From positions 1,710,364 through 1,774,363 of the forward strand of contig MU058065.1 of NCBI GenBank assembly GCA_013265495.1: a stretch of 64,000 nt of DNA. The letters are read 5' to 3'. The stretch comes from Vicugna vicugna (Eukaryota). A program made the position numbers and the translations under genes. How positions within the stretch are numbered: position 1 is the stretch's first letter; each line of letters starts with the position of its first letter. Positions 1-64,000 of the stretch are shown piece after piece. The notes below the pieces were generated by a model. The model saw only the letters and a program-made list of their open reading frames with translations, ran no database searches and had not been told where the DNA came from.

Positions 1-323
1 CACAAAACACACATTTCAGAAAGGAAACCACATTTCATGTATCTTCTCAATTAATTTATCTATCTTTATATGAATATAACTTGGAAGATACCTATTTAAG
101 AAGATACTGCCAATAAACTAAAAAAAAAAAATCTGAAATAAATGTGCTGCATCCTTTTCTCATGAGAGACAACAGTGACCCCAACACCTTCCCTAAACCC
201 ACAATTTCCTGTTTCCAGAAGAAAATGTGATTTTATTTTTCATTACTTTGTCAGTTGCTGTTTTGTATTCACGTATAAATTACAAACGCTGAGCTATGAT
301 TAAAACCTCAGTCTTCCTTGCAG

Positions 324-425
324 AAAAATTGCTGCTGCGTTTAAGTTTGTGCAGTCCACCCAGAACAATGGAACTCTCAAAGGGTCAAATCCATCCTGCC
401 AAACTTCAGGCCACTTGTCACAATG
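324..425 (+). CDS. DOCK10: DOCK10 coding exon (KIAAAFKFVQSTQNNGTLKGSNPSCQTSGHLSQW)
   Basis: cttccttgcag| acceptor and TG|gtaat donor; 102 nt, phase 2-2; joins the next exon in frame (TG|G = Trp); peptide recognised as DOCK10. Confidence 0.93.
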
Positions 426-890
426 GTAATGTTACATTTGCTTGATATTTAAAATTATATTGTGTGCTTACATGTATGTGTATATATGTATATATATGTG
501 AGGTGGTGTGGCTACAGACTTATTTACCCACACACAGGTACATACAAACCAAACACAGATTTCAAGTAACACTCTGGTTCTCTGAAGAAACTTAGTAGGT
601 ACTTCCCTGTCTGCCCCACGAGTTTGTAAAGACCTAAAAAGCAAGGATTATACCTTATTTATGTGCCCGTAGGGCACAATGCCTTGCATAGAATGAGGGT
701 CAATGAATATCTTAATTTCATTGAACCTGAAAAAACACAATTCCAATAAATACCTATTTTAATGTTAGCTAATCTCCTAGTGACAAAGTAAAATGTGGAG
801 TCATGTCTCCCCTTTCTGTTCAGTAATTATAGAATTTTAACAGTATTCTTAGTTCTTAAAGTGTTTTTTAAAGAGTCAAAGGCAGTAAGG

Positions 891-1495
891 GTTGCCTGTG
901 ATTAGGTTTTTGTCTGGTTGTATAGAGAATTCAGAGGTGAGACATGGAGGTCAAGAAAGTAAAGTGAGCATTTATTAAACTATAGATAGGATGCTTTCAA
1001 GGGGAAAACAGGCAGACTCAGGTGAGCAGCTGCATTGAGTTTCTTTGGCAAGTTGGTTACACAGTGTGTAAAAAGGAATGGGCAGAATATTCGTTGGGGA
1101 GGGAGGGGTTTGGGGTCATAGTCCCTGATTTTCCTCCCAGCTCCACCTTCTTGAGGGGAGGAGGGATTTTTGTTCTTATTTAGTCTGTCTCGGAAGTGTC
1201 ATGTCGTCAGTGCATGATGGGTACTTCTAATTGGCAAGACTAATTTTATTGTAATGAGGGCATAATGAGTAAAAGGTTACATTCAGACACTGGAGATTCC
1301 TGCCTTTTTCTACCTTCCTTTGCCTGCCTCCAGGACACTTGTCACCCCAAAATGTGTGATTTGTTACAGTCCAGAGGTTCCTGCTTTCTTCTCTCTGCCC
1401 AAGGACCACCATTGTTCACAAGATGTATGGTTTTCTGCCCTTTGATCTGTGCCCCCGTTTCTCTGCTCGTATCTAGCTATCTGCCCGCTCTAACA
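891..1495 (-). mobile_element. Solo ERV LTR, antisense to DOCK10
   Basis: Minus strand starts TGTTAGAGCGGGCAGATAGC at 1495; minus-strand AATAAA at 971-976; ~600 bp; left boundary approximate. Confidence 0.65.
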
Positions 1496-3072
1496 GAAGG
1501 AAGCATGGCCGGCCCATAAGCTCACTTTAAATTTCCTAGTCATCAGACTCATGTGACTAGCATATAAAACCAAGGGTCACCCTTTATTAACCTACCCTAC
1601 AGGAAACATTTGCCTTGGAATCCTACCTTAGAGCTCCTCTGGGTCTAGTAGATCAGAATTCTTTGCTAAAATGTTCTCCAGGTTGATTTACTCCTCCCAG
1701 GAATATCATAATAATATATAATATGAAAATGGCTATATTTTATAGTTTTAGAAAGAAATATGAAAGTAATATATAGCTAATAAATCATAGAATAAATGTT
1801 GCCTCTTTATCCATGAAAACCCCTTGAAATTGCCCCCTTATGAGAAAGTAAATGAAAAAAATGTAATGGTTGTGTTTTTGCAGATGGTAGTAGAATGGGG
1901 GACTATAAACAATTACTTTCTCGACATTTAATGATGATGGTAACCCACCTGAGGCCACTACAGTTTTGGAGATATTTGGTGGGTTAGATTTCAGGCTCCT
2001 CCCTGAACCATCTGGACAGGTCCCGGTAATTCCCCCCAACTCCCCTCCTAGAAACCACGGCTTTTCTTCCAGGAATTACAGACTGAAGCAGACGCAAAAC
2101 CTGGAAGTAATCCAGTCCCGGAGGTCCAAGCCGTACAGCCCCAAGCTCATTATTCCTTGTAGCGACAGAAATGACCCAGACTCGCCCGGCTCCTGAGAGC
2201 CAATGTCAGATCTCCTGGGCCCTGGTCCATCCAGAGCATTTGATTGAGCCAGAACCAAATAAGCCTTGAGGAGGAAGACAAAGAGAAAACTGTTGCCTCT
2301 TTTTCAGGCTTGACTCTTCAGGGTGTCCCCTATTTGCCTCCTTTCTTCAAAGAAACGGTTCCATTACCTTGGCCAAATGACGGCTTCAATGAAAGTCAGG
2401 ACTAGGAAGTATGCCTGCTTCCACAGCAACACTGGCTCATTCCCCCTGTTGGAAGTGCCAAGGGGGCGTCCAATGAAAGCCGGGGCCATTGTCCTCGCTC
2501 TGGGAAAGTAGCACCTCAGAGCCCCTCAGCTCTCCCCCCACAAGGATCCTGTGTCAGCTCCACTGGGCATGACACAGACGGAATGACAAATCCCAAAAGA
2601 ATTTCCAAATACAAGGAAGAAACAAAGGATTGTTTTAGACCAGATTTTACTTATTTCATTTTACCTCCTAGAAATAACTGATACAGTTGAACTATACAGT
2701 TTTATGCTTTTTTAATGTCTGCCTCTGTGCCTTTCTGATCAACCAATAGCCAATTTAACATCCACGGAATCCCATGATTTCATTAAATAATAATGAAGAT
2801 GCTTGTGCAGAATTTAACTCACTATCTATTATTTGTCTGTTACCCTTTAGTACTTATTATCATTCTGAGTCCTTTTTTGGCTTAAATAAAATGTCTCCAA
2901 AACTGCTTTTAAAAGTCCCTCTCATCATGTCACCTGTAATTAATATTTTTAATAAAATGTCTCTATTCAAAAATGTTTTTAAATACTTGACTCCATCTAG
3001 AATTTTTGAATGAACACCTGGTTATCATATCCCCTAGGACTTTAACCATTTTTTTTTTTACTTCATTTTCAG

Positions 3073-3197
3073 GATGCACACCGTTTCCAGCCATGAAGGA
3101 CAGAAGCAGCACAGATCACAAACTTTACCGATAATTCGAGGCAAAAATGCACTTTCTAACCCCAAACTCCTACAGATGTTGGACAATACCATGAGTA
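3073..3197 (+). CDS. DOCK10: DOCK10 coding exon (MHTVSSHEGQKQHRSQTLPIIRGKNALSNPKLLQMLDNTMS)
   Basis: cattttcag| acceptor and A|gtaagt donor; 125 nt; RSQTLP motif typical of DOCK-D proteins; phases match neighbours. Confidence 0.95.
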
Positions 3198-3931
3198 GTA
3201 AGTGAAACAGAAACAATGGGAACGAGACAGTTATCATTGTTCCCTCGGTGTGTGCAGGACACGAAATGAGTTGTGTTTCAGAAATGTGAGGAATGTCACC
3301 GGGCCACTGAAAGCCCTGGTTTTCAGGCTTGCTGTGGCCTGGGGAATATTTCTGAGAGGAGGGAATCAGCAAGGAGCAGTTTAAAAAATGCAGTGTCCTC
3401 GTGAGGGAAAAGGGGAAAAGTAAAGCTCTGAATATACTGTGTTCGGTGTGGCTCCTCTGGAAACAAGTGACTTTGGCCCTGGGAGGGTTATGGCGGCCCC
3501 TCTCAACCAGATTATTACTATCTGCCCTTTGGGAAGAGGAGAAAGTTGTCCATGTCCTAGAAGCAGTAAGCATGCCCATCCTGAATCCAATGATGCATAC
3601 ATTCCAGATGTGAACGAAGCAAAAATGGGACCCAGTGTTTTGTATCACGCAAGTGTTAGCGATCATGGACACGTGACCACAGGTAGCTGTTTGAAGGTAT
3701 ATGGCTTAACCTGTCAATACACTTAGTGCCTTTCTGAGGAGGCCATTTATGCAGATCATCCACTGAGACTAAACATTTGGTCTGTTAGTCTGGGAGCCAA
3801 ACTTGACCCAGACTAATTATGGAAGAAATGTGACTGTGCCAATGGCTGAATCAATGGAAAAGAAGTGAGAAATGGTGGAAAACAGACCACTCTGGTCCTT
3901 TGGAAATCCTATAGCTGACATATGAAAAGAG

Positions 3932-5182
3932 CACACTTGGTTCGACCTGCTACAATAAGAGACTATAGGTTGTATAGCTTAAACAACGTGTATTTCTCAT
4001 AGTTCTGGAGGCTGGGAGGTCCAGGATCAAGGTACCAGCAGATCTGATGTCTGGTGAGAACCTGCTTCCTGGTTCGCAGATGGTCATCCTCTTGCTGTAT
4101 CGGCACATGATGGAAAGAGAGATGATCTCTGGTGTTTCTTTTTTTTTTTTTTTTGAGTGACAATAGATTTATTCAGAGAGATACATATCCCATAGACTGA
4201 GTGGAGGCCATCGCAGAAGGCCAGAGAGGCCACGAGGCATGGGAGGGGGTATTTAAAGCAAAAGTAGGTACACACACCATAGACAGAGTGTGGACCATCT
4301 CAGAAGGCAAGAGAAAGGCCACGAGGTGTGGGGGTTGTTAGTTTTTATGGGCTCCGTAACTTCATATGCTAACAAGTGGGAGGATTTTTCCAACTACTTT
4401 TAGAGGCAAGGCTGGGATCCCCAGGAACTGGGCCACTGCCCATTTTTTGACCCTTTGTGGTCAGCCTCAGAGCTGTCATGGTGCCTGTGGGAGTATCATT
4501 CACCATGCTGTTATAATGAGCGTATTTTGAAGCTCAGGGTCTACTGGGAGTTGAATCTTCTGCCATCTCGATGCTAATTGCTGTGTCATTCTTTTAATGA
4601 TAGTGCGCTACTCCATTCCCGCCAGCCTCATGCCCTCCTCAGATATTTTACTCCCTAATCTTATGGGAAGCAGAGGGGCAATGTTCCATCTTCTGAAGCT
4701 GCTTTAGGGCAGAGTGGGGGCATTGATCCTGTCTGTCAGGGAGTAAAAGTCTCTGAGTGCCTAATCTAGGGGGCCTAGGGGCAGGATAGCTTCTTGTTGC
4801 AAGTCAGAGGACAGTATGGGCTAGAATCCTTGCATAGCCATCATCTTAATGTGAAACTTTTGTAACCTGGAAGACATGAAGTTTACCGAGTGGTTAAAGA
4901 GGCATGGTCCAAGGAGTAGGAGGACCGTTAACTGTAAATGGGACCAAATGTCCTAATATATAGGCTCCCTCGTGCCACACATTATCAATATAAAGATAAG
5001 CATTTATATGGGGGCCAGATTTTCCCTGGGGTGCACTTGTCTTCAGCTCTCATCCCATTCATGAGGCCTCCACTCTCATAATCTAATTTCCTCTCAAAGA
5101 CCCTACCTGCAAATACCATCACATTGGGGATTGGGGCTTCAGCATATGAATTTGGGAGAATTCAATTATTCAGTCCATAGCA
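3932..5182 (-). mobile_element. MLT1A-like MaLR LTR split by an ERV retrocopy
   Basis: atttctcatagttctggaggctgggaggtcc and aataccatcacattgggga...cagtccatagca are MLT1A hallmarks; halves at ~3932-4138 and ~5047-5182. Confidence 0.75.
4139..5046 (-). mobile_element. Polyadenylated ERV1-type retrocopy (env remnants, PPT, U3-R, polyA)
   Basis: Minus strand: env TM tail VLLLLGPCLFN...MMAMQGF* (4925-4821), PPT-like gaggagggca, LTR start TG at 4630, AATAAA 4173-4168, A16 4154-4139. Confidence 0.8.
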
Positions 5183-5362
5183 CTCACTAAAAGCTCTGTC
5201 TAGTGGTTTTTCTTTAGCCAATAAAGAAATTAAACAAATAAAAGCACTTTGATTTAATAAATTACTCATCAAAACACCAGTGAACGTTAGCTATGTTGTA
5301 ATAGAAGAAGGTACAAAGATTTGTCTTAGACATCTATGCATTTTCTACTTTGTATTTTGTAG

Positions 5363-5475
5363 GCAACTCCAATGAAATAGATATCGTACACCATGTGGAC
5401 ACGGAGGCCAATATTGCTACAGAGGTTTGCTTGACTATTCTAGACTTGCTTGCCCTCTTCACTCAGACCCACCAG
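5363..5475 (+). CDS. DOCK10: DOCK10 coding exon (NSNEIDIVHHVDTEANIATEVCLTILDLLALFTQTHQ)
   Basis: ttttgtag| acceptor and CAG|gtgagt donor; 113 nt; EANIATEVCLTILD motif of DOCK9/10/11. Confidence 0.96.
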
Positions 5476-5874
5476 GTGAGTGTGACCGTAACATCTTCTG
5501 CAACATGATAAAATGATAAGTAGTCATGTGCAGTCAAGAACATACTTTTAAGATATTTTATGAAAGCTATTAACCTTACATAAATCAACTTAAATCTGAG
5601 TGGAAAACATGCTAAAGATGAGAGTCAGAATTTATCAGAAGTTGGCTGATGCTCAGTTGATATACACACAGACACATTTCACTATTGTCCAATAAAAGAC
5701 ATTCTTTCTTCCTTCTTTCTCCTGCTTTACTGTCAGGCAGACTGGACTGGGCAAGAGTGTGACTCTACCTTTTCAATCTCAAAGAAAGAGACAAATTACA
5801 GCTAGGTACAATAGACCAAAAACACTGAGCACCTTTTTGCGTGATTACTTGCCATCTGTATATCCTTGGTGAAA

Positions 5875-6370
5875 TGATATCACTATGTACTATCACACTG
5901 GCTACAGTTAAAAAGACTGATCATACCAAGTTTTGGCAAGGATATGGAGAAACTGGAACTCTCATCAACTGATGGTGAGAATGCAAAATGGAACAAACAC
6001 CTTGAAAAACAATATGGTGGAATAAAAAGTTAAACATACATCAGTCATGTGACCAACCATTCCAATACTAGGAATTTACCTAAAAAAATAAAAGCATTTG
6101 TTCACACAAACTTTATATATCAATATAAAGCTTTATTTATATATCTCACTGAAGCTTTATTTTTAATAATTAAACACTGGAAATAACCAATATGTACATT
6201 TAAAATAATGGTGGTGTATCCATACAACAGTATACTGCTCAGTTATGCTCAGTAAAAAAAGTCGAACAAAAAGAGTATATTCTATGTGATTCCATTTATG
6301 TAAAGTTTTATAAAATATGAGCCTACAGAAATTATATGTGAGTTACACTTCAATGAAGTTATTAAAAACA
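5875..6370 (+). mobile_element. Old L1 (L1M-type) 3' fragment
   Basis: ccaagttttggcaaggatatggagaaactggaactctca and tgtgattccatttat L1 3' motifs; boundaries approximate. Confidence 0.7.
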
Positions 6371-6589
6371 TTAGCTCAACCTAAAGAACTTTCAAATGTT
6401 AAGGGTTAAATTTGGAAAAAGTTGGTTCAGTTGAATAAAGTCTACGTGAAACAGAATTACACCAAGGAACGATTCCCCTACTTTGAGGTAAAATGTCAGT
6501 ATGGCAGTGGAAAAAACAAAACCCGTATTTCAGTTCTTTATTACTCAATGGAATTGTCAATCAAATCTCGTATATATTACAGGCTGTCA

Positions 6590-7020
6590 TGCCTACAAAG
6601 ACCTGCAGGTCTGTGACCTCATCTTCTACCTCTCCCCCAACCCAACCCTGCTCACCATGCTTAGGCTACTCTGATCTATTTTCTCAACCTTGAGCTCACA
6701 AGCTCATTTCCAACTCAACTCCCTGGTACCAGCTGTATTTTCTTCCTTGGACAATCCTCCTGGATCTGCCCATAGCAGATGTTTTCAGGTCCTGTGTCAA
6801 TTCATCCGTTAGAGAGTTCTTAACCACCTTATATAAAGTAATTCTACCCCACAAAGCAGTCACTTTCTGTCATGTTATCATTTTACTCTATTTTCTTTTC
6901 TAGTATTTCTTTTCAGTTACTACAGTGTAAGTTTCATAGACCTTCTTATTCAGCACTTTATTTCCAGCACCCAGAATTGTGCATGTCACATAGTAGGTTC
7001 AGAGTAAATATTTTTTGAAA
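6590..7020 (+). mobile_element. L2 3' fragment
   Basis: Ends cagcacccagaattgtgcatgtcacatagtaggttcagagtaaatatt, resembling the L2 3' tail. Confidence 0.6.
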
Positions 7021-7073
7021 GAGTACAGGTGTCTTCTCACTCATCCTAAATAACTTTTGTGTTAAATTTCCAG

Positions 7074-7211
7074 AGACAGCTCCAACAATCCGAGTGTCAA
7101 AATTCAATGATGAAAAGGGTCTTTGATACCTACATGCTCTTTTTTCAAGTCAACCAATCAGCCACAGCACTGAAACACGTGTTTGCCTCCTTGAGGCTGT
7201 TTGTATGCAAG
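7074..7211 (+). CDS. DOCK10: DOCK10 coding exon (RQLQQSECQ...LRLFVCK)
   Basis: tttccag| acceptor and AAG|gtaagg donor; 138 nt, phase 0-0; lies within track ORF 7059..7247. Confidence 0.96.
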
Positions 7212-7891
7212 GTAAGGGTCCTCAAGGTTCCAGAGAAAGCTCAGTGAAGTGTTCATTACTGACAATAAACACATATTAATCCTTACATCTCTCAGTATGG
7301 AAGGAAGAAGGTTTGGTTTTTTTCTATGTTGGTTTATTAGGTTTTTATTAGACTATTTGGCCTTATTAAACTATTTGACTCGTAATCTCAAAGTACGTTC
7401 CAGCCTTGACAGCCTATCTGCTGAATATCTAAAGGGAATAAAATTAGTATCTGGCCACCAATTCTTTGGGTTCTCAGTGCTTGTGGCAGAGAGGTAAAAT
7501 GCACACCATCAACTGTGATGTCCGTTCAGGCCAAGTTAAAGGTTCCACATTAAAGTGGATACAGTAGAGACCACCTTTGAAGACCCTGGTGGTTTTACAA
7601 TGTTCGGTGAATAGAAAACATTTCAAAGCTTTCATTCCATCACTTTGGGTTGTCATCCCTCACTGATGCAATAGACACCTACAGCATAGAGAGTGATTGT
7701 TTCTAGGGAAAAAAAGAGAAATTCTAACATAGACTTTAGTAAGTAAAATTGTATCCTCTTCCACTTGCAAATGAAAGATACAGTCTAGGTTGAAAAAAGA
7801 AAAATTTTATTCTAAGGAATTTTAAAATATGAGAATGAAAAAGCAAAGTGAAGGAGTGTTGCCCACTTCACCAGCGCTTCCGTTTCCATAG

Positions 7892-8074
7892 TTTCCTTCA
7901 GCGTTCTTCCAAGGGCCTGCCGACCTGTGTGGATCATTCTGCTATGAAGTCCTAAAGTGCTGCAACCACAGGTCACGTTCAACTCAGACAGAAGCGTCAG
8001 CACTTCTGTATTTTTTCATGAGGAAGAATTTTGAATTTAACAAGCAGAAGTCAATTGTCCGGTCCCACCTGCAA
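7892..8074 (+). CDS. DOCK10: DOCK10 coding exon (FPSAFFQGPADLCGSFCYEVLKCC...IVRSHLQ)
   Basis: tttccatag| acceptor and CAA|gtaagt donor; 183 nt open frame. Confidence 0.96.
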
Positions 8075-8479
8075 GTAAGTGATGCCATTTTTCATTAACG
8101 TTGTTGTGAAAACCACTCATCCGTTTCAGCGTGGATAAAAGCCTGCTGTCCCCAGGGCAACCAACTCCTCCATCAGATTCCTCCTTAAAGACGCCCATCC
8201 CACGCGGTTGCGATTCATGAGAAGAGAGTGGGGCAGAAATCGGCAAAGCCCGTAACTCCACTTGACCCTTTCCTTTCTTCTGCGAGGGAGTAGAGTCATA
8301 TAGAATACACAACCCAAACACCATGACAATTTCTAGGATTCCGAAGCCCACCGGATTCTCAGCACATTCATTGGGCCTACAGGGAGAAATGAATGATACA
8401 TTCAACTCGATAGATTTCTTTGGAGCTACTATTTTGGAGTTACTTACTTTTGAGATTTCATTTTTCTTTTCACTTCCAG

Positions 8480-8590
8480 CTCATCAAAGCTGTAAGCCAG
8501 TTAATAGCTGATGCTGGGATTGGAGGCTCTCGGTTTCAACATTCCCTTGCAATTGCCAATAATTTTGCCAATGGAGACAAGCAAATGAAA
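8480..8590 (+). CDS. DOCK10: DOCK10 coding exon ([37 protein letters not shown])
   Basis: cacttccag| acceptor and AAA|gtaaga donor; 111 nt. Confidence 0.96.
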
Positions 8591-8939
8591 GTAAGAAATG
8601 CTTTGTGGGCTGTTTTTAAAGAATTGGGAATCAACTAAACTGGATTCTTTTGTGAGATATCAAAACCACAAAAAATACGAATTCTGTATTTTGTTTATTG
8701 ACAGTTTAACTGAATACTTACGTTGAGTTTGCGTGTTTGAATGGATAGTCAGCTCTTATACTTTCACTATATTATCTGTTAAGTGGAATTTGCAAGATAC
8801 AGGGTTGAATGATACATAACAAGGAAACTAACCACAAATATCGAGAAATATAGTGATTCTCTCATAATCCCATTCTTGGTCAAATTCATTTTATCTTTTT
8901 TGGGGGACTTTCTGGAGACTTCTCCTTCAGTTATTATAC

Positions 8940-9420
8940 TAAAAAGTCCAGAGGGTAGAGCCTGATGTCAGGCATGGCTGAACCCAGGGATTGAAACAAT
9001 GTTTTCAGATCCTACCCCCTCCTTTTTTTGCCTCTCTCTTTCTCCCTTAGTTCAGTTTTCCTCTTTGTTTACTTCATTTACAGGTAAACTTTCCCCATGA
9101 GCTTACTCGCTCAGAAAATTCTGAGGACACCAGTAGAATTCTGTGTTCTTTAGTGCCAGTGAAAGTCTCAGGACTGAATCTGTTTGATCCAACCTTGTAT
9201 CATATGTTCATCCCCAAACCAATCAGTGTGCCTTAGGGTATCAAAGAATATGACTGGTTGGCCAGGCCGGCATCATACACAACCTTGGTGCCTGGAAGTG
9301 AAATAGAACCATTCAAATCCCATGAACTAGAGCCAGAGAAGAGAGTATCTCAAATGACAGTCAGGATGCTCTTGCTAGAAAGTAGGTTAGAAGGCGAAAG
9401 AATGGAGTCTACTACAACTA
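8940..9420. mobile_element. Ancient MaLR (MLT1-type) LTR fragment
   Basis: caggcatggctgaacccaggg and catccccaaaccaatcagtgtgcc motifs; highly diverged. Confidence 0.5.
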
Positions 9421-9610
9421 CTATGTTCCAGTGTGTACAACTGCAATCACAATACATGGAATTCATATATAAAGGATGTATGTTTTTGTGAACAATAGAT
9501 AGAATGCATGAAACTGTGAAGCCAAGAAGCCATAACTAACAGCATAACTTGAGGTAAGATAACTTATGAATTCTAAACAGATGATGACCCAGGCTCTCTG
9601 TTTTCCAAAG

Positions 9611-9826
9611 AACAGCAATTTCCCAGCAGAAGTGAAAGATCTGACTAAACGTATAAGGACCGTGTTGATGGCCACGGCTCAGATGAAGGAGCATGAGAAG
9701 GATCCCGAGATGCTGGTGGATCTCCAGTACAGCCTGGCGAACTCCTATGCAAGTACCCCCGAGCTCCGGAGGACCTGGCTGGAAAGCATGGCCAAGATTC
9801 ACGCGAGAAATGGAGACTTGTCCGAG
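9611..9826 (+). CDS. DOCK10: DOCK10 coding exon, start of DHR2 region ([22 protein letters not shown]...RNGDLSE)
   Basis: ttttccaaag| acceptor and GAG|gtgatt donor; 216 nt; [24 protein letters not shown] motif of DOCK-C/D proteins. Confidence 0.97.
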
Positions 9827-11012
9827 GTGATTAGCAAAGGCTTGGTGGTTCTCCATCAATGCCGTCCTCTTTAACATGAAGATTGGAGGATCATTCATGG
9901 CAGGCATATAAAAAGTTACATATGTTCCCACTAATGCAGATATGACCTAATTACATGTTCTGTGCTTTAAATTTGCATGTAGGATTCAAGGCTGCCTGAC
10001 TCCACGTAAATGATATCAGATAAAAGCCAGAGTCTGGGGGAAGCTGCAGTTGTAGGATGGGCAGTGTAGAACCAAATGCTAAAAGCCTGAGGCTGAGGAG
10101 GATGGCTGTAAGGGTGTTTGGAAATTCAGCATCAAAGCAGCTTCTGGACACCAACTGGGGGAACTTCTGCCTTATTCCAAGAAATATGTCCCCACTGGGT
10201 AGAGATTAATTTATCTAGGATTGTCCTAGCGCCTCCAGTTCTTCTAAACACCTATGAGGGACTCTGGGATGGAAGTAGATCTGCCCAGAGGCTTCATTTG
10301 GTAGCAGTTTGATCAGGACAAAAATGAGAAACTACAGCTCCCTTGGACTGCCCTGAAAATGGAGGAATTCCTCCACAAAACTTCCATGGGGAAAGCTGAA
10401 GTCATTTGGACTCTTCAACAGGTCAAGGTCTCGTATGTGTTCAGCGATATTCAAGGCTTTACAAGGAGGTATTAGAGAACAAAAAATGTCACCCACCTAA
10501 TCTGATTGAGGAGAACACATGTTACACGAGGTCATTCTGGTTAATCAGATGCCACCTTGACCCATTTTAAAGGGAACAGAAATTTGAATGGGGAGGTAGA
10601 AAAAGTAAAAGACAGCTTATTGTTACTTCCAGTTTAAATCTAGATGGTATATTTTATAGTTTTAACAAGAAAAGAGAACCGTGGAGATATATATATATAT
10701 CCCCACAAATTGATATTAGGGAAGAAGATAATTCAATTCTAGGGGAAAATTCTTCAGGCCAGCTCATCACTCAACTGAAAACTACATTGAGAAAAACAAA
10801 CCAAAAAAATTCACAAATATGCGTTTTTATTCTGAATTGGGAACTTTTTCGAAATCTAATTGATTCTTACTTTCAGTTCTGTCATTAGAAGGATTCCTCC
10901 GCATATTCTGACTTGGAATACTGACTTGCCTTGGAAGATTAGTCCCGATTAGACAGACAGTAAAATCTATAGAGTGTGCCTTCCTCTCAAACTGTTTTCT
11001 TTTTCATTCCAG

Positions 11013-11070
11013 GCTGCTATGTGCTACATCCATATAGCTGCCCTCATTGCAGAATACCTGAAAAGAAGGG
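11013..11070 (+). CDS. DOCK10: DOCK10 coding exon (AAMCYIHIAALIAEYLKRR)
   Basis: ttttcattccag| acceptor and G|gtaagt donor; 58 nt; EAAMC..H.AAL.AEYL motif. Confidence 0.96.
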
Positions 11071-11373
11071 GTAAGTGACCACGTGAGGGGAGAAAGTCAA
11101 CATGTCGAAACCTCACTTAAAATGTATTAATTTAAAATTTTCCTTAATCTCAGTGTTTTCTTAAGCAACATTAATTATCATAGATATTTCTAATTATGCT
11201 CTACTTTTAAGTTTTAACTCTTTCTTTCATGCCATTATTATGTTTATTTTCTGTACAGCCAGGCTAACTGGTTCAAAACGAGGATGCTTCATTGGTTAAC
11301 GACTTGTAGTTTCATAAGCTTGGATTAACATAAACATGTGACAATGTCCTAACCTCATCTTGCACTGCCATAG

Positions 11374-11472
11374 GTTACTGGAAAACGGAAAAGATTTGCA
11401 CACCATCCCTGCTCCCGGAGGATATCCACCCCTGTGATAGCAACCCTTTACTAACCACTCCTGGTGGAGGAA
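11374..11472 (+). CDS. DOCK10: DOCK10 coding exon, 99-nt symmetric insert (YWKTEKICTPSLLPEDIHPCDSNPLLTTPGGG)
   Basis: gccatag| acceptor with cctaac branch-like motif and A|gtgagt donor; phase 1-1; peptide resembles the human DOCK10 insert as I recall it. Confidence 0.9.
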
Positions 11473-12102
11473 GTGAGTGTCTAACTGAGCTCCTTTACCC
11501 CCATGTAATAAACCGGTGAAAATCAAGTCACTGCTTACATTTTACTTCAACGAAACTCTTAAATGTATTCCTAGAAGTAAAAACCATCTTAGACCTACAA
11601 AACCTACTCGGTAGAAACTCAGAGTTCCTACCATTCAGAAATCCCATCCATCCAAAATTTGTGAAGTTTTGAATACTAAAAAGTTCTCAGCAAATAGAAC
11701 TGCTTCTTCTCCAATATGATGACCCTATGTTACTGTTTTGAATCCTTTCAACATCCTTTGAGATGGATATCAATGTCTCTAGTTTAACAAATGAGGGAAA
11801 CAAACTCAAAGAGGTTAATTAAAGCAAGGCATTGGAGCTGCATCAATCTGCAAGCCTGTGTTCTGTCCATAACTCCATGCCAGCTCCTTATAGGAGAGGG
11901 GTCACGTGCTAATGACACAAAAGTTATAAAAAGGGGAACATTGCTCACCTGGCAGAAAGTATTCATCAACCGTCATAATCTAACCATCTCGTTGACTGTG
12001 TGTGTCCTATAACCACTACGTGTAACGTCACGAAGAAAGGCACTATCTAATCCAAGCAGGATTTGGCTCAAATAATAATGTATTTTGCTTGGTCCTCTCA
12101 AG

Positions 12103-12209
12103 GCATGTTCTCTATGGGCTGGCCGGCTTTTCTGAGCATTACACCAAATATCAAAGAAGAAGGGGAAATGAAAGAAGATTCGGGAATGCAAGATACGCCA
12201 TACAATGAG
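12103..12209 (+). CDS. DOCK10: DOCK10 coding exon (MFSMGWPAFLSITPNIKEEGEMKEDSGMQDTPYNE)
   Basis: cctctcaag| acceptor and GAG|gttaga donor; 107 nt. Confidence 0.95.
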
Positions 12210-12984
12210 GTTAGACGAAAATTATCAAGTGAGCAGCAATTGAGTCAAAAGATGCATTGAATTGTAATATTAAGCTGAATTGGGGGGAGAAAAATCTTAC
12301 TCAGAAATCAACTAAAGTCATTCTGTAATATGACTTAGACAAAATAAGATGCAGGCTAAAATTAAACTGAGATTAGTAGGTATCAGATTCCATTGATAAA
12401 GCATAATTTTCAATGAAAATTGAAATTAAACTTGACTTCTCTAAGATGGACCCAAATACATATGATCAGCTCTTTTGTAAAATATAAAACCTCTAGTTTT
12501 GTGGTAAATGTGGAAGGGATGCTTAAAACTTTGTGGTCTGGTAACAGCATTTCTTTAATGCATCAGAAAATTTATTAACAAATAGACTTGAACAGAAGGT
12601 CTCACTAGATTCTGCAGAAATCCTTCTGGTGTGCAAAACATGTTTCTTTTTTAATTCATAAAAAGAAGCTTTCGACCAAGAATTACTTAGCAACAATTCA
12701 GGGAAAGTAACTAGAACTCTCTTCATCAAGGAAATAAAATATTTCATATGCCATTTTTTCATCATAATATTAGATTGATTAAAAAGATACCGAAAGCAAA
12801 TTTTGGAGTGCATTTCAAGGAAATTTGGTTGTACATTAATTTAGTGTACATTGCAAATAAACAGTAAATGCAGCTGCATATTTATATTAACTATTTCAAA
12901 TAATGTTTTTAAGAATCTTTAAAAGACATTGTTGAAAACATTCGATAATATTATGCACTTGCTCTAGAGAGTATATAATACGAA

Positions 12985-13820
12985 TTCAGTTGAACATTTG
13001 TTAAAACACTAGTATATGTGAAGCATTGAGACTAAGATAAATAAGGCATAATTCCAGCTCTCAAAGAGTTTAGAGTCTTGAGAAAGACACACTTCCTTCC
13101 AGGAGAGGAGTAGCCAGTCTAAGACGCAGTAACTATAAATCCAGGCATCATGTGTGGCCACAATTAAAAGGGGAAGAATTTTTTTTAATGTGAAAGTGGT
13201 TAGAATGGAGACGATGGGACATGAATAAAAGCTCTCCAGACTTTTGCATGGGTCTTGACATTTGATAGGACCTGAAGGTGTCAAATGAGAGAATAAGGTT
13301 CTTCTAGGAGAAGCAACATCACAGGCAAAGTGTGGAAATTATGAAGTATTCTAAGAATGGCGTGGTACAGTATGGTGTAGCCAAAGTGCAAAGTCAATGA
13401 ATGGCAGGAGGCTGAAAGAGGAGAGAACTGACAAAGGCTGGTGCCTGGTTACAGAGCTCCTTCAATGCTATGCTCAAGAATTTGGACAGCAGTTCATAGA
13501 CACTAGACTCCTCCAGTGGTTTAGAGCAGCAGAGAGCTCATGACCAGATTTATGTTTTAGAAAGAAAGATTACTGGAGAGCAACACATAGGATCCATTGG
13601 ACCAGTTGGCGAGGGAAAACAGAGTAACTTGAAGACCACCCCAGGGCTCTGAGAGTGAAGAAACAGGGGTTTGATCTAAGCCAGTGACTGTGGGAATGGA
13701 AAGAACTAGACAGATCTGAATACTTTTCATAGATTTAAATTAGCAATTTTGAAGGACTAATTAGGTGATGGAAAGAGAAGAATCCAAGAAGATACCACCA
13801 TCCTTTCCAGGATGGATGCA
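12985..13820 (-). mobile_element. L2 fragment
   Basis: Starts with the reverse-complement L2 tail (aacatttgttaaaacactagtatatgtg...ccagctctcaaagagtttagagtc), then a purine-rich body. Confidence 0.55.
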
Positions 13821-13957
13821 ACTCTCAATCATAAAGAAACACAGAAATCCCACTATGAAAAAATAAAATTGGCAGTGCAACAGTTTTGAAGCCAGGTTTC
13901 AGGGATGAGCCACAAACTTAATCATGCACAATCTCATTTCCATTTGGGGAATTGCAG

Positions 13958-14080
13958 AATATCCTCGTGGAGCAGCTGTACATGTGTGTGGAGTTCCTTT
14001 GGAAATCTGAGCGATATGAACTCATCGCTGATGTCAACAAACCCATCATTGCTGTCTTTGAGAAGCAGAGAGACTTCAAA
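13958..14080 (+). CDS. DOCK10: DOCK10 coding exon (NILVEQLYMCVEFLWKSERYELIADVNKPIIAVFEKQRDFK)
   Basis: ttgcag| acceptor and AAA|gtatgt donor; 123 nt. Confidence 0.96.
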
Positions 14081-14188
14081 GTATGTGTTCTAAACCTAGA
14101 AGTTGGTTCACATGTCATTTAAAAGTAATAACTCCCTATTTTTTTAAGCCAGCATCATCTTCATGAAACCCTTTGTTTCTGGTTTCAG

Positions 14189-14302
14189 AAATTATCGGAT
14201 CTCTACTACGACATTCATCGGTCGTACCTAAAGGTCGCAGAGGTGGTGAATTCGGAAAAGCGGCTTTTTGGCCGCTTCTATCGTGTGGCATTTTATGGAC
14301 AG
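14189..14302 (+). CDS. DOCK10: DOCK10 coding exon (KLSDLYYDIHRSYLKVAEVVNSEKRLFGRFYRVAFYGQ)
   Basis: ggtttcag| acceptor and CAG|gtaagt donor; 114 nt; RVAFYG DHR2 motif. Confidence 0.96.
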
Positions 14303-16062
14303 GTAAGTTTCTTACGAGCAGCATGGCCTCTAAGTTCTGTTGAGCATTTGATTGCTGTCTTTCATTCTCTACAAGACACATCTAACTACTTGTGCCAAAG
14401 GATTAAGGGAGTTGGGTGAGGGCAGGTGTGTACCTGGGTATATTTGAGTGTTTCTCCGGGTGTAAGGGTCTATATGTTTGGCCAGAGGAATGTACTAAAT
14501 TGGAAAAAAAAAAAGAGCGGAGAACTCCATAGGTCTTAATACAGATTGAGTTAAAACAATGATTTCAAACTTCTTGGAGAAAGAAAGCACTATTTTTCAT
14601 CACCTTCCTTCTCCCACTTCATCTCAGAATATTTTATTATAGCTTTGCCTCATACTGGAAAGTAAAATTTAATTGAAAATTTTTTAAGAAGCAAAATCTA
14701 TAACATGCCAGGAAACAAAGAATTCCTAGGGGCTCCAGCATGTCAAAGCCATGAACCTTTGACTTTAAAATCATGCATTTTCTTTTCTCTAACTTTCAAC
14801 CCATCACTGTGTCTCAGCAGAGCGTGATACAGTTTTGTTGCCCACACCGCAGGTCAATATAATTTTTAAGTTATCTTCCTCAACTTACTGCACAAACAAC
14901 GAACAAGACTGAAAATAATAGCTCGCCATCACATTGGCCTGAAAGTAAAGTGAACTTCAATTGCGTATTAATTATGAGTGTCTCCGAGCAGTGCTTTAAG
15001 GGGAATAAACCCAGGCATCGTCCTGTTTCTTTCCAGGAAGGCTTGTAACACTAGTATATTTCAGCAGCCATATTTCAGACTATGATTTTATGGAGAAACA
15101 TTCCATTCCTTTATTTGCACAATTGGAATGACTCTCAGCCTTCTCAGTTCCTTTTTTTCCTCCGTTCTTGTAAAAGCACGGTTTCGCAAAGCTTCTTGTT
15201 CTCTTCAGAATCTTTTAAGGCTGCAAGAGAAGGTGTCAAATCCGTTCTAGATCATTCTACATCATTTCCCATTGATGTCTTTTGGAAAATGTATATTGTC
15301 CTCTAATCACCAAAGGCAGCTTAAAAACTAACTTCTGAATTAATAAAAATAGCTGCTCTCTACCTGGAAAGGAAAGTGCCACTAGGCAGCCACTTACGAT
15401 AAATGAATTAGTCCAATGCAGATTTCCTCCACTGCGCAGGAGCGTCAGGACCATGGAAACAGAGAAAGCTAGTGGTGTGAGGGATAGAGATGTGGGGGAT
15501 GGTCTGTAGAAAGAAGCTAAATTTAGACATTTGGGGTTCTCTGGAGAAGAGTCTGAACTGTCTAGGTGACAGTGTATATCGGGGAGAGAGGAATGCGGGG
15601 CTCTACAGGAGAAGGAAAAGGAGATGATACCTTGCAAGTCCGTGATAAACAGAAGATAAGCAATTCTTGACCTTCCTGAAACATTAGCAAGAAAAAATGG
15701 CAGAAAACCTTTTAAGGAAGGGAAGGTGGGAGTTGAGGGATCGTAAGGGAAGAACAAGGGTTTCTGGGGACTGACCACAAGCTAGCTGAGGAGTACAGAG
15801 GTGGCACAGAAGATGTGTGTTCAGCAAACCTAGATTTGAGTCTACGACCCTGCAGGCGATCTTTGCAATGAAAAAGTAATAAACTACCGTTAGTCGTCCG
15901 GTCACGGAAAACAGACTGCCTACCTGAGGGTTTCTCCAACCCACATCTAAGATGCTGCTTACTAAACAGATGGAAAAGAAACAAACCAAAATCATGCTTC
16001 TTTCCGACTAGATGTTAATGCAGATGTTTGCTCTTTTCTTCTTTTGGTCTCGATTGTTGCAG

Positions 16063-16068
16063 GCTGTG
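16063..16068 (+). CDS. DOCK10: Candidate 6-nt alternative microexon GCTGTG (Ala-Val)
   Basis: Long AG-free pyrimidine tract ending ttgcag|GCTGTG|gtaagt; phase 0-0; TGCATG at 16095 and 16375. Confidence 0.8.
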
Positions 16069-17145
16069 GTAAGTTCCCCCCCTCTCTCTCCACGTGCATG
16101 CTCTAATAAGCCTCACACTCCCCTCCGTTTGGTTTTACTGAACCTTAACTGTTTTGTGCAAATGAACATTTGGTACAAAGGTGAGATAATCCTGCTTCCA
16201 TTCATTTTGGAGTCATCCTGCACTTCTGGAACTAAATTATGTTTATTCCAGTTATCAGAATTACAAAAATGTATCCTTTATTTTTCACATAGAGTATCTT
16301 TCTGCACAAAGGTAGGTGTAGTCAGAAAACCTACACACACACACACACGCATACACACAGATATGTATGGAAACTGCATGTTTGAATACATTGGTAGTAG
16401 ACTCAGTATTGGAGTTTGCCTGCTCATTTCAGGCCACCAGAGTTGCAGCTGATTAAGAAGAGCACGGTGGGCAGAATCTCAGAAGTTGCAGCGGTGGCCA
16501 TTGGTGGGGATCTTCCCAGGGTCCCGAAAGGACCCAACCCTTTTCCAAAGGAGCATTATGAGAAACAGGGCTCTCTTTGGTGGTGAGCTCTCAGCATTCT
16601 CAGAGGTGATGGCACTAATTCCCAACACAAATGATGAGCAGTGAACTAGACCTTTACCGGGAAAGTCAGGTTAAGTCTCCTGAGATGCAGAGAGAAGCAA
16701 CGTAAGAAATCTGGAGGACAAGCCGAGGGGAGGTGACACCCCAGTACCTAAAGTTCTGCAACACAGAATTTTCTTTGTGTTATTTTGACCCATATGAAAC
16801 AGCCCATATTCAACCATTTTTTACTTACAAAGATGGCAAATTCATGTGTTTCAACATAATTATTGCTAAGTAAGCTGGAAAGACAAATTCTTTTGGTACC
16901 CACACACTGTCCACGGTCAGCTCTCTTCTCTGACGAGAACATACTTTTTTGTAATTCTTTAAATCCCTTTCCCAACCCATGCCATATCGGTATTTTTCTA
17001 CCTTCATTTGTGAATTTGGTGTCACGAGTCTTTAACTCACCTACTAAAAGAATCCCTGAAAACCCCTGTACTAAACAGACTAGGGGGCTACGGGGAAGGA
17101 CTGGGAAAGCCACTTTCAAATGACCTAACTTTGTTCTTTTTGCAG

Positions 17146-17153
17146 ACTCCTCA
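17146..17153 (+). other. DOCK10: Candidate 8-nt frameshifting microexon ACTCCTCA
   Basis: cctaac branch motif, tttgttctttttgcag acceptor, 8 nt, then gtaagt donor. Confidence 0.55.
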
Positions 17154-20100
17154 GTAAGTGTGCTGATCGCGCACCTGGCTTTTTGTTTTTAATTCTGCTA
17201 GTATTCTAGTTGTCTTTTATTTCAAAGTCCAACCTGAGCTTAAAAGGCAAGATGTTTTGTTAAATCTGCAGACCCGAGTACATGCCTAAGCATGGACTCT
17301 GCCAACTCCACCCCCAGCTGCCTTTGAACAAGGAAAGCTAATGGAGGTCTCTCTGATAACCAGGGATTTAGAGCCTCAGTCGCCATCGTTCAGTGATATT
17401 CAAATACCTGTCCCACGACACCAAATGGAGAGTGTGATCGATTGGAGTCAGCAGGAGCAGACAGGGCACATCACTTCGTACTTGATGATAAAGAAATACC
17501 GGACAGACTTGAACATTCCCCCGAACGTGTACAGAATGAATGTTCTAAAGATCTAAGATAAAATCTTGAATTTCATTAGCATAATCCCCATGGTCAGAAA
17601 TCATTTCTTTTTCATGATGGTACCGTATGTCCCTGTAAAATTCACCTTTTAGTATCCAATTTGATGTCTTGCAGTCATGTTACAAAGATTACAGCAATAT
17701 AATAGACAATTGGCTTTTTACTTCCGCAAAGGCCTTTGGGTAAATATTTTCACATCCCCTGCAGAATAATGCTTTCATTTTACAATATTGGCTAGAGTAG
17801 TTAATATTATGTCTGCAATGAGCCAGACACTAGAAAACAAGTTAGAAACTGTTCTTTTGTGGCAAGAACTTTAAAAATGCAAGTCTTGCATAGCATGAAT
17901 TTTCTAATGCAACACCTGGCATCATTGACTACGGAAATTTTCCACAGAGCAGCCTATATGGAACATCCCCAAAGTGTCCCTGAAGTATTCATTTCCAGAG
18001 TAATGAAACGCCAGAAGTGATCAAACATCAACTGTAATCAATGAAATCCTGAGGCTCTGGTATTTAGCATGAAAGCAAGCAAGCGAATGCTCATTGCATA
18101 ACTTAAAACATCAGATGGCCCTGGAATGAAATGAGGGAAAGGCCTGGGGGAATTTTACTCTATTCATCAAAGGACGCAGATTCCATGATTCTCAATCATG
18201 CCTACGTGGGTGTAGATGCATCGCAGAATTTTGATAGAAGAGGGATTGGGGCGGGGGGAGGGTGCATGTGTACTGTCTGCAACCATCGTCTCCACATTAG
18301 GATGTGATACATCCTTCTGACTCCCCTCCTATATAAAGGTCACTGATATGTGTATATGTATAATATTTATCAGATTGGCTTCATATTTATATGGAGCCAT
18401 TTCTCTGCATCCTTGAAGGTTTCCTTCGTGTTTAACATTTAGCTTATTAGGATTTTATGACCCATCTTTTATATGGTAGATTCCTCTTTGAACCCATTCC
18501 TCTGTGAACTTTGAATCAGTGGAATGTAACGGTGGGGATGTGTATATTTGACACCCCAATAATGATCCAGGGATATTGCAAGATTCTGAAGTACCTGCAG
18601 AAACGTCTAAGAAGGAGTTAGTGATTTTAGTTGTCAGTTTATTGAAGTACATTTTAAAACAGAGTGTTGCCTTGAAGTTTCATACATCAGGTGTGTTAAC
18701 TCTACCGACGCAAAGTCCTTGTTTAACTAGGCTGCATGCTGGTTCCTGACCACGGCAGATCAGGGTGTTTCACCTTGTAAAATGACATTTTGAAAAATCA
18801 AACTAGCTAGGGAAATGCAGAGGTCACATTTCTGTTGCCTTGAAATGTAGTCTCCTCATCATCTTGGGGCTAAGACCAAAGAGAAGCTGCCCCTGGGTTT
18901 TCATTACCTGGTGTCCCTAAGCATAAGTCACCTAGTTCATGGCCTGAGCATTAAACTTCCTTAAGATAGTGCCCTGTGCCTCGCTGGGCTTCGCTTTGAT
19001 AGTTTCTCTGGGTGAAAGGTAAGCTCGCATTCCAGTCATTGTCAGACATGCCATTTCTCTGGCTCCAAAAGCTCTTACACAATTGCTGGCAGGTAGCAGA
19101 TTAGATACTACATCCTGCTGCTCCAGCACCCTTCTGTAAGGCCGTCTCAGTAAGTTTATAGCTCCATGTTCTGAAATCAATTAACTAATTCTCAATTCAG
19201 AAATTTGTTAGGGGAAAACATTCACAGCGACTGATAACTTAATTAATTAATTAATTAATTCTAGTCTTTCTGAACAATCACTTACCAAAATATCAGTAGA
19301 ACTGTTACAATAAGGAAAAGTGTAGTTTACAAGCAAGAGAAAGCCTGGAGGTTTGTATTTTTAAGCACCCAAAACTCCGTTAAGCTGTTTCCCTGCATAT
19401 TAGCCAAAACTCAAATTGCTTCACTGACGCAGAGTTTTTTTCTGTATTATTGTCATCATCATCCTCCTCATCACAGATAACAACACTCACCAGTGGCCTG
19501 TGGTGTCCCTGTCCTTAGGGGCCCCTGAGTCTGAATGTGTACTGTGTCCCGTCCTCCAGACCAAGGAGTGAGGATGAAAGAAAGTCACAGGTCATGACCA
19601 AGACCACAAAGGTCATGGTGATGACGATAAAATACTGCTTTTACCACTCCTTTTTGCTAACTCTCGATTCGGAAATTTGTTAGGGGAAAAAAATTCACAA
19701 CGATAATGTCTCTTTGTGCTGGTTTTCACACCACGGTGAGAAAATCTTTTCCTGGAACTTAGAGCCATTTTTCTCATTGAAATGGAAGTTGTGGGTGTGG
19801 CTTCAGTTATTGCCCTGCGGGGATTCTGGTTGCTGGCCTCAGAAGTCTTATTTCTCTGATGTGTCAGTCTGTCAATTTTAGCCACTAACTTCTGACCTTG
19901 AATTAGACAAAACTCCACGAAGACAGCAACAGAGAAAAACCTAGCAGGCCGGAAGTCATGTGGGAATGGGGCCAGACCTCACTACCCCTACAGAGTCTCG
20001 AGGGATGACAAGGAGAGGGTTTTCATGCTGTCAACACCAGACTGTCACTGTTTTAGCAATTTGGGGTCAAGCTACTCAGAATCAGCTGTGTGGGTCTTGA

Positions 20101-21501
20101 ACATTTTTCAAAGAAATCGTTCAATAAAAACATCTTTATTAAAAGCAATGAAATCTTTTCCAATTATACTTGGTGCAAATATATCCTTTTATGATGTAAA
20201 CCCTCTAAGAACTATTTCATTCATCTGTTTATGCATTTAACTAATGCACAGTGATGTTCCTCTGAAGACCAGACACTGTGCTAAACACTGGGCATGTGAT
20301 GTTGAACAAGACACTCTTCCTGCCTTTAAAAAGCTCAGAGTCAGTGAGGGAAACACAAGGAAACAGGCAATTACGTGCTTAACAAGAATCGTGCTGGTGA
20401 ATGTGGCCTGCCCCTTGTCTTGAGTTACAGCCCACTGATGACAGAAAGTACACTGTGCATGGTGGTCAGACTCACATGGATGGAAGTGCTCTACGAGTAT
20501 AAAGCACCACACAGAGGTGACTTGTAATTATTATTTTTAGATTGCCTCCCAGTAGCCATGGGAAGAAAAATGAAAAACAGCATTGGAACATTTAACCCAT
20601 TTTTTACATATATTGAATATTTTTAAATAGTCAAAAATGATCAAACAAACAAAAAGTACGGCTAAGATTCTTCGTGACCTCCAGTATCTTCACGCAGCCC
20701 TCCAGAGCCATTTCCTGGAGGTAAACTCTGCAGTCAGAAGAAGTCAGAAGCTCTTGGATTCTTAACTCCAGACCTACTATATTCTGAGTATTCTGAAGCT
20801 ATGTGTATTCCAGAGGAAAAATGCCTGTGTCTCTTCAATGAGAAGGAATTATAAAGCTAGCTTCATTATCCTCAGTGGAATCTTCCCTTCCCTCTGTTTC
20901 AAACCAGATAAATACATTAATGGAGGTGGAAACCTACTTGTTCCTATGCCATAAAAATGAAGACATGATTACTTTAATTTTCAATCCTATGAGGTCTAGT
21001 TTTACAAGAATGTAAATAGTCTATTAGGGAAATAAGCTGAGTGATGAAATTGCATATAGCCGAGTTACATCAGGCCCCTGATGACATATTCAGTGTAAAA
21101 TTTTCTAAAATATCAGTACTTGGAGCACAGCACATGTCATTTTTGTTATGGCTTTTCATCTAAGATGATGTGGGACGCGTATCAACCCACGTAGGTACTG
21201 TTACGCACCCTGTAGTGTTTCCTACACTAGTTTCAAAGACTTTAAGAAGACTTTAATAAAACGATACTGCTCTTTGAAAAATAACAAGAGTACTCCAGAC
21301 TTTGTGTTCTGCACTAAAACACCACATGAGGGCATTCTTCCCCTAAAATATATGCAAGCAGGTCTCACCAGTGATTAGCTTTCATCAAGAAAAACGTGTA
21401 AGATGCCGCATGAGGTTCTTTGGCCTGGAGAGGGAGTATTTACATGAATGACTGATTCTGACATGATATTTTGTTTCCTTCACTTGATTTTTCTCTGACA
21501 G

Positions 21502-21602
21502 GGTGCTAATCCGTGGCTTGGAAGGCAGTGAAGGCTGGATATGATATTTAAGTAAATGGTTTTTGTTTTGCCTGTGATTTGCAGTTGGAGGTCTCTAATA
21601 AA
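21502..21602 (+). other. DOCK10: Candidate alternative terminal or poison exon (GANPWLGRQ*) with AATAAA
   Basis: tttttctctgacag| acceptor; in-frame TGA 21529-21531; possible donor gtaaat at 21552; AATAAA 21597-21602. Confidence 0.45.
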
Positions 21603-21632
21603 AATTGGTGGTTCACTGTATGTCTTCCATAG

Positions 21633-21779
21633 GGTTTTTTTGAAGAAGAAGAAGGCAAAGAGTATATTTATAAAGAGCCCAAGCTGACAGGTCTCTCTGA
21701 GATTTCCCAAAGACTGCTCAAACTCTACGCCGATAAATTTGGAGCAGACAATGTGAAGATAATCCAAGACTCCAATAAG
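21633..21779 (+). CDS. DOCK10: DOCK10 coding exon ([28 protein letters not shown]...IIQDSNK)
   Basis: cttccatag| acceptor and AAG|gtaggg donor; 147 nt; EYIYKEP DHR2 motif. Confidence 0.97.
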
Positions 21780-23967
21780 GTAGGGGAAAATCAACATTCG
21801 TGCAAGTACAAAGAAATGGCTTTTAAACTGCGTTTGTTGAAATTTTAAATCTCTGCCCAACTATGCAGAGTAAACTACCTAGACTCTTTTGGGTGTTTTG
21901 GTAGTTTGTTTATTGGTTGATTGGTGGTTTCTCGGGAGGTGGGAGGAGTGTCAAAAACCCTACACACGTTTGAGTAATGTTTAGGTAATCCTGGAAACAA
22001 CTTACTATAGCCACTACCTCTTGCGTAGGCTGTTTTCATTTGAGTAGCGACCACAAGGTTAAAGTGATTGGACCTAATGGTGGACTTGGAGGAAAAAGCA
22101 AAAAAAAATACTTATTGAGTCATGGAGGTCTTCCTGGGTCATACCAATTTTGAAATCTATCCTCTGTGATAGGACCAGACTTGCCCATCAGATTGTATTA
22201 ACCTGCAGACAACCAATTAACCTACTCCTGGCTCCAGAAAGCAAATACTGACATCCTCTGACGAGATTACTCAGAATCTCCCCGTACACTTTCATTCGTT
22301 ACACCAGCCTCTCTTAAGCACCTACTGTATTCCAGGCCCAGACCTAGGACCTGGAGAACAGTCTCTTCGCTCCAGAGCTCACAGTTCACAGGAGGCTAAG
22401 AAGAGAAGGATGTGTGCAAACAGCTGGTTAAGTAGAACACAGTGAAGTGAAGCACAGGAGACACGGTCCACGTCTCCGAGTCGTGCAGACAGAGCTCAGG
22501 ACCAGGGGCTCCTTGCACACCTCATTCTTGGTTGGACAGTGCTTACAGAGGAGGGGGTGGTGATGTCTGAGCTGCAAATTGTAGGGTAGAAGGTGTTTTC
22601 TGGAAGCAAAGCTCATTCTGAGAAGCTAGCACATGCAGGGATGGGAGGAATGAAAGGGAAAAATGTGTTTGGAGGACAACAGGTCTTTGAAACACAAGTT
22701 GGGTAGAAAAATATGGCGGAAGGTGGAGCTAGAAAAGCTGGCTTGTGCTCAATTGTATGGGCCTCTACTGGCCCACGAAAGAGATCTTTTTCCCCTGGTC
22801 CTCTTGTACAAAGCTAGTATGGGGAGGGGTCCGAGCATGAGATTAGCTCACTGTGTCTGGGCAGAAGTTGTTACAAGTGTATTCACCATTCTTAACTTGA
22901 AAGGTACCACCCCGTTCCCCATAAAGATGGACAGAATTAGAACCGCTGTCACGGTGGCATGCCTCCATGCAAAGTAGAGGCAGAGCTCCCAGTGGTGCGA
23001 GAATGCCCGCTTCGGTGTGAGAACAACTGGAGTCTTCATTCCATCGAGCTGCCGCTTCCCAGCTGGTGATCCATCTTGGAGAAACTGGGCAGTCATGCTG
23101 AGTCTCCAGTTTTTAATCTGTAAAGTGGTTACAGTTATATCCAGCCTATAGTGCAACTACTAGTAGCGTTGCAGGTAGATTCCTGAGCGTCCCGAAGTCT
23201 CTGGAATTAGATAAGCTGCGGGAGGGTAGACGGATGGAGGAAACTGGAAAGTCTGGAAGTCTTCAGGGAGTCATTAGGAAAGAGTCTGAGGGTCAGCTCC
23301 TCCACCTTGAAGGGGAGCAAAAGCCGTTCTCTGGCTTTTTTGGTGGGGAGGAGGGTTAGGGGACAGCCTGTCTTTCTTGCTATTTGTCAAGCCTATTTAC
23401 CAAAGCAGTTAGTTTAAAAAAAGAATAATACAGAATGATTGATTGCAGATTAGAGAAGGAATTTGAGAAATTGAAAATAAACATATCTGCAGTCATATGA
23501 TAGGTAATCGGTTCGCCTGAGAAGCAGACCAGGATCCTTCCTTCCACACATTACAAGCCCACAGCCGACGGCCCCCATCTAGGGACATGGCTGAATCGTA
23601 GGGGGATAAAGAGATACTTCCCACTCTCAAGAACCCTGTATTCTAGGCACAGGTGAAGACATCCATTACAGAAAAGAAAGAAAATAAAAGCTTAAAGAAT
23701 ATGACATGGCCAAGTTCTTATGTTTCAAAGAGCCCCGGATACTCAGCAAGCAGGCGCCAGCGCTGCCTCTGCCACCATCTGGCTACGTGACCACAGTCCA
23801 GCCAGTCACTCTGTCTCTGGTTGCAGTTCACCCAGCTCTGACACGAGCTGGCTGCTTTCCTCCAAGGGGAGAGGGACAGCTCAGGACGCCAGGCTGAGGG
23901 AACGCAGAGCCTCCCACTTTTCTTTCAGGCTCACCCCGCTTTCTTTGCCCATCATGTGTTAAAACAG

Positions 23968-24178
23968 GTAAACCCCAAGGATTTGGACCCCAAATACGCC
24001 TACATCCAGGTGACCTATGTCACGCCATTCTTTGAGGAAAAGGAAATGGAGGACCGGAAGACAGATTTTGAAATGCACCACAACATCAACCGCTTTGTCT
24101 TTGAGACGCCCTTCACGCTGTCGGGCAAGAAGCACGGGGGCGTGGAGGAGCAGTGCAAGCGGAGGACGGTCCTGACAA
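23968..24178 (+). CDS. DOCK10: DOCK10 coding exon ([22 protein letters not shown]...[10 protein letters not shown])
   Basis: aaacag| acceptor and A|gtaggt donor; 211 nt; YIQVTYV.P and F.FETPFT motifs. Confidence 0.97.
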
Positions 24179-25384
24179 GTAGGTGCAGACCCGCAGGGCG
24201 GCCTGTTCCCTCCGTTAGGCTGGATGCGTGGAAATCAAGACATCTCAGTCCCGCAGACAAGTACCCAGCATGTGCTAACTTGGCCACGTGTGCCGGGAAG
24301 CGCAGATTTCCTCTTGTTTGTTCTCGTTCAGGAGGGGGACCCTTGACCAGTCAACCGGGACAGAAGCTGTCATAGAGTCACTTTGCGTACCTCTTCCCTT
24401 TAGATTGTCCAGTCGTGAAGGTCATGGCGTCGGTGTCTTGGGAAAGCACTCTGAGCTTTCCCTCCCTCTCTCCCTGTACCTGCCCTCAGTTCCTGCAGGG
24501 TTCACTGCTCTCAGAATTGTAGGCTTTGGGGCAAGATTCTAAACCACTCGGGAATTCGGCTTCCCCATCTGTAAAATGAATGGAAGAGACGGCCTTCCGC
24601 GTCCCTTCCAGTACCAGCTGGATCAGTTCCATGAGCTGGCCTTCCTTTCACTGACTCAGCAAACATTGGATAGACGCCTCCAGGCGTTGGGCACTGTTCT
24701 GACAGTTCAGGTAAATCAAACACCATACTTGCCTTCAAGGTGCCCACCGCCGGGTCGGAGAGAGAGCCAGGTAGAGTGAGAATTTCAGGTGAGCCCAGCC
24801 TGAGAGATGAAAGGGGGTCTTAGGGCAGACGGAGGCGGGAGGGGAGCACAGGTCACCGAACCAATGTTACCTAAGCCGCCTGCGGAGGTGAGCTGGGCAG
24901 GATGATGCAGGACATGGGGAGCAGTGACCTCCGAACCGCAGGGAGCATTCACCTTCCATAAACTTTTCCAGAACTTTCGCAATAAAAAAAAACCTACCGC
25001 AAATGTACTATATGCTACTCAGTATCTGTGTGAGCACTCTTTATTGTGGTTTAGTGCGGTTTTACTTGAATTATAAGTTGCGGTGGTAGCTTTCATCTTT
25101 TCAGTGTTTTGAGACTCTGAAGGTCTAGTCCAGCCTTGGGAGCCAGGGCACGTTGGCTAGTGGAGTGTGGGAGAACATGCCAGGAGACAGTAGCTGGGGC
25201 AAAACAAAGAGGTGTGGGAGAGCATGGCACACGGCAGGAGAAGTAACCCACAGACACAGAAAACACACAGGATGCAATGTTCTGCACGCCAAGGAAAGAT
25301 ACCGGATCGTTCTGATCGTCAAGGGACCCCTTGACTCTTCCGCAACCCTTGACCTCTAAATGCTCCTGTGTTGTTTTTGTGCAG

Positions 25385-25575
25385 CCAGTCACTTGTTCCC
25401 CTACGTGAAGAAGAGGATACAGGTCGTCAGCCAGTCGAGCACGGAACTGAATCCTATTGAAGTGGCGATTGATGAAATGTCCAAGAAGGTTTCTGAGCTC
25501 AATCAGCTTTGCACAATGGAGGAAGTGGACATGATCAGACTGCAGCTCAAACTTCAAGGAAGCGTCAGCGTGAAG
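25385..25575 (+). CDS. DOCK10: DOCK10 coding exon (SHLFPYVKKRIQV...LQLKLQGSVSVK)
   Basis: ttttgtgcag| acceptor and AAG|gtaggc donor; 191 nt; LNPIEVAIDEM and LQGSV motifs. Confidence 0.97.
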
Positions 25576-26284
25576 GTAGGCATTGCCCAGAGCTGAGATG
25601 CACATGGCCGGTGGAACCTGGTACCCAACGCCCCTTGAAATTTGTTAACAAAGAGTATAAGAGACATTTTTCTATTTGTGATATCATCCAACACCTTCGT
25701 CTGAGTCTTTACAATTTTGTTTCTTTGTAAATGCACGTGTATGGCGCCAAACACCTGGAGATAAGCCCTCCTTGAGTTTAGTTGAAATGAAATTTCTTCT
25801 TCCTCAGCCCTCCTTTCCCATCGTCTCTGGAGAAACTCTGTTCTATAATCTAAATTCTAACAAATGAGGTAATGAATGAATAAGCACGGCTCTCAGCTAA
25901 GTATCTGTCACTAAGAGCCTTCTAAAACTGTTCAGAAACAAATTTTTTTAAAATGTTTATTAGTTCATAAAACGTGCATCAGTATTTGTCCAACTGTCAG
26001 GGTCCCAAGAGGAAACAGATGGCCGGCTCACAGTGGGTGACTGAAGAAAGTATAATAAAGAGATGATGTGAAAAAGTATAAGCAGTATTTAGGAAAACCA
26101 GAGGACGGACACCAGGGCTAGTTAGGCTGAGGGGCTGTGGCCCTCCCAGGACTTGGAGACTCAGGGGAGAGAAGAGTCAGTGGAGGCAGAGAGAGCTGGG
26201 AAAGCCAGCTAATGATCGACAGGCAGACAGACATGGTGTGTGCGGGAGGACGCAAGCAGGAAGCCCTGAGCCCAGATACCCTCG

Positions 26285-26807
26285 CAGAGCTGAGACTGGG
26301 GTGCAGCCAGTGAGGCACTCACCTTGGGCACAACATTTAAGGGGGCAGCAAAAACTCAGCAATCAAGATAAAATATCTTTTTTTTTAATTGAAGCCTAGT
26401 TGGTTTGCAATGTTGTATTAATCTCTGGTGTACAGCATAGTGATTCAGTTATATGTATATATATATTCCTTTTCATATTCTTTTTCATTATAAACCATTA
26501 TAAGGTATTGAATATAATTCCCTGTGCTGTGTACTAGAGCACAGAAGGAGTTGTTTATCTATTTTATATATAGTAGTGTGTATCTGCAAATCCCAAACTC
26601 CCAATTTATCCCTCCACCCCCAAGAGAAAAGAATATCATAGTGCAATATTTTTAAAAATTGAAAGGAAACCTTCCAAAATCCATAATGAGCAAAATATTA
26701 AAATTTTAAATAAAGGCATACGAGAAACAGTGCCACGCAGAGCTATGTGGGAGCCTGAGGCCAAAGGAAAGCTGAGTAACATTGATCCTGACACTGACCC
26801 GGCCCTC
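26285..26807 (+). mobile_element. MER96B-like hAT DNA transposon interrupted by an L1 tail
   Basis: cagagctgagactggggtg...atttaagggggcagcaaaaactcagcaatcaagat start and acccggccct end (degenerate terminal inverted repeats). Confidence 0.65.
26378..26621 (-). mobile_element. 5'-truncated cetartiodactyl L1 3' end
   Basis: PolyT then aattgaagcctagttggtttgcaatgttg...ttccttttcatattctttttcattata; imperfect caaga...aatatc duplication on both sides. Confidence 0.75.
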
Positions 26808-27448
26808 CTCTTTCCTGCCCACCTCTTGTCTGGGTCCCCATAGCTGACTCAAATAATAATAAAAATAATGATAAATTTTTAAAGGTAAAAGAGCCAATGT
26901 TATACTCCCAGTGGGCAGCCTTCCTCAGCACATAGGTAAGCAGAGAGAAGTGGAGACCGGATCTGGAGAAATAAAGCAAAGCATTGAATACTGTTGACCC
27001 ACTCCGCCACACTGGACTCACCTGGCAGGCACAGAAATCGGAAGATGCCTCAAATACAGTATTGGCTTCCTTCTTTTTTTTACCTTATTCCTGCCAAGCC
27101 CCACAGTCACATAGAAAGGCTCCAAGCCCTGAAGAATACAGACTCCTCTGCGCACGTGTGTGAGCGTGAATAGGACATGGCATTGTGGAGTCCCTCAGCA
27201 GGCTGACCAGTGCCTCCTTGGGCCAGAATTTCAGCCAGGCTCTCAAGCAAGATGCAAGAAAAAGGGTTCCCAGGGTGGTGCCTCGACCACTACCACCGTG
27301 GAATGTCCCTTATTAATAGTTACATGTTTGCTTGCATGTTCATAGGGGAAAAAAGTAACTAGCTCATCAGATGTTTGACTTCACAGATGTTAAGTTTATT
27401 GCAGTAAATAAAGGTGAGTCTAGTTTTCAAAATTATTTAGAAAATGAG

Positions 27449-27506
27449 TACACTGGAAATTGACGCAACATTGTAAACTGACTATACTTCAACAACAACA
27501 AAGAAA
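27449..27506 (+). mobile_element. Very short L1 3' tail
   Basis: tacactggaaattgacgcaacattgtaaactgactatacttcaa plus A-rich tail; matches the copies at 55.7 and 62.8 kb. Confidence 0.7.
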
Positions 27507-27781
27507 GGCAAGAAGGGTGCAGGCAGAAAGGGGGACACAGCAAAAACTGAAATGGTGGGAAGTTTGGGAAGGATGGCAGTGATGTGCGGCGCTCAGATGC
27601 ATCCATTAGTAGCTCATCGACTAGTGGGAGGACAGCAGAGGGGACGGGTAACAAATGAGCAGACTGCAGGCGATGCGAGAGAACTGGGGTTCCATCCCGT
27701 GGGTGCCACTCCTTCTGGCTGCAGAGAAGGCCCCCCGGAGGAGGTGACACCATCAGCATCCAGTTCTCTTCTCCCCATTAG

Positions 27782-27882
27782 GTTAATGCCGGGCCCATGG
27801 CCTACGCACGAGCTTTCCTTGAAGAAACCAATGCAAAGAAATATCCTGACAACCAAGTAAAACTTTTGAAGGAAATCTTCAG
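27782..27882 (+). CDS. DOCK10: DOCK10 coding exon ([34 protein letters not shown])
   Basis: ccccattag| acceptor and AG|gtaagt donor; 101 nt; VNAGP is the DHR2 nucleotide-sensor valine loop. Confidence 0.97.
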
Positions 27883-28031
27883 GTAAGTTTTTCCTTGTGG
27901 CGATGTCCCCCCTTGAGTTCCTTCAGACAGGGCGTCTTCAATTGCTCAGGAAGCCATCTGAGCCACCCTGACTCTGACCTGCCACTTTCTGTAGCTGCTT
28001 GTTACAAATGCGCTTCCTACTGTCTCAAAAG

Positions 28032-28170
28032 GCAATTTGCAGATGCGTGTGGGCAGGCCCTGGACGTGAATGAGCGCCTCATCAAGGAGGACCAGCTGGA
28101 GTACCAGGAGGAGCTGAGGTCCCACTATAAGGACATGCTCAGCGAGCTCTCGGCAATCATGAATGAGCAG
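28032..28170 (+). CDS. DOCK10: DOCK10 coding exon (QFADACGQALDVNERLIKEDQLEYQEELRSHYKDMLSELSAIMNEQ)
   Basis: ctcaaaag| acceptor and CAG|gtgagg donor; 139 nt; end of DHR2. Confidence 0.96.
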
Positions 28171-29443
28171 GTGAGGCTTTGCCCGGGTGGCCCGTGCGGT
28201 CCATTCATAGAAAGCGCCCATTTGATCCCCAGTGCCAGAAGGACCGGAAAGAATCTCTTTTTTTTTTTCTTGCTGCTAGTATTATTGTACTTACACAAGC
28301 ACCATGTTTCTGAGCTGTTCTCTCCCCCAGGCACGACATCCCATCCCTCAAAGGAGAGATCAGGTTGGGGAAAATCCATAGGAAAACAAGATGAGAACCC
28401 AGGTGCTTTCCAGTTTTCAGAGATGTTTATCCAAACCGTGTGCGTTGATCTTCTAGAGCCAGTGGCACCTGTTAGACACCACAACATTGGGTGGCATTGA
28501 CATAGAGCTTCCTGCCACTCCCATCACCCTGATTGAGCAGCTCACAACCCCTAGGCTGGGATGTGGAGGTCCACAGTTCTGCCACTAGGGGTCTCTGCAC
28601 CATACTCAGGAAGAACACCAGGACTAGGGTCAAGGTCTTTGATGGTCAAGACTGGATCTCTGGAAGATGGAATTCGGATAAAACTCAATCCCCCCCACTA
28701 CAAGCAAGTCATCCGTGATTTCTGGCACGTAGTCGGTATATTCTGTAAGACTGTACACAAGATGTTGACATTCAGGAATCACAGTACTTTTGGGGGGTAC
28801 TGGGAATCAAGTGATCAAAAGCCAAGTTCTGCTTTTTTTGGCTTTCTTCCCAGCATCCATCAGCCCTCACACTCTACCTGGACATACCATCACCCATGGT
28901 CCCCTCCAAGAGTTCTTTACAGAAAAGTGAGGGGGAGAACTTGCACTGACCTCCCAACAGGGCCTCATGCACAGTAGCCTTTCATTAAATATTAATTCCC
29001 TTTCCCTTCCTTCAGCAGCCTAGTATTATAACCCTATTCACAAAACGTGAAATGTGTCATACACATCTTTTATTCTAGTTGCATTTCCCATATGTTTCTT
29101 TTTTCATCTTTCCCATCTCCTTCCACCCACATTTTAAACTCTCCATAGCAGCTAGAGAAAGAAATGCATAATTGACTTATGATGCAAAGATTAAATCTCC
29201 CTGGATAGGATTCCTAGAGGAGACAGTATCAGTTAGGGGTTGCTCAGGGGTAATGGAAATTAAATATTCAGGAGCAATGCCTTGATAGCGTGGGGAAATT
29301 ATAAATCTGAGAGTGAAACAAAAAGAACCAACAGTGGATCTGAAAATTGGAAAAAGTGGCAAAGAAGTGCTTGTTTCCAACTGTAAATTGTACCTGGCCT
29401 TGAAACTTTGGGCAAAAATGCTTCTCTCTTTTTTTCCTGGCAG

Positions 29444-29519
29444 CTCTGTCGCGGTCCATGTTTATACAGCTTCTGCTCCTCTGTGTCTAGTATTTCCCTC
29501 AGTACTGTAAGCAAAAGTG
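29444..29519 (+). CDS. DOCK10: Candidate 76-nt cassette exon (LCRGPCLYSFCSSVSSISLSTVSKS) that shifts the last-exon frame
   Basis: cttctctcttttttttcctggcag-type strong acceptor; G|gtatgt donor; open in phase with ...MNEQ; continues openly into a second frame of the last exon. Confidence 0.72.
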
Positions 29520-29589
29520 GTATGTTTTTCTTTCCTTATGTCTATTCTGTCCTTTGTGGCCTTCTGGTCTACCTGTTCATTTTCGCCAG

Positions 29590-29657
29590 ACACTTCCATA
29601 GTGACCAGTGTTCTCTAAGTGTTTATTTAATTAGAACAACTTTATTTCTATTTCAAG
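29590..29657 (+). other. DOCK10: Candidate 68-nt stop-containing alternative exon
   Basis: Long pyrimidine tract ending tttcgccag|; AAG|gtaggt donor; reads TLP* or DTSIVTSVL* depending on the upstream exon. Confidence 0.45.
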
Positions 29658-31996
29658 GTAGGTTGATATGAAAAAAAAAAGCTTACTAAAATCAAAAAGC
29701 TAAAGTGAACAACTTAGCTTTTAAATGGAAAATCTATACTCTATCAACTTCTCAAATACATCTGAGCTCATCTGTACCCAAAACAAAGATTCATTATACC
29801 TCAAAGTGCTAAAACAATAGTACAAAGACGAGAGAAAAAAAATTTCTTTTCCAGAAAACCTTTGCTAAGAGAGGCAGAATTTGACTCTGTGCTTCCTGGA
29901 AACATACGCAAAGAAAAGAAACTAATGGATTGCACAGGTCTTGTTATTCAGTAAAAGAAATAGATCTGTTGGCAGGAAAGATAAACTTTCTCCTTGTCCT
30001 GAGCTTCAGTGGGGATTTGTCACCTAGGGCTTTATATGTGGAACAGTGACTACAACACTCATGATTTCTTCAACGACTTTTTCCTTAAAAATGATTTACT
30101 AGTATATGGTCTTTCTACATTTCCACCTTAGATTAAACTGAGGACAAAATATTAACTTCTAACTCTGTGGAAGAGCTCCTAGAGGAAGAACTATTTGATT
30201 GATATCAGTCATTAGGTTTAAATTAACCACAGCAAAACTGTAAGTCATCTACAGCAAAATAAGCCATTTTCACGGCAACCACTGATAAGTGTTTTGAGTT
30301 GGTGGTAATGAACAATTTTCTGAAATCAGAAACAGCTAGCAAAGGATAGGGGTCCTTAAAGTCCAGTGTATTTTTTAAAACTGGGTATTTAATCTCAGTT
30401 TGGATTTATAACATTAAAAAATGTGTTTGTTTCTTTTCTCAGTTTTTTTTAATAAAAAGGCGTTTGACTGTAATGTTTGAGTTTGGACTCTAGTGGAGGG
30501 AAGGGCAGTCAAATTTGAGCATAATCTTGTAATGCATGAATGAACCATAATCTGTAACGCATGAATACCTTCTCATGGCTATGTATCCATACACATATTT
30601 TGGAGACAGGTACATACACAATTACAGTGAAGAGAGAAATCCTACCATTAAACTTTGTAAAAATGGAAACAGCTTGAATGGATAGACAGACATAAATAGA
30701 AAGATAGAAATAGAATTAAATATGCCATTCACTCCAAGAGTGTCCAGAAAAGTCTTAGCTAAAAGGTTAAGACAGAAGCCACTACTTAGTGAAAGAACCT
30801 TTAATATGAGGTGAGAGATGGAGCAGGATGAAGTGGATGCTGGTGTGTAAAATGGAGATGTGGAGCTGGGGTAGCTTGAGTTGCTCAAGTGACAGGCAGG
30901 CAGTAATTACGTTTATGGGCAGCAGAATGTCATGCTGTTTTATAAACGGCCAAAAACCATAAAAGCCTCTTTTGATGGAGGCCAAAGTAATACGTATAAC
31001 TACCTGGATGAAACATAAATAGGAAATGCTGATTCGGAGTCTGTTTCAACATTTAGAAGGGGGACAGCATAGTCGCATAGTCAACGGTGGTAACGGATAT
31101 CAAATATAATATCAAATATTATATCAAAATATATATATCAAAACACAGCAACAAGAACACATCCGCTCTGTTACGGTGCCAAGCGGGCGAGATCCAAAGG
31201 CATGTTGGTTTTAGAATTTCAGATGCTTTTTGGATGCATTATTTGCCAAATTATTCAAGCAGAACTTGTGACATTGATCACAAGGAGAATGTATTGGTGG
31301 TGTAGAATTCATGGATGCTGGCTGTTTGGTGGGGGGGCAGAGTGGCAATTCTGGCTTGGAAGAGGAGTTGAGCTAACGCTTGGTAATGTGTGAAGTTAGT
31401 GGGGAAATCATCATAACAGGAAGTTTAAAATATTCATTAGGTCTCATCTGCACAGAGATTTTAGAGGTGCCTGGGGGCTTTTGCTGTTGTGATTGTGTTC
31501 ACATAGCATGATTGGAATGGATCTGATGGGAGAGTATCATTTAGGCATATTAAGATTATTTTCAAAAGTAAAACCAGGCCAAGGTATATTTTTCTTGTAT
31601 TTCCATTAATGCAAACACTCAAAGGAGATTTCACATCTTTCCCTTTTCTGGCAGATTTTGACAGTACAAATTACAAACTTTGTGGATAAAATAAAATTTC
31701 AGAATTACTCAAACACATTCGTAAGATTCATTCAGGCAGTTAAAAATACGTATCCGATAGTTGAAGAGTATTGGAAAGCTACTTCAAATCTTGTCAACAT
31801 GGCTGTGATGCAGCTGGGGAAAAAAAATCTTTAGATATGCCTTGATAAGTGCATTTTCAAAATTTGCAGATTTCCCTGTGGGGAATTTTTTTTTAAGAAA
31901 TCACTGTTTTGGGGGTTTAATTTTGTGTTTTGAGATACTAACACAAACCTCTCTGTTATCATTTTGTTTTGTCGTGTTGTTTTGTCCCGTCTCAAG

Positions 31997-32113
31997 ATTA
32001 CGTGCTGGGACGACCCTTCAAAGCGCGGAGTGGAGCGAACCTGCACGCGAGTCATTAGCAAGGCCACGCCCACTCCGTCCGCAGCCTCGGTCTCACCCAG
32101 CGCAGAAGTTTGA
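31997..32113 (+). CDS. DOCK10: DOCK10 last coding exon (ITCWDDPSKRGVERTCTRVISKATPTPSAASVSPSAEV*)
   Basis: gtcccgtctcaag| acceptor; TGA 32111-32113; ...TCTRVISKATP...SAEV C-terminus recognised as DOCK10. Confidence 0.95.
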   Translation: MTCWDDPSKRGVERTCTRVISKATPTPSAASVSPSAEV

Positions 32114-32755
32114 GGGAGAAAGAGAGCCTGCAGCGTCAGACGCGCCTCCAAGAGAACTCTGAATTTGCAGCTAATCTCCGGGAAGAGAAAGACAGATTTA
32201 ATTTATTTGAAGATTTTAACGGTGTTAATATTTTTTTTTACTTCGCTAGCTTGAGAATTTTGCCAGCCTCCAGATTTGCACATTTCTTACAGTTTTTTTT
32301 TTCCTTTGAGCGGCGTCGATCCAGCCAAGCTGAATATTTGCTATGAAATTCCAATGAATGTGTAGCTCAAAAGCAAACCATAAGTTTGCTGTCGGTTACA
32401 GTATGTTCAGTACCCAGTCCTCGTACACATATTTTAAAGGTCAAAGTGAATGTTTTTGTAACATTTAAGCGTATTTCCAATGTAAATAAAAGATTGTAAA
32501 ATACATGGTTTTTACCAACTTTAAAAGAACCTTTTTAGTTAATACTTATGACAGTGCTAAAATTATATGAATAACATTTCAGATACCATTATATTAAAAT
32601 ATTTGTGTATGTGTACAAAAGTGTTGATAAATACTAATCTTTAAAGTTTGTGGAATTTCTTTATTTGTAATATATGTGCTCTTAAAAGCAATGAAATGTG
32701 AAACTATAGAAGCCTTTTGTTGTTAATAGAAATAAAAAATACAGTTACTTTCCAT
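32114..32755 (+). other. DOCK10: DOCK10 3' UTR (end approximate)
   Basis: AU-rich and apparently repeat-free after the stop; AATAAA at 32485-32490 and 32731-32736. Confidence 0.75.
32731..32736 (+). terminator. Probable main polyadenylation signal
   Basis: AATAAA followed by U-rich and GU-rich downstream sequence. Confidence 0.65.
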
Positions 32756-32797
32756 TTGGTTTCATCTTGAAGAGTGGGTGAGTGGTCCGTGGGGTGA

Positions 32798-32944
32798 GGG
32801 GAGAATATAGCTCAGTGGTAGAGTGCATGCTTAGCATGCATGAGGTCCTGGGTTCAATCCCCAGTACCCTTGTTAAAAAACAAATAAAAACCTTATAACC
32901 TCCCCCCCCCAAAAAAAACCAGAAACAAACAAAATAAAATAAAA
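32798..32944 (+). mobile_element. Vic-1-like camelid tRNA-derived SINE
   Basis: ggggagaatatagctcagtggtagag (A box), gggttcaatccccagtacc (B box), C-run and A-rich tail. Confidence 0.85.
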
Positions 32945-33141
32945 GCGGTTCTTCAGACTGGATGTCTGTTGAATGCAACCCTACTCACGACTTTTGATGC
33001 CTTAGCAAGAAGTCAGGAAGAGGACTTGACCCTCAGTTGGGCAGTTCCTCCAAAGATCCACTTGACAGGACAGGGGTTTCCAATCCCAGGAGATTACTAG
33101 ACTGATTTGAAGAAGATATAATGAATCAGAACCTCGAGGAC

Positions 33142-33540
33142 TGTGGTAATTATTAAGATTATTCACAAATATTCCATCTGTACATTCTGTAAATGTGTGG
33201 TGGGACTGCACTTTCCTGCCTCTTTTGAAGTTAGACTTGACTGTACTGTAGCCATTGAAATGTGAGCAGAAGTGACATGTTCCACTTTCAGGCAGATACT
33301 TAAAAGCCAGGAAGTGGTTCTGCCCAGTCCCTCCCCCTGATGCAGACATCCCTAAAGGACGTGGAGATGGAGACTCCATCAGCCTGAGTACCCGAGTGAT
33401 CACCACGAGCAGACACACACATGCCACTCCCCCTAACCTTGTTGGACGCAGAGTCAAAAATCCATTTTGTTGTGTTAAGATTCCCGATATTCAAGGGTTA
33501 TTCTTCCCAGCAGTGTCATGAGCTTATGCTGGCTGATCTG
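33142..33540 (+). mobile_element. MLT1G/H-like MaLR LTR
   Basis: TGTGG start; gccattgaaatgtgagcagaagtgacatgttccactttcaggcag motif. Confidence 0.65.
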
Positions 33541-35861
33541 TGTTTTTATCAGGGTTGTGAGTGATACTCAGTCAGGTTTGGGGACAATTAATGCATCCCA
33601 CCTCCCTCCCCTGGGCTCCTCCCACCAGTACAACTGAGCTGAACTCTCGCCATATGCAGCAGGCAAGCTCAAGAATATCACTTTATATTCATCCTCAGAA
33701 GCCATTCCAAAGGCCAAGCCTCCAGTGAGGAGAGTTTAGCTGATTTCATCTTTCTGCCCCGAGGATAGCGCTTAAAAGACATATGGAAATATTGTATATG
33801 CAGAAGTGACAAAGTGACATTTTAGATGGGAACTCTGACCCCTGGAGACTCACAGAACTGTTCTTTTCTCAAATAGAGTCCATTGCTTTGTGTAAAGAAA
33901 AGAAATGAAGGAAAAATGAAAGGAAGGAAGAAAAAGCCCTGAGGTGAGCTGACCTCTAGCTCAAAGCATCTCTCCCTGTGCTGGCTCCCGCTCTTGGTTC
34001 CGACTGCCTGGGTCAGCTTCTTGGCTTCTCTCCTCTAATTTCTCCACTTGGATTTTTAAGCTGCCTTAGACAGGATTACTGTCCCAGGAACCCAGGAAGA
34101 CTCTGCCTCTGCTATTGTCTCCTACCCAATTCCTGCCTTTAGGATCATGTCCCCATGCCCCCCACCAACTCACCCATCCCCCCAGCCCAGGTACACTGTC
34201 TGCATTAGGTTGCCTGTCCAAATCTGAAAACAAAACCTCTAAAGAAGTAATCAAAAACAATAAATCTTTTTATTCATGTTAAATGCCAAATACTCTATTT
34301 TTTGCATCACAAAGAGCAACATGTTAGATGGCCTCACTGCGTTTTGCCCCTGGAATGATTCACAGTACAAGAAGTTTAAGCCCAGCTGCTCTAGAGAGAC
34401 TTAACCAAGACCACTCTGCTTAAACAGTGTTGAAACTCACCTTGCAATTCCCAGCACCTTCTCTTCCTTCCTTCTTCAGACCATATGCATCGAACTGGCT
34501 ACTCAGACACTGAATCCAACAGATACATTTTAACTATCACATAGAGTGTCTTAAGTTTGTTTTTCAATTAGATATCAACACAAATATTCAGAGACATATA
34601 AAATTCCAGCTTCCTAATACCTGTTTTAAAAAAATCACTTTCTCTGGTAACGCTGGATTCACATGCCCAGATGACAACAATCAGTTAAAGCTGAGACACT
34701 GTTGATCCCTTTACAGGTGCTTTCCAGTTTGCCACAGTCTGCACCAGGCCCTAACTGACTTACACCAGGTGTGCCCCTCTATTTATATTTTCTGCCTAGA
34801 TCCCATAGGCATGTGCAGATCCCAGTTCTGACAAACGTTTTTTAAGTGTAGTGACACTAGATGTGGACAGCAGATCATCTGCTTCAGCATTAGGCAGGTC
34901 ATGTGTTAAAAGGCACATTTCTGAGCTCCATCAAACCTTCTAAGATAGAAACTCCGAGGAGTGGTATCCAGCACCACGTGATTCTCTACTGCATCCTCTG
35001 CTAATTTACCACCCCTAAAAATTTACTTTGCAGAAGACAGTATCTTATCAACTAGTGACCTGATTTTGAATTGCCAAGACTGAATTCTTGCTTTATATTC
35101 TTTTTCATCTTTATATTACTTTTCCCAAAATAATCCACAATATTTTAATTAAATTAGTAACTTGTCAAAATAAGTTGTATTAAAAAATCATAGTGAATCT
35201 CCCAGTTCTACAAATGGAAACACTGAAAGTAAGACAAAGGGCATTATTTTCCTATGATTTACCCTAGAAGGTATCCAATGCAGAACAAGTAGATCTAGAA
35301 CTTGGGAAGTCAGCCCTGGCTCTGTCCGCCCACCCATTCATCATCCCACTCAGTAGCTTTCTCTCTTCCCATTCTCATTTCAAAGTGCAAAATGCTCAGC
35401 CTGTAAAAAAAAAGTTAATGTATCCCTTCATTTTTGGCAACAATTACCTTATAAACAAAGGCCCAATAGCCAGCCCTCCCATAGTATGTCCCTACTCTGT
35501 GTTCTGATCCATTTAGAAACAAGGACAAATGGACCAGTCAACTTGCTTCCTTCTGAAAAGATGGAGATCATGTTATGAGGAAGTATCAGCTTTCAGAACA
35601 CTGAATGTTGCTCTACAGAAGGATTTTACCATATTTGCAGACTGATGATTTTTCATCTTATAGTGTTAGTCAAACTCCAGAAAGGAAGAAAAAATTATAT
35701 ATAATATATTATATTATATATATAATTTCAGTATTCCTATAAGCAGTTAGGAAATGAAACAAATTGAGCAAATGTGGCAAAATGACCTTAAACCAAATTT
35801 CAAATTTGCTCATATTACAAGTGGTCCCCATATTCTGCACCCCCCACATTTGTATCAGTGA

Positions 35862-35866
<5 letters not shown>

Positions 35867-35897
<31 letters not shown>
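35867..35897. repeat. (TA)n microsatellite
   Basis: About 15 perfect TA units. Confidence 0.95.
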
Positions 35898-35904
<7 letters not shown>

Positions 35905-38900
35905 AACATATGTCATGTAATATGTTGATAATGTGATGTTCTGTTCTGGAAGTGATGAAGTGCAGGCATGACCAGCCTTCAGGGTTCTCTGCGGGAAGCC
36001 ACTTGCCCTCATCCAAGGCTCATATCCTGCCTGCCTGCTTACACATACACTTCACCAGAGCCACACTGTTCTTCTTGCTTAAAAAAAAAAAAAAAAAAAA
36101 ACATTTTGTGCTTCCACGTTTTCTCCAACCACATAAACCCAACCCACATACATCAGGACCCAGCTGGATCCCCACTTGTGGTGGACGCTGTGATAGTACA
36201 GTCAGATCCACCCTCTGGGACAGACGCCCACCCCACCGTTGCTAGCACTCTGGCTGCTGATGGCTCTCCACTGAGCTTCTCTCGCCCAAGGTCACATAAC
36301 CAGCCCAGAGCAAGCTCACGTTCAATGGTTGGTTGATGGTGGGAAGTACAAAGGCCAGGCCTCACTGCCCCAATTCAGGACAGCTCTGAAGGGCCAGCCA
36401 TGTTCCCCAGCTCTGACCGAGATCAACTTGCAACTGCATCACTGTTCAGCCCCTCCTTCTGCCCATCCTTTCAGGAGGATTCCCAAAAGGGGCAGATTCC
36501 CAGTACATTTCCTGAATGTGTATCTCCATGTTAAAGTCTGTTTCTTGGTAAATAGATCAAGCCAACAGGTCTTCCGGAAGCTTGGCCTACGACCCCAGCT
36601 CACCTGAATTTCCAGTCCTCTGCCCCTCACTGGCCCACATGCCTGGGTCACCCATAGCCCTCTTCATAATCACATTGTCAGCTATCATCTCATGTGTCTG
36701 CATTTTCTTTCCAACTCTGTCATGGCCTGCTTGAAGGCAGATTGTGTCTTAATCTTCTTTGTGGTCTTGGCAACTCAAATTATTGACCTGCGTTTCAGAG
36801 TCTCATTTCTCAAAGTTCAGTTGGAATGGAGCCGTTCCAGAGAAGATGCTTGGCCAGGGAACAGGGAACAGAGGGAGAAAGAGCAGATTGTGGGAAGATG
36901 GATTGGGAGCCAGAAGTCATTGTAGGCACTAGTGTCCTTAGATCTCTTTTACTAGGAGACTTTTTTTTTTTTTGAAAATATCAGCATTTACTGCTTTTTA
37001 AGTTTTTTTTTTTTCTTTTCAGTTCTCAGCCTTAGCAGGGTTTTGCCACCGAAGAATCTGGCACCGGATGCGTACATCTGTAGGCGAAACTCAGGCAGAA
37101 TTATTAACAACAAGGACTTTTTATCTGGAAGCTTCCCAACTCCTCTTTGCTTCCAGCTGCATTATACCCTCGTGCCCTCCCCATCACCCAGTTACTAATG
37201 TTTTCTCACTGCAGTCCTTCCTCTAGCCCTGCACCCAGTCCTTAAGCAGAATCCCCACCCCTTCTCCATCTGTGTTTATCTTGCTTCCAAATGGATTCTA
37301 ATTCAAATACCAACTCCAAGCAAAGCTAGGTTGTTGCCTGGGATACTGGGTTGAGAAGGATTACGTGAGGCCATCTCAGGTCCCAGGAGGGCTGAGCACC
37401 TGACGGTGCACTGGGCCCTGGAGCTGGGACCGCCTGCCTAATTGCTGTGCCTTAGCCAGCCCAGCGTGAAGCCTGCTGAAAGCTAGTCCCAAGCTGCCGC
37501 GAACTATCGATCCAATGGCTGATTATAGGAAGGAGTGCCATGGCTTCCTAGGACAATTAGTATCTCCAGAAGATAATCTCTAACTTGAAAGAATGAATTT
37601 CTAACTGTTGGGATTTCAGGTCTTCAGATATTCTGCCACTAAACATCTTCCTCCACCCAACCCCTCTCCTCCATCTCACTAAAAAGCAATCATCTCTCTC
37701 TCGGTCTGATGTGGCCTCTGAACCTATTCAGTTAACTCCCCATATCCAGGTAAAATAGCAAATGAGTTACAGGGAGCCATATCTGGTTATGGTCTGAAGG
37801 CTCAAATAGGCATGCCCTTGGGTCAATCACTTTAACTCTCTAAGAGAGGGATGTGATTGCTACTGAACAAGTTGTTCTGAAAATTGGATGGGGAAAAAAC
37901 CCAGATGTGTGGGTACTTTGCAGAGTGGTGTGCATACATGGCTTACGTTAATTGAAATTTTTCAATTAGCAGTCCTGGCAACTCACTTTATTTTCTTTCC
38001 CACATGGTTCCAAAGCAATCAACATCTGGTTCTCCTGGTTCTCAGACAACATCCAAGGTCTAATGGTTACTGAGACAGACACATATGTATAATGCCAATA
38101 AAAGAAGTTTGAGAATACTAGAAAGTTAATATGAGATCTTGAATTTTTAAGAGAGTGAAAAGAAATTTAAGAAGCGGTAAGAGCTGTCTAGTCTTGGTGA
38201 GCCCTCTGCAGCTCCACCCTGGTTATGTCCTGAGATTTAGTACGAAGATCCATGATCTGCTTAGAGAACAGAGTCGCATCCTGACCAGAGTTTCATTTGC
38301 CTGAGATGGAACATGAGGGTTGATTTATCTATGGGCCCATGAGAAGAAGTGCTATGAATAGAAGACAGATAAGCAGATAAAGATGTTTGGGTTCAGAACC
38401 TGGGTAATGAAAGTGTTCCAGGTGAATTACAGAGATGGGGAGACATCAGCCATATAAAGAAATCCCCACGGAAACTCGAAACTCTTTTGCCTTCCCCTTG
38501 CCCCTTGATGTTCCTGTCGGGAATGCATGCAGTTGGGGGTGGGAGGTAAAAGAAGAATCATCTGATGGAGAGATCATAAGTCACAAGGCTCAGGAGAGAT
38601 GCTACAGTGAACACATACAGTTGATCTGAGAGGAATCAGGAGTGAAGGGCAAATTCAAACCTGCCAAAATGGGGTTCATGAAGGTCATTTGGAGAAGGTA
38701 GTGGTGACTGAGCCTGAGTAATTGAAGAAAGGTTTACAAAGAAGAGCTTTAAATAACACTAATGTCAAGGATTCTCCAGAAGAATCTGCTTATAATTTTC
38801 TTACATCATTAATATTAATACCCAACTCTAAAGCCATTGTTTCTTGGATGTAGTCCTAATGTATAAAGCATATTTACTTTTGAAACTCATGACTTTCCCT

Positions 38901-41059
38901 GTGTTTCATTGAAAGCAATACAACTGTAACTGTAAATATAGAGTAGGTGGACTTTTTTAAGTGATAAATAAGACAGTGGTATTTGCAGGATGTTTTAATA
39001 AATGGGATGGCCCATGACTGAGGAAATCTCTTTCATAATGCTTGCATGAAAATTAGTGAGTTCCTTTCGATTTCTATGGGACTTACCTTCAGCAATGTTG
39101 TTTTTCCCTTTGGATGAGCAATTTCTTTTTAAGAAATAAAGAATCACAAGTAAAGTTCTAGAAATCAATTTCAATCAGTTTAATGACAACAACAAAAAGG
39201 AATTTTTGCTTTTTAACAAAAGTCAAGTCGACTGGAAATTCAGCTTGAAAAGTCTCTGGAGTGTTCTATGAAAATCTTTCCAACCAGTGACCCAAGCCAG
39301 AGCAGAGGCCTTTCATCACCTCAGCTCAAAAACACTCTTCTGGGTCCCTAAAGTCAAACTGGCCCACACGTTCTCTTGAGTGGTTTCCAGTTTTCAGCCT
39401 ATCCCTTCTGAACAGCTGAGCAAAAGACACTGCTGCCTAAATTTTATTGAACGGGTTATTTCTCAGCTAAAGGATTTGGGAGTATGTGAGCCCTTACTTC
39501 ACCTTCCACATTGAGAAGGACTCAAAAATAAGATTCCTTCCCAGAAAGAAACTGTTTCCATTGGGATTTTAAGCCCTAGAATTACAGATGATGATTTAAA
39601 ACAATCTTTACTCTTTTTTTGAGGGATCTTGGTTTAGATACTAAGGATTTTTATAGTTACTAAGGGGCAAGTTGAGGAAGAGGAATAACAGCGTTTTGTA
39701 AACCAATATTCACTCCTTCTGTAGTATAACTGGGGTGTGTAACTGTGCTAACAGAGTCAGAGACTCTCTTCAAAGAAGCAGAGCTCCTTCCTCCATCTTC
39801 CTTTTCTGTCTTGCTGCTGGTCCTGCTTGGAGTGAGTCAGAGCCCCAAGATGGGTTGGGTAGGTGCCACACCCTTGAAATGGGGATTTCCTAACATCACA
39901 CACTTGGCAAAAATGAAATGGGATGTTGAAAATATGCATGAAACAGAAATGAAGTTAGCCCAGCAAAATAAAGCAACACTTCCCTGACTCCCGGGCAGGT
40001 CACCAGCCCTGGGGAGTCTGAGGTTTCCCATCGGCAAAATTTCCCGTATGATGAAGCATCTGTTTGTTTCTGGGAGCTATCATGGTAACATTATTTTACA
40101 CCTCTCCAAAGAGCTTCCATTTGGCTTTATTCACAGGCACATCATGAACAGTTGGAATTTCATCTCAAGTTGTCTGGAAGATAACAGGATGCCTTAAGTT
40201 GGAAGAATGGATTTTAATACTCTGGTCACTATCGATTTTTCTACACTCATGAAATATGCAGCTTTTCTTCTCCTTTCAACAGAAACTGAGAAAGAGTAAC
40301 TTTGACAAAAATGCAAGGCCCCTGGAGGGCTGTGTAGCTGAAATTCAGTTTCCTCTTCTGGAGGCCATGGAAGCGGCTCATGGCTGGAATTACAGATAAC
40401 TGCCCCATTCTCTCACTTCAGAAATGGCTTTGAGTGCAGTGCTTATCTTGGGTAAAAACTATACTTTATCTTATAATCAATTTCATCTTTTTATTGGAAT
40501 TAGCAACGTATACCCTTTGAAGTCTAAATATTAGCATATTCTCATTTTAAGAATTAGTAGTAACATTTTCCTTGTCAGAATTCCCTACTGATATTTTCTG
40601 TACTGTGATATCTTGACATTTGAATATGCAATTCAAGTCAGATCTGAAAGACTTCCTATACAGCAGTCCATTGCCAAAGATTGGCAGCAAACACTTTCTC
40701 CTGGTCTCATACAGCCGAGGTGTTGCATGATTCAAGAGAAATCCATAGAGGGAGACAGAAAAAAATAGTTGAAGCCAAGCATGTAACTCCTGGAAGTCAG
40801 ACTGCATTTTGTGTGCCTTTGGATTCCAGAGGCTAAGTAAAGAGCCTGGCATATCTCAGTCAACACTGGCCAGATACAAGGGTAAATGAATAAATACATG
40901 AATCCAAGAAGCTCTCAAGGTTAGACTTCTGTGAGCAATTGCACACTGACTAATGACTCTAACCTCCCTACCCATACCAATTAAGTCAGAATGGATATTG
41001 GTTTTTAGCATGCACTCTGGAGCAAATATGGAACCCCAGCCCATCTGCTATTGCCTAGG

Positions 41060-41235
41060 TGGTGTTGAGTGAATATCCTCACTGAGCCTCAGTTTTATCA
41101 TCTGTAAAATGGCAAAAATCAATACACTGATTTCACAGGGTTGTTAAGAGGATTAAATGAAAGGAAGAACAGAAAGTACTCAGCACACAGCCTGGCAGCA
41201 TTAAGCACTCAGTATCTGTGAACTGTAATTATTAA
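41060..41235 (+). mobile_element. MIR SINE
   Basis: ctgagcctcagttttatcatctgtaaaatgg...cagggttgttaagaggattaaatga MIR core. Confidence 0.8.
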
Positions 41236-42163
41236 CATCATACCAAACAAGCAATCCAAGTGAGAAGCTGGGGGTTTTGACTTTATTTTAAAATAATATT
41301 TATTAAAAGAATGATTGAAATAAATGAATAACTAATGAATGCATAAACTAGGAAATGGGTAATTCATGTTGCTTCCTTATGTGGTCACTAGTGAACACCT
41401 TGTACCAACTGGAAGCCTCACGTGGCTTCTCTTTCTGCCAGATGGCTGAGGACAGGGCCATATCTTCTCTTTCCAGAGGCTGCTGGCATTAGCACACTCC
41501 ATACTGCAGGTACTCACAAAGTGTTATTCAAATAAATACTATTTATTATCTGCCTCTATCCCTAAAGAAAGATGCTACCTATTGGCTTAGCTTTAGTTAA
41601 ACCCTCAGAAATTGCCCATAAAAGACAAAATTAGCATAATCACTGACAAAAGAAATGAATACAGAAAAGGTGTACTTTCTAAAGTCTAGCTGATGAAAGA
41701 TTTATTTGCTCAAAAATGTTTCTTTTTTTAATTAGTGATGTCAAAAATAATTTAGCATAGATTTTGCCTTTTGTTAGAGAACCAAAAACATTTGGAAGAT
41801 GTGAGGTTTGATAGTATTATAAATGCCGAGAAGCTATATAAAAACCAGAAGACTGACGTATAACCCTGACCTGCTGCATGTTTCAGAAGCTGAGATAGGA
41901 GACACGTTGAACTGATTAATATTCACAGGAATACTTTACTGTAGTTAACACCAAAAACCTGGCTCTAACTATGGCAATAAATGGAATTGAGCTTTTCAGA
42001 GTAATGCTGTGAAATAATTAGGTAAAAGTATACATATATCATTGTGAAAGAAATGTATAAAACAAAGTTCAAGGGGAGAACATAAAGACATGGGCAAGTG
42101 GGAATAGGGAAAACCTAAAGTAAACTGTTCATTAGTTTATTCTGAAAGCTAACTTGTGTATAA

Positions 42164-42194
42164 ACACACACACACACACACGCACACACACACA
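42164..42194. repeat. (CA)n microsatellite
   Basis: CA run with one CG interruption. Confidence 0.9.
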
Positions 42195-42579
42195 TATACA
42201 GGGAACAGCATGATAATTTTGACTAGACACAAGAACTTATGCAAATCACAGTAAGTGGGAAATAGAAGAAAGACATGAATAGAAAAATGAACTGCTCAAA
42301 CCCGGCTTATATTCTACAGACCGGAGTAAATAGATTGACACCCTGTAGCTCTGCACATGCGCGATCTGTTCAGAGTAATGGCCGAACTTCCTGCCAGAAG
42401 GCTTTCCACTGTACTCCAGTGTAACTCAGCGAGCCTCATGGAATCTACTGTCAACACAAGGCTGATGTTTAAGCTGTGTTCTTCTTGTGGTGCTTTAGGA
42501 GATTTTGAAGTCTATGGGGAAAGAGAGAGGATGGAAAAGAAGAACAGGAGAAAGATAGGGCCAAGGATAGAAATAGGGG

Positions 42580-42810
42580 CTGAATTTACTGAATGTTCAC
42601 CACCTGCATTGCGCTAAGCAACTTTACCTACGTGGTCTCGTTAATCCTCTCAGCACCACTGTAAATAGGTATCCTTCTCATCATTTCGTAGACGAAGACA
42701 TGCAAGTCCAGGAAAGTGGAGAAAATTGGTGCAACATCACAATATAATAGAATAAGAAGCAGAACTAGATTGTGGTCTGATCTGTCTGCCTGCCCACTGC
42801 TGTTCTTCCA
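42580..42810 (-). mobile_element. MIR SINE
   Basis: Diverged reverse MIR core (ttaatcctctcagcaccactgtaaataggtat...catttcgtagacgaaga). Confidence 0.6.
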
Positions 42811-43587
42811 TTTACCACTTGTTTGAATTCGGTTGAAACGAAACCAAAATCCTGCCCGACAAGAGCCCACTCACGCTGGCCATACTGAGCCATTGCCCCC
42901 CACGTCATTAGAAGTTCTTTCTGAGGACATTCCCGATCTCCTGGAGGATGGCAGTCCTGGATGCTAAGTGAGGTTAGAGAGGTGCTGTTGCTCACCCTCC
43001 ATCTCTCTAGGGAAATTCACATAATGGTGTTTTTCAACCAAAATGCCACAGGTCTTTACAATAAGAAATATCTTTTGAGTAAACTCAAATGTTAACATTA
43101 CCTTTATTCTATATCCTTGTTAGGCGAGAAAAGTTTACTTTGAAGGGCAAATTTATCAGCAGAAGGCTGCATGGTGATTATGAAATCCAGTATAGCAGAA
43201 ATGGATATTTTTAAAGATGTTTCATTCCAGCTGAGTCGCATAAAGCCTGCAAAAGAACACTTTGACTTGTTTTATTTGAAAAGTTCTTTTCCCTCTCAAT
43301 GGCACAACTTTCTATAAATCGAACTATTCACATTTACTCCTCTCCCAAGAACTGTGTCCATTACTGAGAAATCATATTTTCCACCACTTTCCTTTTGCCT
43401 GCAGTTCTGGTGACTCTTCTGATTTCTGTTCCTAACTCATTTCTACTTGCATTTCATTTTCCAGTTCTCTTTTGAGATGGGTTCATATTCAATTTCTATA
43501 ACCATTTTGGTTTGTCTCCTGTTGATCTTTGATTTTACATTTATTTGCATCAGAGATGCTTCATTGTTTGCTTCTGAAATTCACATT

Positions 43588-44080
43588 TGTGGCAGAGATG
43601 GCCAACTGCCTTCTCAAGATCCACACTTCTTTCTCAGTAACACAACCATGATTCTATGCAGGACATAAAAAATGCTGAGCCAAAAAAAAAAAAAAGACTA
43701 TACTTCCTGGCCAACTTTGCTGTGCCTGTGTGATTAAGGTCTAGCCAATGAAATATAGATGGAAGTTGTTGGGTGACACACTAGAAAAGCTCTTTGTAAG
43801 TGTAGCAGACAGGTGACCTGGATCCTTTTGGCTCTTCCTCACTTCCTCCCTCCTGCCTGGTATGTGAGCGTGAGTGCCGGCAGCAATCTTGGATTCTGGG
43901 GAAAATTGGTACCCACACGTTGAGAATAGCAGAGAAGGAAAATAGAAGGATGCTGGATCTAAGATGATGATGGAGTGCCATGCTTATTAGAATGCCTGTT
44001 TCTGGAAAGAAAACTTAAAAATTCACCTCATTAACCCAGCATGGTTGTTACTAGCATCATCATGTAATTTCTAACAAATG
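43588..44080 (+). mobile_element. MLT1J-like MaLR LTR
   Basis: tgtggcaga start; taaggtctagccaatgaaatatagatggaagt motif. Confidence 0.6.
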
Positions 44081-44647
44081 TATTCCTTGCAAGATACAGG
44101 GTCCTCTTGAGGTCACCTGTGCCATGTAACTACTTAACCTTTATTTAATCCTTTGAGATATGACCAAGTGAAATATTATAGGGTGTTGAAAGTATTTGGT
44201 TAAAGGCAAATTCTACGGCAGTAAGTTTAAATTTGAATCAAACTTCTAGAATACCACACTATTATAAAATTTGGCAAATAAACATTTCAGTATACAACTT
44301 AACTACCATATTTATTGAAATGCCCATCGTCTCAAGTATTGATGAGGATTTATAAACTGAAAGACAATCATTAAATATTTGACTCATGGCTTATGGACTC
44401 AAGGACTTTGGGTTGGAAGAAACAGCTTAGGAAAAACAGAAGTATTGGTTTATCTAACAAAAAATTCAGTGGTAGAAGAATCTTCAGGATTCTACTTCTC
44501 TTCAGTTTTTAGCTCTAACTTTCCTTTTATTGGCTTTATTCTAAGGCAATCTTTTCCTATATGGCTACAAAGTCAGCCACTAACAGACCCAAGACTCTAG
44601 TTTACTAGTTGAAAAAACCAATAGAAAGAAAACACTTTCCCCCAGAT

Positions 44648-45078
44648 ATGATAGATTAAATTATCATTCAGTAAACACTCATTATTTCCCCTCCAGCTTC
44701 CATGAGACATTTTGATGTTGGTATTAACCATGTGATTTGCTTTGGCTGATAGAATAGTAGTAGATGTAACTGATAGGAGTTAGAGCTGTAATAAGCTTGC
44801 ACGGTGGGACCTGGTTACTTCCACTTCGACTTTTATTATTAGAGGACTAGGCTTTGAGTTGAGTAGCCATTGGAGCAGGGAGGAAGAAAGACACATGGCG
44901 CAGAGCTTGGAAAAACATGCAGCTTGGAGCAAAGTCCAGCCAAATCCAGACTCAGAACAGCCAAATGCCAGCCAGTGATCACACGTGTAAAAGAGAAATA
45001 AGTACTTACTGTTGTATGCAACTAAGATTTGGGGTCCTTTTTCACACAGCATTATGAAGCTTCAGCTAACTAATGCAT
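44648..45078 (+). mobile_element. MLT1H-like MaLR LTR
   Basis: ccatgtgatttgctttggc and gagaaataagtacttactgttgtatgcaactaagatttgggg...gctaactaatgca motifs. Confidence 0.6.
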
Positions 45079-45123
45079 GTGGTGCTTCAACAAAATCCTC
45101 AGACTTTAATCTTAACTCAGAAT

Positions 45124-45487
45124 GGTGGTTCTCAATGTGTGGTCATCAGCGTCTCCTAGGAGCAGCACCAGGATTACCTGGGAACGTGCTGAAAATGCCT
45201 GGGTCTCTCTCCAGACCTATAGAATCATAAGCTCTGAGGCCGGGGACCAGCAATTTTTGTTTTAACAAGCCTCCAAGTGATTCAGAAAGTTTGAAGACCA
45301 CTGACCAAGATCAGATGTCCATCCTTAAACCAATCACAGTGCCTAAGTCATCAGGCCTGGAGCTGTGGGTGCTGAGCAACACGAGGATTATTTAAACCAG
45401 CAGGGCAAGACTTGGGAATGTGCATTTCTAGCAAGTTCTCAGATGCTGATGCTGCTGGTCTGGGAAGCCCGCTTTGAGAATCACCAG
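45124..45487. mobile_element. MER5A-like hAT elements (one near-complete copy and one fragment)
   Basis: gtggttctcaa...cagacctatagaatc...tttaacaagcctccaagtgattc...gaccactg; second piece ends tttgagaatcacc. Confidence 0.65.
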
Positions 45488-46879
45488 GCGAAGAGTGCAA
45501 TAGGAGCAGCTAGCTGGGAAATCAACATTCTGTGAACAAAAGAAAACAGAAGAAGGATGCTGGGTGGCGAGCAAGTGTCAATCACAGCTGAATTTTTATT
45601 AAAAGGAAAAAGCGCTGATAGACAAGATCAGACAATCACCAATATTCTCCAACAATTCTGCAGGGACCGGGAAATCTGGAGCCAAAAGAGAAATCTCATC
45701 TGTCTTCTAGTTCATGAAATTGATTGAGACATGTACTGATTTTTTTGGTCTCTTCAATTTTGTTGAAATTCAATAGAGATCTGAGGAATGAAATAAAAGA
45801 CAGCAGTTTTTTTGCTACAGAGAGCCATATATCATCTCAAATGTGATACGAGTTGCCACACAAATCTTTCTTAGTACAATTCACTGAAGATAAATACAGT
45901 GCTTAAAGAGACAGTTTCTATATATCAAACAATTGAATCATCTTGATCCATTCTCATGAAACCAAGACGATAACTGATAGTTTTGAGCAATCCAAGATAC
46001 AAAATAGAATCAATAGAATCACAGCCCCTGGTTATTGTTGCTATTTTTAATCTGTTCTTGAAACTTGGAAATCAAAGAATTTAGAACCCGAAGTCTAGCC
46101 TACATATTGCATACCACCACACAGTGGGCCACATGCCAACGGGAAAAGTGTTTATTTGCCCCGCACAAAAGTGTTTTTCTTTTCATGGAAATTGCTGCTA
46201 TATTTAAAATGTTTCCCCTTCTCTCGACAAGTTTGAAGATCCAGCAATACATGATGTGGACAAAGGTGTACGTTCCCTCATGGCAAAGTAAATCAGAGCT
46301 GAGCACTGGTTCCCTCCTTTTGAAAGAGTGTGTAATCCTACTCCCTGGTTTGACAAAGACACTCCACTTTGTTGTTTTACAACCAGCCTGCTTCACTCAT
46401 TTACAGGGACTGCCTGGGTCCTGTAGGCATGTAGGTTTGCCATCACTCGTCTAAACAAAGTCCTTTGTTTTAGCAACAAGAACACTGAAGTTCATGGGTA
46501 TGACCAACTTTCATTAACAGTAGCACTTTAGCAGTAGACCAAGTCTGCCTTGTCAGTTTTTTACAGTTTCGGAAAGTAGTCTCTCTTATAGACATTTATT
46601 TACCATAGAAAATGGGATTGAGAAAGTTCACCACTCAAATTCTACCCAGTTAATACTGAGGAAGATGGCTCATTTCACTAGATGGCTAATTTCAGAATCC
46701 TAAAGAATGAAAAATCCATGAGCAATGCAAGAAATATCGGGGACAAGACGTTTAATGTGAAATGAATCATATTCAGATATTGTGGATTTTGTGCCCTCAA
46801 TATTTTCAACTCCTTTGGTGAGAAAGTGGTTCTTTTAGTTAAAAATATTTTTATACACTCATTAGGATGACTAGTGTTT

Positions 46880-47560
46880 AAAAAAAAACAGAAACAAAAT
46901 AACAAGAGTTAGTAAGGTTGTAGGAAAAAAGGAATCTCTGTACACTGTTGATGGGAATGTAAAATGGTGTCACCACCCTGGTAAAAAGTATGAAGGGCTC
47001 TCAAAAAATTTAAAACTAGGATTACCATATGATCCAGATATGGGTATATATTCGACATAATTGAAAACAGGATTGCAGAGAGAGATTTGCACATCCATGT
47101 TCATAATAACGTTACTCAAAATAGCCCAGAGGTGGAAGCCACCCAAGTGTTCACTGATGGATGAAAAGATTTTTTAAATGTGGTATACAGATGTGATAGA
47201 ATATTATTCAGCCTTAAAAAGGAAGGCATTTATGACACATGCTATAACATGGATGAACCTGGAGGACACTGGGCTAAGTGAAATAAGCCAGTCACAAAAA
47301 GACAAACTTCGTATGATTCTGTTTACAGAATGTATTTAGAATAGTCAAAATCATAGAACAGGAGAATGGTAGTTGCCAGGAACTAGGGGAGGAGGAAGTG
47401 GGAAGTGGTTGCCTAATGGGCACAGAATTTCAGTTTTGCAAGATGAAAAAGTTCTGGAGCTTGGTTACACAACAACAAGAAAATGCATAACACTACTGAA
47501 ATGAACAGGTAAAAAATGGTTAAGAGGATAAATTTCATGTTATGAAATAAAAATTTTTCT
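46880..47560 (+). mobile_element. L1 (L1MA/MB-type) 3' end
   Basis: tacactgttgatgggaatgtaaaatgg, atggatgaacctggaggac, ctaagtgaaataagccagtcacaaaaagacaaa. Confidence 0.85.
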
Positions 47561-49229
47561 TTTTGAAAAAGAAATTTCTTAAGTCAAATCTGCTAGGTTT
47601 GGGGGGACCTGGTACAATTATTTCGAAGGCCAGAGTCACAGGATCCAAAGACAAAATAGAGGGGTGACATGTCTCATCCTGCAGAGACTGACTGAGCTCT
47701 CTAGATGTCCTTTGTGGAGGAGAACCTCCATTCACATCCACATAGCTAAGTCAGTTCAAAGACAAAGTCAGGCTCTAAAAAGATCCTCTTGAGTGATGAC
47801 TATTTAGATCCAGAGGACGTATCCTCTAGAGCTGGAGCTGATAAATTTTTAGATTACAATTTTATCTCATTCTGAAAACTACCACAAAAACTTTTGCAGT
47901 TAGTATGTTTCAGATTTACTCTGAAAATAATGTGTTTAAAAATGAGAAGTTCAGCTTTTATAATTAATAAAAGTCAAATATAGAGAGAGTATGAAATACA
48001 TTTTATGATACTGACCTCATCTTTGTCTTAGGATTAAAAATCTAATTTGGGTTTTTAATACTCTGCTTGGTGTAGATGGATTACTCTTATTCACTAATCC
48101 TGAGATCCTTATTCCCGGAATTAACAGTAAGGACCATTATGCCTGGAATTAACAGATCTAGGACTAGATCCAGGATTAACTAGATCATATTTGTAATAGT
48201 TCTGTCTCCACAGAACCATCAATCACTGAGGAAAGGCAAGATCAGTGTCCATGTCCCCAGAGGCAGTCCCAGTGCAAAACACCCTGGGAAAATTTTGAAA
48301 TTGTTGGTCCGTGTTTGTCTATTGAATCAGGCTTTCTGTAAGTTGCTGGTGTGTGTATCATTTTGTCTCATCAACTTTCCACACTGTTTCAGTGCCTCTA
48401 AAAACTGCCAAGGAAAGACCCACTCTGCCAAATGCTCCAAAAGCAACTCAATAGGCTGAGTTTGGTTCAGTGGAGATATTTCATTTGGATCCTCTCTTAA
48501 GAGTCTCTCTTCTCTATGGATACTACTGAGCTGTAAATAGTAGACGTTCAGGCCTATGAAATGGAAACTGGAATCTATCCAGGAAACAGATTAGTCGAGA
48601 GCTCTAGGGCTAGGCCATCCTTAAATACAAACCACAGACTTATCTGAAAATTACAGAGTCACTCTTGTTACATGTATCTTGAAGCTTAGCCACTCCAACA
48701 AACATTATCACGATGTGACTGTACTCCTGTAAATTCTGTGAGTATTGGAGAAAGGACACTGGGACAGAGAGGGGGGAAAAAAAGCAATGAAACTAGTCTT
48801 TGCTCTCCAGAAGTTTATATCTTGGTCAAGGAGATAAACGCTATTTCCATGGTTCCAGAAAAATACATGACAGTATTAAGTGTCAAAAATGTGTGGTGTC
48901 TGCTACCTTTATTAAAAGAATTCAGAGAAGGAAAAGATCAAGTTGATATAGACTATTGAGAAGGGTTTCGTGAACTTGATAGGGTTCCACATGGACCTTG
49001 AAAGAAAGAGGGTATGCAAAATAGAAAGCAGGCCACTTGTACGTCCTCAATTCAGTGCTACAATAAATAGTTCCTATATTTGCTTTATCACATATCTACC
49101 CATCTATTCATTCCTATAACCATCCAAAACTCCATCTCACTTTAAAGATGTATTTTAGGGTAAGTTACTAATATCAGTATATCTCAACCCTAAAAACTTT
49201 AGCATGAATATCATTAGAGTTTAATATTT

Positions 49230-49930
49230 GTTCATAGCTTGGGAGGGATAAAATTTACATAAACTGAAATGCACAAATCTTAAGTGTACTCTTCGATGTA
49301 TTTTGACAAATGCTTGCTCCTGAGTCAGGTAACTCCCTTTTCAAGCCATAAAACATTATCATCACTTCGGAAAGTCCCCTCATGCCCCTTTCCTGTCAGT
49401 CCCCTCTAACTCCCCTGAGCCAACCACTGTTCCAATTTTTTTATCCACCAGTTAGTTTTGCTTATTTTAGAACATCATATAAGTGGAATTATACTCTGTC
49501 TTTTGGGTAAGGCTTCTTTAGAGCATAATGTTTTTAGAATCATTGAAGTTTATGCATGAATCAGTATTTTATTCCTTTTTAGTGCTGAGTGGTATTTCAT
49601 TATGGAAATGTACCATAATTTGTTTATCCATTCTTTTGTTGGTAATCAACTGGGCTATTTACACTTGGGGACTGTTACGAGTAAAGCTGCTCTAAACCTT
49701 TGTGTACAAATCTTTTCATTTCCCTTATGTAAGCACCTAGGAGTAGAATTGCTGGGTCAAATAGTAAAGGTGCATTTAATTTTATTTTTTAAAAAAACCT
49801 ACTAGACCTTTATCCGATTTGATTGCCATTTTATATTCTCACCAGTGATATGTGAGAATCCTGTCTGTTTCACATCCTCACCAATATTTTGGGTTATCAG
49901 TCTTTTTAAGTTTAGTATTTTGATAGATAC
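49230..49930 (-). mobile_element. Old L1 3' fragment
   Basis: Reverse L1 motifs gaaatgcacaaatcttaagtgtac and acctaggagtagaattgctgggtca. Confidence 0.75.
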
Positions 49931-50302
49931 ATCTTTTGCTTTTCTTTTTAATGATGTTATTAGATTCTAGGGCCAAAAATAAGAAGGCAAAAATAACTTG
50001 ACAGCTTATACCAGGACCTCATTTATAACAGAGAACAGACAAAGAATAAAACTGGATGATGGATTTTTAAATTAAATTTTATTCTATAAAACTCTATAGA
50101 CACCCATTAAAATTATATTTGCTTCTGAGAATGCTGGGAGAAGGATGTCATAAAAATACTCAGATACAAATTAATATCTCTTTGCTTTAAAACGAAAGCT
50201 TCTAGAAAAACCTTTGCAAGAATTGTTACAGAAATCACATCTTATTGGGGAGTAGTGGGGGAAAAAAAGCAAGAATGAGATTCACTCATTAAGGATCATT
50301 AC

Positions 50303-50975
50303 TTTTTTTTTAACTTAAAGTACAGTCAGTTACAACGTGTCAAGTTCTGGTATACAGCACAATGTCCCAGTCATGAATATACATACATATATTCATTTTC
50401 ATATTCTTTTTCATTAAAGGTTATTACAAGATATTAAATACAGTTTCCTGTGCTATACAGAACGAATTTGTTCTTTAAATCTGTTTTTATATATAGGGGC
50501 TAATATTTGCAAATCTCCAACTCCCAAATTTATTCCTTCCCACCCTCTTTCCCCTGGTAACCATAAGATTGTTTACTATGTCTACGAGTCTGTTTCTGTT
50601 TTGTAGATGAGTTCATTAGTGTCCTTTATTTCCTTTTTTTTTGTTTTTAGATTCCACATACGAGTGAGCTCATATGGTATTCTTCTTTCTCTTTCTCGCT
50701 TATTTCATTTAGAGTGACAATCTCTAGATCCATACTTTTTTTTTTATATCTAAATTTTTTTTCCTTTATTTTTTTTTACATTTTTTATTGATTCATAATC
50801 ATTTTACAGTGTTGTGTCAAATTCCAGTGTTCAGCACAATTTTTCAGTCATTCATGGACATATACACACTCATTGTCACATTTTTTTCTCTGTGATTTAT
50901 CATAACATTTTGTGTATATTTCCCTGTGCTATACAGTGTAATCTTGTTTATCTATTCTACAATTTTGAAATCCCT
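50303..50975 (-). mobile_element. Two adjacent lineage-specific L1 3' ends
   Basis: Two polyT-led segments (~50303-50733 and ~50736-50975), each containing ttc[c]ctgtgctatacag. Confidence 0.75.
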
Positions 50976-52136
50976 GTCTATATTAGTCTGTATTTTACAC
51001 AGTTACTCTCAAAGTTTTAAAATTAAGCAAATTGAAGGAACATGTAACTTAACTAAATTTTCCTTCTATCTTTCTACTTGAAAGAAAAAAGTGAAGATGT
51101 GCAGTGATCATTATTATGTTCTGTGTAAACAGTAATTCTTTCACTCTAAGTAAATACAGGTAAGAATTTTACTAATAACGCAGGGATAACGTAGAAGACA
51201 TAGATCTGTTTGGCACGTTTACTGTGGTGATTTTTCTAAGAAAATTTTTTTAACTTAGATTTTTTTTTCGAATTATAGTATAATGTATCCAATTTCATAG
51301 TGACTTGAATTCTGGGAAGAGCTAGACACTCCATCCTAGCAGTGTTGGGCTTCTTGGGTTTGCTTTATGATGAGAAAAGACTAATGCAGTTACTAAAAGT
51401 ACAGATTCCCAGGTTCTTCCCCTGGAGATTCTGATTCAGTAGAGAGGATGCAGGGCCAGCAAAGAGCCCTCCAGAGAATGCAGGCAGCACATCTGAACAT
51501 CACTCATCCCCTGAGCCTTCCCTCTGCTCCTCCAGCCTGAGACTGAGCAAGCCACTGTACCCGTGTGGGTTTCGTTCCCTTATTTGTAAAAGAAAAAAAA
51601 AAAGGAGCATTAGTACTTGGAAATGCGGTCAGATTTTGCCACCCCTGCCACAGCCCTCCAGTATATGCATGTACACTGACAATAGAAAAGAAGCCTCGTC
51701 CACACCCTCTGCAAGGCCAGTGTGATGGGCCCCTGACTCCCCCTGTGTCCTCACCTCCTGTGTACCCTCCAGGTTCACTCTGGTGGAGCCACACTAGCCT
51801 TCTGGTCCCCACACGTGGAAAGTCACTGCTGAATCAAGGCTTTGCACTTGTCCATCTGCCTGGAGAGATCTTCCCCCAGACAGGGGTACGTCCTGCTCCC
51901 TCGCTTCATTCAGATCCTTGTTCACGTGTCACCTCCCCACAAGGGACTTCTCTGAACTCCATGGCTGGAATCCAAAGCAGCATTTCTCCCCTTCCTTCTG
52001 ATCATTCCCTACTTCCCATCCTGTTCTCCCCCCAGCCCCGTGTTTATCACTACCTGGAAATATACAATTAGTCACTGCTATGTTATTTATTTATCTGTCA
52101 ATTTCTTTAGTAGATTTTATGCTCCATGAGGGTCAG

Positions 52137-52487
52137 TGCTGTTAGTCCATTCAGGCTGCTCTAACCAAAACACTATGAACTGGGGGCTTATGAATCAGAA
52201 ACATTTATTCCTCTGGTTCTGGAGGCTAGAAAGTCAGAGATCGTGGCACCAGCATGTTTGGCGTCTAGGAATCTGTCCCCATAGACAATGCATTCCTGCT
52301 GTGTCCTCACAGGACAGGGTGGAGCTACTCTGGGGTCTCTTTCACTAGGGCACTGATTCCAGCCATGAGGGCTTCACCCTCATGAACCAATCACACTCCC
52401 ACAGCCTCATCTCCTAATATTATACCTTGGGGGTTAAGATTTCAACTTATAAAATTTCAGGGGACATAAACATTCAGACCATAGTAG
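52137..52487 (-). mobile_element. MLT1A-like LTR inserted into an L2 remnant
   Basis: ttagtccattcaggctgct...ttctggaggct...cattcagaccatag; L2-like sequence on both sides (~51690-52135, ~52490-52570). Confidence 0.75.
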
Positions 52488-54129
52488 CCAGGAGTGTTTA
52501 TCTTTGTTTAATCTACCTTGAGAACCTCAAACAATATCTGGCTCCCAGTAGGTCCTAAATAAAATTTTTCTAAGTTAATATCAATACTCATGAAATTGAT
52601 TAGGTCAATGTATGGGCCTATAAAATCACTATGTAAATGAAAAACAGCCTATTTAGATTTTTTTTATTATTATGCTATTAAAAATATATAACTTCATCTA
52701 TAGATATAGGGTTATTTTTTCACATAGAATATATTTGATGTCAATAGTAGTGATAATTTGTCCTTAAAAATTTAGTACATTTATTAAACAAATGAAATAT
52801 TATACAATTATTTCATGCAATAAACTCCTTAAAAATCAGTCATTTAGATGATCAGTTAATAAATGCTGGAAAATTCTGCAGATAATTAAACTTGCTTGTA
52901 ATTGTTTTCGTAATTTTAATATTACATAAAAGCAATCCATCTTCCAAGCCAAAGAGGAAATTAGAATTTCATGCTTCTCTTTTTAGAGTTCTCTATTTTG
53001 TTGTTCCTGCTTTTATGTATTTTAATAATTCTGTTTATTAATGACATTAATCTGAATGTCAGTTTCTTCCCAACTTCTTTCCTGATACTTTAACACAAAT
53101 AATACTTAGTAGAGAAATAAAGCCGAATTGAATTATGTTTATTTCCACTCAATATCTTCAGTCTGTTCAATGTACATATTTCCAGGACTCTCTTGATGGG
53201 GCCTATGGACACGGTGCTCAACAGGGATAAACAGCCCAAACTGAACCTCATTAGCCATATATGCAGAATTTTAATGTATAATTCCAGGATTTAATAGTGG
53301 TCTTTCCCTTTTCGTTGAATGTTTACACACATCACAACACTTCTTGTTGTAGAAACACATACAACTGGACACTGTCACTGGTATAAACATCAGGGCCAAT
53401 AAGAGTAATAATGATCACTCTCCTCCTTTGAGTATGTGCATGTGCCCTGCACTGTGCTTAGCACTCACTCACACCCCATGGCCACTTTCTGGTAGGAATT
53501 ATTCTCGTGCCCATTTTATAGCAGAAGAAACTAAGCCAAGAAAGCAAACATCACACACTTTGTGTTAAAGATAGAAGCTCCAGCATTCAAGTCTGAAAGG
53601 ACATGATTGTCCACAACTTACTCCAGCCCAGGGCGATTTTAATGACCTTTCTTCCCATCAGGGCAAAGACAAACAGCGCACAATACAAGGAGAAGATATT
53701 GTAAGGTTGACGTGGTAGAAAAAGAGTTACTTCAAGTCCAGTTTGAATATTTAAAGGAAAAGGCAGATTATGAAGTTAGAGGTAAACTGGTAAACTAGAA
53801 ACCAAGAACTATAGGTTTATAAATTAAGTTTAAGTAAATGTTTTCTTGGTAACACATACTTTCTGTGTATAGGAAACAAGCCTATCTTTACTTTTGGAAA
53901 TGCCTTCTCCCAAACTACCTATAGAACACAGTGGTTCACTTCACCTGAATGGCGCTCTAGTAAGCACACTAAGAAATGTTTAAAAAGTGTGCAGTTGGTG
54001 ATCTCCTGTCTGAATGGCAGGGTTTTTCTTTTTTCTCTTTAATATTATTTACTTATTTTTACTTTTTAATCAATTTTTTCCCTTCTAGCTTTATTGAGAC
54101 ATAATTGATATACAGCACTGTATACTTCC

Positions 54130-54256
54130 TTTTTTGGGGAGAAGACAGAGGTAATTAGGTTTTATTTATTTTTTTAAAGGAGGTACTGGAGATTGAACCT
54201 AGGACCTCGAGCTTGCTAAGCACGTGCTCTACCACTGAGCTACACCCTCTCTCCCC
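54130..54256 (-). mobile_element. Vic-1-like SINE
   Basis: Reverse complement of the SINE at 32798 (gaggtactggagattgaacctagg...ctctaccactgagctacaccctc). Confidence 0.85.
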
Positions 54257-55669
54257 ATTGGTGAGGTTTTTTATTTGACTAAGTTTGATGGCTTTTAAGC
54301 ACATTTTTTATTAAGATAGAATTTGCATGCTGTAAAATTCACCATACATGCTACAGTATGAATGAATCTTGAAAATACTCTTTTAAGGGGTAAAAAAGGC
54401 CACATGTTTTATGATTCCATTTATATGAGATATCCAGAATACAAAAAAAGAAACAAATAAACAAACAAACAAACAAACAAAAACAAGTCTTTAATCTATA
54501 ATGATTGCCAAGGGCAGAGAGGGAAGGTAGGCATGGGGAGAGGGTAAAGGGTTTCTTTTTAGAGTGGTGATTGTGTTCCGGAATGAGACAGCACTGATGG
54601 TTGCACAACTGTGCGAATGACGATGTTTGAACAAATCTCAGAGGCTCAAAAGGGTCACTGGTTCGTCTTCATTGAGGCGGACCGCTACCCTTAGTTTCTT
54701 AATCCTTTCGTGGAAAACCTGTGAACGTACAGTGGTCTCATAAACCTAAGAACAAATAGGAAAAGGGGTGACAGAAAAACATGGAGGTGCCTTTCTACTA
54801 AGGAAGTATGGCAGAGTTATTCTTGACAGTTAGGAAATACCACACTAAAAACTCTCGTATCTGTGAACAATCTGCACCTACAGTTATAGCTCCATGTGTC
54901 TCAGTACTTCATTACTCTCTGCGTTTATTTCTTGTAAATACCTAAAGAAAGAAATAATAGCCCAGCAAGATTCCTATTTGTGTCACTCCATCACCAGCCA
55001 ATGCCTCCAAACCTTTACCTTTTAAATTAAGCATTTCGCTTGAGTTCACGAAAGAAGCCAGACTGATAACTCAGGATACTGTTTGCCAGACAAGAAAGCT
55101 AAAAAAGGAAGAACAGATGACCCAAAAGGTCAACTACAAAACTACAAAAATTATTTGATTGACTAGTTAGTTCAAAATAAATAGTCAGAAAAAAGATAGT
55201 AATGGCAACATAAACACAGAAACTCTGATTTAAAAAAAAAAATGTATTGCTATCCTTTCATTCTTGTGATACTTTTGAAAGCCCATTTCCAACATACCAC
55301 TGTTCTCTGTAAAGCAACATACCAAAAAATCGCAGAGGATGACCAGGTCTCTGAACAAGAATAATATGTTTTCCTGCTTCAGTTACAGAAGCCTAGGGCT
55401 GGAGACAACCTCAAAGCTGCTTCAGCAGATGAGTGGCTATCTAGAAAAACAGATGGCCATTTATTTAATTTATGAACATCTCTAGAAGCCAAGAATTTGC
55501 ACTGAACAAAAAACATGAATAAACTGTTAAATACTTGATGGAAAATAATTTCTAGCAAATCACAAATGCAACCAAAGACCATCTATTTTGATTGCTTATT
55601 AACCTCGACCTATATGTGTCTACTCTCACTGAACCAAATCTAATATAAATCTCATATAGAAACTAGACC

Positions 55670-55825
55670 CTAGGATGTACAATGAGAAAGAATATGTAAA
55701 GGAATATATGTAAGTGTATATATGACTGAAACATTATGCTGTACACCAGAAATTGACACCACATTGTAAACTGACTATACGCCAATTAAAAAATTTCTTA
55801 AACAAAGACAAAACAAAACAAAAAA
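55670..55825 (+). mobile_element. Lineage-specific L1 3' tail
   Basis: tgctgtacaccagaaattgacaccacattgtaaactgactata plus A-rich tail. Confidence 0.75.
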
Positions 55826-56886
55826 CTAGATCAGAAGTGAATCGAAGTCCAGCTGCATTTTCATTGCATTGTGATCCTGGCAAACTCAAGAACTCAGCCC
55901 CTCTACATCATTGTAGCTAACAGCCCCATGGTCACGTGATTCTTCTGCCCTGTGAACCCACTTCCTTGGGCTGGCATGTGAATGGCTGCTGTGACTACGA
56001 GGTCTGCCTCAGTCTACCATAATGGCAGTGGAACTGCAGCATAGAAAGGTTCATGGAAACTCAATTTCAAGATCTCCAGCCCAACCAGACTGCATAAAAC
56101 CACATGCCAATGACTTCACAGAGATTTCATCTGAGTCAAACAGCCCCAACATCGACATTATTCATGGTTATAGAAGAATCAACCACAGGGCCCACTTTTT
56201 AGGATGCTAGCCAATTTCCGAATAACTAAATAAGCAAGCATTCTTAGTTCTATCCCTATTGGCAGGCTACCTTCTATTTATTCTTCAAATATATTCAGAG
56301 AAAATTACTATTCATTCCTTCCTTTACCAAGCACGCCCAACAGGATAAAGAACAAAGAATGCCCTTTGTTCTCATACAGTGGCACTAGTCAAAACAGCAC
56401 AGTTTATTCTGAACAGTCGTCTAGTATAAACTAATAAGAGAACAAAAAGTAATAGTTCGTTTATTCTCCTCTCTGCAATAAGACTTTCCCATCACCGCAC
56501 AAATCACAAATTTCAGTGAGACATTTCATCCTCAGATAAATCCAAAGATAACTTTCCACTTAACATAATCAGACACAGTAAATAATATTTCTCAAAGATA
56601 AAATTCTTTTTTCTACCACGAGCAATGCAGTCTCCCAGAAAGCAGGATCCTTCCAGACAGGTCACAACAAGATCATTGTTGTCAAGCTTGGGATTAAAAA
56701 TTACTCAAATATCATTTGTAGGAGAAATTCCTTATTTGACATTACATGTTAATGGATTACAAAACTATTTTTTCATAAATTATCCTGTCCCCTCACATTT
56801 GATACCAGTTACTTAATATCCGTCTGTTCTAATTCATTCTCCCACTGAAAACCCAAAAGATCTTTTTAAAACTTGAAGACTTAGAT

Positions 56887-57042
56887 GGGGAGGGCATAGC
56901 TCAGTGGTAGAGCATTTGTTTAGCATACATGAGATCCTGGGTTCAATTCCCAGTACCTCCATTAAAAAAAATAAATAAATAAAACCTAATTACCTTCCCC
57001 CCAAATAAGCAAACAAAAGTCAGAATGATTAAAAAAAAAAAA
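56887..57042 (+). mobile_element. Vic-1-like SINE
   Basis: ggggagggcatagctcagtggtagag...gggttcaattcccagtacctcc...acctaattacc; aaaacttgaa on both sides as a partial TSD. Confidence 0.88.
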
Positions 57043-58199
57043 CTTGAAAAAAATTCAGAGATTTAAAATGAAAGCCAAAATAATAGGGGTTGGGGTAAGG
57101 GGGTTTTTATGGAATTATATGAAATTACATGTGTGAAAGTTTTGAAAACTGTAAAACACCATAGAATTTAAAGAATCTTTTATTCAATTAAAAAATTTAA
57201 ATAAAATCACATTCGTTTGGTGGCAAAAAGGAAAAGAAAAGAAAGCCACACTCTTCCATGTGTTATGCAAGGTCTTTCAACAGTTGGCTGAATTTTTGGA
57301 AGGGTTCCTGTGTTCTCATTCTTTATGCCCTAAGACACTTCCCTGACCACCTTCCTTAAGGAAAAGTCTCCTAGGTGCCTTCTTCCTAATACTAATCATG
57401 GTACGAATTACAGTTAATATTTTGATTATTTCATGTATTTTTTAGGTTGTCTCCCTTCTTAAGGCATAAGACCTGTCTGTTTCCAGTGTCCAGCATAGTA
57501 CATTAGATAGATGCTTAATAAGTACTTGCTGAACATGTAAATGAATGAACAGTAAGTACATGAATGCATCGCTTCAACCTCTGAGAAAGAATCACATATG
57601 CACACAGAAAGGGTTTCAGCTTGTAGTAGAGAAACCTTCCCAAGCTATTGTGCCACGACGTTAAGAACTTCAAACGTGGTGTTCACTTTATGCTAAACTA
57701 TTAGGTATTTCATCAGCTTGGATTTAAAAGCACTGAATAGAGAGGAATAAATAACAAGGGAGGGAGGAAGGGAGGAGAGGGAAAGGGGGAAGGTGAGGAA
57801 GTGGGAGATGGGGAGCGAGAGGATGAGAGGTTTCGGAGAACAGGCTGGCTCAGAGGCTTGGAAGTAGCAAACTTACTTCTTTCCGTATTCCATTGTCTAG
57901 AACTCAGTCACGTGGTCTCATCTAACTGCAGGGGAAGCTGGGAAATGTAGTTTCTTCATGAGCCGAGGAGGGAAACTAAAACAGATTTGGTAAACCCATT
58001 ATGTGTTTAAGATATAAATTTTCCTCTGAGTATTGCTATAGTCAGTGACACAAACTTGCCACTCATTTTTAATAGTTTTAATTTCATTTTCATTTCCTTT
58101 TCAAGACAATTGCTTTTTAATTTTTATACAGTCAATTTATTGAGGGTAAAAACAGAAATCTCTCCTTTTGTTACTATTAGCTAGTCTTCACAGACTGTG

Positions 58200-60170
58200 A
58201 CCCATATGTTTCTGCTATATTATCTTTAATTTTCGAAAGTCCTTTATTTCTCTAAACGTTCCTTTTTATATACATTCTCTTTTTGTTTCATGAATACTAT
58301 TCTTCGAGTACTTTTCCAGGAGTATTCATTATAGTTATTTACCTGAATTTTCTTCTTCTCCCTACGTTGTCTCTGTTTCCTTCAAGCAATTTTATTCTGT
58401 TTATTTGCTTTGGCCTTTGTCTTTCAAGCTAGATAATTTTCTTCATTGTTAACTATTTACTATCCATTCATATTCAAAGTGAGGTACTACAAGCTACTAT
58501 TAAAGTCAGTGTGTGTGCATGCGTGTGTGCATGCGTGCGAAAGAGAGTAAAAGAGACAGAAATTGTCTCTCCATTTAGAGGAAACATCAACTGGCAATAC
58601 CTATAGATCTTTCTGGCTGGGCTAGTCAGCGTCCCAGAAACCAGAGAAAAATTAACTAAAGGTTATGAGCCTGTATTGCCCCCCACCCCAAAAAAGGTTC
58701 TGGTATTTTCAGCATTCAGTGAGTAGATGCTCATTTAATGCTCTGTTTTTGGTGTGGCATTCATACTTTTGATTCGATGTGCCCAGTTTAGAGTCCCTCT
58801 AGTTCAAAACTGGAGGAAAAACCCTCCAGTTTTATCCTAGCACTTGAGTAGTCAGCTGGATATGTGAAGTGGTGGTGGGGGCGGGGGCATCTAGGAATCT
58901 GCTTCAGTCTTGTTTTGAACCTTCCCATATCTGTTTAGGTGCCCAGTACTTCCAAATTCTAGGGTTTTGCGTGATGAATTAGCTGTTTCAAGGGTTCTCC
59001 CCAGGCTCCCATACCAACTTTCTCTGGCTGGCTAGGTCAGCTACCACTTCCCTCTTGGATTTATAAGTCTAAAAACTTATTTGCCATTGTCTCTTCTACT
59101 TTCTTTGTCTTTGTGGGGCCATGCTTTCTTTTCACTTTGTTTTAGTGGAGTTGTGAGAGGAAGCGGAAATAAAACATGTGTTCAGTCCACTATGTTGAAC
59201 TAAAAGACCTTAACACATGTGTTCAGTCTATTATGTTGAACTAAAAGACCTTAATTTTCATGTTCTTTTCTTTTATTGTTTGATTGTGTCATTTGGTTTT
59301 AAGCGTTTTAATTGCACCTAATGTTTAGCTAGATAGTAGTGCCTCACACGCCAACCCCAATCCAGGTATCTTTGTGAAATTAATCCACCCATAACTGGGG
59401 TAATGCTGATATGTTTAGATGTACTCTTTCTAGGTTATTTTATCACTTCTCCTTACTAGCGAGTGTTTTGTTGGTGGTGGTATAAATTCTTACCTCTGGT
59501 GGTTTAGAAGGTACATATCCTGTTTCTGTTTTTCCTGTATTACCTTTACATTTTTAACAAAGCTATCCAAATTTATATTCTTCTATAGTCATAAGTTAAG
59601 GGACTTAAGTTCCAGACAGGCTGCTATTGGTTGTTTTCCATATTATCCATCAGATATTAAGATGATAGCTCTGTATTTTATTGGTTTATTTACCTGTCAG
59701 TTTCTTACACCTCAGGCCTTACTCGTTTTCTGATTCATTTTTCATTTTGCTGCAGTATATGCTTGAGTAAATCTTTCAGAAAAGGCATGACAGGTAAACT
59801 TTCTGAGTTCTAGCAGGTCCTAAATTCTTTGTTCTGGCCCTTACACTTAAATGCTTATTTAGCTGGGTATAGAATTCTAGGATCAAAATTATTTTATCTC
59901 AGGAATTGGATAATAGTGTCTCCTTTTCTTCTAGCATCCAGTGTTGTGAATGACAAATCTTTTAGGAAAGAAGTCTTGGAATTGTTTTGTTTTATTCTTT
60001 TGCTCTGAAAACCCTTAGGGCTTTCTTTTTCATCTTAGGAATTCTGATAATGGGCACATTAAAATGTATCCAGGTATGGGCCCTTTAAAAAAAATTCATC
60101 CTGTTCACTACTCAAGGAGACATGTCATTCTTCATCTCAGATATATTTTCTTCTCTTGTTTTCTAACGTC
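58200..60170 (-). mobile_element. Ancient L1/HAL1-like ORF1-region remnants
   Basis: T-rich; ttagctgggtatagaattctagg and cttctagcatccagtgttg reverse motifs; fragmented, boundaries approximate. Confidence 0.45.
59174..59254. repeat. Tandem duplication, 41-bp unit x2
   Basis: acatgtgttcagtc(ca/ta)(c/t)tatgttgaactaaaagaccttaa repeated head to tail with two internal mismatches. Confidence 0.95.
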
Positions 60171-60784
60171 TACTGTTGCTCTATTAATTACCTATCACTA
60201 CATAACAAACTATCTCAAAACTAAATAAGCTTAAAACATTTTATTATGTCTCACAATTCTGTGCGTTAGCTAGATGATTCTTCTGCTGGTCTTACGTGGT
60301 CATGCAGTTGCTTTAAGCTGGCAAGTCAGCTGGGACTGGGCTCAGCTGAACAGCTGAAAAGGCTGGAACTCTCCGAGAATGTTGCTGTTTCTTACAATAT
60401 AAATATCTTTTAAAACACTGAAATCTCATTTCACTGTGACCCACTGATGTGGTAAATAAGCGACAAGAGGTCAGAGCTTAACAATCAGCACAACAATACA
60501 TGGATGGAACACGTGGAAGGTGAGATGTCCAAACACAGCGACTCTGATGTGATGGGTTAGATTCTTTACAATTTCAGAATGCTGGCCAACAACCACAGGT
60601 CATTACAATGCTGGCCTCTTGCTTTCCTATTTATGTTTTCTCTTCCGTTTCAAACATAGTTCTCTGTGTTCCTATCCAAGATACTGGCCAATGGTAAGCA
60701 TAATGACAATACTCAAGTAACACACATCAGCGGAGCAGCCCCTCCATCTTTCATCAGAGACAGTCCTAATAAGCAAAGGGTTGG

Positions 60785-60968
60785 AAACAACAAGTTTATA
60801 CTGTGAAACACAGGGAACCGTATTCAACATCTTGTAGTAACTTATGGTGAAAAAGAATATGAAAACAAATATCTGTATGTTCTTATTTGACTGAAGTATT
60901 GTGCTGTACACCAGAAACGGACACAGCAACCTAAACTGATTATACTTCAATAAAAATATATTTTAAAA
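60785..60968 (+). mobile_element. 5'-truncated L1 with 17-bp TSD
   Basis: aataagcaaagggttgg (60768-60784) and aataagcaaaaggttgg (60969-60985) flank an L1 3' tail. Confidence 0.85.
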
Positions 60969-62555
60969 AATAAGCAAAAGGTTGGCATCACAAAGGCTAT
61001 GATAACAATTACCTCCAGGGACTTACACTAGACACATGCTGCCGAAGTGATCCTACCCTCCTTAGCGCTTCTAACGGCAGAACGTGGTCCTAGAGAAAAA
61101 CTCGATATTGTGCAACACAAGTCAATGGAATGCAATGTTCTTGAGGGAAGAAGAAACATCTTTTTGAAAGTAAGAGGCCCTGAAGCAGGCAGTGTAGTCT
61201 GCCTAATGCTGTTAGAATAAACGAGGCCAAAGCAGAGACATCCTGCTGTATAAGACTTTAAGTGAAACTGGACATTTTTTCAAGTCCCATTTCATTAATA
61301 ATTAATTGTAATCAAAGTTCAGCAAAGCCACATCACAGATTTCTCTTCATGTTAAAAATAGAGTAAGCAATATAAAACCAGGCTCATTTCTGGCAAAGTG
61401 GCTTCCTAAAGCAGAAGTGTGTCTAAACAGGTCACTTTTTTTTTTTTTTTGCTATTTCTATAAAAGCTTTTCTCTAAAGAATAGAATTTATTAGTAATGG
61501 CCTCCTGGAAAGACATAGCATTCTGCTGACATTGTGTGAATAATCTTCACAGAGCTGAACATGAGGGTGGATGAGCCTGAGATCATCATCACGTGATCAT
61601 AAGATGACCGATGCTCACAGACTTGTTCCAAAAGAAATGATGGAGTTTTATGAAGGAATGTGCTGTGATCTGCTAAGCTGGTTAGTGGGTTCGGAGGAGA
61701 ACGGTATCTCCAACAAATGGTACTTAACCTCATCCCAGGAAGGTAGGGAGGAGTTTGCAGGTGAAGATGAGGAAGGGGTTTTCAGGCAAAAAGCAACAGG
61801 ATGTGTAAAGATCCTGAGATGAGAACGACCTTCATACAACTAAGTCTATAAGGGGAGAGTACAGTGCATGAGGAAAAGCGACATGCTGGTGAAGGGTGAG
61901 AGGAGAGCCCGGGCCAGGCTATTTAATTCAGTCCTCACAGCAGGTCTGTGGACAGAACACAGCTTCACTATGAATAATGAGCAGGATAAGTAGTGATAAA
62001 TTCATATCCTTGTGAAACATAGAAAATAAAAGAATATAAAGACCATCTGAAAATGTCCAGGGGAAACAGAAAAATTACATAGAAAGGAATGAAAATGAAA
62101 TTTATAACATACTTACTAGCAATAGAGGCCAAAAGATAATAATAGAACAATGTATTCAAAATTCTAATTTTTTTGCCAAACAAATGAATTTCTCCTTATT
62201 CAGAGAGTCCATACAAATACTTCACATGGGCAATGTTACTGGAGAAATAAAAGTTGAATCAACACGGAGAACGAATACTGCCCATACTTCTTCATGGGGT
62301 GATGGGTGTTATTCAAGCCATAATGTTTGCACTCTCAGGGTCCATCGATGACAATCAACATAGAGATGAAATAGAAGCAAACAGGAGAAAGAAAATACCC
62401 AGGGCGTTGAGATCATGATGCCTGCATCTCTCTGCTGCAGCGTTCAGAACCATCCCATGGTCTTATAGTTGATAGATAGTGTTTTGGAAAAAAAAATCAG
62501 TGACACACAATTGTGACTGGTAATTTTCAGGAGGCCTTACACAGACTATAGAATT

Positions 62556-62697
62556 TTTGTATATTGAAGTATAGTCAGTTTACACTGTTGTGTCAATCTC
62601 TGGTGTGCAGCATAACGTTTCAGTCATACTATACATACATATATTCCTTTTCATATTCTTTTTCATTATAGGTTACTACAAGATATTGAATAGAGTT
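62556..62697 (-). mobile_element. 5'-truncated L1 3' tail with TSD
   Basis: cagactatag(a/g)att at 62542 and 62698 flanks a reverse L1 tail. Confidence 0.8.
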
Positions 62698-62820
62698 CAG
62701 ACTATAGGATTCTGTAGCCAGCTAAACCCTCATTCACAAGCAAGGACAAAATAAAAGCATATCTAGTTATACATACATAGTTTATACACCCGTAGATCCG
62801 CATTAAAAGAATTGGTAAAG

Positions 62821-62860
62821 ACACAGCATTGTAAACTGACTATAACTCAATTAAAAAAAA
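62821..62860 (+). mobile_element. ~40-bp L1 tail insertion with TSD
   Basis: aaaagaattggtaaa / aaaagaattcgtaaa flank acacagcattgtaaactgactataactcaatt plus polyA. Confidence 0.8.
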
Positions 62861-63204
62861 AAAGAATTCGTAAAAAAAATTTCTCTAAAGTAAGAGGAAA
62901 GATTAACCCTGAAAAAAAAGAGTAATTTCAGAAAAATTTAAACTGTATTGTTAAATTTAATTGTCTTATAACTGCAAAAAAAATGTTCTTCAAAACCAAA
63001 TTTGAAATAACTATAACAAATAGGAAATGTTTAAATGAAAGTTAAAGACTGTTAGGTTTTTGTAGTGGTCAAGAAAGAGAAGAAAAAAATTGTGTAACTT
63101 TTCACATTATTAAAAAATATGTTGAAAAATCAATGCTAAATGTTAGAAGAAAAAAAAAACTGTCAATAGCTTGATTCCAAACCAGTAGAAGCATATTGAA
63201 ACTT

Positions 63205-63400
63205 CTTGAGCACTTACTACAGGTGAGCCACTGTTTGAAGGGTTTGATGCCATCCTCACAACCACCCTATGGCCGTCGTGACCATTTCCAACAGATCTGA
63301 GTCTAGGGCACAGAGAAGTTAAGTAACTGACCCAAGGTCACGTGGCTGGGAAGTGCTGGAGGCAAAATTCAAACCCAGAGGGTGGGCTTTCAGAGGCTGC
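63205..63400 (-). mobile_element. MIR SINE
   Basis: agggcacagagaagttaagtaactgacccaaggtcac...attcaaacccag reverse MIR core. Confidence 0.75.
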
Positions 63401-64000
63401 GTTCGTCAACATCTGTTACATAAAGTCAAGTTGATGAAACCATCTGACCACAATGGTAGAGGGGAGAATGGAAGCTGAGAAAAGAGAATGGCAAATAGAG
63501 AATACAAATAGACATACATCCAAAAAATCAACAATAGCAATAAGTGGAAATGGATTTTAGAAGTTTGTTATTTGGAAAAAGAAGCCAAAGTCTGCCCAGT
63601 AGCCTACAGAGCCCACTGGACGAGGCTCCCAGTTACCTTTCTGACACTTTCTGTTACTTTCTCCATTTCATATTCCATTCAAATGGCTCTAGCCTCCTTG
63701 ATGCCGTCAGACATGACATGAATACAGTTCTATCAGTGCCTTTGCTCCTTGCGTTCACCATGCCTGAAACACTGTTTTCTATCGATTTTCTCCCTTCCTT
63801 CCCCCAGGTCACCTTTAGAGTGATTTCTTTCCTACCTGCTCTGTTTTAAAATGAATTTAAATTGAACTCTCACTGCCCTCACCAGGCATTCTGGGCCCCT
63901 TTATTTTTCTCTACTGCTCTTTTCTTCTCTCACAGGCTTTACATTGTGCTTATTTATTATGCTTCTTTGCTGTCTTCCTGACCAGACTACATATTCCGTG

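Follow-up and report, generated by a model that had tools for sequence, protein, structure and literature searches.

A six-nucleotide DOCK10 microexon encoding Ala-Val, conserved from frogs to primates, is likely spliced in Vicugna vicugna

Introduction

Two described microexon programmes and two individual exons are the closest known systems to the locus reported here. The targets of SRRM4 are described as carrying a UGC in the first few nucleotides upstream of the acceptor, between it and the pyrimidine tract (PMC13174390 and PMC4387716). For RBFOX, which acts in neurons, heart and muscle, the hexamer TGCATG is reported to be enriched downstream of alternative micro-exons (PMC4317164). At the level of single exons, a 6-nt exon of DOCK9 (human HsaEX0020668; zebrafish dock9b DreEX0028046) is neural, with a delta PSI of 56 in zebrafish and 61 in human, and eMIC-dependent (-33 and +66), as given in supplement rows of PMC12626424. 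The MicroExonator catalogue of mouse lists a 6-nt exon, GCTGTG, at chr1_-_80522184_80522190, labelled 'Annotated', supported by 566 reads and assigned a vertebrate conservation score of 3.64 (supplement row of PMC7821500). Here we describe an exon of the same six bases in DNA of Vicugna vicugna, and compare it with these systems. The whole stretch that was analysed, referred to as the window, comprises 64,000 nt of contig MU058065.1 (assembly GCA_013265495.1, positions 1,710,364 to 1,774,363, forward strand), and all coordinates below are those of the window unless a contig is named.

Results

The host gene and its flanking exons

An exon map made by tblastn showed that the window carries the 3' portion of mammalian DOCK10 on the + strand. 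The upstream of the two exons considered here (14189..14302, +) encodes the end of DHR2 lobe A and the first strand of lobe B and closes with a phase-0 donor; it was matched by human DOCK10 DHR2 chains over its full length, with one substitution. The 147-nt downstream exon (21633..21779, +), which encodes the lobe B connector helix, the second strand and the next helix, was identical to human DOCK10 chains at 49 of 49 residues, with lower scores for DOCK9. DOCK9 and DOCK11 sit elsewhere in the Vicugna vicugna genome (84% and 83%, respectively). By homology, the gene is DOCK10, a GEF of the DOCK-D type. The intron between positions 14302 and 21633 spans 7,330 nt, and since both flanking exons are phase 0, inclusion of a 6-nt exon adds Ala-Val without a frameshift. 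In human DOCK10 chains nothing separates the two exon pieces, which meet at residues 192 and 193 of 6TKY, and the solved DOCK10 DHR2 structures that we found therefore represent the skipped form.

Splice signals of the microexon

The microexon, GCTGTG, lies at 16063..16068 (+) and consists of one Ala and one Val codon; the mouse catalogue has the same six nucleotides, and AV occurs in database DOCK10 proteins. A first-pass annotation made from the letters of the window had listed the elements of a neural microexon around these bases, and every one of them was found in place: an AG-free pyrimidine tract (16024..16060, +) in which TGC occurs at 16029 and 16058, the CAG of the 3' splice site (16060..16062, +), a consensus GTAAGT 5' splice site (16069..16074, +) and two copies of TGCATG (16095..16100 and 16375..16380, both +). 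Pyrimidines make up 73% of the 37 nt that precede the acceptor, and the donor is followed by a pyrimidine run that also follows the paralogous microexon of DOCK9. A motif scan predicts a branch-point-like TTAAT at 16015..16019 (+), 48 nt upstream of the microexon. The same annotation had described the exon as an in-frame Ala-Val cassette within DHR2, which the phase-0 flanks, the orthologous proteins that contain AV and the mouse catalogue row bear out.

The regulatory motifs require a more guarded reading. With 28 TGCATG on the + strand of the window, the copy at +27, a predicted RBFOX binding site, is modestly unusual (p ~0.04 for a match within 100 nt), and the copy at +307 does not exceed chance (p ~0.14 within 350 nt), for which reason it was dropped as evidence for RBFOX. 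Upstream of the microexon, TGC occurs at -5, -34, -44 and -68, and the interval from -33 to -6 is free of it. The TGC at -5 overlaps the TGCAG acceptor, and one of the seven constitutive DOCK10 acceptors checked likewise has a TGC at -5; the acceptor's own TGCAG holds the only UGC at this microexon that is placed as in SRRM4 targets. In the 6-nt DOCK9 exon of this genome, the nearest upstream TGC is at -48.

We also searched the window with a microexon filter consisting of an AG-free 30-mer of at least 70% pyrimidine, a YAG, an exon of 3-27 nt and GTAAGT. Within the 7,330-nt intron two sites pass where 0.01 would be expected, a count that none of 200 local dinucleotide shuffles reached; the whole window has three, compared with 0.23 expected (0 of 60 shuffles). 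Since these criteria were chosen after the site at 16063 had been seen, and shuffling destroys natural pyrimidine runs, this significance is overstated and carries little weight. The case for a real microexon rests on the ortholog records rather than on motif statistics. A search of metagenome contigs with an 18-nt motif returned 20 loci, none with pyrimidine-tract context or intron similarity beyond the motif itself; with the similarity so confined, they were taken as chance matches and rejected as conserved intron flanks.

Ala-Val in orthologous proteins and transcripts

Exactly AV stands at the junction in 12 of the 120 database proteins that were listed against the downstream exon; another 83 lack any insert, 5 contain a different one, and the remaining 20 do not reach across the junction. 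The twelve come from chimpanzee, opossum, four rodents, the star-nosed mole, Xenopus laevis and one other frog, the last with four models. A further 60 cluster members comprise 6 with AV (orangutan, rat and four star-nosed mole isoforms), 40 without, 13 that do not span the junction and one DOCK9 with a 14-residue insert. The AV insert is known in 11 species other than Vicugna vicugna, and for the star-nosed mole RefSeq holds isoforms both with and without it. By its catalogue coordinates, the mouse exon lies 1,525 nt into an intron of 8,080 nt, a placement similar to the one here (1,760 nt into 7,330 nt). The mouse transcript is one that we take to be Dock10, and the identical bases and the intron geometry agree with this.

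Included and skipped forms both exist as ortholog transcripts, as the mouse reads, the mole isoforms and the skipped solved structures demonstrate. Going by the proteins in which it occurs, the AV cassette has been kept from frogs to primates, and is thus deeply conserved among vertebrates. The exon is already known: the AV form is present in models of RefSeq and UniRef as well as in the mouse catalogue. Its supposed invisibility to ORF-based annotation therefore applies to models of the Camelus ferus kind, which lack AV, but not to these three sources. Given identical bases and an insert present in ortholog records, the six bases are likely spliced in here too, adding two residues to the protein.

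The insert was carried by none of the 21 junction-spanning Logan-derived members (tissues unstated), was not found among the bird or fish proteins listed, and did not occur on its own in any of 86 additional, mostly fish, proteins. Models from birds and fishes also contain short inserts (VS, VR, VSQL and VSCL, among others); these resemble donor read-through and were excluded from the microexon count. A 33-residue insert in a Camelus ferus DOCK10 model, which itself lacks AV, maps to intronic positions 19519-19617 (+) at 97% and was taken as a prediction artefact. The same model ends with a 21-residue piece from 42499-42561 (+), which replaces the last exon near 31994-32110 and is possibly an alternative or a mispredicted last exon.

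Paralogous exons and the age of the microexon

At the same junction, DOCK9 of this genome has a 6-nt exon, GCAGCG, which encodes Ala-Ala and is followed by a GTAAGT donor (C1833:7120420-7120425), and, 452 nt beyond it, a 36-nt exon (C1833:7120878-7120913). Rat DOCK9 X35 has a 14-residue insert that these two exons together account for, in keeping with the small optional DOCK9 inserts that the first-pass annotation had placed at the homologous junction. We infer that the documented neural 6-nt exon of DOCK9 is the one found here. If the coordinate offset that we take to apply between the assemblies involved is right, a 6-nt and a 36-nt DOCK9 exon lie about 450 nt apart in the tables of PMC8627023 and PMC7935315.

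The ten bases past the DOCK9 and DOCK10 donors agree at seven, an agreement that 5 of 435 control pairs reach. The intron of about 540 nt at this junction of DOCK11 in this genome contains no such exon. In the teleost Denticeps, AA is present in four of six RefSeq isoforms of a DOCK10 protein that is nearer to DOCK10 than to DOCK9 (76% vs 59%). The 6-nt exon shared with DOCK9, together with AA in a teleost DOCK10, makes it likely that the exon is older than the DOCK9/DOCK10 duplication; the simplest reading is that an ancestral Ala-Ala microexon likely predated the split and came to encode Ala-Val in tetrapod DOCK10. Three DOCK10 models of Salarias fasciatus (P0315, P0320, P0401) have a 10-residue insert at the junction. 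It is similar to the first part of the product of the DOCK9 36-nt exon, and is either a homology-projection artefact or a remnant of the second exon in a fish dock10.

Position of the two residues in the DHR2 domain

In a structural model without the insert, a strand (106-112), a helix (114-120) and a second strand (124-128) follow one another, with the junction at the helix start. The corresponding elements of a 189-residue chimpanzee AV fragment model are placed at 23-31, 32-36 and 44-49, with a pLDDT of 73 for the block, and the fragment superimposes on structures of DOCK10 lobe B (with 8I5W, the rmsd is 1.8). Ala-Val is predicted to enter the short helix linking strands 1 and 2 of lobe B at its first turn, and would lengthen the connector from 10 to 12 residues. 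The length of this connector is tightly kept: among 124 distant representatives it could be read in 76, of which 53 have 9 residues, 21 have 10 and 2 have 11, so that all 76 fall between 9 and 11; in the other 48 it was unreadable. The 12-residue connector of the AV form is a real departure from this constrained length. The available text of the review PMC10152721 and of the DOCK11 structure paper PMC13663769 gives no role for the connector.

A preprint (10.1101/2022.06.15.496229) describes Arg1876 as a RAC3 contact of DOCK10 that is missing from DOCK9. By sequence, this residue is the Arg that opens the first strand, nine residues ahead of the junction; of five further residues used to check the numbering, four fall exactly where expected and the fifth is displaced by one position. 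Leu1903, the residue mutated in 8I5V, comes after the second strand. From the topology of the hairpin rather than from distances, both residues are predicted to lie at the end opposite the insert, and the insert itself likely occupies the length-conserved connector of lobe B, away from the GTPase pocket. With Arg1876 at the other end of the hairpin, a switch of specificity is less likely than an effect on the surface or on dynamics.

Other microexon-like sites

Downstream in the same intron is a candidate 8-nt microexon-like site (17146..17153, +) with an AG-free tract, a branch-point-like CCTAAC, a TGCAG acceptor and a GTAAGT donor. Its inclusion would shift the frame, and translation would then meet a stop 53 nt past the start of the 147-nt exon that follows; judged from its splice motifs alone, it would be a poison exon if included. 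A further filter-passing site of 23 nt, at 6904-6926 (+), has a GTAAGT donor and a TGCATG at 6980, some 150 nt upstream of the exon near 7074; a shorter exon would also be possible at this site, using an inner CAG.

Tissue programme and competing explanations

The tissue information for this exon comes from mouse. The supplement of PMC7821500 assigns the exon to the Neuro-Muscular cluster NM4 (the main text names NM1-3 only) and gives it a PC1 loading of 0.026, below the cut-off of 0.03 used in that paper. The exon is flagged FALSE for differential inclusion in all five tissue groups of the same source, namely midbrain/hindbrain/neural tube, forebrain, skeletal muscle, heart and adrenal gland, although low coverage may be the reason for these flags. 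The first-pass proposal that inclusion is neuron-specific goes further than the one tissue dataset found, in which the cluster is neuro-muscular and none of the five groups is significantly differential.

On balance, we lean towards an optional DOCK10 mini-exon, retained from frogs to primates, that is likely used here mostly in neurons and striated muscle and that places Ala-Val on a surface connector of the GEF, with a small predicted effect on activity. A perfect donor combined with RBFOX binding at +27 would promote inclusion where RBFOX1/2/3 are high, possibly with the assistance of SRRM3/4. The insert would most likely adjust a surface or domain contact or the dynamics of lobe B, rather than act as a Cdc42/Rac1 specificity switch. 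As to its origin, the exon probably derives from an Ala-Ala microexon of the common ancestor of DOCK9 and DOCK10, and is absent from DOCK11 in this genome. RBFOX-aided neuro-muscular inclusion is suggested by the +27 motif and the mouse cluster, and appears to be the best regulatory reading. Of the RBFOX perturbation data to which the first-pass annotation had pointed, the Rbfox/Nova/Ptbp/Mbnl target table of PMC5989265 (12 of 15 files) has four Dock10 rows, none of which is the 6-nt exon. The exon was likewise not found in four of the five supplement files of PMC4317164, in the main text and one supplement file of PMC12868881, or in the main text of PMC12626420.

One could also imagine, along the lines of the first-pass annotation with its neuron-specific tuning of the GEF domain, a strictly neuronal, switch-like microexon controlled by SRRM3/4 (eMIC), which would retune the exchange activity of DOCK10 or its Cdc42/Rac1 preference. 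Such a reading, which we regard as possible though unlikely, would account for the strong donor, the long AG-free tract, the UGC within the first several nucleotides upstream and the tightly kept connector length, but not for a mouse cluster that is neuro-muscular instead of neuronal and brain groups that are not differential, and it sits poorly with an insert predicted away from Arg1876. The 6-nt DOCK9 exon is neural and eMIC-dependent with no TGC closer than -48, and a poor motif is therefore compatible with SRRM control. SRRM3/SRRM4 control had been put forward in the first-pass annotation; the target lists searched do not include any DOCK10 exon, and the UGC is not discriminating, being shared by one of the seven constitutive acceptors checked. 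Specifically, no row for a DOCK10 exon was present in 12 of the 19 supplement files of PMC7935315, including its list of 314 SRRM4 exons, and no dock10 row in the 12 supplement files searched of PMC12626424, including the zebrafish neural list. Both absences are weak, since the 6-nt DOCK9 exon is likewise missing from the list of 314 exons, such lists depend on read coverage, and zebrafish dock10 possibly lacks the exon.

A bolder proposal, which we consider rather doubtful, is that a single microexon that predates the duplication was rewired, becoming SRRM-driven and neural in DOCK9 and RBFOX-driven and neuro-muscular in DOCK10, with the two residues lengthening a connector that eukaryotes otherwise hold at 9-11 residues and acting as a tissue switch on dual Cdc42/Rac activity or on partner contacts. 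If this were true, the solved DOCK10 structures found, all of the skipped form, would have missed the switch.

We consider it improbable that the exon, though real, survives from an ancestral DOCK-D microexon as a relic that is rarely included or only loosely regulated, follows no tissue programme and leaves the protein without measurable change. Such a relic would fit the five non-differential tissue groups in mouse, the lack of AV in all 21 Logan-derived members, the absence of the exon from DOCK11 here, and the observation that deletions of single microexons in zebrafish are mostly free of phenotype in most tests (PMC12626424). The same two residues are nonetheless present from frogs to primates, with a conservation score of 3.64, and a two-residue insert occurs in a teleost; retention over so long a time makes a neutral exon unlikely. 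That the site is a chance splice-like motif, unused in Vicugna vicugna, is very improbable, for although two other sites of the window pass the motif filter without known support and the Camelus ferus model takes a false insert from the same intron (97%) without having AV, the six bases are those of a read-supported mouse exon, the insert occurs in 11 other species and the splice signals are intact.

Discussion

Taken together, the observation made in the first-pass annotation was confirmed, and its interpretation is partly supported. Open-access literature searches returned no paper on the function of the DOCK10 Ala-Val exon. The change in DOCK10 splicing described for neurons of a Parkinson's model (PMC12424998) involves an insert of negative charge and a cryptic exon that contains a stop; it could not be linked to the site at 16063 and was set aside. 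As a find, the exon matters little, as it is already annotated and hundreds of such microexons have been catalogued. However, should the Ala-Val form be the main product in neurons or muscle, the solved DOCK10 DHR2 chains that we found would represent the alternative isoform. DOCK10 is reportedly required for the formation of dendritic spines (PMC4472020).

Judged by its sequence, the exon is the ortholog of the annotated mouse microexon and a paralog of the DOCK9 microexon, and belongs to a conserved, frame-keeping type of cassette. With the mouse Dock10 microexon and the AV isoforms of RefSeq and UniRef it shares the bases, the junction, the residues and the intron placement, and we found no difference, other than that here the exon is known from sequence alone. 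It resembles the neural microexons of the SRRM3/SRRM4 (eMIC) class in its length (3-27 nt), in being in frame and conserved, in its strong donor and AG-free tract, and in its host, a regulator of GTPases, but differs in that its proximal UGC is only the TGCAG of the acceptor. The likeness to the RBFOX-enhanced micro-exons of brain, heart and muscle (as described in PMC4317164) lies in the TGCATG 27 nt downstream and in the mouse neuro-muscular cluster; CLIP or knockdown support for RBFOX at the 6-nt exon was not found in the tables searched (PMC4317164, PMC5989265).

A further comparison is with the 6-nt exon of DOCK9. The two exons are alike in junction, length, phase, first codon, donor, seven of the ten bases past the donor and the connector into which they insert. 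They differ in the second residue, which is Ala in DOCK9 and Val in DOCK10, and in the additional 36-nt exon that DOCK9 has 452 nt further on. The nearest TGCATG lies at +175 from the DOCK9 exon and at +27 from that of DOCK10, and the DOCK9 exon is documented as neural and eMIC-dependent, whereas the DOCK10 exon is not so documented in the tables searched. The pair offers a clean test of how the regulation of one ancestral microexon diverged after duplication.

Follow-up and report, generated by a model that had tools for sequence, protein, structure and literature searches.

A conserved 76-nt cassette exon exchanges the C-terminal tail of DOCK10 by shifting the frame of a dual-coding last exon

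What does the penultimate cassette exon of DOCK10 do to the protein? With this 76-nt exon included, the last exon is read one base out of register, in a second open frame, such that one C-terminal tail of the GEF is exchanged for another. The window analyzed here, a 64,000-nt stretch of Vicugna vicugna DNA (GCA_013265495.1, contig MU058065.1, positions 1,710,364 to 1,774,363), covers the 3' portion of DOCK10, which lies on the + strand. When the exon is skipped (28170 joined to 31997), the protein ends in a 38-residue tail terminating in SAEV; when the exon is spliced to 31997, the residues ...MNEQ are followed by a 45-residue tail. We regard the existence of the exon and the conservation of the tail switch as practically certain. 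The features of the locus are as follows.

28032..28170, + strand: constitutive DOCK10 exon, 139 nt, encoding the end of the DHR2 (GEF) domain as placed by Pfam and solved constructs; donor CAG/GTGAGG
29420..29443, + strand: acceptor (AG) of the cassette exon with its pyrimidine tract; YGCY motif from 29419
29444..29519, + strand: penultimate cassette exon, 76 nt, frameshifting; 25 codons plus 1 base, open in phase
29507..29512, + strand: internal weak donor GTAAGC of a candidate 63-nt in-frame form, assessed from sequence and protein models
29520..29671, + strand: donor GTATGT, followed by the frame that reads on into the intron and gives a 75-residue tail (TGA 29669-29671); annotated third form
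31997..32058, + strand: dual-coding part of the last exon; the inclusion frame stops at TAG 32056-32058
32059..32113, + strand: remaining coding tail of the skip form (...SAEV, TGA 32111-32113); 3' UTR in the inclusion form
32485..32490, + strand: first poly(A)-signal hexamer past the stops, by sequence match; further hexamers at 32593 and 32731

An earlier note on this DNA had proposed the exon, its acceptor, its donor and the last exon at 31997 from the letters of the window, and every coordinate is as it claimed. By a simple pyrimidine score, the acceptor (cag ending at 29443) holds the top value of 19, tied with three others, among the 266 AG sites of the intron. By a rough matrix, the donor GTG/GTATGT at 29519 ranks sixth among 209 GT sites, and the internal donor ACT/GTAAGC at 29506 ranks twelfth. 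The encoded peptide has a Cys/aromatic start followed by a Ser/Thr-rich core. Pfam places the end of DHR-2 lobe C 5 residues ahead of the switch point, and DOCK10 DHR2 constructs with solved structures end 2-3 residues past it.

The tail switch is already known: RefSeq camelid models, mouse UniProt and a splicing atlas of 2018 all contain it, and the gene appears in a 2026 dual-coding list. The 45-residue tail that the window predicts matches, letter for letter, that of the RefSeq Vicugna pacos DOCK10 isoforms X16 and X18 (XP_015097856.1 and XP_015097858.1), and the orthologous tail forms the end of mouse UniProt isoform 2, which bears out the proposed replacement of the ...SAEV tail. These records and Camelus X13, X15 and X17 share the same exon, junctions and tail, with no difference in the 76-nt form; two residues of the tail differ between the window and Camelus, which by itself would place the window in alpaca or a near relative. 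The atlas (Weyn-Vanhentenryck et al. 2018, PMC5989265) devotes four table rows to mouse Dock10, one of which is likewise a 76-nt cassette (CA-210293-256229-257559-257635-259727; Datasets S5 and S9), in a 3498-nt intron. By the mm10 coordinates in PMC7392665 this is the last Dock10 intron, the match of the exon resting on length and position rather than on sequence. In the portions of PMC5989265 covered here, the exon is a table row and neither the gene nor the protein consequence is discussed in the text. A preprint by Tress et al. (bioRxiv 10.64898/2026.05.28.727796) lists DOCK10 among 82 genes containing dual-coding regions that have been retained across the jawed vertebrates; in the part covered here it names DOCK10 once, without the exon, and the region is likely the same.

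How widely is the switch distributed? A query in the cassette frame matched named DOCK10 isoforms, a query with the rodent inclusion tail returned 74 proteins, and a junction-region query gave 132 matches, 120 of them listed; further members were added from cluster look-ups. Among the resulting 244 DOCK10 proteins (longer than 300 residues and containing the junction motif; mostly predicted models), 123 carry the frameshifted tail, 76 the skip tail and 21 a read-on tail, with five other in-frame forms, one 63-nt form, one other cassette ending and 17 other ends; because the searches favor cassette-bearing records, these counts are not frequencies. Counting one hand-chosen record per named species, the frameshifted form occurs in 65 species: 56 mammals (two of them marsupials), 5 turtles and 4 teleosts. 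The earlier suspicion that other mammals share a similar C-terminus, and that it may not be new, was thus correct. The inclusion tail spans 42-47 residues across the 65 species and is 45 residues long in 51 of them. Human, bird, amphibian, monotreme and shark proteins do not appear among the matches listed, which is not equivalent to absence given that word-based searching and clustering limit the matches.

The last exon is dual-coding in the sense that an upstream splice event of 3n+1 nucleotides (76) shifts the frame of shared DNA. In all 21 other species for which both tails are available, the two tails can be read from a single DNA as +1 frames up to the first stop, and the implied cassette length is 76 nt in 20 of these pairs and 79 nt in herring. 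Run on the window's own DNA, the method made no error at 63 positions, with 4 ambiguous. The next-best register fits 2-4 codons, and shuffled tails fit at most 9 codons in 300 tries vs 21 for the window. In arowana the overlap covers only 7 codons, and this pair is weak taken alone. Since the RefSeq alpaca model has the identical tail and 21 of 21 pairs fit +1 frames, the dual coding predicted for the last exon is not a chance property of one sequence. Both frames and their stops are kept across the clade, the skip tail being 38 residues in 27 of 34 distinct tails; blue whale, toothed whales, manatees, sea turtles, teleosts and naked mole-rat depart from this pattern. A Logan ORF resembles the cassette exon and flanks of a related mammal with a small frame-changing deletion inside the cassette, and could be an assembly error.

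The arrangement falls into the class of penultimate exons described by Preussner et al. 2020 (PMC7392665): the exon length is not divisible by 3, and the inclusion stop sits in the last exon, so that NMD is not triggered. This agrees with the earlier expectation, and the mouse exon is classed as 'coding' in the PMC5989265 table. With the inclusion form as reference, the skip form has 38 new residues (the class requires at least 20) and 18 codons from the inclusion-form stop onward (at least 10). All three DOCK-D paralogues show the same NMD-escaping design at the same junction. DOCK9 has an 8-nt frameshifting exon in human and mouse, regulated in neuron differentiation, and DOCK11 has an 18-nt stop exon in mouse (PMC7392665). 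However, inclusion in DOCK9 and DOCK11 truncates the tail, whereas the DOCK10 76-nt exon adds a conserved peptide. The Dock10 row of PMC7392665 is a different exon, a 73-nt stop exon located 127 nt after the DHR2 exon in mouse. Near the corresponding place, the window contains a possible 33-nt in-frame exon (28331-28363) with a fair acceptor at 28330 and a donor CAG/GTTGGG at 28363, for which we found no sign of use. Other reports concern other matters: HERC2 binding is unrelated, its motif being N-terminal (residues 158-164), and the DOCK10 events in the part of PMC12424998 covered here (an acidic exon and a cryptic stop exon) and in PMC8975553 (a 5' intron) appear to be distinct. The eight supplementary files of PMC13160074 contain no DOCK10 row under the UniProt accession used.

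Two side forms deserve comment. A 63-nt in-frame form, proposed earlier as a variant that keeps SAEV, would yield 59 residues. It is represented by 1 of 244 models (a Dromiciops record without isoform number) and by none of the camelid records examined, and 9 of 56 mammals, namely 8 carnivores and chinchilla, lack the GT of the internal donor. We therefore reject it as a regular product. The read-on form, in which the acceptor is used and the intron is then translated, was missed by the earlier note and accounts for 21 of 244 models, including alpaca X5, X9 and X10, dromedary, mouse isoform 3, rat and armadillo. Its nine distinct tails range from 47 to 135 residues with no conservation of length, and in the window its stop sits at an A-run; on these grounds it may represent partly spliced RNA. 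Within the read-on frame, 138 nt past the cassette donor, lies a strong donor consensus (AAG/GTAGGT at 29657, second of 209); an extended exon of 214 nt ending there is conceivable, though unsupported.

Which of the two tails is the constrained one? We counted parsimony changes on a textbook tree of 14 mammals from protein sequences, non-mammals being left out, as were Mus (length difference) and blue whale (early stop). The upstream DHR2 exon shows 0.15 changes per residue vs 0.28 for the cassette (p=0.27), and the last exon in the inclusion frame shows 1.35, which differs from the cassette at p=4e-5. The skip tail shows 1.30 changes per residue over the shared DNA vs 2.18 in its skip-only end (p=0.04). 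The conserved unit thus appears to be the cassette peptide, which would be nearly as conserved as the GEF domain, with selection and splicing-signal constraint not separable from proteins. The 20 residues contributed by the second frame of the last exon appear to be under no greater constraint than the skip frame. Codon-position classes within the overlap do not differ significantly, with 10, 16 and 16 changes (p=0.42; 14 mammals, from protein sequences).

Within the cassette, residues 12-26 form a core in which 11 of 15 positions are identical between alpaca and arowana, and S13, S15, S18, L19 and D26 do not vary among the 56 mammals, the 5 turtles and arowana. Ser or Thr occupies cassette positions 9, 12, 15, 18 and 21, an i+3 spacing that resembles casein-kinase-1 relays; S12 is replaced by Ala in two Mus species and by Pro in pangolin. 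Clupeid fish keep the frameshift, yet retain only 3-6 of the 15 core residues. In Heterocephalus glaber models, a degenerate 25-codon cassette is joined in frame to the SAEV tail, and the naked mole-rat lineage has apparently lost the frameshift.

The SAEV tail appears on sequence comparison to be the less conserved of the two, a variability that the earlier note overlooked. SAEV ends only 9 of 34 distinct skip tails, and skip tail lengths range from 6 to 48: the arowana tail has 6 residues, that of clupeids 15, that of sea turtles 31, that of manatees 47 and that of several toothed whales 48. In orca, pilot whale, false killer whale and beluga the 48-residue tail is frameshifted; the manatee tail reads past the usual stop. 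Class I PDZ ligands have an S/T-x-hydrophobic C-terminus; we reject SAEV as such a ligand given that its −2 residue is Ala and that it is present in so few of the distinct tails. These observations also bear on the idea that inclusion acts by removal, deleting a C-terminal binding motif or degron in the skip tail, with the new tail incidental. The paralogues lend this idea some weight by analogy, since in DOCK9 and DOCK11 the 139-nt exon is likewise followed by an alternative penultimate exon, which leaves a tail of no more than 1-2 residues (PMC7392665 Table S1). In DOCK10, however, the tail that would be removed is the variable one and the peptide that is added is the conserved one, and we consider a removal switch quite unlikely.

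The earlier note had singled out a tail with three Cys and a Ser-rich run. As sequence this stands: all three Cys are present in 54 of 56 mammals and Cys11 in 56 of 56; Mus pahari has lost two Cys and pangolin one. As a general property of the tail it does not, and the comparison suggests that the Cys residues are mammalian, not pan-vertebrate, and that the Ser-rich core is older. A use for these residues along the lines of the earlier note would be a lipid switch, with the Cys/aromatic cassette start S-acylated to anchor DOCK10 to membranes and the Ser run serving as a spacer. Several bats and the mole gain a Cys at position 3, and the GEF activity of the paralogue DOCK11 is reported to be raised by membrane association (PMC13663769, in the part covered here). 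However, Cys11 is absent in 5 of 5 turtles, Cys2 is absent in 2 of 5 turtles and arowana has no Cys, and all of these keep the frameshift. The literature searched for DOCK10 palmitoylation, judged by titles or the starts of abstracts, contained nothing on the subject. We consider it unlikely that acylation is what the cassette primarily provides.

The mouse data show the exon in use in cortex. PMC5989265 Dataset S5 classes it as 'coding' and 'known AS' in module M4+, with an mRNA/EST tag of 1/14. Inclusion in mouse cortex, in a series from E14.5 to 21 months, is 0.58, 0.71, 0.84, 0.91, 0.53, 0.69, 0.62, 0.67 and 0.56; that is, it ranges from 53 to 91% with its maximum at P4, and an independent mouse frontal-cortex set gives 0.62-0.80 (PMC5989265). 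By these tables the inclusion form is the majority form in mouse cortex. The regulator calls for the exon are -1 for Mbnl and 0 for Rbfox, Nova and Ptbp (PMC5989265), and we read the sign of the Mbnl call as predicted repression. The same study describes a late switch of Mbnl targets, with which the drop in inclusion past P4 agrees; glial DOCK10 could also dilute the signal after P4. A motif scan of the window found no TGCATG, GCATG or ACTAAY within 300 nt of the exon. YGCY and YCAY are not enriched near it, with 7 of 41 YGCY motifs of the scanned stretch located there, about as length predicts. YGCY sites occur at 29368, 29419 and 29474.

In alternative exons, conservation commonly extends to the nucleotide sequence. 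It could accordingly be imagined that the exon is kept for splicing or mRNA regulation and that both tails are near-neutral disordered ends. The lineage losses and the drift in naked mole-rat and clupeids would suit such an RNA-level relic, as would the value of 0 in the 'Under selection' column of the mouse table (PMC5989265). Several features argue otherwise. The 3n+1 frame and the tail length of 42-47 residues are kept from teleosts to placentals. The first base of the inclusion-frame stop is a third position of the skip frame, where change is synonymous, and this site shows 0 changes in 14 mammals. Finally, since NMD is not triggered, there is no obvious RNA-level output. An RNA-level relic is in our judgment very improbable.

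We propose that an ancient 76-nt cassette swaps the DOCK10 tail and that its MBNL-restrained inclusion appends a Ser/Thr-hydrophobic patch that alters partners, localization or turnover, a reading to which we assign a probability of roughly 0.55; the functional steps taken by themselves are about an even bet. First, MBNL proteins would hold inclusion down, leaving it highest in perinatal cortex. Second, inclusion displaces the frame of the last exon by one base and so substitutes the 45-residue tail for the 38-residue one. Third, the selected unit would be the 25-residue cassette peptide, above all its Ser/Thr-hydrophobic core at residues 12-26. Fourth, the new tail would likely act as a docking or phosphorylation patch. 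Adjoining the end of DHR2, this patch may tune partner binding, localization or turnover of the GEF, and catalysis should be untouched because the switch point lies past Pfam lobe C, where the solved DHR2 constructs end. S-acylation of the mammalian Cys residues is a possible later addition. An AlphaFold2 prediction of a 622-residue DHR2-plus-tail fragment from a 36-row alignment had a mean pLDDT of 38.8 and failed to fold even the known domain, and is uninformative about the tail. In the openly available literature searched, no study of the function of the inclusion isoform was listed.

Dendritic spines require DOCK10, a GEF for Cdc42 and Rac1 (PMC4472020), and isoforms or splicing of DOCK10 are not mentioned in the part of that paper covered here. 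A spine GEF has a tail switch kept since the teleost-tetrapod split, and in mouse cortex its included form predominates. If MBNL represses the exon, it would be a candidate for mis-splicing where MBNL is lost. A bolder and decidedly tentative extension, prompted by the sequence comparisons, is that the inclusion form, with an MBNL-gated phospho-relay or docking cassette, is the true and ancestral working form in neurons, the SAEV tail being a default that drifts, and that the DOCK-D GEFs share one switch. Were this true, spine studies based on one cDNA may have worked with the minor brain form.

Finally, we note two features at the 3' end of the locus. The last exon (31997-32500) is CpG-rich, with an observed/expected ratio of 1.09 in its coding part and 0.89 in the UTR, vs 0.2-0.3 in the introns. 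Just past the 3' UTR, at about 32800-32870, lies a SINE-type insertion that is tRNA-like and has an A-rich tail.
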